Below are positions 1 through 45,275 of a DNA stretch of 45,275 nt, piece by piece. A program made the position numbers and the translations under genes. This DNA comes from Acidimicrobiia bacterium (GTDB lineage: Bacteria > Actinomycetota > Acidimicrobiia > Spongiisociales > SHLN01): contig JAOTYB010000001.1 in NCBI GenBank assembly GCA_029862065.1, positions 1-45,275 of the forward strand, given 5' to 3'. The notes under the pieces are model-generated. The model worked only from the letters and a program-made list of their open reading frames with translations, made no database searches and was not told where the DNA came from. Position 1 is the first letter of the stretch, and every line of letters begins with the position of its first letter.

Positions 1-416
1 GAGGCGAGCAGGACGACGGCCGGCGGAGCAAAGGCCGGGTCTCCGAGCAGGGGCGCAAACAGATGCCCCTCCATGTGGTTCACCCCGATGAACGGCTTGC
101 CGAGCGCCCATGCCAACGACTTGGCGAAGGTGAAGCCAACCACCAGCGCTCCCACCAGGCCAGGGCCCTGGGTGGCCGCAACCCCATCGAGGTCGGCTTG
201 ATGCACGCCTGCCTCCTGCAACGCTCGATGCGCCAGGTGGCGGACGGATTCGACGTGGGCGCGCGCCGCCACCTCCGGCACCACTCCCCCGAACCGGGCA
301 TGCAGGTCGACCTGGGAGGCAAGGACGTTGGCTCGCAATGTGGTTCCGGCCACGACTCCGAGGCCCGTTTCGTCGCAACTGGTTTCTATGCCGAGGACGA
401 CAGGTCCATCGCTCAC
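1..416 (-). CDS. tsaD: tRNA N6-adenosine threonylcarbamoyltransferase TsaD (Kae1/Gcp), N-terminal part; the 3' end lies beyond the window edge
   Basis: Own translation of the minus strand from GTG at 416 gives [22 protein letters not shown]...[17 protein letters not shown], a typical TsaD N-terminus. The GTG overlaps the rimI stop (GTGA). Synteny is tsaE-tsaB-rimI-tsaD. It is absent from the ORF track because it runs off the edge. Confidence 0.85.
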
Positions 417-910
417 GATGCTTCCCTTCGAATGATGGCCAAAACGTCTTGGTAGTGGGCCGAGTCGATATCGATTGCCCACATGACAACGGCATCCTCG
501 GTGGTGTAATACCCCTTGCGCTTGCCGGCCGATTCAAAACCGAACTTGCCGTAGAGGGCTCGGGCGGCGGCGTTCGACTCACGGACCTCCAGGGTCAGGT
601 GGCGGGCGCCGCCGGCTTGGGCAAGCGCCACGAGTTCGGTGAGGAGGTGGGAGGCAAGCCCCGATCTCCGGAATGAGTCGGCCACCGCCACGGTCAGCAG
701 GTGAGCGTCCTCACCCACCAGCATGAGCCCACCGTAGGCGACGATCGATCCGTCCAGCTCGGCCACCAGATACCGGCGAGTCGGCTGGGCTAGTTCTTCA
801 TCAAAGAGGGGGCGGGTCCCGGGCTGGACGAAGGCAGCTTCCTCAATCGACATGACGGCATCGAGATCGTCCTTCACCAGAGGTCGCACGGTCACGGCTG
901 GTCTGGCCAT
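413..910 (-). CDS. rimI: GNAT N-acetyltransferase, ribosomal-protein-alanine acetyltransferase RimI type
   Basis: 165-aa ORF with GNAT-like sequence ([17 protein letters not shown]...ALYGKFGF). It sits between tsaB and tsaD as in Actinomycetota. The ATG at 910 overlaps the tsaB 3' end by 19 nt. Confidence 0.75.
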
Positions 911-1605
911 TCCGCCTCCTCCCGGTAGTCCTTCCAGTTGATGGTGACATCCGGCTCGCGCAGGTAGAGCGGCCGCACATCCTCAACCGACGGCAGGTCG
1001 CCTTTTGCCATCCTGGCAACCGCCAACTCAAGCAACACATCGGCACTCGGCCAGCGGGGACGCCCAACCTTGGCACGGTGGAGGCCGCGTAGCGCCCCCT
1101 CGGGAAGCGACTGATAGTCCCCAACCACCAGCACATCCTCAACGGAGGCATCGAGCATGGCAGCAAACCCTTCGGGGCCGACCGTTTCGGGCGCACCCTC
1201 CTTGATGACCCCGCCGGGAACCGGTCGATAGGGGGCGGTGGCCACTTCCTGGCGGCGGACATCCACCACCGGCCAGATCATGCGATGCCCGGTGGCAGCC
1301 CGGTATGCCAGCGCATCCAGTGACGATAACCCGAGCAGTTGGGCTCCGGTCGCTGCCGCCACTCCCTGGGCGGCGGCCAGACCGGCCCGAATACCCGTGA
1401 AGAGGCCGGGACCGATGTCCACGACCACTGCGTCGAGCTCGGCCGGGGTCCAGCCCACCTGCTGAAAGCAATACTCCATAGCCGGGGTCAGAAACCCCAC
1501 GTGACCGCGCCGATCGACCTGCAGCGACATCGCCAGGAGCGCCTGGTCGGTGCCGAGGGCGACGGAGCTGGCAGGAGTGGAGGTTTCGATGGCGAGAATG
1601 TTCAT
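892..1605 (-). CDS. tsaB: tRNA threonylcarbamoyladenosine biosynthesis protein TsaB (YeaZ)
   Basis: ORF 892..1743 trimmed to the ATG at 1605 (MNILAIETSTPASSVALG, typical TsaB N-terminus). ATGA overlap with the tsaE stop. Confidence 0.8.
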   Translation of the reverse strand: MNILAIETSTPASSVALGTDQALLAMSLQVDRRGHVGFLTPAMEYCFQQVGWTPAELDAVVVDIGPGLFTGIRAGLAAAQGVAAATGAQLLGLSSLDALAYRAATGHRMIWPVVDVRRQEVATAPYRPVPGGVIKEGAPETVGPEGFAAMLDASVEDVLVVGDYQSLPEGALRGLHRAKVGRPRWPSADVLLELAVARMAKGDLPSVEDVRPLYLREPDVTINWKDYREEAEWPDQP

Positions 1606-2057
1606 GCTTGTAGCTCCGAGAGCGGGCGACTTGACCAGGAACCGCGGGGCAAGAACTCGATGCTGCGGGTCTCGCCCTCGCCGACCCGAATACGCACGAC
1701 CAGGTGGTTGGCGGGCAGCCACTGCTCTATCGCGGTCCCCCACTCAACGGCCAGCACGCCGTCGGCCGAGGCTTCCAGCAAATCGAGGTCCTCGATCTCC
1801 GAAAGGGTCTCAGCCCGGTATACATCGGCGTGCGTCAACGACATCAAGCCCGAATACGTCCGCATGAGTATGAAGGTCGGACTGGTGATGGGCTCGTCTA
1901 CTCCCAACCCTTCGGCCAGACCGGCCACGAAGGTGGTTTTGCCTGCCCCCAGGTCGCCGTCCAGGAGCAGGATGTCGCCGGCCCACAGCAAACCGGCCAG
2001 ACGGCGGCCGGCCGCCATGGTCTCGGCGGCATCCGGGCATTCAATCTGCACGGTCAT
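1602..2057 (-). CDS. tsaE: tRNA t6A biosynthesis ATPase TsaE
   Basis: 151 aa with P-loop GDLGAGKTTF. Position upstream of tsaB. ATGA overlap with the upstream gene. Confidence 0.85.
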   Translation of the reverse strand: MTVQIECPDAAETMAAGRRLAGLLWAGDILLLDGDLGAGKTTFVAGLAEGLGVDEPITSPTFILMRTYSGLMSLTHADVYRAETLSEIEDLDLLEASADGVLAVEWGTAIEQWLPANHLVVRIRVGEGETRSIEFLPRGSWSSRPLSELQA

Positions 2058-2677
2058 GGGAACAGCCCGATCTGCTCAGGTTGTGAAACCTGACCGGACG
2101 CCCCGGTGCGTTGTTCAATCACTTGAACGGCCAATTGCAGGTCGGCGACCATCTCTTCAATGACGCGGGGCCCATTGCGGAGAGCGGCGGCGGGGTGGAA
2201 TGTGGGTACGACGTGGCGCCTCCACCACGGATAGGCCTGGCCCCGCATGCGGGTAATGCCGACCTCGGTCTTGAGGAGCAGCTTGGTCGAGAAGTTGCCC
2301 AGCGTCACAACCGCCGCCGGGTCGATCAGCTTGATCTGCTCGGCCAGATACCCCTTGCACGCATCGATTTCATCCCGGCGAGGATCGCGATTGCCGGGAG
2401 GCCGGCACTTCACCACATTGGCGATATACACCTCCGGTCGGCTCAGCCCGACCCGCTCGAGCAGCGTCGACAGTAACTGCCCGGAACGGCCGACAAAGGG
2501 AACGCCTTGTTCATCTTCATGCTGACCGGGGCCCTCGCCGATGAACATGAGGTCGGCGTCTGCGTTTCCGTCTCCGAACACCACGGTGGTTCTCGTCTCG
2601 TTCAGCCGACAGGAGATGCAGGCAGACGCCTCTTTCTCCAACACCCGGAGCCGGGCGGCGCGGTCTTCGATGGTCAT
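2054..2677 (-). CDS. uracil-DNA glycosylase, family 4 (Fe-S type)
   Basis: 207 aa with CxxC near the N-terminus, motif A FIGEGPGQHEDEQGVPFVGRSGQLL, and motif B FHPAAALRN. Confidence 0.8.
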   Translation of the reverse strand: MTIEDRAARLRVLEKEASACISCRLNETRTTVVFGDGNADADLMFIGEGPGQHEDEQGVPFVGRSGQLLSTLLERVGLSRPEVYIANVVKCRPPGNRDPRRDEIDACKGYLAEQIKLIDPAAVVTLGNFSTKLLLKTEVGITRMRGQAYPWWRRHVVPTFHPAAALRNGPRVIEEMVADLQLAVQVIEQRTGASGQVSQPEQIGLFP

Positions 2678-3564
2678 GTCTCTTCCTCGGTGGCGGCCGA
2701 CCTCACTGCGGCTTCGATGGCCTCACCCACGGCCACAAACGCCGCTTCGCCCATCGTGTCAAGATCCGCCTCCGTCTCGCCGCATGAGACGGCAAAGGCA
2801 ACGTCGCCATCATATCGAGTATGGCCGGGCCGAATGCAGGCCGCGAGGGCGTCCTGGGCCCGCACCGCCAGCCGCAATAGATCGTTGCGTTCGATCCGGG
2901 CGTCGGTAGCCACCACCACCAGGGTGGTGTTCTCGAGCGGGGCCGGAGGCCCGGCTGGCGGGCCCGGACGGACGGGGCCGCCGGTGAGCGGTTCGCCTTC
3001 CAGGGTGAAGACATCGCCGACGGCGTTTACAGCGGCCAGGGCCCCGACTGTGGCGTCGCCGGCGGGCACCGCCGCCGATCCAACCCCACCGGGCCGCATG
3101 TGCTCGAAGCCTCTCCACCCGGCGACCAGGGCACCGGTTCCCACCCCCACCGATCCCATCTCAACCGGGTCACTTGAGACGGCTCGGTAGGCGGCCGCCC
3201 CCTCGTCCGGACCAGGACGGACGGCTGAATCGCCGGTTAGGAGGTCGTAAATTACGGCCGCGGGAACGATCGGGACCGGGCCCTTGAGTGTCTCGTGACC
3301 GCGGCCATCGGCCTCCAGGGCCCGCACCACCCCGTCGACCGAAGCCAGGCCGAAAGCGCTGCCCCCGGTAAGGACGATCGCTTGAATCTGTTCGACTCGC
3401 ATGCCCGGCGCCAGCAAGGCCAGCTCGCGGCTGCCCGGGGCCGCTCCGCGGACTTCGGCGACCACCCGGTTGGGCTCCGGCAAGGTGACGACGGTTAGGC
3501 CGGTGCGAGCCACCGGGTCGGTGTAGTGACCAACCTTGATCCCCGGCACCGAGGTGAGCGTCAT
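2674..3564 (-). CDS. P1/S58 (DmpA-like) family aminopeptidase
   Basis: ORF 2674..3642 trimmed to the ATG at 3564 (MTLTSVPGIKVGHYTD), which forms an ATGA overlap with the alr stop. TGGSAFGLAS and VVATDA segments are typical of the DmpA/S58 fold. Confidence 0.6.
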   Translation of the reverse strand: MTLTSVPGIKVGHYTDPVARTGLTVVTLPEPNRVVAEVRGAAPGSRELALLAPGMRVEQIQAIVLTGGSAFGLASVDGVVRALEADGRGHETLKGPVPIVPAAVIYDLLTGDSAVRPGPDEGAAAYRAVSSDPVEMGSVGVGTGALVAGWRGFEHMRPGGVGSAAVPAGDATVGALAAVNAVGDVFTLEGEPLTGGPVRPGPPAGPPAPLENTTLVVVATDARIERNDLLRLAVRAQDALAACIRPGHTRYDGDVAFAVSCGETEADLDTMGEAAFVAVGEAIEAAVRSAATEEET

Positions 3565-4649
3565 CCGCGGTAGCGCCGCGGCAGCCGGGGGCCGAAGCCG
3601 CAGAGGATTTCCCAGCTGACGGAGTCGAGACGCTCGGCCCACTCATCGGCGCTGATTTCCTCGTCACCCTGGGCACCCAGCAGGACGACTTGGTCGCCCA
3701 CTTCGACGGGATCATCACCCATATCGACGACGATCTGATCCATGGTGACGATCCCGGCGTACGGGCGTCGCACTCCGCCGATGAGCACCGCGCCTCCGAT
3801 CTTGGCGAGCCGCCGAGTGATGCCGTCGGCGTAGCCGATGGGGATGGTGGCCACGGTGGACTCTCGTTCCAGCGGGCGGATGCGGCCATAGGTGGGCCGG
3901 GCCCCGGCCGGAAGCCGCTTGATGTGGACGACCTTCGACACCACTCGCATGGCCGGCTGCAACGACACGACATCTCCGCAAGCTGGCGAAGGCAGACAGC
4001 CGTACATGGCCAGACCAATGCGCACCATGTCGAACCGGGCATCGGGATAGAGCAAGGCTCCAGCCGAGTTAGCGGCGTGGACCAGCTTCGGCGACGGGCC
4101 TACTCCGGCCACGAATTCGCTCAGTTGCTTGACTTGCCCCTCAGTGAAGTCAGTCTCGCCTTCCGCAGAGGGGAAGTGCGTCCAGATTCCGCCCAGCTCA
4201 AGCAACTCATGATCTGCGATCCTGGTCACCAAATCGGAGGCGGTCTCCAGGTCGGCTCCGACGCGGTGCATCCCGGTGTCGAGCTTCACCTGGACCGCCA
4301 GCGGAGCGGTGACGGCAGCACTGATGGCTTCGAGGGCCGGAAGCGAGTAGACGGTGGGGGTCAGGCTTTGCGCCACGACTGAGGCCGCATCCTCTTCGGC
4401 CACCTCCGACAGCAACAAGATGGGGGCTTCGATACCGGCTTCTCGCAGCCGCACAGCCTCGCCGACCGTGGCCACGGCCAGCCAGTCGGCTCCCGCCCCG
4501 AGGGCGGCCTCGGCGACCGGCACATCGCCGTGGCCATACCCATCAGCCTTGACAACGGCGCAGAATTTGGCAGGGGCCACCAACTTGGCGATCTCCGCAA
4601 CGTTGTGGCGGATGGCGTCGAGATCGACTTCCACCCATGAAGGCCTCAT
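3561..4649 (-). CDS. alr: alanine racemase
   Basis: 362 aa with the PLP-lysine motif AVVKADGYGHG and a C-terminal beta-barrel region (YADG...). Synteny alr-tsaE. Confidence 0.9.
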   Translation of the reverse strand: MRPSWVEVDLDAIRHNVAEIAKLVAPAKFCAVVKADGYGHGDVPVAEAALGAGADWLAVATVGEAVRLREAGIEAPILLLSEVAEEDAASVVAQSLTPTVYSLPALEAISAAVTAPLAVQVKLDTGMHRVGADLETASDLVTRIADHELLELGGIWTHFPSAEGETDFTEGQVKQLSEFVAGVGPSPKLVHAANSAGALLYPDARFDMVRIGLAMYGCLPSPACGDVVSLQPAMRVVSKVVHIKRLPAGARPTYGRIRPLERESTVATIPIGYADGITRRLAKIGGAVLIGGVRRPYAGIVTMDQIVVDMGDDPVEVGDQVVLLGAQGDEEISADEWAERLDSVSWEILCGFGPRLPRRYRG

Positions 4650-6061
4650 CGGAGCACCGAGCCAATCTCGTCAACGAGCCCCTCGGCGGTGACGACGGTG
4701 CGCTCGGCCAAGCGGTGCCCGGCCCGGCCGTGCCAGAACGCTCCGGCGCAGGCGGCCATCTCGGCTCCCAGCCCTCTCGCCCATAGGGCGGCTACGGCCC
4801 CGGCCAGGACATCACCGGTACCGATGGTGGCCAGCTCTGGTCCCCCTTCGGTGACGACAAATGGTGCACCCGACCCGGCAACGATGGTCGGATTCCCTTT
4901 CAACAGGACCGTGATTCCTTGGGATTCGGCCAGATGGGCGGCCGCTCGATAGGAGCCGTCCTCCCCGGTCAGTCGTGAGAATTCCCCAGCGTGGGGGGTG
5001 ATGATGGTGTCGCCCTCCCGCCGGAGCTGGGCCGGGTCGCCGATGGCGTTGAGGCCGTCAGCGTCGATTAGCAGACGGCCGGGCCATCGCGTCATCACCT
5101 CATGGACGAATTTGTCCTGCTCCGGGCCGAGCCCGGGCCCGAGCACAATGATGTCAAAACGGTCGGCTCCCTCGAGTAGTTCGGCCGCGTCGACGGCATC
5201 GAAGCGCTCTCCCGCTCCAATGCCACGGGTCATCACACCCGCGCTCATCCCGGCCAAAGCCGCCTGCCACCGGCCGGGTACCGCCGCCACAACTGCCCCG
5301 GCTCCCGAGCGCAATGCTCCGGTGGCCGCCAGCATCAACGCTCCGGTGAGGCCGGGCGAGCCTCCCACCACCATCACCGATCCGGACGACCATTTGTGAG
5401 CGGTGCGTTCCCTGGCAGGGATCCTCACGTCTGACTCTTCAACCAGTCGCAGCTCTGGCTCGCCGCCCACGAGTCCGATGTCGCGCGCGGAGATAAGACC
5501 GCAGCGATCGGGGCCCTCCCCCACCAGGTGCCCAACCTTGAAGGCGTGGAAGGTGATAGTCCGCTCGGCGTGGAAGCTCTCACCCTCGACCGATCCGTCG
5601 GCGGCGTTGAGCCCGCTAGGAACATCAATAGCTAGGACCGGGGCGGTGTGGGTCAGCCACGGGAGGACGTCATCGGGAAGGCTCCCGTGAAATCCCGAGC
5701 CGAACAGGCCATCGATAACGAGGTCGGCCGCGACGGGCTCGGATAGCGGGACGACCGTGACACCGGCATTGGCGGCTGCGCTGGCCGCCCGTCTGGCAGC
5801 CGAGAAATCACCCTTGGGGAAGCCACGGGCATAGACGATGACAGCCACCCCCCGTCGTGCCAGATACTTGGCCGCGACATAGGCGTCGCCACCGTTGTTG
5901 CCCGGACCGGCCAGCACGGCCACCCGCGAGCCGTACCCGGCACCCATCTCAACGGCCGCCAGCGCCACCCATAGGCCGGCCTGCTCCATGAGAGCGTCGA
6001 TGTGATCCGCGGCGGCGGCGTCGAGGGACGCCGATTCCTCAGGAGTGATCACCGATCGCAT
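4646..6061 (-). CDS. nnr: bifunctional NAD(P)H-hydrate repair enzyme Nnr (epimerase / ADP-dependent dehydratase)
   Basis: 471 aa. N-terminal YjeF_N motif GPGNNGGDAYVAA. C-terminal carbohydrate-kinase part GGSPGLTGALMLAATGALRSGAG...GTGDVLAG. Confidence 0.85.
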   Translation of the reverse strand: MRSVITPEESASLDAAAADHIDALMEQAGLWVALAAVEMGAGYGSRVAVLAGPGNNGGDAYVAAKYLARRGVAVIVYARGFPKGDFSAARRAASAAANAGVTVVPLSEPVAADLVIDGLFGSGFHGSLPDDVLPWLTHTAPVLAIDVPSGLNAADGSVEGESFHAERTITFHAFKVGHLVGEGPDRCGLISARDIGLVGGEPELRLVEESDVRIPARERTAHKWSSGSVMVVGGSPGLTGALMLAATGALRSGAGAVVAAVPGRWQAALAGMSAGVMTRGIGAGERFDAVDAAELLEGADRFDIIVLGPGLGPEQDKFVHEVMTRWPGRLLIDADGLNAIGDPAQLRREGDTIITPHAGEFSRLTGEDGSYRAAAHLAESQGITVLLKGNPTIVAGSGAPFVVTEGGPELATIGTGDVLAGAVAALWARGLGAEMAACAGAFWHGRAGHRLAERTVVTAEGLVDEIGSVLR

Positions 6062-6099
6062 ACCGCAAGAGTACCGGTGGGCGGGGGTCCCGACAGGCT

Positions 6100-6471
6100 C
6101 TAGGTGACGCTGATCGCCAGAACCATCGCCTGCACATCGGTGTGGGTGATCGACACGTGCACCTCGGTCACACCCAGCTCCTCAGCCCGCCGGGCGGCGG
6201 TGCCCGACAGCTTGACCGTCGGCTTCCCGCCGCCGGTGATCTCGATGTCCTTCCAACGGAGCTGGCGCCATCCCCGTCCCAGGCTCTTCATGACCGCTTC
6301 CTTGCCGGCGAAGCGGGCCGCCAGACGGCGAGAGGGGTTGGCAAAGCGTGCGGCGTAGGCCTGCTCGTGCTCGGTGAAGCACCGCTCTAGAAAGCGGTCA
6401 GGGTACTTCCTATACACCTTCTCAACCCGATCGATCTCAGCCAGATCGATCCCAATGCCAACGATGTTCAT
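6100..6471 (-). CDS. acpS: holo-[acyl-carrier-protein] synthase
   Basis: ORF 6100..6639 trimmed to the ATG at 6471 (MNIVGIGIDLAEIDRVEKV..., canonical AcpS N-terminus), about 123 aa. Confidence 0.85.
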   Translation of the reverse strand: MNIVGIGIDLAEIDRVEKVYRKYPDRFLERCFTEHEQAYAARFANPSRRLAARFAGKEAVMKSLGRGWRQLRWKDIEITGGGKPTVKLSGTAARRAEELGVTEVHVSITHTDVQAMVLAISVT

Positions 6472-6519
6472 AGTGGTCGAGCTTAGGGATTGGGCGTGCC
6501 GCATCGCGGGGCAGGGAGT

Positions 6520-6673
6520 GCTCCCAGCTACCGGATACCAGTTCTCCGCGATAGCGGGTTCCCGAATGCGGGGGTACCTACCGCTTTCCGTCCCGACTCT
6601 GAAAGAAACGGACGCTGCCCCTCCGCTCTCTGTCACCACAGAGGCGAAAAACTGGCGACGGGTAGCTGGTCGC
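6520..6673 (-). repeat. diverged copy (C) of the heptamer-ended intergenic repeat family
   Basis: Read on the minus strand it begins GCGACCAGCTACCCGTCGCCAGTTTTT and ends GGAGAACTGGTATCCGGTAGCTGGGAGC. Both ends and several internal blocks align with copies at 13210..13344 and 16787..16922. Confidence 0.5.
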
Positions 6674-6690
6674 TGCGGGGCGAAGCCCCG

Positions 6691-6691
<1 letters not shown>
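6645..6691 (-). terminator. putative intrinsic terminator of glmS
   Basis: On the minus strand a perfect hairpin GCGGGGC-TTC-GCCCCGC overlaps the TAG stop. A second stem (GCGAC/GTCGC) follows, then TTTTT (6651..6647). Confidence 0.5.
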
Positions 6692-8526
<1,835 letters not shown>

Positions 8527-8599
8527 ACCAAAGCTCCTGTTCTGGAGTACCGGAGTGTGCGCGGTTGCGCGGTCCCACCTGAGTGGGCTCACATCCGCC

Positions 8600-8735
8600 G
8601 GGCCTCTGGGTCCGGGATCACTCCCGGGGTTTGGTCCCGTCGATTACGACCGTGAGCGGCCGAGAGGGCATCCGCCGAACATTTCGATAACCCTCTTCCT
8701 CGTCACCTCGCTCAAGCGAGGGCAGGCGCTGTATG
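8600..8735 (-). ncRNA. glmS ribozyme: glmS ribozyme (GlcN6P-dependent self-cleaving riboswitch, Rfam RF00234 type)
   Basis: The minus strand reads A|GCGCCUGCCCUCGCUUGAGCGAGGUGACGAGGAAGAGGGUUAUCGAAAUGUUCGGCGGAUGCCCUCUCGGCCG...ACCAAACCCCGGGAGUGAUCCCGG. This matches the B. subtilis core A|GCGCC...GACGAGGAUGGAGGUUAUCGAAUUUUCGGCGGAUGCCUCCCGGCUG...CAAACCAAGGGGGUGACUCC almost block for block. The predicted cleavage site is between 8730 and 8729. It lies about 80 nt upstream of the glmS ATG. Confidence 0.8.
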
Positions 8736-8822
8736 TATCTCCGGTACTCGCGTACCTATGTCGTATTAGAGGGTATCACTGATCCTGCGGTTCCCGTCAG
8801 GCTTGGCGCCAGGAGCGTCAGT

Positions 8823-8875
8823 CGGCATCCGGCATCCGGCATCCGGCATCCGGCATCCGGCATCCGGCATCCGGC
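8823..8875. repeat. heptanucleotide tandem array (CGGCATC) x ~7.5
   Basis: Direct reading gives cggcatc repeated without interruption. It is intergenic, between the glmM stop and the glmS ribozyme. Confidence 0.9.
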
Positions 8876-8909
8876 AAGCGTCCCCCCCTCGACTCATTGA
8901 CGCACGGAC

Positions 8910-8999
8910 GGAAAGCGAGCGGAGCGAGCGCCGGACACCGGAAAGCGAGCGGAGCGAGCGCCGGACACCGGAAAGCGAGCAAAGCGAGCGCCGAAAAGC
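8910..8999. repeat. 30-bp tandem repeat x3 (GGAAAGCGAGCGGAGCGAGCGCCGGACACC; third copy degenerate)
   Basis: Two identical 30-mers at 8910..8939 and 8940..8969, plus a diverged third. The repeat begins 14 nt after the glmM stop. Units are contiguous with no spacers. Confidence 0.85.
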
Positions 9000-9013
9000 G
9001 CCCCAGGCGTTGC

Positions 9014-10339
9014 CTAATCCCCCAGCGCGGTGCGCACGACCGACGCTAGGTCGTCGGCAAAAGTGGCCGCCTCGGTTTTGGTCTGGGCTTCGACCATCAC
9101 CCGCACCAGTGGCTCAGTTCCGGAAGGTCGGATCAGTACCCGGCCGCCGTCGCCGAGCTGTTCCTCGGTGTGGCGAACGGCCTCCCACACTGCATCGGCT
9201 CCTTCGAGCCCCGCCCGGTTCTCGATCTTCACATTACGAAGCACCTGGGGGTAGCTGGTCATGACTTTCCGCAGCTCGGTGAGCGGCCGCCCTTTGGCGG
9301 CCACCACCTCGAGTAGGCGCAGGGCGGTCAGCAATCCATCGCCCGTCGAGATGTGGTCGAGGAAGATCACGTGGCCGGATTGCTCGCCACCCAGGTTGGC
9401 TTTGTGAGCTCGCATTGCTTCGAGCACGTATCGGTCGCCGACGTCGGTCTCCACCACCGTGATGCCCAGTTCGGCCATGGCTCGACGGAATCCAATGTTC
9501 GTCATCACCGTCACGACAACTGTGTTGTTCTTCAGCCCGCCCTTTTCGTGGAGGTGGCTGGCGATAATGGCCATGATTTCGTCACCGTTGAGCGGTATGC
9601 CGTCTTCGTCGATGGCAACGAAACGATCGGCGTCCCCGTCGAAGACCAGGCCAATCCTGCCCGCCGACTGCGAAGCCAAGAACTCGGGATGGGTGGCCCC
9701 ACACCCGTCGTTGATATTGAGGCCGTCCGGCTCGCAGGCGACGGTCCGCACATCCAGCCCTAGTTCGGTGAACAGGCGGGGGGCGGCGAGAAAGGCGGCC
9801 CCATTCGCCCCGTCGATGGCGACATCGATGCCTCGCAGGGTGTAGGCCACATCGGCTCGCAGCCATCCGAGATAGTCGTCAATTGCCTCGGGGCGCGGCA
9901 TGCGGATCCCGACTCCGGCCTTGGGAGTCTTCCACGGCGGGCCGGTCCGAAGTCTGGCCTCAATCCGGTCCTCCAACTCGTCGGTCAACTTCCCACCGTC
10001 GCCACCGAAGAACTTGATGCCATTGTCCGCCGCCGGGTTGTGAGAGGCGGAGACGACAACTCCCAGGGAGGCGTCGAGCTCGGCGGCGGTGTGAGCGATG
10101 GCCGCCGTTGGGAGAATGCCCACGTCGATCGTGTCGAGGCCAACCGAGTGGAATCCGGCCTGCATCGCCAGGCTCAGCATCTCGCCAGAGCGACGGGTGT
10201 CACGACCGATTACGACCGGACCGTTGATGTTCTCAGAGGCAGCTCTCGCCAGGTCCATGGCGAAATCGACCGTCAACTCGTCGTTTGCAATCCCACGGAC
10301 CCCATCGGTCCCGAACAGCCGCTGACCCTCGGTGAGCAC
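9014..10339 (-). CDS. glmM: phosphoglucosamine mutase
   Basis: 441 aa with the phosphoserine loop SASHNPAADNGIKFF and the metal loop DGDADR. Synteny rplM-rpsI-glmM. Confidence 0.9.
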   Translation of the reverse strand: MLTEGQRLFGTDGVRGIANDELTVDFAMDLARAASENINGPVVIGRDTRRSGEMLSLAMQAGFHSVGLDTIDVGILPTAAIAHTAAELDASLGVVVSASHNPAADNGIKFFGGDGGKLTDELEDRIEARLRTGPPWKTPKAGVGIRMPRPEAIDDYLGWLRADVAYTLRGIDVAIDGANGAAFLAAPRLFTELGLDVRTVACEPDGLNINDGCGATHPEFLASQSAGRIGLVFDGDADRFVAIDEDGIPLNGDEIMAIIASHLHEKGGLKNNTVVVTVMTNIGFRRAMAELGITVVETDVGDRYVLEAMRAHKANLGGEQSGHVIFLDHISTGDGLLTALRLLEVVAAKGRPLTELRKVMTSYPQVLRNVKIENRAGLEGADAVWEAVRHTEEQLGDGGRVLIRPSGTEPLVRVMVEAQTKTEAATFADDLASVVRTALGD

Positions 10340-10795
10340 TTAGCGCTTGGTGTACTGGGTGGCTCGCCGGGCTTTGCGCAGGCCGTACTTCTTGGGCTCA
10401 ACGCGCCGGGAGTCGCGGGTGAGGAAGCCACCCTTCTTGAGGACGTCCCGCAGCTCGGGATCGACCTTTTCCAACGCTCGGGCGATGCCGAGCCGGAGCG
10501 AGTCGATCTGGCCGGTGGTGCCCCCACCTTGGAGCTTGGCATGGATCGCGTAGCGGCCCTCCAGCTCAACAGCCCGCAGGGGCTCAAGCACGCGAACCCG
10601 CATCGCCATGGTCGGGAAGTATTCCTCGAGACGCTTGCCGTTGAGCGTGAACCCGGCCTCGCCCTCTAAGAGACGGACCTGGGCGCGCGAGCGCTTGCGG
10701 CGACCAGTGGCCTGCGCGAGGACTTTCATACCGCCGGCCATCTTTGTGTCGGCGGAGGCCTTCTCGGCGACCGGTTGCTCCTGCGTATCAGTCAT
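10340..10795 (-). CDS. rpsI: 30S ribosomal protein S9 (with an N-terminal extension of about 25 aa)
   Basis: 151 aa. C-terminus ...GFLTRDSRRVEPKKYGLRKARRATQYTKR is canonical S9. TAATG overlap with the rplM stop. Confidence 0.9.
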   Translation of the reverse strand: MTDTQEQPVAEKASADTKMAGGMKVLAQATGRRKRSRAQVRLLEGEAGFTLNGKRLEEYFPTMAMRVRVLEPLRAVELEGRYAIHAKLQGGGTTGQIDSLRLGIARALEKVDPELRDVLKKGGFLTRDSRRVEPKKYGLRKARRATQYTKR

Positions 10796-11253
10796 TACTT
10801 CTCCACTCGTGCGATGTTGAATTCCAGCGGCTGGGGTTTCTGCGAACTCTGTCCGTGGTCCGGGCCGGCGTACACCCGCAGCTTGCGAAACATGGCCCGC
10901 CCGAGCCGATTCTTGGGCAGCATGCCGCGAACCGCTCGCTCGATGATGGCCTCCGGCTTGCGAGCCTGAAGCCGCTCAAAGGACTCAGCCTTTATGCCAC
11001 CCGGGAACCCGCTGTGGCGGTAGTAGATCTTCTGTTCGGATTTGGCCGACGTCACTGCCACCTTCTCGGCGTTCACAATGATCACGTGGTCGCCGACGTC
11101 GAGGTGGGGGGTGTATTGCGGCTTGTGCTTGCCGCGGAGTATGGAGGCAACCTCCGAGGCCAGGCGCCCGAGCGGCAAATCGGTGGCATCTACGGTCCAC
11201 CAGACGCGCTCGATATCGTCGACACGAGGGATATAGGTCTTCTGTTGTTTCAC
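10795..11253 (-). CDS. rplM: 50S ribosomal protein L13
   Basis: ORF 10795..11313 trimmed to the GTG at 11253 ([23 protein letters not shown]). GGGAG lies 10 nt upstream. About 152 aa. Confidence 0.85.
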
Positions 11254-11423
11254 GCGCACGGAACTCCCAAAAGGATGCGGGAACGCAGGAATGATAGCGG
11301 GATCTGCGCCCACCGCCAGCGGAAGAGGGCTATTCGGCCACGGACCGCGCAGTTGTCGCCGGTGCGCAGGACGCAGGACGCCGGACGCAGTAAGGCAGAG
11401 GTCCGAGGCCGTGCACCAGCAAG

Positions 11424-11520
11424 GTATTGCCTATTGCCTATTGCCTATTGCCCATTGCCTATTGCCTAATTGCCTATTGCCTATTGCCTATTGCCTAATT
11501 GCCTATTGCCTATTGCCTTG
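11424..11520. repeat. heptanucleotide tandem array (CTATTGC) x ~13, with two 8-nt variants (CTAATTGC) and one CCATTGC
   Basis: Direct reading. The array starts 15 nt after the truA stop and about 170 nt upstream of the rplM start. A short (GCAGGAC)x3-like run lies at 11364..11390. Confidence 0.9.
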
Positions 11521-11535
11521 CCGGCCCGATCTGAC

Positions 11536-12285
11536 CTAGAGACCCTGGTCATGCGGGTAGTGAACCTTCCACAGGAAGAGTCCACGGGCCGGAGCCGCCC
11601 CCTGGGCCGCATTGCGGTCGCCGCCTGTCAGCAACTCCTTCATATCGCCTGGCTCCCCATTGCTGCGGCCGATTTCGACGCACATCGCAACAATCGAGCG
11701 CACCATCTGATGGCAGAAGGCATTGGCCGTGACCCCAAACACCATCATGTCATCCTCCTCCGCCCGCCAATTGGCCTCAGAAATGGAGCGAATAGTCGAC
11801 TTGCCGGCACGTTTCCGACAGAACGCCGCAAAATCGTGATCCCCGATGACGTGGGCTGCCGCTTCGTTCATCCGGTCAAGTTCGACAGGATGCCGGTAGT
11901 GCCAGCTGGTTCGGGCCAGGAAGGGATCCGACCAGCGTCGGTTGAGGAGGAAGTACCGATAGCTGCGGCCGACCGCCGCATATCGGGCGTGGAACTCCGG
12001 CTCAACCTCGGTCACCGATTCGAACATCAGTTCCGGGCCCAGCATCCGATTGAGCGATCGATTGAGCGTGCCGACCCCGACCTGTCGCTCCGCTTCGACA
12101 TTGACCACCTGGTGGCGGGCATGCACTCCGGCGTCGGTGCGGCCCGCGACATGGGTGCGAATCGGGCCGAGCACCGGCACGAGTGCTTCCTGCAGTACGC
12201 CCTGGACGGTGCGCAGCCCCGGCTGGATGGCGTAGCCGTGGAAGTCCGTGCCGTCGTAGGAGAAGTCGAGCCGGTAGTTGGTCAT
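11536..12285 (-). CDS. truA: tRNA pseudouridine(38-40) synthase
   Basis: 249 aa with the catalytic motif GRTDAGVHA. Synteny rplQ-...-truA. GGAGGAGGAG lies directly upstream of the ATG. Confidence 0.9.
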   Translation of the reverse strand: MTNYRLDFSYDGTDFHGYAIQPGLRTVQGVLQEALVPVLGPIRTHVAGRTDAGVHARHQVVNVEAERQVGVGTLNRSLNRMLGPELMFESVTEVEPEFHARYAAVGRSYRYFLLNRRWSDPFLARTSWHYRHPVELDRMNEAAAHVIGDHDFAAFCRKRAGKSTIRSISEANWRAEEDDMMVFGVTANAFCHQMVRSIVAMCVEIGRSNGEPGDMKELLTGGDRNAAQGAAPARGLFLWKVHYPHDQGL

Positions 12286-12418
12286 CTCCTCCTCCGAAGG
12301 GGGAGGTGCCCCGAAGGGGCGGAGGGGGCGTCACCCCGCCTCCCCGAGAGTGAGGATCCCCAACGCCACACAGGCACCGCCATCACGTCCTCCGGAGAGG
12401 GCCTGTTCCCGGCGACCA

Positions 12419-13012
12419 CTAGAAGCCGGGAATGCCGACCAGCAACACCCACACAAACATCGCCGTTAGCGCCGAGCCGATCGCTCGCTCCTGGGTCATG
12501 TCGAGGTTGGATTGAAAACCTGTGACCATCATCGCCGCCGACCAGATGCCGAGGAAGATGAGGGCTGCCCCAATCGGAAAGCTCAAACGGGCGACGAGTG
12601 GGACCAAAACCAGCGGTGCGTGGGCGTAGCCGGTGATGGGCACAATCGCCCCGAAGTTGACCCGGCTTTCGAAGATGAAGGTTGAGATTGCATACACCGC
12701 ACCCGACCCAATGATCCAAGCGAACCCGCCTGCAATGAACAGTTGGATGAATTGGCTGACCGCATCAAATCCTGTGTCCAGGAAAGGCAGACCACTGGTA
12801 TTGAGTACCGAGGCAAACAGGACCCAGACCGCATACACGAGCCCGACGATGAGCACGGCGTCACCATTGGCGGATTGGTTGAACTGCATCCACACGTAGG
12901 CGTCGCGTTTGAGCTGGAGGGCCTGCCAAAGGCGTTGTGTTTCCATCAGTTCCCTAGAAGATGAAGCCAAGTATGCCGCGGGCGACGACGTAGACAATCC
13001 AACCGATGACAA
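12419..13012 (-). CDS. Yip1-domain membrane protein, C-terminal body; the N-terminal part of the family appears upstream in two other frames (see finding)
   Basis: Multi-TM ORF (..ITGYAHAPLVLVPL..IWSAAMMVTGFQSNLDMTQERAIGSAL..) resembling bacterial Yip1-family proteins. The most likely internal start is the ATG at 12946 (METQRLW). Confidence 0.55.
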   Translation of the reverse strand: MSSVGLSTSSPAAYLASSSRELMETQRLWQALQLKRDAYVWMQFNQSANGDAVLIVGLVYAVWVLFASVLNTSGLPFLDTGFDAVSQFIQLFIAGGFAWIIGSGAVYAISTFIFESRVNFGAIVPITGYAHAPLVLVPLVARLSFPIGAALIFLGIWSAAMMVTGFQSNLDMTQERAIGSALTAMFVWVLLVGIPGF

Positions 13013-13209
13013 CGGTGCCGACCGCCTTCTCCGGTATAACCGCGATCGGCTTCGACAGTCTCATACAGGTCGGCGTCAAGCTTGGCCGCCCGAATCATGC
13101 GTTGAAGCATTGGCTTTCCTTTTCCGTGATGTAGCAGAGTCCAGACTAGTTTTTCGCGGTCTACGGGGCAATGGGAGCCCTGGGGAACCTGCCGACCGAG
13201 GAGAGACGC

Positions 13210-13344
13210 GGCTACCAGCTACCAGTCGCCAGTTATTTCAATGTCGCAACCAGATTCCGCAGAGGCAACTAACGCCGTTCAGATTGATAACCCCGACAGA
13301 GGGAAGTCGATTCAGGGAGAACTGGTAGCTGGTAGCTGGTAGCC
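13210..13344 (+). repeat. intergenic repeat element, copy A (135 bp), with terminal inverted heptamer arrays
   Basis: Left end GGCTACCAGCTACCAG (13210..13225). Right end CTGGTAGCTGGTAGCTGGTAGCC (13322..13344). By eye about 80 percent identical over its full length to the reverse complement of 16787..16922. Confidence 0.8.
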
Positions 13345-13387
13345 GGCCGGCCTACTCGACGGCGACCCCTCGACCCAGCTCAACGAG

Positions 13388-13459
13388 CACCGCTCAGATT
13401 GATGACCCCGACAGAAGGAAGGCAATTCAGGGAGAGCTGGTAGCTGGTAGCTGGTAGCC
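13388..13459 (+). repeat. intergenic repeat element, partial copy A' (right half only)
   Basis: CACCGCTCAGATTGATGACCCCGACAGAAGGAAGGCAATTCAGGGAGAGCTGGTAGCTGGTAGCTGGTAGCC aligns with the right half of copy A. It ends 5 nt from the rplQ stop codon. Confidence 0.75.
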
Positions 13460-13464
13460 GCCCG

Positions 13465-13836
13465 CTACTCGGAGACCGAAGATCCCTCGACCAGCTCGAT
13501 CAAAGCCATCTCCGCCCCGTCGCCTCGGCGGGGGCCAAGTTTGAGGATGCGGGTGTAGCCGCCGGGTCGGTCGACGTAGCGAGGAGCGACCTCATCCATC
13601 AACTTCGTCACAACCTCAATGTCGTGAATGTGACGGAGGATCATCCGTCGGTCGTGGAGCGTGCCTTTACGGGCCTTGGTGATGAGTTTCTCCGCGTACG
13701 GCCGCAGCACCTTGGCTTTGGTGACGGTGGTCTCAATCCGGCCATCCCAGAACAAGGAGGCAGCCAGATTCGCCAGCATATGCCTCTGGTGCGAGGGGCT
13801 CTTGCCGAGCCGCTTACCCTTCCTGGGACGAGGCAT
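13465..13836 (-). CDS. rplQ: 50S ribosomal protein L17
   Basis: 123 aa, [29 protein letters not shown]... Follows rpoA. Confidence 0.9.
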
Positions 13837-13842
13837 AGCGCC

Positions 13843-14820
13843 TTAGATCCCTTCCTCTTCTGTCTGAGCGGCGGGATCGTCGTCGCGTGACTGACGGAGC
13901 GAAAGACCCAGCTCGTCGAGCTTGGCCGCGACTTCCTCAAGGCTCTTTTGGCCGAAGTTGGTGATGTTGAGGAGGTCGTCCTCGGTCCGCATCACCAGCT
14001 CACCAACCGTCTTGACCTGCGCCCGGCGCAGGCAGTTGCGGGGGCGCTCGGACAAGTCGAGGGCTTCGATCGGAAGATCCAGGTCGGGTGAGCCGGACTC
14101 GGCCTCCACGACATCTCCGAGCTCGAGGCCGATACCTTCGCCCTCGCCGACGTCGGCGAAGAGACCAAGCAGCTCTCGCAGAGTCTTGCCGGCGGACGAG
14201 ATCGCCTCAGTGGGGTCCATGGAACCATTGGTTTCCACGTCCACGACGAGACTGTCGAAGTTGGTCATCTGCCCGACCTGGGTGGCACCGACCTCGTAGG
14301 TGACTTTGCGCACCGGCGAGAAGATCGAATCGATGGGGATGATTCCAATGGTGTCGCCTTTTTTGTTCTTCTCGGCGGTCCGGTACCCAACGCCGCGTTC
14401 GGCGGTGACTTCCATCTCCAGCTTTCCCGAAGCCGACAGGCTGGCAATCACCTGGCCGGGATTGACGATCTCAACACCAGCGGGGAGCTTGAACTGCTTG
14501 GCCTTCACCGGTCCCGCCCCTTTGGCGGAAAGGAACATGGTCTGGGTGTCCTCGACCTCCATGCGCAGAACGATCTGCTTCAGGTTGAGGATGATGTCGA
14601 CCACGTCCTCTTTGACGCCTTCGACGGTCGAGAATTCGTGAAGCACACCCTCCATCCGAACCGACGTGATGGCAGCTCCCGGGATACGGGAGAGCAGGGT
14701 CCGCCGGAGCGTATTGCCGAGGGTGTAGCCGAAGCCCGGCTCGAGAGGCTCGATGACGAACCGGGAGCGGGTATCGCTGACCTGCTCCTCGTGGATCTGT
14801 GGGCGCTGAACGATGAGCAC
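13843..14820 (-). CDS. rpoA: DNA-directed RNA polymerase subunit alpha
   Basis: ORF 13843..14937 trimmed to the GTG at 14820 (VLIVQRPQIHEEQV...FVIEPLEPGFGYTLGNTLRRTLLS). GGAGGGAG lies upstream. Confidence 0.9.
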   Translation of the reverse strand: MLIVQRPQIHEEQVSDTRSRFVIEPLEPGFGYTLGNTLRRTLLSRIPGAAITSVRMEGVLHEFSTVEGVKEDVVDIILNLKQIVLRMEVEDTQTMFLSAKGAGPVKAKQFKLPAGVEIVNPGQVIASLSASGKLEMEVTAERGVGYRTAEKNKKGDTIGIIPIDSIFSPVRKVTYEVGATQVGQMTNFDSLVVDVETNGSMDPTEAISSAGKTLRELLGLFADVGEGEGIGLELGDVVEAESGSPDLDLPIEALDLSERPRNCLRRAQVKTVGELVMRTEDDLLNITNFGQKSLEEVAAKLDELGLSLRQSRDDDPAAQTEEEGI

Positions 14821-14833
14821 TTGGCTCCCTCCG

Positions 14834-15460
14834 TTACTTTGAGTAGAGCTCAACGATGAGCTGTTCTTGGATTTGGGTGTCGACTTGGGTCCGATCCGGG
14901 AGATCCCGAACGGTGACTTTCTTGTTCTCGGCATCAACCTCGAGCCATTCCGGGATACCGGTGGTGCCGATCGTGTCGATAGCGTGATCTACGGTCACCA
15001 TGTCCCGGCTGCGCTCACGCAACTCGAGTTCGGTTCCGGGACGGACTCGGATAGACGGCTTGTCCACCCGTCGACCGTCGACCAGCACGTGCCCATGGGA
15101 TACCAGCTGCCGGGCCTGGGCACGGGAGGTGGCGAAGTTCGAGCGGTACATGACGTTGTCGAGCCTGCTCTCAAGAATCTGGAGCAGGTTCTCACCGGTG
15201 ATGCCGCCCCGGCGGGCCGCCTCCTTGTAGTAGTTGCGGAACTGCTTCTCGAGCACTCCGTAGATGCGGCGGGCCTTCTGCTTTTCCCGCAACTGAATGA
15301 GGTACTGCGTCTCTTTGATGCGGCCGCGACCATGCTCACCCGGTGGATACGGCCGAGTCTCGATGGCGCACTTGGACGACTCGCAGCGGGCGCCCTTGAG
15401 GAACAACTTGGTGCGCTCACGACGGCACAGCTTGCAGACGGGTCCGGTGTAGCGAGCCAC
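14834..15460 (-). CDS. rpsD: 30S ribosomal protein S4
   Basis: ORF trimmed to the GTG at 15460 ([15 protein letters not shown]...). TAGTG overlap with the rpsK stop. About 208 aa. Confidence 0.9.
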   Translation of the reverse strand: MARYTGPVCKLCRRERTKLFLKGARCESSKCAIETRPYPPGEHGRGRIKETQYLIQLREKQKARRIYGVLEKQFRNYYKEAARRGGITGENLLQILESRLDNVMYRSNFATSRAQARQLVSHGHVLVDGRRVDKPSIRVRPGTELELRERSRDMVTVDHAIDTIGTTGIPEWLEVDAENKKVTVRDLPDRTQVDTQIQEQLIVELYSK

Positions 15461-16089
15461 TAGCCGTGCCTCCGCTTCTTGGGTCGGCAACCATTGTGGG
15501 GCAGCGGGGTGACGTCCTTGATCCCGGTTACCTCAAGGCCCATGGCCTGCAGGGTGCGGACGGCGGTCTCACGGCCGGAGCCGGAACCGCGAACGATGAC
15601 GTCGACCTTGCGGATCCCGTACTCACCGGCCTGGCGGGCGGCCTGCTCGGCGGCCACCTGGGCGGCATAGGGGGTCGACTTGCGTGAACCCTTGAAGCCC
15701 ACCGACCCGCCCGAAGTCCAGAGGATGGTGTTGCCCTGGAGATCGGAGATGGTGATGACGGTGTTGTTGAAGGTGGCTCGGATGTGGGCCTGGCCATGCG
15801 AAAGCATCCGACGCTCGCGCCGGCGAGACCGAGCCGCTTTCTCGTCGACGGGTGGGGCCGGAGCCTCGCCCTCATCCGCAGCAGCCTCGGCGGCAGGCGC
15901 CTCAGCACCCGGAGCGTCAGGAGTAGGCGCCTCAGCAGCCGGAGCCTCAGCAGCCGGAGCCTCATCGGCCGCCGGTGCGGCTGTCTCGGTCGCCTCTGGC
16001 TGGGAGCCGGTTTCAGGCAGCTGGTCGCCTGTCGGTTCGACCACGGCGTCCTCGCCTGCCGGTACCTCTGGAATCTCTGGTGTCGTCAC
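15460..16089 (-). CDS. rpsK: 30S ribosomal protein S11 with an N-terminal Ala/Pro/Glu-rich extension of about 80 aa
   Basis: The C-terminal ~125 aa are canonical S11 ([18 protein letters not shown]...[17 protein letters not shown]...[18 protein letters not shown]). The GTG at 16089 overlaps the rpsM stop (GTGA). A shorter product from the internal ATG (MLSHGQAHI) cannot be excluded. Confidence 0.85.
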
Positions 16090-16466
16090 TTCTTCACAGC
16101 TTTCTTCCTGCCGGCGATGGCATGCCGGGGGCCCTTGCGAGTCCTGGCGTTGGTGTGGGTCCGCTGGCCGCGAACCGGGAGACCCTTGCGGTGACGAATG
16201 CCCTGAAAGGAACCGATGTCGATCTTGCGCTTGATGTTCTGAGCAACCTCACGGCGCAGGTCACCTTCAACGTTGAAGTTCTGCTCGATCGCCTGGCGGA
16301 TCTTGACGATCTCCTCTTCGGTGAGATCTCTCACTTTGACGTCAGGGGAGATTTCCGCCAGCTCGCAGATGAGTTTCGAGCGGGTGGCGCCAACTCCATA
16401 GATGTAGGTAAAGGCGATCTCCGCTCGCTTGTCTCTGGGGAGGTCAACTCCTGAAATCCGTGCCAT
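16086..16466 (-). CDS. rpsM: 30S ribosomal protein S13
   Basis: 126 aa, [26 protein letters not shown]... Confidence 0.9.
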
Positions 16467-16469
16467 TTG

Positions 16470-16586
16470 CTATCCCTGTCGCTGCTTATGCCGGGGGTTG
16501 GCGGGGCAGATCACCCATACGCGGCCGTGCCGTCGGATGACCCGACAACGCTCGCACATTCTCTTGGCCGATGGTCGAACTTTCAT
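16470..16586 (-). CDS. rpmJ: 50S ribosomal protein L36 (zinc-ribbon form)
   Basis: Own translation gives [38 protein letters not shown]. It is below the ORF-track length cut-off and lies 3 nt upstream of rpsM. Confidence 0.85.
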
Positions 16587-16745
16587 GCGTCCCGCTGTTT
16601 CGTCGAGAGAGGCAAGCGCACGGTTCCAGGCAGCATTCCATTTGCGGATCTCCCGGGGTGAGCGAGCGAGCAGGCTCTCGATCTCAAAATTACGTCGTCT
16701 TACTCACCACGAACCTCATGAACCCCGCGGCAAGCCAGACGAGCA

Positions 16746-16775
16746 ATGATAGCCAGCGTTTATGGCTAACAGCAA
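16746..16775 (-). promoter_or_regulatory. candidate sigma-A type promoter for the rpmJ-rpsM-rpsK-rpsD-rpoA-rplQ unit
   Basis: The minus strand reads TTGCTG-N18-TATCAT in a locally AT-richer stretch about 160 nt upstream of rpmJ. This is a pattern match only. Confidence 0.3.
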
Positions 16776-16786
16776 GCTGAATAAAG

Positions 16787-16922
16787 CTGCCAGCTACCAG
16801 CTACCAGTTCACCCCGAATCGAACTTCCTTTTGGTCGGGGTCGTCAATCTTGAACGGCGGTTGCTGCCTCTGCGGAGTCTGGTTGAAGGCCAGAGATGAC
16901 TGGCGACTGGAAGCTGGCAGCC
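16787..16922 (-). repeat. intergenic repeat element, copy B (136 bp; orientation opposite to copy A)
   Basis: The reverse complement reads GGCTGCCAGCTTCCAGTCGCCAGTC...CCGCAGAGGCAGCAACCGCCGTTCAAGATTGACGACCCCGACC...GAACTGGTAGCTGGTAGCTGGCAGC, colinear with copy A. It starts 5 nt after the map stop codon. Confidence 0.8.
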
Positions 16923-16927
16923 ATCCG

Positions 16928-17677
16928 CTAGCCCTCCCGGGTCATTACCTCAACCCCGCTGGGGGTTATCGCGATGGTGTTTTCGAAGTGGGCGGACAGA
17001 CTGCCGTCGGCGGTGGTGACGGTCCAGCCGTCGTCCTGCAATTCAGTTCGCCAATCCCCCATGTTGACCATCGGCTCGATACAAATGGCCATGCCTTCCT
17101 TGAGTTTCATGCCCTTTCCGGCCTCGCCATAATTGGGTATTTGTGGTTCCTCGTGCATTTGCTTGCCGATTCCGTGTCCGACGTACTCCCGAACCACGGA
17201 GAATCCGGCCCCCTCAGCTACCTGTTGAACGGCCGCTCCGATGTCGCCGATGCGGGCACCGGCCTTCACCTGTTCAATCCCGGCCTCCATCGACTCCTCG
17301 GTGGCCCGGATCAGCTTGGCTACCTCGTCGGGAACATCGCCGATGGGGAGTGTTCGGGCAGCATCACCGTGGTAACCCTCGAAGATGGCGCCCACATCGA
17401 CCGACAGGATGTCCCCGTCTTTGAGTGTGTAGCCGTCAGGGATGCCGTGGACGATGACATTATTCGGTGAGGTGCAGATCGTGGCCGGGTAGCCGTGATA
17501 CCCGAGGAACGAGGGGGTGCAACCGCCGTCGCGGATGATCGCGGCCGCGATCTGGTCGAGATCGTTCATTGTGACACCCGGCTCGGCCGCCTTTCGGAGC
17601 GCGGTCAGGACCTCGGCCACGACTCGGCTGGCGGTCCGCATCTTGGCAAACCCATCGGCGTCCTTGATGGTTATCAC
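16928..17677 (-). CDS. map: type I methionine aminopeptidase
   Basis: 249 aa with metal ligand contexts (..SVDVGA.., ..EYVGHGIG.., ..ICIEPM.., ..HFENT..). Follows adk with a 4-nt overlap. Confidence 0.9.
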   Translation of the reverse strand: MITIKDADGFAKMRTASRVVAEVLTALRKAAEPGVTMNDLDQIAAAIIRDGGCTPSFLGYHGYPATICTSPNNVIVHGIPDGYTLKDGDILSVDVGAIFEGYHGDAARTLPIGDVPDEVAKLIRATEESMEAGIEQVKAGARIGDIGAAVQQVAEGAGFSVVREYVGHGIGKQMHEEPQIPNYGEAGKGMKLKEGMAICIEPMVNMGDWRTELQDDGWTVTTADGSLSAHFENTIAITPSGVEVMTREG

Positions 17678-18237
17678 TCGGCCAGGACCTCGATCACGCG
17701 TCCGAACACCTCGGGGATGGTGCCCAGGCCGTCGAGCCGGGCCAGCCGCCCCTTGGACTCGTAATGCTCGACCAGGGGGGCGGTCTGCTCCTCGTAGACG
17801 GCCAAGCGGGTGCGGATGACCTCCTCGGCGTCGTCGGCCCGGCCCTGCTCGCGCCCCCGGGCGGTAAGCCGATCGACCAATTCGTCTTCGTCCACCTCGA
17901 GCAAGATGGCCAGTTCGAGGACGTCCTCGCCGAGCGCCTCGACCAGATCGTCAACCTGGGCCGGGTTGCGGGGATAGCCGTCGAGCAGGTAACCGCAGGC
18001 GGCATCCTCCTGTCCGAGGCGGTCGATGACCATGGCGGTCACCACCTCATCGGGAACCAGGTCGCCGGCCTCCATGAAGGCTTGCGCCTGACGTCCGAGC
18101 TCGGTGTCGTTGGCCACATTGGCGCGCAGCATGTCACCGGTCGACAGATGAGGAATACCGATCGCCCGCGCCAATCGAGCAGCTTGCGTGCCCTTTCCAG
18201 CCCCGGGAGGGCCCAGCATGAGAAGTTTTCGTCCCAT
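17674..18237 (-). CDS. adk: adenylate kinase
   Basis: ORF 17674..18603 trimmed to the ATG at 18237 (MGRKLLMLGPPGAGKGTQA). About 187 aa. Confidence 0.9.
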   Translation of the reverse strand: MGRKLLMLGPPGAGKGTQAARLARAIGIPHLSTGDMLRANVANDTELGRQAQAFMEAGDLVPDEVVTAMVIDRLGQEDAACGYLLDGYPRNPAQVDDLVEALGEDVLELAILLEVDEDELVDRLTARGREQGRADDAEEVIRTRLAVYEEQTAPLVEHYESKGRLARLDGLGTIPEVFGRVIEVLAE

Positions 18238-18247
18238 AGGCGTGAGG

Positions 18248-18577
18248 TTACTGAGCTTCCGTCTCACGCTGGAGCGCGATTCGGAAGGGGTGGAGGCTGG
18301 CCGTGAAGAGCCCGCTCTCCACGAACGGATCGGCCTCCATAAACGCTCGGGCCTCCTCCTCAGACACCGCTTCGATGATAACGATGGCCGGCCCAATCCC
18401 GTCCTGGCTGCGTCCCGCCATAACCACCACGCCGTCGGCGGCCGCAGCCTGGAGATAGGCAAAGTGATCGGCTCCCACCTGGTTGTCATCGTCCGTCCAG
18501 GCTGAGGGGTCGGTGGCCAACTGAGGTCGGTCACCGGACTGGAAGTGATAGAGAAACTGCTGGGTATCACCGGCCAT
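18248..18577 (-). CDS. YciI-family protein
   Basis: ORF 18248..18703. The likely start is the ATG at 18577 (MAGDTQQFLYHF). Pattern ..H..YL......G....AG.....G.AIVIIEA.SEEEARAFMEADPFV.SGL......PF is typical of the YCII fold. An alternative ATG lies at 18622. Confidence 0.6.
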   Translation of the reverse strand: MAGDTQQFLYHFQSGDRPQLATDPSAWTDDDNQVGADHFAYLQAAAADGVVVMAGRSQDGIGPAIVIIEAVSEEEARAFMEADPFVESGLFTASLHPFRIALQRETEAQ

Positions 18578-18620
18578 CCCCGCATCGTAGATCGTCCATC
18601 CACGGCCTACCCTGCAGACC

Positions 18621-19598
18621 ATGGCCGACGCACCTGAAACCTTCGAGGAATTCCGGAAGTCCTTCTCGTACGGCGAACGGTCGGACCTCGACTTCAAGTT
18701 CATGAAGTCGCTTTCGGATGATGAAGCAGCTCAGTTCCTGGCCGGTCTCCTCGCCCACGTTGGCGATGCCTACGATCACGCCCGGCTTACGGACATCATC
18801 GACTACGTCATTGACTGGCAGGCTCGTGCCTATGCCCCGGCACCCGACGCCAAGCGCACCTGGGTGTACGAGGAAGGGCCTTTCGCGACCCCGGCCAAGC
18901 CCCTGGCGGACAGTCGAGTGGCGCTGCTGACATCCAGCGGGCACTTCGTCCACGACGACGATCCCGAGCCGTTCGGCGTGGTCGGCATGACCCAGCAAGA
19001 AGCCGAGGAACGCATCAGCGAGTTCTTGAAGGTGCCCCCTGAGCTCTCGCGAGTCCCGGTGAGCTTTGCTCCCGGCGAGCTGCGAGTCCGCCACGGTGGG
19101 TACGACGTGACCTCGGCTGCCCTCGACCACAACGTCGCCTTCCCGCTCGACCACTTGCATGACCTCCAGGCCGACGGCGTCATCGGTGAGCTGCACGACG
19201 AGGCCTTCTCCTTCATGGGGGCCGCGGCCCAAATGCGACTCCAGAAAGAGACTGCCCCGGAATGGGCCAAGATGCTGCGAGACGCTGAGGTCGACGTGGT
19301 GCTGCTGGTGCCGGTATGACCGGTGTGCCACGTGTCGGTCGGGCACGTCGGACGAGCCATAGAGGAAGCCGGCATCGCCACCACTGCCGTCTACGTCCGG
19401 GCGTTTGGACACGTCGTCGACGAGATGAAGCTCCCCCGGGTCCTGATCACCAACCACCCGATGGGGCGCCCCCTGGGCCCGGTTGGCGATCGCCAGCGAC
19501 AACGGGCAGTGGTGGCCTCGGCCCTGTCGCTGATCGATTCGGCCACTGAGCCAACGGTGGTTGATGACCTCGGCCCATTTAGGCCGGTAGGCGGTTGA
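18621..19598 (+). CDS. GrdB/PrdB-family (glycine/sarcosine/betaine/D-proline reductase selenoprotein B-like) protein; in-frame TGA at 19317..19319 proposed to encode selenocysteine
   Basis: ORFs 18621..19319 and 19323..19598 are in the same frame, separated only by TGA-CCG. The joined sequence reads ..EVDVVLLVPV-U-PVCHVSVGHVGRAIEEAGIATTAV.., giving a U-x-x-C motif. The N-terminus FRKSFSYGERSDLDFKF resembles this family as recalled from memory. Confidence 0.6.
19320..19351 (+). promoter_or_regulatory. candidate bacterial SECIS hairpin
   Basis: CCGGUGUGCC (19320..19329) pairs with GGCACGUCGG (19342..19351): 10 bp including two G.U pairs. The 12-nt loop ACGUGUCGGUCG contains GGUC. The stem starts directly after the UGA. 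Confidence 0.4.
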
Positions 19599-20050
19599 TC
19601 GTGCATCTCGCTCAGCTCAACGTTGGTCGGCTCGTGGACGAGCCCACATCTGAAACGGTGGCTGAGTTCATGAACGCACTGGCGCCCATCAATCTTCTCG
19701 GTGAGATGAGCCCCGGCTTCGTGTGGATGATGAAGGACGAAGGAGGCGCCGGAGCGGTCGGCCAACGCTTCCCCGGTCACGAGGATGATGAACAATTCAT
19801 CGCCAACCTGACCGTGTGGACCGACCTCGAATCACTGCGCCACTTCACCACCCGATCCGGGCACGGCATGTATCTCCGCCGCAGACGAGAGTGGTTCGAG
19901 AAAGCCGATCAGCCAACCACCGTTCTCTGGTGGATCGAAGAAGGGCACATTCCCGATCTCATCGAGGCAGCCGAGCGGCTCCACCTCTTGCGCGACCAGG
20001 GACCGACTCAGGACGCCTTCGACCTCAAGACTCCCTTTCCGGCGAATTAG
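19595..20050 (+). CDS. DUF3291-domain protein
   Basis: 151 aa, ..VHLAQLNVGRL...FVWMMKDE...NLTVWTDLESLRHF...HGMYLRRRREWFEK....VLWWIEEGHIP...EAAERL..L...GPTQDAF.., as recalled for DUF3291. The start (TTG 19595 or GTG 19601) overlaps or abuts the upstream stop. Confidence 0.6.
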   Translation: MIVHLAQLNVGRLVDEPTSETVAEFMNALAPINLLGEMSPGFVWMMKDEGGAGAVGQRFPGHEDDEQFIANLTVWTDLESLRHFTTRSGHGMYLRRRREWFEKADQPTTVLWWIEEGHIPDLIEAAERLHLLRDQGPTQDAFDLKTPFPAN

Positions 20051-20114
20051 CGCGTCAACCAGCCTCACCCGTGAGTGGGGGCGCGAACAGTCAACTGTCA
20101 ACTGCTAACTCTCG

Positions 20115-21452
20115 CTAAGCCAAGAAACCTTCGTAGTTGCGCATCATGAGCTGGGATTCGATCTGTTTCATCGTCTCCAGGGCGACGCCCACGACGATGA
20201 GGATCGAGATTCCGCCGAACGCAAACGTCACGTCAAATACCAGTGACACGATGGCAGGCAGGATGGCCACAGTGCCCAGGAAGAGTGACCCGGGCAGGGT
20301 GATGCGGCTGAGAATGTACTCGAGGTGGCGAGCGGTGGGCGCGCCGGGACGAATGCCGGGGACGAAGCCGCCCTGTCTCTGAATGGTCTCGGCTTGTTTG
20401 ACCGGATCAAACTGGATGGCGGTGTAGAAGTACGTAAAGAACACGATGAGCAGGAACAGCACGGCTATGTAGAGCAACTGCATGCTGACGCTCACCGAGC
20501 CACCGTTGTGACCAACGTTCTGGCCGGCCCCCGCGAAGTTGTCGACCCATACTCGGACGTTGTCCCAGAAGCCACTCTCACCCGCCGGCACGACCGTTAC
20601 CAGCAGCGTCGGGAAGTACAGAACGGCCGTTGCGAAGATGATCGGGATGACGCCAGCGTTGTTGACCTTGAGCGGGATGTAGGTTGCCTGACCACCCATG
20701 ACCCGCCGTCCGCGAACTCGTTTGGCGAACTGGATCGGGATGCGGCGTTGGCCCTGCTCGACGTAGATGATGGCAATCACCATGAAGAGGAACACGGCCA
20801 TGAGGATGGCGAACTCGGCCCGCGGGTCAGACGTCGACCAGGCGTTGGTGAACTGAGCCGGAAGGGCACTGACAATGCTGATGAAGATGAGCAGCGACAT
20901 GCCGTTGCCGACACCGCGCTGGGTGATGAGCTCGCCAAGCCACATGACGAAAGCAGTACCGGCTGTGAGGGTGGTGACAATGAGGATGGCAGTGCCGGCC
21001 GTGTAATCAAGGATGATGGGGATGCCGTTGGTGATGCGACCGTTGGCCATGAGCCAACTAATGCCGGTCGACTGCAGGACCGCCAATACCACTGTCGAGT
21101 AGCGAGTCCACTGGGTGATGACCTGGCGGCCCGACTCACCCTCCTCCTGGAGTTTCTGCAGGCGAGGGATGACCACCGTCAAAAGCTGCATGATGATAGA
21201 AGCGGTGATGTAGGGCAGCACGCCGAGCGAGAACACGGACAGCTGCTGGAGAGCGCCCCCGCTGAACAAGTTGATGAGGCCGATGACCCCGCCCTGCTCG
21301 CTGGCCTCGGTCAGCAACTCCACCTGGTCGAGGTCGACACCGGGAGACGGGATGGCGGTCCCGATCCGATAGATGAGAAAGATGAACAGCGTGAAGAAGA
21401 TCTTCCGGCGCAAGTCCGGGATTCGGAACATGTTCCGGTAGACAGAAAGCAC
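20115..21452 (-). CDS. secY: preprotein translocase subunit SecY
   Basis: 445 aa, 10-TM protein with canonical SecY blocks (..GGALQQLSVFSLGVLPYITASII..). Confidence 0.95.
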   Translation of the reverse strand: MLSVYRNMFRIPDLRRKIFFTLFIFLIYRIGTAIPSPGVDLDQVELLTEASEQGGVIGLINLFSGGALQQLSVFSLGVLPYITASIIMQLLTVVIPRLQKLQEEGESGRQVITQWTRYSTVVLAVLQSTGISWLMANGRITNGIPIILDYTAGTAILIVTTLTAGTAFVMWLGELITQRGVGNGMSLLIFISIVSALPAQFTNAWSTSDPRAEFAILMAVFLFMVIAIIYVEQGQRRIPIQFAKRVRGRRVMGGQATYIPLKVNNAGVIPIIFATAVLYFPTLLVTVVPAGESGFWDNVRVWVDNFAGAGQNVGHNGGSVSVSMQLLYIAVLFLLIVFFTYFYTAIQFDPVKQAETIQRQGGFVPGIRPGAPTARHLEYILSRITLPGSLFLGTVAILPAIVSLVFDVTFAFGGISILIVVGVALETMKQIESQLMMRNYEGFLA

Positions 21453-21464
21453 GCTCGGGGTCCC

Positions 21465-21902
21465 CTACTCGATCACTTCGGCGCTACCGCCAGCGGCGTT
21501 GATCTTCTCGATGGCACCCAGACTGAATGCGTGAGCCCGCACGGTGAGAGCGTTGGAGAGTTCGCCCTCGCCGAGCACCTTCACCCGCCCGCGCTTCTTG
21601 ATGAGGCCGGCCGCCCGGAGCTCGTCAGGCCCCACCGTCGCTTTGGCCGGGAACTCACCGAGCCGCCCGACGTTGACGAGGGCGAAGTACTCCTTGTTGG
21701 CCCGATTGAAGCCGCGGAGTTTCGGAACCCGGCGGGCCAGCGGCAACTGGCCACCTTCGAAACCCGGCCGCAGCTTGCTGCGGGCTCCGGTGCCCTTGGT
21801 GCCACGACCGGCGGTCTTGCCTCGACGCCCGGCCTCACCGCGACCGACTCGTCGCTTGCGCGTTTTGGCGCCATCCGGCGGCTTGAGATGATGCAGTTTC
21901 AC
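21465..21902 (-). CDS. rplO: 50S ribosomal protein L15
   Basis: 145 aa, [37 protein letters not shown]. Confidence 0.9.
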
Positions 21903-22081
21903 TGCTCCTCCACATCTACGAGGTGCTGAACCCGGGCAATCATGCCACGAATGTCGGCGCTATCGGTATGTTCCACCGTCTGGCGGATCTTGCGGAGCCC
22001 GAGACCCCGCACCGTGGCGCGGGTCTTCGGCTTCTGGCCGATCGGGCTCTTCCTGAGTGTGATTTTCAATGTCTTCGCCAT
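21899..22081 (-). CDS. rpmD: 50S ribosomal protein L30
   Basis: ORF trimmed to the ATG at 22081 ([32 protein letters not shown]). 60 aa. Confidence 0.85.
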
Positions 22082-22088
22082 GAGTTTC

Positions 22089-22670
22089 CTACGAATCCGT
22101 TGTCGGAGCCTGATTGCGCCGGGTGATTTCGGACGACCGATAGGCGCTGAGCAGAGCGGGGGGCGTGATCTCCTCGGCGGTCTTGCCACGAAGGGCGCCG
22201 ACCTCTTCTGGCCGACGTTGACTCTTCAACCCCTGGATAGTTGCCTGGGCCACGTTGATGTGGGTGGGCGAGCCGAGGCTCTTGGCCAGGACGTCGCGGA
22301 CACCGGCGGCTTCGAGAATTTGGCGGACCGCGCCACCGGCGATGACTCCGGTACCGGGGGCCGCGGGCTTGAGCAGCACCCGTGAGGCGCTGTGGCGCCC
22401 GATCACCTGGTGGATGATGGTGGTGCCGGCCATCGGAACGTCGAACATCTCCCGACGGGCGATATCGATGGCCTTCTGGATAGCCGCCGGGACTTCTTTG
22501 GCCTTTCCGTAGCCGAGGCCAACCTTGCCCTTGTTGTCACCTACCGCCACGAGGGCGGTGAAGGAGAACCGACGTCCACCTTTGACTACCTTGGCCACGC
22601 GGTTGATGTGGATGACCCGCTCTTCAAATGGGTTGTCGCCCCGGTCTCTTTGGTCTCTGCGAGATGTCAA
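22089..22670 (-). CDS. rpsE: 30S ribosomal protein S5
   Basis: 193 aa, ..[30 protein letters not shown].. The TTG start overlaps the rplR stop (TTGA). Confidence 0.9.
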
Positions 22671-23014
22671 AACTTCACTCCTGCTTCGCGTACGGCATCG
22701 GCCAGCGCCTTTACGCGACCATGGAACGGATAGCCACCGCGGTCAAAAACGACCTCGGTGACGTTGGCATCACTGGCCCGCTTGGCCAGCAGCTTGCCGA
22801 CTTCGGCGGCGCTATCGACCGTGAGCGTCTTCTTTGCGACAGACTTCTCGGCCGAGGATGCGGCGGCGAGCGTGCGGCCGACCTCGTCGTCGATGATCTG
22901 GGCATAGATGTAGCGATTGGACTTGTAAACAGCCAGGCGCGGCCGATTGGCCGTGCCGTGGATCTTCTTGCGTACCCGCCGATGGCGCCGATCGCGTGCT
23001 TGTCGTCGTGACAT
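22667..23014 (-). CDS. rplR: 50S ribosomal protein L18
   Basis: 115 aa, ..[46 protein letters not shown]. Confidence 0.9.
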
Positions 23015-23565
23015 CAGACTGTTGCTCCTGGTGCGCCGGCTTTGCCCGCCTTGCGGCGAACGTACTCGTCGACGTAGCGGATGCCTTTGCCCTTATAGGG
23101 CTCAGGCGGACGGACCTTGCGAATGTTGGCGCTCGCTTGGCCAACCCGCTCCTTGTCGATCCCGCTCACAATGACCTTGGTCGGCTCGGGGACATCGAAT
23201 TCGACGCCGTCGACCGGCTCGATCGCTACCGGATGGGAAAACCCAACCTGCAGCTCAAGGCTCTTGCCCTTGAGGGCGGCCCGGTAGCCGACCCCGACGA
23301 GCTGGAGCTCCTTCTGGTAGCCCTCCGAGACCCCTGTCACCATGTTGGCGAGCAGGGCGCGGGACAGCCCGTGCATGGCACGCGACCGGCCGTCATCGGC
23401 GGGCCGCAGCACACGTACTTCCTTTTCGTCGAGCTCGAAGGCCACTTCCTCGGGGAAGGTGCGCTCCAGGTTGCCCTTTGAGCCCTTCACCGAGACTGTC
23501 GAGCCGTCAACTTTGATCTCGACTCCCGAGGGGATCTCGACGGGTTGTTTGCCGATACGGCTCAT
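23014..23565 (-). CDS. rplF: 50S ribosomal protein L6
   Basis: Trimmed to the ATG at 23565 ([19 protein letters not shown]). TAATG overlap with the rpsH stop. Confidence 0.9.
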
Positions 23566-23960
23566 TACCACACCTCACAAATGATCTCGCCACCGAGCTT
23601 GCGGCGGCGGCACTCACGATCGACCAGCAAGCCCTGCGACGTCGACACGATGGTGACGCCCAGGCCACCCTCCACTCGCGGCACACCAGTCGATGAGGTG
23701 TAACGCCGGCGGCCGGGTTTGGAGATCCGCTTCAGGCCCTGCAGCACCCGCTCCCGATCCTCGGTGTACTTGAGTGTCACGGTCAGCTCTGTGCCGGGGT
23801 TGGCAGGTCCGACTTCGAACCCGCCGATGTATCCCTCGGCGGCGAGGACTTTGGCGATCTCTTCTTTGATCTTGGAGGACGGCATCGTTGCCTGCTCCTG
23901 CAATGCCAGATTGGCATTGCGGATGCGGGTCAGCATGTCGGCTATGGGATCGGTCGTCAT
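23565..23960 (-). CDS. rpsH: 30S ribosomal protein S8
   Basis: ORF 23565..24371 trimmed to the ATG at 23960 ([19 protein letters not shown]). 131 aa. Confidence 0.9.
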   Translation of the reverse strand: MTTDPIADMLTRIRNANLALQEQATMPSSKIKEEIAKVLAAEGYIGGFEVGPANPGTELTVTLKYTEDRERVLQGLKRISKPGRRRYTSSTGVPRVEGGLGVTIVSTSQGLLVDRECRRRKLGGEIICEVW

Positions 23961-24145
23961 TACCAGGAGCCCTTTCTCACGCCGGGGAGTTCGCCGCGAT
24001 GGGCGAGTTCCCGCACGCAAATACGACACATCCCGAACTTGCGGATAAACGCCCGCGATCGGCCGCATCGGCGGCATCGGTTGTAGCCCCGCACCGCGAA
24101 CTTCGGTTTGCGATTCGCCTTGGCGATCAATGATTTCTTGGCCAT
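23960..24145 (-). CDS. rpsN: 30S ribosomal protein S14, type Z (zinc-binding)
   Basis: 61 aa, [61 protein letters not shown]. Contains CxxC...CxxC. Confidence 0.9.
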
Positions 24146-24150
24146 GAGTC

Positions 24151-24717
24151 TTACACCCGTGCTTCTTGTTGGCGGAAGGGAAAACCGAAGGCCCGCAGCA
24201 GTGCTCGGCCGCCCTCGTCGTCGGTGGCGGTGGTGACAATGGTGATGTCCATGCCCTCGATCTTGCCGACCTCGTCATAATCGATCTCGGGGAAAATGAG
24301 CTGCTCGGTGACACCGAACGAATAGTTGCCCCGGCCGTCGAATGAGTTGGGGCTGAGGCCGCGGAAGTCACGAATGCGAGGGATCGCCAGAGCGATCAGC
24401 CGGTCGAGGAACTCCCACTTGCGGTTGCCGCGCAACGTGACGGACACGCCGACTGCGTTGCCCTCGCGCAACTTGAAGTTGGCAATCGACTTGCGAGCCA
24501 AATTCACCTTGGGAGCCTGGCCGGTGATGATCGCCAGGTCCTTCACGGCACCGTCGATGATCTTGGAATCGCCCAGGGCGTCACCCAGACCCATGTTGAG
24601 CGAGATCTGGACCAGGCGGGGAACCTGCATGATGTTCTCGAGCTGCAGCTCTTCTTTCAGTTGCGCCCGGAGCTCGTTCTCGTACTTCAGCTTGAGGCGG
24701 GGGGCGGGGGCTGTCAT
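24151..24717 (-). CDS. rplE: 50S ribosomal protein L5
   Basis: 188 aa, ..[18 protein letters not shown]...[16 protein letters not shown].. Confidence 0.9.
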
Positions 24718-25019
24718 AGCTCACCGTCGCATTTCACGCAGATGCGGGTCTTGGAGCCGTCGTCGTTGATGCGGGCACCAATGCGGGTCGGACCACACTT
24801 GGGGCAAATGATCATGACGTTTGAGGCATCGATAGGCATGTCCTTGTCGACGATGCCGCCCTGCATGGTCTGGCCGCGCGGACGCTCATGCCGCTTGGCA
24901 GTGGCCACGCCCTCAACAATGATGCGGTTCTTCTTGGGAATGATGCGGGCGATGTGGGCTTCTTTGCCGGCGTCCTTGCCGGTGATGACTTTTACCAGAT
25001 CGCCAGAGCGCAGTTTCAT
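24714..25019 (-). CDS. rplX: 50S ribosomal protein L24
   Basis: [23 protein letters not shown].. The ATG at 25019 overlaps the rplN stop (TGATG). The GTG at 25022 is the ORF-track alternative. Confidence 0.9.
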
Positions 25020-25387
25020 CACAGCACCTCCGGGGCAAGCGAAACGATTCGCATGAACTTCTTGTCACGTAACTCGCGGGCCACCGGGCCGAAAATGCGG
25101 GTGCCGCGGGGCTGACGCTGATCATTCAGCAACACACAGGCGTTCTCGTCGAAGCGGATATAGGTGCCGTCCGGACGACGGCGCTCCTTCTTGGTGCGCA
25201 CGACCACGGCTCGCACAACTTCGCCGCGCTTGACGGCGCCACCAGGGATGGCGTCTTTCACGGTGCAGATGATCTCGTCACCCACGCCCGCATACCGGCG
25301 GCTCGAGCCCCCCAGGACGCGGATGCACAGGACCTCACGGGCCCCGCTGTTGTCCGCAACCTTGAGTCGGCTTTCTTGCTGAATCAT
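25019..25387 (-). CDS. rplN: 50S ribosomal protein L14
   Basis: 122 aa, [27 protein letters not shown]. Confidence 0.95.
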
Positions 25388-25399
25388 TTCCTGATTTCC

Positions 25400-25657
25400 T
25401 TACTGAGCCCGCTCGATGATCTCGGCGAGGCGCCACCGCTTGGTCTTAGATAGCGGACGCGTCTCCTCGATCCGGATGGTGTCTCCGATGTTGGCGTCGT
25501 TGGCCTCGTCGTGCACATGCAGCCGGGTTTGGCGGGTGATGGTCTTGGTGTATTTGGGGTGCAAGGACGAATTGGTCAGCTCAACGGTGACCGTCTTGTC
25601 GCGCGTGTCAGAAACGACTACCCCGACGCGGCTCTTGCGGCGTGCTCGCTCAGTCAT
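25400..25657 (-). CDS. rpsQ: 30S ribosomal protein S17
   Basis: ORF trimmed to the ATG at 25657 ([27 protein letters not shown]). 8-nt overlap with rpmC. Confidence 0.9.
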
Positions 25658-25871
25658 CGGCGCCCTCCTGCTCGTAATAGGCCTTAATCTCCAGCTCGCG
25701 CATGATGGTGGCGATGCGCGCCACTTCTCGACGCACCTCCGGGAGACGGGCGGTGTTGTCCAACTGATTGGTGGCGAATTGAAAACGGAGGTTGAACGCC
25801 TCCTCCTTGGCCTCGGACAGCTTCTCGGCCAGGTCCTCATAGGACAGCTCGCGTAACTCGGCCGGCTTCAT
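25650..25871 (-). CDS. rpmC: 50S ribosomal protein L29
   Basis: 73 aa, [37 protein letters not shown]. Confidence 0.9.
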
Positions 25872-26281
25872 ACGTCCTCCCGGGTCACAAACTTGGTGCG
25901 GATCGGCAGCTTGTGTGAGGCAAGGCGCATGGCCTCTCGGGCCAGGTCTTCCTCGACGCCCGACAGCTCGAACATGACGCGGCCCGGTTTCACGACGGCC
26001 ACCCAGTACTCAGGGTTTCCCTTGCCGGAGCCCATGCGGGTCTCGGCCGGCTTCTCTGTGACGGGTTTGTCGGGAAAGACGTTGATCCACACTTTCCCGC
26101 CACGCTTGATGTGGCGAGTCATGGCGATTCGAGCAGCCTCAATTTGGCGAGCGGTGATCCACCCGGCGGTTTGGGCCTGAAGGCCGAAGTCGCCAAACGT
26201 CACGCGATTGCCACCCTTGGTGGTGCCTTTCATGCGGCCCCGGTGCTGCTTGCGGAACTTGGTCCGCTTGGGCATGAGCAT
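25868..26281 (-). CDS. rplP: 50S ribosomal protein L16
   Basis: 137 aa, [19 protein letters not shown]. Confidence 0.95.
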
Positions 26282-27300
26282 CAGGCGTTCTCTCCCTTGG
26301 TCTCTTCGGCTGGGCCCGCCGATTCGTCAGCCGCTTCCGGCTCCGGGCTTCCGGCATCCGACTCGGCGGTGGGCGGTGGGCTGTCGGCCTCGGTTGTCTC
26401 GACCGGAGCTTCGTCCGCCACGACAGGCTCTTCATCAACCGATGTGGCTTCGTCGAACTCGCTCTTGGCGGCACCGACGTCGACCCGCTCTTCACCCTTG
26501 CGGCGACCGCCGCCGGCTTCGATCAAGCGCTTGCCGCCGCCGGCCTCGATGAGCTTCTTGGAACGATCCTCACCGGCAGCCTCCTCGGCCCGGGCCTTGA
26601 TCGGCGCCACGTGCGAGGGGGCACCGGCCGCCAGAGCGGCTTCGGCGGCGATCTTCTCCCGGGTGCTGGTGAGCGAAGGAACAACGTCGCCTTTGTAGAC
26701 CCAGCACTTGATGCCGATGGCCCCGACCGTGGTACGGGCAGTTGCTTCGCCGTAATCAACATCGGCCCGGAGCGTATGGAGGGGAACCCGGCCCTCCCGG
26801 TACCACTCACGACGGCCCATGTCGGCTCCACCGAGACGGCCTTTGGCCTCGACCCGGACGCCGAGCGCCCCGGCCTTCATGGCGGTTTGGATTGCTCGCT
26901 TCATCGCCCGGCGAAAGGCCACCCGGCCTTGCAACTGGTCGGCAATTCCCCTGGCCAGCAACTGAGCGTCGGTTTCGGGGTCTTTGACCTCGACGACGTT
27001 GAGTTTGACCGGACGGCCGGTGATCTTGTCGAGGCCGGCTCGAAGGCGGTCGGCCTCAACCCCCCGGCGGCCGATGACCACTCCAGGGCGAGCGGTGTGA
27101 ACGTCAACTTGAATCTGCTCGCCGATCCTCTCAATCTCGATGCGCGAGACCGCGCCCCGCAACAGCTCGGCGTTGAGGTAGTCACGGATCTCCGAGTCCT
27201 CGTTTACCAGGTTGGCGTAGCCCTTATCGGCGTGCCAGCGGGACTTCCAGTCGGTGGTGATCCCCAGCCGGAATCCGTACGGATGGACTTTCTGGCCCAT
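26281..27300 (-). CDS. rpsC: 30S ribosomal protein S3 with a C-terminal acidic low-complexity tail of about 120 aa
   Basis: 339 aa. The N-terminal ~215 aa are canonical ([22 protein letters not shown]..). The tail is rich in E/A/D/P/G. Confidence 0.9.
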
Positions 27301-27644
27301 TATTCGCTCTCTTCCAGTTCGGCGACAGCGATAACGATGTTGCTCGTTCGCTTGTGAATGCTTCCGGCCCGGCCGCGGGCGCGGGCCTTGAACCGCTTGA
27401 GCGTCGGGCCCTCACCGGCGTAGGCCTCGGCCACGTAGAGCTGGTCTACGTCGAGGGCGTTGTTGTGCTCGGCGTTGGCGACCGCTGAATTGAGCAGCTT
27501 GGCGATCACCTCGGTAGCTCCGCGGTTGGTGAACTCCAGAGTGGTGCGCGCCTCCTCGACGGGAAGGCCGCGGATGAGATCGAGCACACGGCGCACCTTG
27601 TATGGCGACTGACGCACGTAGCTGGCTTTGGCCCTGACCATCAT
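27300..27644 (-). CDS. rplV: 50S ribosomal protein L22
   Basis: 114 aa, ..[22 protein letters not shown].. Confidence 0.9.
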
Positions 27645-27919
27645 TCGCGGGACGCCCTGTCTGAACTGGCGTGACCCCGGAAGGTCCGGGTAGACGCGAA
27701 CTCACCGAGCTTGTGACCGACCATCGACTCGGTGATGTAGACCGGCACGTGCTTGCGGCCGTCGTGGACGGCAATCGTGTGGCCGACCATCTCCGGAAAT
27801 ATGGTGGAACGGCGACTCCAGGTGCGGATGACGCGCTTGTCGTTCGTGCTGTTCTGGGCTTCGACCTTCTTCATCAGATGAGCGTCGACAAATGGGCCCT
27901 TCTTGAGACTGCGACTCAC
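27641..27919 (-). CDS. rpsS: 30S ribosomal protein S19
   Basis: 92 aa with a GTG start, [41 protein letters not shown] lies upstream. Confidence 0.95.
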
Positions 27920-28011
27920 GTCCGTCCTCCCTTGCCTCGAAGGGTCAGGGGCAGGGGGACGCCATGCTGTCCAATACGGGCTGCTTTGCTGATCATCATG
28001 TCTGGCTCTCC

Positions 28012-28845
28012 CTACTTCCGGCGCTTCTTGGTACGGCGCCGAACGATGTAGGCGTCACTGGCTTTCTTCTTCTTACGGGTGCGTCCCTCGGGTTTGCCCC
28101 ACGGGCTGACCGGGTGGCGGCCACCAGAGCTCTTGCCTTCGCCGCCTCCCAGCGGATGGTCGACCGGGTTCATGACGACACCGCGGGACTGGGGACGCTT
28201 GCCCTTCCAGCGGTTGCGGCCTGCCTTCCCAATCTTGACGAGCTCGGCCTCGGGGTTGCCGACTTGACCGATGGTCGCTTTGCAATCGAGGGGAACGTTT
28301 CGCATCTCACCCGACGGGAGCCGCAGCAGGGCCAGATCGCCCTCTTTGGCGACCAGCTGCACTGAGGCACCGGCCGAGCGGGCCATTTTGGCGCCGCCGC
28401 GGGGTCGGAGCTCGATGGCGTGCACCGTGGTGCCGGCCGGAATGTTCCGAAGCGGCAGAGCATTGCCGGGAAGAATGTCGACGCCCGTGCCCGACGAAAT
28501 GGTCGAACCGACCTTCAGGCCGAGCGGGGCGAGGATGTATCGCTTCTCTCCGTCGTGATAGTGCAACAGAGCGATTCGGGCATTGCGATTCGGGTCGTAC
28601 TCGATGGCAGCTACCTTGGCGGGGATGTTGTCCTTGTCCCGGCGGAAGTCGACCACGCGGTAGCGGCGCTTGTGGCCGCCACCACGATGGCGCGAGGTGA
28701 TCCGCCCGTGGACGTTGCGGCCGCTGGAGCGAGTCTTGCTCTCCAGGAGGCTCTTCTCCGGTTTCGACTTGGTGATTTCGGCGAAGTCGGAGACCGTTTG
28801 GAAACGGCGACCCGGTGATGTTGGTTTGTAGCGCTTGGTTGGCAT
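28012..28845 (-). CDS. rplB: 50S ribosomal protein L2
   Basis: ORF trimmed to the ATG at 28845 ([21 protein letters not shown]). 277 aa. Confidence 0.95.
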
Positions 28846-28849
28846 GGTC

Positions 28850-29134
28850 CTATACCTCGAAGATGTCGATCGAATCGCCGTCGGCGAGCGTAACAACGGC
28901 TCGCTTGCGGTCGGGCGTGCGGCCGATCTTGTAGCCGGCCCGCCGCTTCTTGCCCTTGCGGTTGATGGTGTTCACCTTGCGAACCTTGACTTCGAAGATC
29001 TCCTCGACCGCCTGGCGAATCTCGGTCTTGTTGGCGCGGGGGTCGACCATGAAGGTGTAGGCGTTGAGCGCATCGATGGCGTCGTAGGCCTTCTCAGACA
29101 CGATGGGCTCGATGATGATGTCGCGGGGGTTCAT
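28850..29134 (-). CDS. rplW: 50S ribosomal protein L23
   Basis: 94 aa, [17 protein letters not shown]. Confidence 0.9.
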
Positions 29135-29943
29135 GAGGTCTCCTCACGAGCTTCCACCACATCTGAGTCGGCCTCCTCGACCGTCGACTGCTCACCGCCC
29201 ACCGCTGCTTCCTCGGCTTCGACGGGGGTTGCTGCTTCGTCCGCTGAGTCGTGTTCGCGGTCGGCGGTCGGCGGTGGGCTGTCCGCTTCCTTGACGAAGT
29301 CAGACTCCCCCACCGAATAGTCGCTGGCGCCGGTGGCGGCGTCGAGGGTGCCCTGGGTGAAGACCACTGTGTCGGCCCACAGGACGTCGTAGGGATTGAG
29401 CTGGCCGTTGATGACGACGTTCTCAACGTTACGCAGCGAGAGCGTCGCCACAGTATCGGAGCGATCGAGCACCATCAGCACCTTCGAACCGGCGTCGATT
29501 GCCTTGAGCAGGTCGGTGGCGCGCTTGGTCTTGGGCTCGTCCCAGTCGAAGGCGTCGACGACGCGGATCGATCCGTCGCCGGCGCGGGCCGACAACGCCG
29601 AGCGCAACGCCAGGCGCTTCATCTTCTTGGGGGTGCGTTGGGAGTAGTCGCGAGGCTTGGGCCCGTGAGCGACGCCGCCACCGGTCCAAGAAGGAGAGCG
29701 AATGCTGCCATGACGGGCACGACCCAGGCCCTTCTGGCGCCACGGTTTCCTACCGCCGCCCCTGACTTCAGCCCGGGTCTTGGTGCTGTGGGTCCCGGCC
29801 CGGGCCGCCGCCAGTTGGGCAGTCACTACCTGATGGAGCACGGCCATATTGGGCTCGATCCCGAACAGGGCGGCGTCGAGGATGACCTCACCTTTGGCGG
29901 AGCCATCGGACGAATACAGCGGAGCCGTCACCTTGTCAGGCAT
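29131..29943 (-). CDS. rplD: 50S ribosomal protein L4 with a C-terminal acidic tail of about 65 aa
   Basis: 270 aa. The core includes ..[39 protein letters not shown].. The tail is E/A/D-rich. Confidence 0.9.
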
Positions 29944-30574
29944 TGGCTTTCACCGCCTGTCGCACAACAACCACCGAGCCTTTGTTGCCGGGTACGGCGC
30001 CGTGCAGCATGACGAGGCCGCGTTCGGCGTCTACCTGAACGACATCGAGGTTGAGCACAGTCGTCTGTTCGCCACCCATGCGGCCGGCCATAGGCATTCC
30101 CTTGAAGACCCGGGCCGGCGTTGCGCAGGCCCCGATCGAACCGGGAGCCCGGTGGACCCGGTGCACACCATGACTGGCAGTCTGACCGGCGAAATTGTGA
30201 CGCTTCATGACGCCGGCAAAGCCCTTGCCCTTGCTCAGTCCGGCTACGTCGGCCTTTTGCCCGACCTCGAGCACGTCGGCGACATTGATCTCCTGGCCGA
30301 CCTTGTACTCGGACGCATCGGGCACCCGCACCTCAATGAGGTGGCGGGTGGGGGGGACGTTGGCCTTGGCGAAATGTCCGGTCATCGGCTTGTTGACCTT
30401 GCGGGCATCCAACTCGCGATACGAAATCTGGATGGCGTGGTAGCCATCTGTCGCATCGGTCTTGACCTGCACGACACGGCACGGACCAAGCTTCACGACG
30501 GTTACCGGAATCGACCGGGCCTCTTCGTCGAATATCTGGGTCATCCCCAGCTTCTCGCCGATGAGAGCGTTCAT
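29936..30574 (-). CDS. rplC: 50S ribosomal protein L3
   Basis: 212 aa, [27 protein letters not shown]. Confidence 0.95.
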
Positions 30575-30882
30575 AACTTGATCTCGACTTCCACCCCGGC
30601 CGGCAAGTCGAGACGCATTAGCGAGTCAACCGTCTTGGCTGTCGGCTCGAGAATGTCAATGAGGCGCTTGTGGATCCTCATCTCGAAATGCTCGCGGGAG
30701 TCTTTGTCCACGTGGGGACCGCGGATCACGCAATAGCGGTGAATCTGAGTCGGCAATGGCACCGGCCCTTTGATCTTCGCCTGGGTGCGCACAACCGTTT
30801 CGGCAATTTTGCGCGCCGACTCGTCGACCACTTCGTGGTCGTACGCCTTGAGGCGAATTCGGATCTTCTGGCCGGTGGTCAT
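30571..30882 (-). CDS. rpsJ: 30S ribosomal protein S10
   Basis: 103 aa, ..[26 protein letters not shown].. Confidence 0.95.
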
Positions 30883-30902
30883 TGCCTACCTGATTTCTTT
30901 CG

Positions 30903-32090
30903 CTATTCGACGATCTTGACGACGCGGCCGGCACCGACGGTGCGGCCACCCTCGCGAATGGCGAAGCGAAGGCCTTCGTCCATGGCGATGGGGGCAATGA
31001 GCTCGACCGACATCTCGGTGTTGTCTCCCGGCATGACCATCTCGGTGCCCTCTGGCAGCGTGACGTTGCCGGTGACGTCCGTGGTGCGGAAGTAGAACTG
31101 CGGCCGATAGCCGGCAAAGAACGGGTTGTGACGCCCACCCTCGTCCTTGGTCAGCACGTAGACCTGGGCCTCGAACTTCGTGTGCGGAGTGATGGACCCT
31201 GGCTCGCAGACCACCTGGCCGCGCTCGACGTCATCCTTGCCGGTACCGCGCAACAAGAGGCCGACGTTGTCGCCGGCATCAGCGCTGTCGAGCAGCTTGC
31301 GGAACATCTCGACGCCGGTCACCGTCGTGGTTGACGTGGGGCGAATTCCGACAATCTCGACCTCGGTGTTGATATTGAGCGTGCCCTGCTCCACCCGTCC
31401 GGTGACAACGGTGCCCCGGCCGGTGATGGAGAAGACGTCTTCGATCGGCATTTGGAACGGCTTGTCCTTGTCCCGTACCGGCTGCTCAATGTAGGTATCG
31501 ACAGCTTCCATGAGCTCCATGACTTGGCCGGCGGCGGCCTCGTCGCCTTCGAGAGCCTTGAGAGCCGAGCCACGGATGACGGGGATGTCGTCGCCGGGGA
31601 ACTCGTACTCGCTCAACAGCTCGCGGACTTCCAGCTCCACCAGGTCGAGGAGCTCCTCGTCGTCGACCATGTCGACCTTGTTGAGGAACACCACGATGGC
31701 GGGGACGCCAACCTGACGGGCGAGCAGCACGTGCTCACGGGTCTGGGGCATCGGGCCATCGGCGGCGGAGACCACCAGGATGGCTCCGTCAACCTGGGCG
31801 GCGCCGGTGATCATGTTCTTGATGTAATCGGCGTGACCGGGCATGTCGACGTGGGCGTAGTGACGGTTCTCCGTCTCGTACTCCACATGAGCGATGGCGA
31901 TGGTGATGCCACGCTCTTTCTCCTCAGGAGCCTTGTCGATCTCGTCGAAAGCGGTGAACACACTGCCGCCACCCTTTTCCGCCAGCACCTTGGTGATAGC
32001 GGCGGTCAGCGTCGTCTTGCCATGGTCGATGTGACCCATGGTCCCGACGTTTACGTGGGGTTTATTCCGCTCGAACTTTTCCTTTGCCAT
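30903..32090 (-). CDS. tuf: elongation factor Tu
   Basis: 395 aa, [32 protein letters not shown]. Only 20 nt from rpsJ. Confidence 0.97.
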
Positions 32091-32108
32091 TTGCCCTTCT
32101 CCTACTAG

Positions 32109-34199
32109 CTATTCGCCACGGGTTTTCTTGACGATTTCTTCTGCGATTGTGTTGGGAACTTCTTGATACGAATGAAACTGCATCGAGTACGACGCCCGAC
32201 CTTGCGTTTGTGAACGCACCTCGGTCGCATACCCGAACATCTCCGAGAGCGGGACCAGCGCCGTCACCACGCGGCCGCTGCCGCGCTGATCCATGCTCTC
32301 GATCTTGCCGCGCCGCGCCGAAAGGTCACCGATGACGTCGCCCATGTAATCCTCAGGCGTCACCACCTCGACCTCCATGATCGGTTCAAGCAACTTGATT
32401 CCGGCTCGCTTGGCGGCGTTCTGCAAGGCCATGGAGCCGGCGATGCGGAAGGCCATCTCGTTTGAGTCGACGGCGTGGAACGACCCGTCCACCAGAGTGG
32501 CTCGCAGGTCGACTAGCGGATAGCCCGCCAGGACACCACCTTCGAGGGCCTCACGAATGCCCTTCTCTACGGCCGAGATGTACTCGCGGGGAATACGGCC
32601 GCCGGTGATCTTGTCAATGAACTCAAAGCCCTCGCCCGGAAGCGCCGGCTCGAGGTTAATAACGGCGTGCCCGTATTGGCCCTTGCCGCCCGACTGCTTG
32701 ACATACTTGCCATCGATCTTCTCGACGGCCTTGCCGATGGTCTCCCGATAGGCCACCTGGGGGCGGCCGACATTGGCGCCGACGTTGAACTCGCGCACCA
32801 TCCGATCGACCAGCACATCCAAATGCAGCTCACCCATTCCGGCGATGATGGTCTGGCCGGTCTCCTCATCTGAATGCACGACGAAGGTCGGGTCTTCTTC
32901 TGACAAGCGCTGGAGAGCCTGGCCGAGCTTCTCCTGATCGCTCTTGGTCTTGGGTTCGATTGCCACCGAAATGACCGGCTCCGGGAAGGTCATGGACTCG
33001 AGAACGATCGGGTCGTTGGGGTCGCACAGGGTGTCGCCGGTCTTGGTGTGCTTCATCCCGATGGCAGCGACAATGTCTCCGGTGAACACCGCGTCGATAT
33101 CTTCCTGGGTGGCGGCGTGCATGCGAAGCAGCCGGCCGAACCGCTCCTTCTTCCCGCTGGTGGAGTTGGCGACGGTGTCGCCTTTGTCGACGCTGCCGGA
33201 GTACACGCGGAAGTACGTGAGCTTGCCGACGTACGGGTCGCTCATGATTTTGAAGGCAATAGCGGAAAACGGCTCGTCGTCGTTTGGCGCACGCTCGATG
33301 AGTACATCCTCGTTACCCGGCTTGAACCCGGTCATCGGTGGAAGATCGAGCGGATGGGGAAGCAAATCGACGACCGCGTCGAGCAAGGGCTGCACGCCTT
33401 TGTTCTTAAAGGCGCTGCCGCACAACACCGGCGTGAAATCGAGTGCGAGGGTGCCAATACGCAGACCTTGCAGGATGTCCTTCTCCGAAAGGAAACCCTC
33501 CTCGATGTAGCGGGTGAGGAGGGTGTCGTCGGTCTCGGCCACGATCTCCATAAGCTCGGCGTGGTAGGTCCGGGCCTGCTCTTCATACTCGGCGGGGATC
33601 TCTACCTCGTCCCACTCGGCTCCCAGCTCTTCGTTCTTCCACACGAGGGCCTTCATGCGAACCAGATCTATGACGCCGGCGAACTCAGCCTCAGCGCCGA
33701 TGGGAAGCTGGATCACTACCGGGCGGGCGTCGAGACGCTCCTTGATCGACTCAACTGCCGTGTAGAAGTCAGCCCCGGTGCGGTCCATCTTGTTGACGAA
33801 GCAGATTCGGGGAACGCCGTACTTGTCAGCCTGGCGCCATACCGTCTCGGTTTGCGGCTCGACTCCGGCGACTCCGTCGAACACTGCGACTGCACCGTCG
33901 AGGACCCTGAGGCTCCGCTCCACCTCAACGGTGAAGTCGACGTGCCCGGGGGTGTCGATGATGTTGATCCACTCGTCCTTCCACTGGGCGGTGGTAGCGG
34001 CCGAGGTAATGGTGATGCCGCGTTCCTGCTCTTGCTCCATCCAGTCCATGACGGCGGCGCCATCGTGAACCTCACCGATCTTGTAGGTGCGGCCGGTGTA
34101 ATAGAGGATTCGCTCGGTGGTAGTTGTCTTGCCGGCGTCGATATGCGCCATGATCCCGATATTGCGGACCTTTTCGAGGGGGTAGGAACGTTCAGACAT
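32109..34199 (-). CDS. fusA: elongation factor G
   Basis: 696 aa, ..[26 protein letters not shown].. Confidence 0.97.
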
Positions 34200-34204
34200 G
34201 ACGG

Positions 34205-34672
34205 CTACCAGCGGTAGTGGGCGAAGGCCTTGTTGGATTCAGCCATCTTGTGAATGTCGTCGCGTCGCTTGACGGCACCGCCGGCGTTGTCTGCGGCATC
34301 GAGGATCTCGTTGGCGAGACGCTCCGCCATGGTGTTCTCCCGGCGCTTGCGGGCGAACTCGACCAGCCAGCGCACAGCCAGGGTGTTAGCGCGACGGGGA
34401 CGCACCTCAACGGGTACTTGATAGGACGAGCCACCCACCCGGCGGGACCGCACCTCGACGCTTGGTCGGATGTTGTCGATGGCGCGTTTGAGCGTATTGA
34501 GCGGATCATCACCGCGGCGGCGTTCGACCATAGTGAGGGAGTCGTACACAATCTTGCGGGCAACTTCCTTCTTGCCTTTCCATAGGACCTTGTTGACGAT
34601 CTGGCTGACCAACACCGATCCGTAGACCGGATCGGGAGTGGCATTGCGAACTTCGGCGGCTGAGCGACGCAT
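34205..34672 (-). CDS. rpsG: 30S ribosomal protein S7
   Basis: 155 aa, ..[38 protein letters not shown]. Confidence 0.95.
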
Positions 34673-34678
34673 AGCTAG

Positions 34679-35047
34679 TTAGCTCTTCTTCGATCCGTAG
34701 CGGGACCGCGACTGATTGCGCTCCGTGACGCCGGCGGCGTCGAGAGCTCCACGAATGACCTTGTAGCGGATACCGGGGAGATCCTTCACCCGGCCACCAC
34801 GCACGAGCACGATTGAGTGCTCCTGGAGGTTGTGGCCCTCACCGGGAATATAGGCGGTGACTTCGACGCCTGAGCTGAGGCGGACGCGACACACTTTGCG
34901 CAGCGCAGAGTTGGGTTTCTTGGGAGTGACGGTGTACACACGCGTGCAGACACCCCGCCGTTGCGGAGCTCCACCCAGTCCGGGTGTCTTTTCCTTCTTG
35001 CCCTTCGGCGTCCGGCCCTCACGAACCAGTTGCTGAATAGTTGGCAT
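34679..35047 (-). CDS. rpsL: 30S ribosomal protein S12
   Basis: ORF 34679..35116 trimmed to the ATG at 35047 ([12 protein letters not shown]...). 122 aa. Confidence 0.95.
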
Positions 35048-35116
35048 GCGGTCTTCTCTCTTGCCTGCCGGTGAAACCGGCCTCGCAGCAGGGTTTCCCC
35101 CGCTCTTTCCAATCAT

Positions 35117-35171
35117 GAACTACCGGAGGTAGTTCCCAAACTGCCGCTAGGCAGTCGCCGTCGCAGACGGC
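35117..35171 (-). other. three consecutive perfect hairpins in the presumed rpsL 5' leader
   Basis: GAACTACC-GGA-GGTAGTTC (35117..35135), CTGCC-GCTA-GGCAG (35141..35154) and GCCGTC-GCA-GACGGC (35157..35171), lying 70-125 nt upstream of the rpsL ATG. Confidence 0.35.
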
Positions 35172-35506
35172 TCACTCTTTGCAGACACGCGTAAAGTCGG
35201 CGCTTCACTCTGAGCGAGCAAAACCGCCGACCTTATGGGGTCCGTCTCCCGTGGGTCAGTCCTTCAATTGGTCGGAACCGAAGGACCCTCTGGAATCGGA
35301 CGAGCACGCGCTACCGCGACACGGGAGTATAGGTCCCTTTATCCACAAGTAGCAAAGGACCTTGGGCGAGTTTCGCGAGGCGGTTTCTGCCCGGCCCGGA
35401 CTGACCAAGAGGTGGGGTCCTTCGGCTCTGGCGCCGTCGGCTCATACCGACGTATCTTGATGTTGCTGGGTAGGGGTGCGGGAAAACACTCTCACACGGG
35501 AGGATC

Positions 35507-35803
35507 ATGCGGATTATTGAGATCTGCACCGTCGGCGCCGCCGCCGCCTACCTGGCGTTCAGCTACAGCTCCACCGGCTCCGGGTACCTGCACGCCGCGT
35601 CGTTTCTGCTGGCTGCCTGCGTGGGCGTGCTAACAATCGGCTGTGCCATCGCCGTTGGATCCCACGCGTGGCCCGAGGACACCGCGCTTGTCTTCGCCGG
35701 GCCGCGGTTCCTTCACTTGTGCCACGAGTGTGGACGCCGAATGCGTCGGGAAAGGTCGGCATGGGTGTGTCAGCGCTGCGATCGAAGCCCCATCCTCTGG
35801 TAG
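35507..35803 (+). CDS. hypothetical small membrane protein with a C-terminal zinc-ribbon (CxxC-x13-CxxC)
   Basis: 98 aa. GGGAGGA lies just upstream of the ATG. Two hydrophobic helices are followed by HLCHECGRRMRRERSAWVCQRCD. No family was recognised. Confidence 0.4.
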   Translation: MRIIEICTVGAAAAYLAFSYSSTGSGYLHAASFLLAACVGVLTIGCAIAVGSHAWPEDTALVFAGPRFLHLCHECGRRMRRERSAWVCQRCDRSPILW

Positions 35804-36468
35804 CCGGGGCGAGCAATTTCGAGTGCTGAGTTACTGCAGGAACCGCCCGTTTCATAAGCTCACGTTCGCCAGCCCATTCTGACCAACCGGGCTCCCTCGG
35901 GACGGATTCCCGGCTAATTCAGCCTCCGGCGAGCCCCGCCCCGAACCCAAGACTGCCTGCACCAATGGGATTATGGTGAGAAAGCGATGTCCATGACCGT
36001 GGGTCGTGGCAATACCAGAGGAGTCACGTGAACCAGGCGATTGGCCCGCCCCTGAGAGGTGCCGAGGCGCCGCCGAGGGTTTCCCGAGACATTGCGGAGA
36101 GTGATGAACGAAGGTGAACCCGCACCGGAAAACCTGCCGGACATCGACCAATAAGATCTCCCTGCTTCCGTGACATTCGGCCTCGCCGGGACTCACGAGC
36201 GGCCGACCAACCAGTTCGCCAACGCTGAGTTGTCCCACCTGAGCCCCCGGGCAGTTCCCAAGCGAGTCAATGCATTCCTCCTCGGTCGCGAAGCCGCTCA
36301 CCGCGCCCTTCGCCAACTCAACCGCGACGATCGACCGATACCTACCGGCCCGGATCGCGATATATCGGCTCGGCGGTGCTGGAGACGCCCGGAGAAGGAA
36401 GCTCACCACCCGGCATCCACTACGCCCCCGCCGGGCCGATCAGTCGGTCGACCGGGGGCCGACGCTGG

Positions 36469-40383
<3,915 letters not shown>

Positions 40384-40422
40384 GCGGGTCCCCTTCTCAG
40401 TCCGTTATCAATCCGTAAAAAG

Positions 40423-43400
40423 CTATTCCTCGGTCCGCTCAGGACGCGAGATGTCGATACCCAATGATTCAGCAGTGCGGAAGACGTCCTCGTCCAGCTC
40501 CTTGAGCTGCACTTCCTCACCGGCCGAGAGCATCTCGACGTTGAGGCACAGGGACTGCATTTCCTTCACCAATACCTTGAAACTCTCTGGTATTCCCGGC
40601 TCGGGGATGTTCTCCCCCTTGACGATGGCCTCGTACACCTTGACCCGGCCATTCACATCGTCCGACTTGATGGTCAACAGCTCCTGCAGGGCGTAGGCGG
40701 CGCCGTAGGCCTCCAGGGCCCACACTTCCATTTCGCCGAAGCGCTGGCCACCGAACTGGGCCTTACCGCCGAGCGGCTGTTGGGTGATCATCGAGTAGGG
40801 ACCGGTCGACCGGGCGTGAATCTTGTCGTCCACCAGGTGGAGCAGCTTCAACACGTACAAGTAGCCGACCGTGACCGGCTGATCGAAGTCCTTGCCGTTG
40901 CGTCCGTCGATGAGGCGGGCCTTGCCGCGCTCGTCGATGAGTTTCATGCCGTCGACGTTCTCGAGCGAGTTCTGCAGTAGCTCGGCAATCTCGCCTTCTC
41001 GGGCACCGTCGAATACCGGGGTGGCCACTCGCTGCCACGGCTTGGCTCCTCCATTGGCCGGGCTGTCGGCCTTGAACGAGTTCCAACCGCGGGCGGCGGC
41101 CCATCCGAGATGGGTCTCGAGCACCTGGCCGAGGTTCATGCGTGACGGAACACCGAGGGGCGACAACACGATGTCAACCGGGGTGCCGTCCGCCAGGAAC
41201 GGCATGTCCTCCTCCGGGAGGATCTTGGCGATGACGCCCTTGTTGCCGTGGCGTCCTGCCAGCTTGTCTCCCTCGGAGATCTTGCGCTGCTGGCCGACGT
41301 ACACCCGAACCAGTTCGTTCATACCGGGCGGAAGGTCATCACCCGCGTCACGGCTGAACACCTTGACGTCGATGACCTTGCCCCCTTCGCCATGGGGAAT
41401 CTTGAGCGAGGTATCTCGCACCTCACGAGCCTTCTCACCAAAGATGGCCCGCAGCAAGCGCTCCTCGGGGGTCAGCTCGGTCTCACCCTTTGGCGTAACT
41501 TTGCCGACCAGGTAGTCGCCAGGACCAACCTCAGCGCCCACCCGGATGATGCCTTCGTCGTCGAGGTCCCTGAGAACTTCCTCGGCCACGTTGGGGATGT
41601 CACGAGTAATCTCTTCTGCTCCGAGCTTGGTGTCCCGGGCCTCGATCTCGTACTCCTCAATATGGATTGAAGTGAGCACGTCGTCCTTGACGAGCCGCTC
41701 GGACAACACGATGGCGTCCTCGTAGTTGTGGCCGTTCCACGGCATGAAGGCCACGAGCAGATTCTTGCCGAGAGCCAGCTCACCGGCATCGGTCGACGGA
41801 CCGTCGGCCAGCACGTCGCCCTCCTTGACCATGTCGCCTTCATAGACGATCGGCTTCTGGTTGAGGTTGGTGCCCTGATTTGACCGCTCGAACTTCTTGA
41901 GCGAGTAGGTCTTTTTCTTGTTGTTGGAGGATTCCTTCACCACGATGTGGTTACCGGTGATGTCGACCACCTCGCCGGCTCCCTCGGCGATCACCATGTC
42001 GCCTGAGTCGTAGGCAGCCCGCGACTCGACGCCGGTGCCGACCAGTGGGGCCTCAGCGGTGAGCAGAGGAACCGCCTGGCGCATCATGTTGGAGCCCATT
42101 AGGGCGCGGTTGGCATCGTCGTGCTCGAGGAAGGGAATGAGCGCGGTGGCCACCGACACGATCTGCTTGGGCGAAACGTCCATGTAGTCGACGTCCTTGC
42201 CGCTGACGTACTCGATTTCGCCGCCGGTCTTGCGCACCAGCACTCGCGGATTGGCGAACTTGCCACTGTCCTTGAGCGGCGCGTTGGCCTGAGCGATGAC
42301 GAATTCCTCTTCTTCAGAGGCGGTGAGGAAATCGACCCGGCGGGTAACCACGCCCTTGTCGACTCGTCGGTACGGGGTCTCGATGAATCCGAACGGATTG
42401 ACCTTGGCATACGTAGCGAGCGAACCGATCAGGCCGATGTTCGGGCCCTCCGGAGTCTCAATCGGGCACATGCGGCCGTAGTGGGACGGGTGAACGTCTC
42501 GCACTTCGAACCCGGCCCGCTCACGAGAGAGACCGCCAGGGCCGAGCGCCGAAAGACGCCGGCGGTGGGTGAGGCCGGCGAGCGGGTTCGGCTGGTCCAT
42601 GAACTGGCTCAACTGGCTGGTGCCGAAGAACTCCTTGATCGAGGCGACGACCGGCCGGATATTGATGAGGCTCTGGGGGGTGATGACCTCGGGATCCTGG
42701 GTCGTCATCCGCTCCCGGACCACTCGCTCGAGCCGCGTCAGGCCAACTCGCACTTGGTTCTGGATGAGCTCGCCAACCGTGCGAATGCGGCGGTTTCCGA
42801 AATGGTCGATGTCGTCGACGCGAAACCCCTCTTTGTTCTCGTGCAGGGCAACGATGTAACGGATGGTGTCGAGAATGTCTTCACGGGAGAGCAGTCCATG
42901 CTCCTCGCTGTTGTACTTGTCGTTTGACAACACCTTGCGACCGAACTTGGAGGACAGCTTGTAGCGACCAACTCGGGTCAGGTCGTAACGCTTGGGGTTG
43001 TAGAAAAGGGTGTTGATGAGCCCACGGGCGGATTCCACTGTTGTCAGCTCACCAGGGCGAAGCTTGCGATAGAGGTCGAGAAGAGCCTCGTCACGGTCCT
43101 CGGTCGTGTCCTTCTCCAGCGTGTTCTTGATGGACTCAGCTCCGTCGAACAGGGCCAGAATCTCTTCGTCGGTCTCACCGATCTCGAGGGCACGCAGGAA
43201 CGTGGTCACCAACTGGCGACGCTTCCGGTCTACCCGGACCCCGACGGTGTCTTTCTTGTCCGTGTCGAACTCGAGCCAGGCACCCCGCCCCGGGATGACC
43301 TTGGCGGTGTAGACGTCCTTGTCTGAGGTCTTGTCGACCACCTGGTCGAAGTAGACGCCAGGCGAACGGACCAGCTGGCTGACTACCACTCGCTCGGTGC

Positions 43401-43770
43401 CGTTGACGATGAACGTCCCATTGGACGTCATGATCGGGAAATCGCCGAGGAACACCTGCTGCTCCTTGATTTCACCGGTCTGGCGATTCATGAAGCGGGC
43501 GGTGACGAACAGCGGGCGCGAGAAATTGGAGTCGCGCTCTTTGGCTTCCTCAATCGACATGGTCGGCTCGGCAAACCAATGCTCTGTCAGATCGAGAGCA
43601 AGGCTTCCGGTGAAATCCTCAATCGGGAAGACTTCATCGAACAGTTCCTGGAGACCAGTATCCAGGAACCAGTTAAAGCTCTGATGTTGTGTGGCCAGCA
43701 AGTCGGGGAGCGGCTGGACTTCGGGGATCTTGGCAAAGGACAAACGCTGGGCTAAACGCGCAGAGGCCAA
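40423..43770 (-). CDS. rpoB: DNA-directed RNA polymerase subunit beta
   Basis: 1115 aa. TTG start with AGGAGG 8 nt upstream. Canonical blocks are present (..[33 protein letters not shown]..). Confidence 0.97.
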
Positions 43771-43827
43771 GGCGGGTTCCTCCTAAAAAAGGGCGGCATG
43801 AGACGGCGAACGGCAAGACTAACACAG

Positions 43828-43855
43828 GTGCGAAGATAAAGACAAATCTTCGCAC
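43828..43855. other. perfect 10-bp inverted repeat (GTGCGAAGAT-N8-ATCTTCGCAC) in the hyuB-rpoB spacer; possible terminator or leader hairpin
   Basis: Direct reading. A second 7-bp hairpin, CGACCTC-N10-GAGGTCG, lies at 43871..43894. No clear U-tract follows. Confidence 0.3.
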
Positions 43856-43985
43856 ACAACGTGCTATGGGCGACCTCGACCCGTAGGGAGGTCGGCTCAG
43901 TTGTCCTCCCAGCAACATACCGCGCAGGGATGGGAGGGTCAAGGACTAGGGCCTACCGCCCATTGCCGACCGCCAGCCGCCTCTG

Positions 43986-45275
43986 CTATGCCGGCGCTCC
44001 CCAACCTCCGCCGCCCGGCGTCTTGACCAGCAATCGATCACCAGCCCTCACTTCAACCGTCACCTTGCCGGGGAGCCGCTCGGGGGCTGATCCCCTGCGG
44101 ATGAGCCAGTCTTCGCCTTTGGCTCCCGGCCGGCCGCCGGCCAGGCCCCAGGGCGGGAGGACTCGCCGCTCCCCCATAAGGGACAGGGTGGCCGCGACCT
44201 CGAATTCGATTTCCCGCTCGATGCCATCGCCCCCTCGATGCAAACCCGCTCCTCCGCTTCCCCTCCGGAGGGCGTAGCGAAGCACCTTGAACGGATAGTG
44301 GGACTCGAGCGACTCAGTGGGCGTGTTCTTGGTGTTGGTCATGCCGGTGTGGATACCCGACTGACCGGCGCCCCCCGGCCGGGCTCCCTGGCCTCCGGCC
44401 ACCGTCTCGTAGTAGGCGAAGTCGTCGTTGCCGATGAGGATGTTGTTCATGGTGCCCTGACCAGCCGCCGGAACCCGGTCCGGAGCGGCCACGGCGAGGG
44501 CACCGAGCAACACGTCGGCGATCCGCTGGCTGGTTTCGACGTTACCGGCTGCCACAGCCGCCGGTGGGTCGGCATCGACCAGTGAGCCAGACGGGACGGT
44601 CAGCGTCAGCGGCCGATAGCAACCTCCGTTGGTCGGGATAGTGGGGTCGGTGGCGACCCGCACCGCGTAGTAGAGGCACGACCGGGTGACTGCCTCCACC
44701 GCATTGATGTTCCCCTCGACCTGGGGAGACGATCCCGTGAAGTCGGCGTGGAGGGTGCCTCCGTCGATGGTGATGGCTACCCGAATCGGCAGGAGCTCGC
44801 CGCCGAACTCCATGAAGTCGGTGAAGGTGTGCTGGCCGTCGGGCACCGCGGCGAGGGCAGCTCGCATCCGGCGCTCGCCGTAGTCGAGGAGGGCATTGGT
44901 GACGGCCTGGTATCCCGGGTCGCCGGTTGCCAGATCGATAATCCGCCTGGCCCCGGCCTCATTGGCGCCGAGCTGGGCCGACAAATCACCCAACCGCTCG
45001 GCCGGAGTCCTGGTCGCAGCCAGGAAGGGCTCAACGAATTCGGGGAGCCATTCACCGTTTTGTACCGCCGGCGTCGGCGGAACCCGGTGCCCTTCCTGGT
45101 CGACGGTGGTGGCATGGGCGGGCATTGAGCCGGGCGCCTCTCCCCCGACATCGGCGTGGTGGGCGCGATTGGCCACCCAGCCGGCCAAAGCCCCGTCGAC
45201 GAACACCGGCCGCACCAGCGTGAGATCATTGAGGTGGGTACCGCCGGCGAAGGGATCGTTCACGGCGTACTGAGT
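43986..45275 (-). CDS. hydantoinase B / oxoprolinase family protein (HyuB/OplB-like), C-terminal ~430 aa; the 5' end lies beyond the window edge
   Basis: The frame stays open to the window edge (..TQYAVNDPFAGGTHLNDLTLVRPVF..), which is the NDP(F/Y)xGGTHLxD signature of the family. C-terminus ..GGGGWGAPA. Confidence 0.8.
   Translation of the reverse strand, partial: TQYAVNDPFAGGTHLNDLTLVRPVFVDGALAGWVANRAHHADVGGEAPGSMPAHATTVDQEGHRVPPTPAVQNGEWLPEFVEPFLAATRTPAERLGDLSAQLGANEAGARRIIDLATGDPGYQAVTNALLDYGERRMRAALAAVPDGQHTFTDFMEFGGELLPIRVAITIDGGTLHADFTGSSPQVEGNINAVEAVTRSCLYYAVRVATDPTIPTNGGCYRPLTLTVPSGSLVDADPPAAVAAGNVETSQRIADVLLGALAVAAPDRVPAAGQGTMNNILIGNDDFAYYETVAGGQGARPGGAGQSGIHTGMTNTKNTPTESLESHYPFKVLRYALRRGSGGAGLHRGGDGIEREIEFEVAATLSLMGERRVLPPWGLAGGRPGAKGEDWLIRRGSAPERLPGKVTVEVRAGDRLLVKTPGGGGWGAPA

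Follow-up and report, generated by a model that had tools for sequence, protein, structure and literature searches.

A palindromic intergenic repeat with heptamer arms in operon-end gaps of an uncultured member of the Acidimicrobiia

Results

Genes and repeat copies at the locus

The host contig belongs to an uncultured member of the Acidimicrobiia (Actinomycetota) with a GC content of 63%, whose RpoA is 86-89% identical to proteins from Acidimicrobiia MAGs. The window, by which we mean the whole 45,275-nucleotide stretch of DNA analysed, consists mostly of ribosomal-protein, rpoBC and housekeeping operons, nearly all of them on the minus strand. Three samples have ENA assemblies with identical sequence (ERZ28013244, ERZ27296376, and ERZ27296365), and one JGI sample (3300022220) contains a short stretch of it. 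The window contains copies of a palindromic element, all of them intergenic, which are listed here with their parts and neighbouring features.

13210..13344, plus strand (reference orientation, antisense to the rplQ mRNA): copy A, the full element, 135 nt, covariance-model score 136.6 bits
13210..13234, plus strand: left arm of A, GGCTACCA GCTACCA GTCGCCA GTT, two CTACCAG-type heptamers and a degenerate third unit
13235..13319, plus strand: core of A, 85 nt, with blocks CCGCAGAGGCA and GATTGAYRACCCCGAC common to B and A', without a conserved fold
13320..13344, plus strand: right arm of A, AA CTGGTAG CTGGTAG CTGGTAG CC
13345..13380, plus strand: spacer between A and A', with weak likeness to a degenerate left arm (CGGCGAC, CCAGCT)
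13381..13459, plus strand: A', a partial tandem copy with the right half of the core and the right arm, 79 nt, 89% identical to A
16786..16922, minus strand: copy B, likewise a full element (137 nt), inverted with respect to A and in the sense of the map mRNA, covariance-model score 136.4 bits
6520..6673, minus strand: copy C, 154 nt, of the same design, 3' of glmS, its stem with 5 mismatches
6676..6690, minus strand: small GC-rich hairpin, CGGGGC-UUC-GCCCCG in the mRNA, between the glmS stop codon (6691-6693) and copy C

Copy A starts with GGCTACCAGCTACCAG and finishes with CTGGTAGCTGGTAGCTGGTAGCC, and its position and both of its ends are as given in the initial annotation of this DNA. In general terms, the unit is about 135 nt long and consists of two arms of about 25 nt, each with two or three tandem heptamers (left arm CTACCAG, right arm CTGGTAG), around an interior of 85-105 nt. 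An imperfect arm heptamer, GTCGCCAG, is present in every full element. Period-7 rows were reported by TRF at 13211-13225, 13322-13343, 13435-13458, and 16785-16807, and the heptamer doublet CTGGTAGCTGGTAG, with up to two mismatches allowed, occurs 11 times in the window against 0.07 occurrences expected, all 11 inside the named copies.

The partial copy A' had been described as a second right half beginning at 13388; such a half is indeed present, and its likeness to A starts at 13381, with a second alignment extending over 84 nt at 88% identity. From its sequence, the spacer between A and A' could weakly be read as a degenerate left arm. A' ends 5 nt before the rplQ stop codon (CTA at 13465-13467, minus strand), and copy B starts 5 nt after the map stop codon (16928-16930), both as first described, and ends 10 nt before the conserved -35 element TTGCTG (16770-16775).

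A, A', and B are copies of one unit

Copies A and B are 82% identical overall, where about 80% had been estimated by eye, and 78% identical in the core of 85-88 nt. Their likeness extends precisely to the outer ends of the arms and no further, with unrelated sequences on either side. An HMM built from the cores of A and B with the arms removed recovered A (E = 5e-25), B (E = 2e-27), and A' (E = 9e-8). The likeness is therefore not confined to the heptamers, a possibility that the initial annotation had raised against its own reading, and the three are copies of one unit.

Copy C was missed by the core-only HMM (E > 10) and was detected, in a strand-specific manner, by a model that included the arms (E = 1.5e-8). 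Detection solely with the arms included means that C shares with A and B the arms, the arm-adjacent bases (CAGTTnTT and GAGAACTGG), and the architecture, while homology of the core is not demonstrable; its earlier designation as a diverged copy thus holds for arms and architecture and not for the core. Judging from the sequence, the interior of C may be a different one or may have diverged past recognition. The imperfect pairing of the third heptamer (U-G / C-A / G-U) is identical in A, B, and C, which argues for one template as their ancestor and against independent growth of the hairpins.

A search with nhmmer yielded no additional copy in the window or in the 4 kb past its left end. In the approximately 49 kb of this genome that were covered, the core is shared by 2 full copies and 1 partial copy, and 1 additional copy shares the arms only; the core-sharing copies occupy two loci that are 3.4 kb apart.

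Fold and coding potential

The full copies each fold with a 25-bp closing stem of CTACCAG/CTGGTAG heptamers. In A, the arms (13210-13234 / 13320-13344) form 16 perfect base pairs, followed by U-G, a C/A mismatch, G-U, and then 6 further pairs, so that the 25 positions comprise 22 Watson-Crick pairs, 2 G-U (T-G) pairs, and 1 C/A mismatch; a perfect closing stem of at least 16 bp, as claimed at the outset, is accordingly present and can be extended to 25. The RNA fold of A has a free energy of -64.7 kcal/mol (z = -6.8), and none of 200 shuffled sequences was as stable. The opposite strand reaches -63.1 kcal/mol (z = -4.9), and A' alone folds no better than shuffled sequences (z = -0.2 and -1.3).

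When A, B, C, and the outside relative described below are folded to a consensus, the closing stem alone survives, and there is no core helix. A search for compensatory changes had been suggested. The stem of B carries one A-U to G-C double change that keeps the pairing, but the 3 pairs changed on both sides among these four sequences are not distinguishable from chance, as 110 of 500 shuffles equalled or exceeded that number.

No conserved reading frame was found in the element. A reading as a small peptide was dropped: one frame is open in both A and B, but indels shift the frame between them. Trimmed translations of all open frames of A and B, with the heptamers removed, had no match among 5.8 billion predicted proteins. 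Within the window, Rfam gave a single match above the gathering threshold, which is the glmS ribozyme and not the element, and a permissive Rfam scan of 13210's surroundings (13100-13470) returned a chance match alone (E = 0.31), in line with the initial statement that no known RNA family was recognised. The element is likewise confirmed as a non-coding palindrome that is found in either orientation with respect to transcription and starts a few bases past stop codons.

Gaps, promoters, and 3' ends in the host genome

Each copy fills the gap from a stop codon (rplQ, map, or glmS) to the next promoter or gene start. Past B lies the promoter TTGCTG-18-TATCAT, which is kept in all relatives upstream of the (infA)-rpmJ-rpsM operon, and past A lies the motif CGCGAAAAACTAGTCT, which is conserved upstream of Yip1-family genes and truA. 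With respect to the transcript, A is antisense, and B and C are sense. On the mRNA strand, B is followed by UUUAUU, A by GCGUCUCU, and C by ACUCCCUG; only the tail of B is U-rich, and the canonical intrinsic terminator, a hairpin with a U-tract, does not describe the element. Of 18 gap hairpins, 11 are more stable on the sense strand; A and B, in contrast, fold slightly better on the antisense strand. No site resembling a promoter was detected.

The flanks are GACGC|...|GGCCGG for A, CGGAT|...|TTTATT for B, and CCGCA|...|ACTCCC for C, and none of the three shows a target-site duplication, as had been observed before. Neither a RAYT nor any other transposase is encoded in the 49 kb, all genes in the window and in L144, an assembly of the same region from another sample, being housekeeping genes. 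No parent insertion sequence (IS) with matching ends was found in the window, and there was no match in plasmids, phages, or IMG/VR.

Heptamer arrays in the window also follow the stop codons of secY, truA, glmM, and a hydantoinase-B-like gene on minus-strand transcripts, at positions 8823-8876, 8909-8993, 11365-11390, 11425-11518, 20086-20104, and 43941-43983. Downstream of glmM they consist of (GATGCCG)x7.7 and a 30-mer x2.8, downstream of truA of (GGCAATA)x13 and (TCCTGCG)x3.7, downstream of secY of (TGACAGT)-type units, and downstream of the hydantoinase-B-like gene of degenerate GGCGGTN units. Two of these arrays contain the breakpoints of assemblies from other samples, L001 ending at about 11499 and L144 starting at about 8780 in window coordinates.

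About 3.5 kb past the left end of the window (L144 11722-11939), a canonical U-tract terminator, AAAUCCCGGCGCC-UCG-GCGCCGGGAUUUCUCUU, follows groEL in two direct copies of about 60 nt each, with a second hairpin between them. This pair indicates that the organism does use classical terminators and duplicates 3'-end modules locally.

The same gaps in related genomes

The corresponding region was compared, with 10-kb flanks, in five related genomes (L122/L123/L147, L125, L126, L127, and L149), whose RpoA proteins are 86-88% identical to that of the host. The core of A and B is absent from all these relatives. In L149 the gaps are nearly empty, with 15 nt from the map stop codon to the -35 element and 4 nt from the rplQ stop codon to the promoter motif, which indicates that the copies arose by insertion or expansion and that the sequence is not ancestral. 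The element is thus present or absent at orthologous sites (B and A'+A against the gaps of L149), in a comparison made at about 87% RpoA identity and not between strains.

Other relatives carry heptamers of their own in these positions. L125 has (CCCAAGT)4 paired with TTGGGAC-type units after map, (CTTGGGT)12 after truA, and CCCACCG-type arrays after glmM and glmS, the latter followed by a short complementary arm. L126 (GCA_013043405.1) has (GTCAGTR)4 after map and, in addition, a two-copy family of its own, located at 11341-11650 after rplQ and, inverted, at 13078-13263, 5 nt after the truA stop codon; the two copies are 84% identical over 192 nt, bounded by GTCGCCG/CGGCGAC arrays, and 1.7 kb apart. 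L127, with the same RpoA as L126, differs in this element (11341-11664) by two heptamer units in one arm.

In the loci L122, L125, L126, L001, and L144, the intergenic DNA (8.4 kb) contains 16 period-7 arrays with a combined length of 510 nt, and the genes (79 kb) contain 0; no other period between 5 and 12 was represented by more than one intergenic array. No array was found in the corresponding region of three related genomes (L122/L147 and L149).

Search for relatives elsewhere

A search with the 18-mer CTGGTAGCTGGTAGCTGG against GTDB genomes yielded more than 118 loci at least, in many phyla, and the core of A and B was present in none of the GTDB matches listed for it. When these loci were scanned with nhmmer and the covariance model, the only relative at arm level was L042, together with heptamer hairpins that have other interiors. 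This best outside relative (L042 2897-3036, from the Acidimicrobiia MAG_seacave_84, JBPCTX01) starts 9 nt after a TAG and has the same design, with a few short matching blocks; it gains no support from the core-only model (E = 0.46), and the match is at arm level only. The pattern CCCCGACN{15,35}CTGGTAGCTGGTAG matched 16 loci in JGI metagenomes, 0 of which were family members, and with the seeds used no family member was found in IMG/VR, plasmids, or phages.

Hairpins of the form (CTACCAG)n...(CTGGNAG)n with unrelated interiors were detected by the covariance model in an Acidobacteriota MAG (three sites), in other Actinomycetota, and in a Bacteroidota MAG. Such hairpins lie at L010 6611-6735 and 7610-7731, L054 4235-4358, L011 4684-4772, L085 5294-5369, L073 6437-6515, L113 1715-1867, and L069 177-330, and in L085 the arms pair fully only when G-U pairs are counted on the mRNA-sense strand. 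Many of the cross-phylum heptamer hairpins stand directly after apparent stop codons. For an analysis of their positions across phyla, gene calls by longest ORF were too noisy in high-GC genomes.

Discussion

A repeat of the REP/MITE-like class

Our results show that at least two gaps hold copies of one discrete palindromic unit, in both orientations, and that in relatives these gaps are empty or have a different content. The arms exemplify a clade-wide habit of forming arrays, specific to period 7, just after stop codons and often as inverted pairs. Taken together, we consider it probable that the element is a palindromic repeat of the REP/REPIN/MITE-like kind, non-coding and restricted to its lineage, which was copied into permissive operon-end gaps and forms a 3'-end RNA hairpin once transcribed. 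It is apparently a new, lineage-restricted example of this familiar class and not a new kind of system. The assignment to REP/BIME- or MITE-like elements made in the initial annotation agrees with the design and the placement of the copies, but a RAYT or transposase is missing from the 49 kb and no further copy was found there.

The unit was copied as a block, in either orientation, into the dispensable DNA of compact operons, namely the gaps that separate a stop codon from the promoter or gene start that follows. That the copies stand beside stop codons may simply follow from the fact that these gaps contain the only dispensable DNA. The arms may have grown by slippage in steps of 7 nt, followed by hairpin-templated correction of the opposite arm, and candidate routes for the copying are a transposase acting in trans or arm-primed recombination between hairpins with like arms.

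When transcribed in either orientation, the 25-bp stem would give the upstream message a very stable 3'-terminal hairpin, which would most likely act as a barrier to 3' exonucleases or as a double-stranded processing site. B, with its UUUAUU tail, could possibly be a weak intrinsic terminator between adjacent operons. The broader proposal that the element doubles as a terminator fares poorly. The empty gaps in relatives, the lack of a U-tract in A and C, and the about equal folding of both strands, with no advantage for the sense strand, argue against an essential terminator role. Purified mycobacterial RNA polymerase, the only actinobacterial enzyme tested, did not terminate without a U-tract (PMC3993855). 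Given that relatives have empty gaps, any role of the hairpin is probably incidental and not essential.

Comparison with known systems

REPs and REPINs are extragenic palindromes in which REP doublets form long hairpins and are mobilised by RAYT transposases (PMC3116915, PMC2817692). The present element resembles them in being extragenic, non-coding, palindromic, found in either orientation without target-site duplication, often just 3' of genes, and species-specific as a family; its long hairpin of about 100-140 nt is like that of a REPIN, and GTAG occurs in each arm unit. In contrast to REPs, which are individually palindromic, the arms here are direct tandem heptamers and not half-palindromes, and 2-3 copies were seen in about 49 kb, which encode no RAYT, compared with tens to hundreds of copies per genome. 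The tandem pair A'/A is direct, whereas BIMEs alternate.

Correia elements of Neisseria are about 100-155 bp long with inverted ends of about 26 bp, and they are reported to form hairpins, to be co-transcribed, and to be sensitive to RNase III. Bacterial MITEs in general have been reviewed (PMC3184786, PMC10969869). In common with MITEs and Correia elements, the repeat has its size, inverted termini of about 25 nt, a lack of coding capacity, an intergenic location beside genes, and a hairpin that, once transcribed, could influence the ends of mRNAs; unlike them, it shows no target-site duplication and, within the window, no parent IS with matching ends, and its termini are simple slippage arrays.

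An excess of intergenic heptanucleotide tandem repeats in bacteria is attributed to polymerase slippage (Mrazek 2007, via PMC4679880, PMC4692102), and the cyanobacterial STRRs as well as inverted GGGAATC arrays in Xanthomonas that are capable of forming stem-loops are described (PMC4679880, PMC4692102). The claim of novelty has to be seen against this background, since intergenic heptanucleotide arrays, inverted ones included, were known before. The period-7 arms are likewise confined to intergenic DNA and vary in unit number between strains. Here, however, short arrays bound a conserved 85-nt core that was copied between loci, and both the heptamer and the host phylum differ.

Hairpins without U-tracts have also been proposed as noncanonical mycobacterial terminators; these are short and single-copy, and they failed to terminate purified mycobacterial RNA polymerase (PMC3993855). 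A stable hairpin immediately after a stop codon, mostly without a U-tract, in a high-GC actinobacterium is common to both cases, whereas the 25-bp stem, the large interior, and the repetition of the sequence set the present element apart.

Alternative explanations

It is possible, without being probable, that nothing here is mobile. The hairpins would then have grown locally by 7-nt slippage and quasi-palindrome correction, the core shared by A and B would stem from one ectopic gene conversion or duplication between two adjacent hairpins whose arms are alike, and the apparent family would amount to two loci. The core-sharing copies are indeed close to each other (3.4 kb in the window, 1.7 kb in L126), although with about 49 kb examined this closeness may reflect sampling. 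The sharing of arms and not cores by C and L042, the separate heptamers of each genome in equivalent gaps, the different unit numbers in the nearly identical L126 and L127, and the local tandem duplication evident for A' and the groEL terminator all agree with such growth. However, at 25 nt the arms are close to the minimum length for homologous recombination, and an imperfection is conserved in three elements up to 10 kb apart.

A doubtful reading is that of a selfish non-autonomous transposon (MITE/REPIN) that has no host function and is mobilised by a transposase acting in trans from another part of the genome; candidates would be a RAYT, an IS200/IS605-type enzyme that recognises hairpins, or an IS with arm-like ends. 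The position after stop codons would then be where insertions are tolerated. This would account for a discrete unit with sharp ends, 25-nt inverted termini, and both orientations, and for the empty sites in L149; relatives do without a hairpin in these places. GTAG, the tetranucleotide conserved in REPs, lies within every CTGGTAG unit. Set against this are the missing target-site duplication, the lack of a transposase in 49 kb, the mere 2-3 copies seen, and the lack of anything similar in plasmids, phages, and IMG/VR; moreover, the arms are slippage arrays whose unit number varies in the L126 family, which would be unusual for the ends bound by a transposase.

Heptamer-armed palindromes might also constitute a distinct, self-renewing class of operon-end elements, maintained by slippage and hairpin-templated correction, with interiors swapped via the shared arms, and acting as a modular 3'-end insulator. 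We think this unlikely; if true, it would provide a mechanism for the birth and spread of repeats that needs no transposase.

BIMEs bind IHF and gyrase, and an element of the present kind could in principle be a site at the DNA level, either a cruciform or a protein-binding palindrome that acts on supercoiling or domain boundaries between highly transcribed operons. The palindrome is independent of orientation, lies between very highly expressed ribosomal operons, and favors neither RNA strand consistently, yet relatives do without it at equivalent sites and no protein partner can be named, so that we regard this role as very unlikely.

A strand-specific structured RNA, whether an sRNA or a cis-regulatory 3'-UTR element with its function in the core, is hardly credible: the core blocks GCAGAGGCA and GATTGAYRACCCCGAC are conserved between A and B, and the G-U pairs of one small hairpin in the core of A can form on a single strand only, but A and B lie in opposite directions relative to the flanking transcripts, the consensus fold has no core helix, there is neither an Rfam match nor a promoter-like site, the core is missing from all relatives, and that of C is not detectably related.

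Three further candidates were considered and dropped. An integron attC site does not fit core housekeeping host genes and the lack of a GTTRRRY/RYYYAAC motif; UAG-N4 repeats of the HutP type do not fit the heptamers of the relatives, which lack UAG; and a module providing a stop codon in all three frames does not fit the orientation found after rplQ and map, which contains no stops.

Significance

If a census of the full genome confirmed the family, it would be the first REP/MITE-like repeat described for the poorly studied, uncultured Acidimicrobiia, and it could serve for strain typing, for explaining breaks in metagenome assemblies, and for annotating operon ends. The element alone opens no long-standing question, and the comparative series of hairpins is the more interesting lead. 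The gaps, empty in one genome and filled with a different heptamer hairpin in another, form a natural series on the birth of palindromes from slippage arrays, and the same series asks whether 3'-end structures are selected or merely tolerated.

Other features of the locus

Between B and rpmJ (16470-16586), at about 16590-16700 on the minus strand, lies a remnant of infA, whose normal place is between map and rpmJ. The remnant has no tblastn match, and its likeness to the remnant in L122 is confined to the DNA level; infA of L122 is a pseudogene, 64% identical over 39 aa and interrupted by a stop codon, and the gene is intact in L125, L126, and L149. A functional infA must be located elsewhere in the genome. 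The first Yip1-family gene downstream of A (12957-13110, minus strand) is internally deleted and retains, in different frames, residues 1-28 and 136-159 of a 159-aa relative, and the second (12422-12946) aligns over its full length with 77% identity. The glmS ribozyme (RF00234, 97.6 bits) lies upstream of glmS at 8586-8741 on the minus strand and is conserved in all relatives.

Follow-up and report, generated by a model that had tools for sequence, protein, structure and literature searches.

A predicted PrdB-like selenoprotein with a conserved in-frame UGA codon and a SECIS-like hairpin in an Acidimicrobiia genome

The locus and its interrupted reading frame

The locus is located on the forward strand of the window, i.e., the entire stretch of 45,275 nucleotides that was analyzed. 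As is apparent from the sequence and the ORF list, the ORFs 18621..19319 and 19323..19598 share a common frame and are separated by a TGA codon at 19317-19319; the frame and the translation are exactly those given in a previous sequence-only reading of this DNA. Translation across the TGA yields ...AEVDVVLLVPV*PVCHVSVGHVGRAIEEAGIATTAVYV..., in which the stretch that spans the putative selenocysteine (Sec) is LLVPV-U-PVCHVSVGHVGR, with the immediate surroundings ...LLVPV-U-PVCHVSVGH.... We consider it highly probable that 18621-19598 is one gene encoding a single 325-residue selenoprotein, the UGA being read as Sec by means of a SECIS element within the ORF. The features of the locus are as follows.

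18621..19598, + strand: complete predicted selenoprotein gene of 325 codons, followed by a TGA stop codon at 19596-19598
19317..19319, + strand: UGA predicted to be read as selenocysteine (U233), TGA in 158 of the 159 classified sequences
19326..19328, + strand: Cys236, the putative resolving cysteine of the U-x-x-C motif, in a column that is always Cys
19330..19348, + strand: conserved SECIS-like hairpin with a 7-bp stem, identified from RNAalifold, covariation and codon bias
19320..19351, + strand: alternative 10-bp stem (19320-19329 with 19342-19351) from the sequence-only reading, present in the MFE structure, not conserved

The predicted product consists of a family-specific N-terminal region (approximately residues 1-90) followed by a PrdB/GrdB-like domain (approximately residues 91-310), with the U-x-x-C motif represented by U233-P-V-C236. 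As had been anticipated for automated gene callers, the public entries (NCBI, ENA, JGI) contain a 232-aa product and a separate 91-aa ORF. The names in NCBI and JGI are 'selenoprotein B family' or 'D-proline reductase PrdB', the former being that of the truncated NCBI protein. Under the single-gene model, the truncated protein and the orphan ORF would represent a mis-annotation, and its correction would restore the U-x-x-C active site. The other candidates for genes with an in-frame TGA in the window were rejected, given that they look like frame artefacts or adjacent genes.

Family placement and gene neighborhood

Membership in the GRDB/PrdB family, which the sequence-only reading had proposed, is borne out by the Pfam GRDB profile (PF07355), with a score of 53.2 bits against the gathering cut-off of 22. 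The match aligns residues 88-230 with positions 216-345 of the 347 profile positions and ends 3 residues before the TGA. Assuming that the Pfam model was derived from sequences cut off at the Sec codon, the end of the profile would mark the site of the GrdB Sec; in this respect, the protein resembles GrdB/GrdF/GrdH (PF07355, TIGR01917/01918), with the match reaching position 345 just ahead of the UGA. The best NCBIfam match is PrdB (TIGR04483, E = 1e-31), which covers residues 91-310 and thus spans the Sec site. The similarity to PrdB of Clostridium sticklandii and C. difficile includes the GRDB domain, the Sec in a U-x-x-C context and a homologous core of about 220-240 aa. The Sec motif of PrdB is listed as UxxC (PMC13188914), and U233-P-V-C236 conforms to this pattern.

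The top NCBIfam match, the database names and the common UxxC motif would all be compatible with the protein being the catalytic subunit (PrdB) of a canonical D-proline reductase or, alternatively, GrdB of a glycine/betaine/sarcosine reductase. This assignment nevertheless appears improbable, given that all the dedicated models score below their cut-offs: 110.1 bits against 300 for the PrdB equivalog TIGR04483, 61.2 against 602 for GrdB (TIGR01917), and 55.7 against 65.45 for TIGR01918, the model at family level. Compared with PrdB, the protein is extended by a conserved N-terminal region of about 90 aa. Unlike GrdB, which is described as having UxxCxxC and a grdA/grdE context, it contains UPVCHVS, in which Ser occupies the position of the second Cys, and it matches only the C-terminal third of the GRDB profile. 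Furthermore, PrdA, PrdC, GrdA, GrdE, GrdC and GrdD are absent beside the gene and do not recur in the flanks of the 164 loci of the family; in particular, neither the pyruvoyl subunit PrdA nor PrdC is encoded nearby in any of these loci. Finally, the hosts, which include Acidimicrobiia, Chloroflexota, Gemmatimonadota and others, are not Stickland fermenters and belong to largely aerobic or marine lineages. Because the PrdB and GrdB cut-offs are not reached, an extra N-terminal domain is present and the PrdA/GrdA/GrdE partners are missing, we infer that the gene encodes a stand-alone PrdB-like redox selenoprotein.

In the window, the neighbors of the gene are YciI-like and DUF3291 genes, adk and secY. 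The location near secY and adk is common to the closest relative (L169) and to no other locus. Clustering of the flanks of 164 loci (approximately 6-10 kb on each side) revealed no conserved operon partner, with no neighbor family represented in more than 13 loci. In a subset of the genomes, the gene is grouped in what look like operons that also encode a MerA-like flavoprotein disulfide reductase, a methyltransferase resembling ArsM/DVU_1556, a radical SAM protein of the TrsS/Tes-like type and a redox protein related to SelL. Such neighbors hint that the protein might act in the chemistry of metalloids, organometals or selenium, or might belong to a dedicated thiol/selenol redox relay.

Conservation of the UGA codon and of the downstream hairpin

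The TGA is found at the Sec column in all 80 species-representative genome loci, which come from at least six phyla, and in 77 of the 78 classified metagenome loci. All 157 related loci that retain a stop codon at this position have TGA, never TAA or TAG, followed by conserved in-frame sequence; the only other codon among the 159 classified sequences is TGT (L083). In 160 loci, the tblastn matches extend through the TGA, as expected if the two ORFs constitute one gene, which is what the sequence-only reading had claimed, and there are no frame shifts or spacing changes around it in 158 sequences. This conservation is far beyond chance.

The sequence past the UGA evolves as a protein-coding sequence. 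The next codon always encodes Pro, with all four synonymous codons used. The column of Cys236 is conserved as an amino acid rather than as nucleotides because both TGT and TGC are employed (78 and 67 of the 145 unique sequences, respectively), and the subsequent His is likewise fixed while CAC and CAT alternate. In comparison with L169, the N-terminal part has a dN/dS of 0.166 and the part after the UGA one of 0.065; against other relatives, the latter part shows values of 0.11-0.28. Thus, the synonymous variation of the Pro, Cys and His codons, together with the low post-UGA dN/dS in the closest pair, indicates that the UGA is read through.

The database annotation corresponds to a different reading, in which the TGA is a true stop codon and the locus is either a pseudogene or a pair of separate genes for products of 232 aa and 91 aa. 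The calls in all three public databases agree with it, and no Sec machinery is encoded in the window. However, we regard this possibility as very unlikely, given the exclusive use of TGA, the intact frame and spacing, the Pro-x-x-Cys-His conservation at the amino acid level and the purifying selection downstream. In addition, homologs have Cys at exactly the UGA column. Such Cys forms, which had been predicted from family precedent for the U-x-x-C position and were to be sought among relatives, are found in the rare full-length database homologs with TGC (L163, L165 and L166), in P0017, P0025, P0035, P0048, P0055 and L083, and in the wider superfamily, where Cys predominates at this column. 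At the level of aligned sequences, these forms show the equivalence of Cys and the predicted Sec.

The second feature that is conserved along with the UGA is an RNA hairpin, with a 5' arm at 19330-19336 (ACGUGUC), a 3' arm at 19342-19348 (GGCACGU), and an apex at 19337-19340 that reads G-GU-C (GGUC) and is of the N-GU-N' type; G19341 is unpaired. The stem begins at the 11th nucleotide after the UGA and the apex lies 17 nt after it, within the range given by the published rule that the apical loop of a bacterial SECIS is located 16-37 nt from the UGA (PMC10778597). The sequence-only reading had also proposed a SECIS-like hairpin with GGUC; the GGUC apex and the presence of a hairpin, which covaries, stand, but the 10-bp stem that it described does not, the actual stem being 19330-19336/19342-19348. 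The 10-bp stem (19320-19329/19342-19351) can form and competes with the conserved hairpin, but it is paired in 73.8% of cases among 146 sequences, compared with 72.6% for shuffles, and several of its pairs are mostly broken. An extended lower stem, seen in some single-sequence folds, in which CCNGU past the UGA pairs with GCNGG some 45 nt further on, is not supported by the mutual-information scan either.

The 7-bp stem was predicted by RNAalifold on its own. It is 95.8% paired across the aligned sequences, with 87 cells changed on both sides, and its covariation score is 0.244 vs 0.134 for shuffles, a value that none of 500 shuffles reaches. For example, stem pair 22-36 is GC in 126 sequences, AU in 10 and GU in 8, and pair 21-37 is CG in 95 and UA in 19. 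The apical N/N' pair also covaries (CG 71, GC 51, AU 4, UA 2), with both partners at synonymous sites, and the stem pairs at offsets 14/30 and 15/29 also emerge from an unbiased scan for mutual information. The conservation of the hairpin is in part a protein-level effect because the stem consists of the codons for a conserved peptide, H-V-S-V-G-H-V. The codon choice within the stem is absolute (GTG in 133/133, GGR in 145/145 and TCN in 145/145), against backgrounds of 38%, 41% and 74%, respectively. Taken together, covariation and synonymous-site bias support the view that the structure is probably maintained by selection beyond the coding constraint. Among Cys-type genes, this constraint might be relaxed, judging from a comparison that includes only four such genes: Val1 is GTC in two of the four, compared with none of the 133 Sec-type genes (Fisher p = 6e-4), and two of the four still have a foldable hairpin. 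In the GC-rich context of the present sequence, the 66-nt region folds no better than shuffles (z = -0.06).

The hairpin resembles the bacterial SECIS of the E. coli fdhF type in being located inside the ORF, directly 3' of the UGA, and in having GU in the apex. It differs from that type by a stem of only 7 (possibly 8) bp without a bulged U, by being bound in sequence to the H-V-S-V-G-H-V codons, and by falling outside every Rfam model; a permissive scan of 19250-19450 gave no match at all. In the fdhF literature (work by Huttenhofer in 1996, Liu in 1998 and Fourmy in 2002), the minimal element likewise reportedly begins 11 nt past the UGA, and the G and U of the GGUC loop are said to be exposed to SelB. 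At the gathering thresholds, the only Rfam match in the window is a glmS ribozyme.

The behavior of the stem also bears on a split-gene reading, in which the C-terminal piece would be translated from an internal start, either GTG at 19323 or the invariant NTG at 19332, and two polypeptides would assemble. The Val1 codon is GTG, ATG or TTG, all possible starts, in 144 of the 145 sequences, and the ORF list of the window gives GTG 19323 as a start. Against this, only about 41 of 145 sequences have a codon at 19323 that could serve as a start, the others having GTC, GTA, GTT, ATC or GAA, and there is no Shine-Dalgarno motif before 19332. Moreover, base 1 of the Val1 codon and base 3 of the His2 codon covary as a Watson-Crick pair (GC 126, AU 10), a signature of RNA pairing rather than of a start codon, and the Pro, Cys and His residues encoded ahead of 19332 must be translated because these amino acids are conserved with synonymous variation. 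We therefore hold a split gene to be as improbable as a true stop. Least probable of all is that the UGA encodes an ordinary amino acid (Trp, Cys or Gly) through a reassigned code or near-cognate suppression, for which the genuine TGG (Trp) codon at the Sec column of one homolog (L167) might speak, but UGA is a stop codon in this genome because the gene itself and neighbors such as rpsM end in TGA, a code reassignment has no need for a covarying GU-apex hairpin at SECIS spacing, and the family is a documented selenoprotein family.

Proposed function, distribution and Sec machinery

Under the selenoprotein reading, the ribosome would decode the UGA at 19317-19319 as U233, and the hairpin at 19330-19336/19342-19348 with its GGUC apex would serve as a bacterial SECIS for SelB carrying Sec-tRNASec. 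In an AF2 model of moderate confidence (pLDDT 70), U233 is positioned between a strand (226-230) and a helix (237-249), and the most likely site of chemistry would be the U233-P-V-C236 pair in the predicted loop between this strand and the next helix. A sequence search of the PDB retrieved no PrdB or GrdB structure, and Foldseek found nothing in the PDB that matches the AF2 model significantly (best E ~1e-2, TM ~0.2). By analogy, the U233 selenolate might attack a substrate, via a disulfide-type or C-X bond, and Cys236 might then resolve the adduct to yield a selenenylsulfide. The latter would be re-reduced by a thiol system, for which thioredoxin, mycoredoxin and the MerA-like flavoprotein are candidates. 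The catalytic mechanism and the substrate class of the PrdB-like selenoprotein are thus proposed by analogy.

The combination of UGA and downstream hairpin is retained in about 160 genomes and metagenome contigs, and the family is represented in, among others, Desulfosarcina widdelii and the Olavius Delta-1 symbiont. The statement in the sequence-only reading that selenoproteins are uncommon in actinobacterial-type genomes does not hold in this case: about half of the 80 genome loci come from Acidimicrobiia MAGs, and members of Actinomarinales, an order of Acidimicrobiia, have been reported to possess Sec machinery.

The system is not new in kind, the family and its use of Sec having been known since 2005. 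In the Sargasso Sea and GOS data, "PrdB, pfam07355, UxxC" is one of the selenoprotein families with the highest abundance, the papers giving 42 Sec to 1 Cys forms and 235 to 110. The gene described here very probably belongs to the same family, as matched by description: the Pfam assignment, the UxxC motif and the strong excess of Sec (157 to 1 in the present loci) are the same. The Sargasso Sea and GOS papers treat the PrdB family as proline reductase and mention neither the N-terminal domain nor the lack of PrdA. In the stand-alone 'PrdB' family, a PrdB-like core is joined to an N-terminal domain private to the family; the family has no pyruvoyl partner and consists of more than 97% Sec forms across at least six phyla. 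We lean toward the view that the environmental stand-alone 'PrdB' proteins, including the present one, are not subunits of proline or glycine reductases but rather form a distinct family of Sec-dependent enzymes. Should this be the case, the widespread environmental "PrdB" would be a stand-alone protein that falls short of the PrdB and GrdB tests, and the functional leads would be thiol redox chemistry and the MerA/ArsM-like neighbors. The family SECIS, as defined from about 150 sequences (7-bp stem, N-GU-N' apex, 11-nt spacer), could improve selenoprotein calling, and better gene calling might become possible for Acidimicrobiia, Chloroflexota and other uncultured lineages.

[quoted passage not shown] Likewise, tblastn of the window with E. 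coli SelD, SelA and SelB as seed queries retrieved only EF-Tu. Across the other loci of the family, a tblastn search with these queries produced two selD matches, which were confirmed by NCBIfam. One of these, on a family-bearing contig (L056), is a genuine SelD, scoring 365 bits where the cut-off is 125, and contains a UGA of its own, followed by a hairpin with a CGUG loop.

An in-frame TGA in a conserved gene

The finding of a candidate selenoprotein gene is real, and the sequence-only reading that put it forward was essentially right, with the register of its RNA stem corrected. ORFs 18621-19319 and 19323-19598 indeed lie in one frame, split by the TGA at 19317-19319, and the read-through translation is, as claimed, ...AEVDVVLLVPV*PVCHVSVGHVGRAIEEAGIATTAVYV... 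The ENA gene calls place a 232-aa ORF next to a 91-aa ORF at this locus; the gene has therefore been split by automated callers, as anticipated. The identical 232-aa N-terminal product is present in public databases (P0001) as 'MAG: glycine/betaine/sarcosine/D-proline family reductase selenoprotein B [Acidimicrobiia bacterium]'.

The window (GC 63%) carries rpoBC, fusA/tuf and the S10/spc/alpha ribosomal operons. Three genes at 18248-20050, two of them on the opposite strand, interrupt the secY-adk-map stretch of the spc operon, which is otherwise canonical.

Genes of the adk-secY region in the window
17674-18219, minus strand: adk
18248-18577, minus strand: YciI-like gene, between adk and secY
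18621-19598, plus strand: PrdB-like selenoprotein gene, on the strand opposite to the spc operon
19601-20050, plus strand: DUF3291 gene, between adk and secY
20115-21452, minus strand: secY

The arrangement of the selenoprotein gene with DUF3291 and secY is shared only with the closest relative (L169, 90% identity); neither secY nor adk is found near the family gene in the other ~160 loci.

Most of the best 120 database homologues are 226-232 aa long with 70% query coverage, and are therefore cut at the same place; a few are full length (~328 aa). Cys occupies the alignment column of the TGA in five full-length homologues, with Trp and Arg in one each, and the DNA confirms TGC in three cases as well as a real TGG and a real AGA. 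The loci with TGG (Trp; L167, 2644-2646) and AGA (Arg; L168, 1408-1410), variants with neither Sec nor Cys in this column, retain the downstream Cys and most of the hairpin sequence.

When each GTDB species was represented by one genome, 80 loci were recovered, about half of them from Acidimicrobiia, with other hosts in Chloroflexota/Anaerolineae, Desulfobacterales (among them Desulfosarcina widdelii PP31, a complete genome, and the Olavius Delta-1 symbiont), Gemmatimonadota, Spirochaetales and Acidobacteriota; some of the lineages that bear the family are known for selenoproteins. All 80 loci have TGA in this column, followed by P-x-C-H-x-S-x-G-H. Among a further 80 metagenome loci, 78 were classifiable, with TGA in 77 and TGT in one. 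Neither TAA nor TAG occurs at this position in the 80 genome and 78 classified metagenome loci.

Codon usage in 145 unique sequences points to translation beyond the TGA. The next codon encodes Pro in 145/145, with all four Pro codons in use, and both the Cys of U-x-x-C (TGT 78, TGC 67) and the following His (CAC 112, CAT 33) vary synonymously, so these codons are selected as amino acids. Only ~41 of the 145 sequences offer a potential start codon in the stretch from the TGA to these residues, and translation of the latter requires read-through of the TGA. Compared with eight relatives, the segment after the UGA has a dN/dS of 0.11-0.28, close to that of the N-terminal part, and compared with L169 it has 0.065 (31 synonymous and 7 non-synonymous differences at 90% identity); judged from these substitutions, the segment is under purifying selection in the lineage of the window gene.

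The hairpin downstream of the UGA

The SECIS-like hairpin with a GGUC motif stands as to the hairpin itself and its apex but not as to the 10-bp stem originally drawn (19320-19329/19342-19351). That stem is part of the minimum free energy structure of the isolated 66-nt region, which is no more stable than shuffled sequence (z = -0.06); it is 73.8% paired compared to 72.6% in shuffles, with several pairs disrupted in the majority of sequences. Folded singly, 80 orthologues show a different recurrent hairpin. The sole RNAalifold prediction on the ungapped alignment of 148 sequences (A3) is a 7-bp stem of columns 20-26/32-38, i.e., window positions 19330-19336/19342-19348. Among all column pairs, an unbiased mutual-information scan singles out two of this stem, offsets 15/29 (GC 128, AU 10, GU 8) and 14/30 (CG 97, UA 19), each of which sets a first codon position where changes alter the amino acid (Val to Met, or Val to Ile) against a synonymous third position of His. 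In count_structure_pairs, 95.8% of the cells of the 7-bp stem are paired, and its covariation score (0.244 versus 0.134 in shuffles) is matched by 0 of 500 shuffles; cells changed on both sides number 87 versus 32 expected, and all slid controls score far lower.

The apical GU is flanked by the third positions of Ser and Val codons (19337 and 19340), both synonymous, and these bases are complementary in 128/146 sequences (CG 71, GC 51, AU 4, UA 2). Because all four Watson-Crick types occur, the apex is N-GU-N', realized as G-GU-C in the window. Codon bias within the stem is absolute: the first Val is GTG in 133/133 Val codons (38% in the rest of the same genes), Gly is GGA or GGG in 145/145 (41%), and Ser is TCN in 145/145 (74%). 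In the small sample of four Cys-type genes, this Val is GTC in two (Fisher p = 6e-4) and only one has a Watson-Crick N/N' pair (p = 0.009); a foldable hairpin is still present in two.

The Val codon at 19347-19349, just 3' of the stem (A3 column 39), is GTG in only 1/98 TGA-type genes versus 38% elsewhere in the same genes, and in 3/4 Cys-type genes. From this codon usage, the base after the stem seems to be selected against G, such that the stem would not be extended by a C19329-G pair.

As expected of a bacterial SECIS element, the hairpin region yields no Rfam match. The first stem base is the 11th nt after the UGA; the apex starts 17 nt after the UGA, within the 16-37 nt range quoted for bacterial SECIS elements (PMC10778597).

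Selenocysteine machinery and family placement

The window contains no tRNA gene and no detected sel gene (the SelB seed matched only EF-Tu), and no tRNA-Sec was found in any of 99 flanks. Support for Sec decoding is indirect: besides the purifying selection and the host lineages noted above, it comes from sel genes in other genomes. An Anaerolineaceae MAG locus (L056) encodes SelD (13504-14532, minus strand; TIGR00476, 365 bits vs 125) ~6.5 kb from the family gene. The active-site Cys position of this SelD is itself an in-frame UGA (...SKCAG*ASKLN..., plus-strand 14485), and a 6-bp hairpin whose loop reads C-GU-G-C follows 32 nt downstream; the CGUG apex is common to both hairpins of this locus. 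In another locus (L129), a Cys-type SelD is encoded directly downstream of the family gene. Within the class Acidimicrobiia, selA, selB, selC and selD are reported in all 84 complete Actinomarina genomes (2026 preprint).

With Cys substituted for the stop, the 325-aa product scores 53.2 bits against Pfam GRDB, above the cut-off of 22, in line with the family assignment originally made; the match stops three residues short of the TGA, at position 345 of the 347 in the profile. The best NCBIfam model is PrdB (TIGR04483), aligned over residues 91-310 and spanning the Sec site, with a score of 110 bits, under the cut-off of 300. The product also fails the GrdB model (61 vs 602) and the family-level TIGR01918 (55.7 vs 65.45). 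Residues ~1-90 have no significant match, and this N-terminal region is kept among family members. Of 1.84 billion cluster representatives searched with a profile, 2,470 reached E <= 1e-3 and 102 reached E <= 1e-30; those distant Cys-type superfamily members that lack the N-terminal domain again mostly have Cys in the TGA column, within a CPxC motif.

Reviews list PrdB and GrdB as UxxC selenoproteins. In the Sargasso Sea, 'Proline reductase PrdB (pfam07355, UxxC)' is the third most abundant known selenoprotein family (42 Sec, 1 Cys; PMC1088965), and PrdB is among the top families of GOS (235 Sec and 110 Cys forms; PMC2398784). The window gene very probably belongs to this environmental family. 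To this picture, the present analysis adds a precise SECIS definition and the observation that, unlike PrdB and GrdB, the family fails both equivalog tests, lacks the PrdB/GrdB partners and has a private N-terminal domain.

Gene neighborhoods and possible function

Clustering of the flanking ORFs of 164 loci revealed no universal neighbor and no recurring PrdA, GrdE, GrdA or PrdC. This stand-alone family may have a function unrelated to that of the Stickland reductases. In ~20 of the 164 loci, mainly from Chloroflexota with some Actinomycetota, the family gene belongs to tight, mostly same-strand clusters.

Loci with clustered family genes
L011: 5854-10960
Further loci: L125, L056, L018, L051, L150, L026, L046, L076, L036, L049, L050, L095-L097

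The partners are a MerA-like FAD flavoprotein disulfide reductase (13 loci, with one copy above the MerA equivalog cut-off, 485 vs 454), a DVU_1556/ArsM-like SAM methyltransferase (11 loci), a SelL-related redox protein, and a radical SAM protein for which 'radical SAM (seleno)protein TrsS' and Tes are the nearest models, below cut-off. These clusters may point to a function in metalloid, organometal or selenium chemistry. A thiol peroxidase (Tpx, NF001808, 252 bits vs a cut-off of 123) is encoded directly downstream, at ~300 nt and on the same strand, in six loci (e.g., L105, 2773-3273), and a mycoredoxin-like protein is found near the family gene in five, compatible with a thiol-redox role. 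By analogy, we propose that U233 and C236 could form a selenolate/thiol redox pair, the cycle of which would yield a selenenylsulfide that might be re-reduced by a thiol system. In the AF2 model (pLDDT 70, pTM 0.72), the loop that holds U233 links strand 226-230 to helix 237-249; a Foldseek search with this model recovered no significant PDB relative, and a sequence search of the PDB gave no PrdB or GrdB relative.

Elsewhere in the window, a glmS ribozyme (Rfam RF00234, 97.6 bits; 8586-8741, minus strand), worth noting in an Acidimicrobiia MAG, is located directly upstream of the long minus-strand ORF 6691-8643. This ORF is presumably glmS, upstream of which the ribozyme is normally placed.
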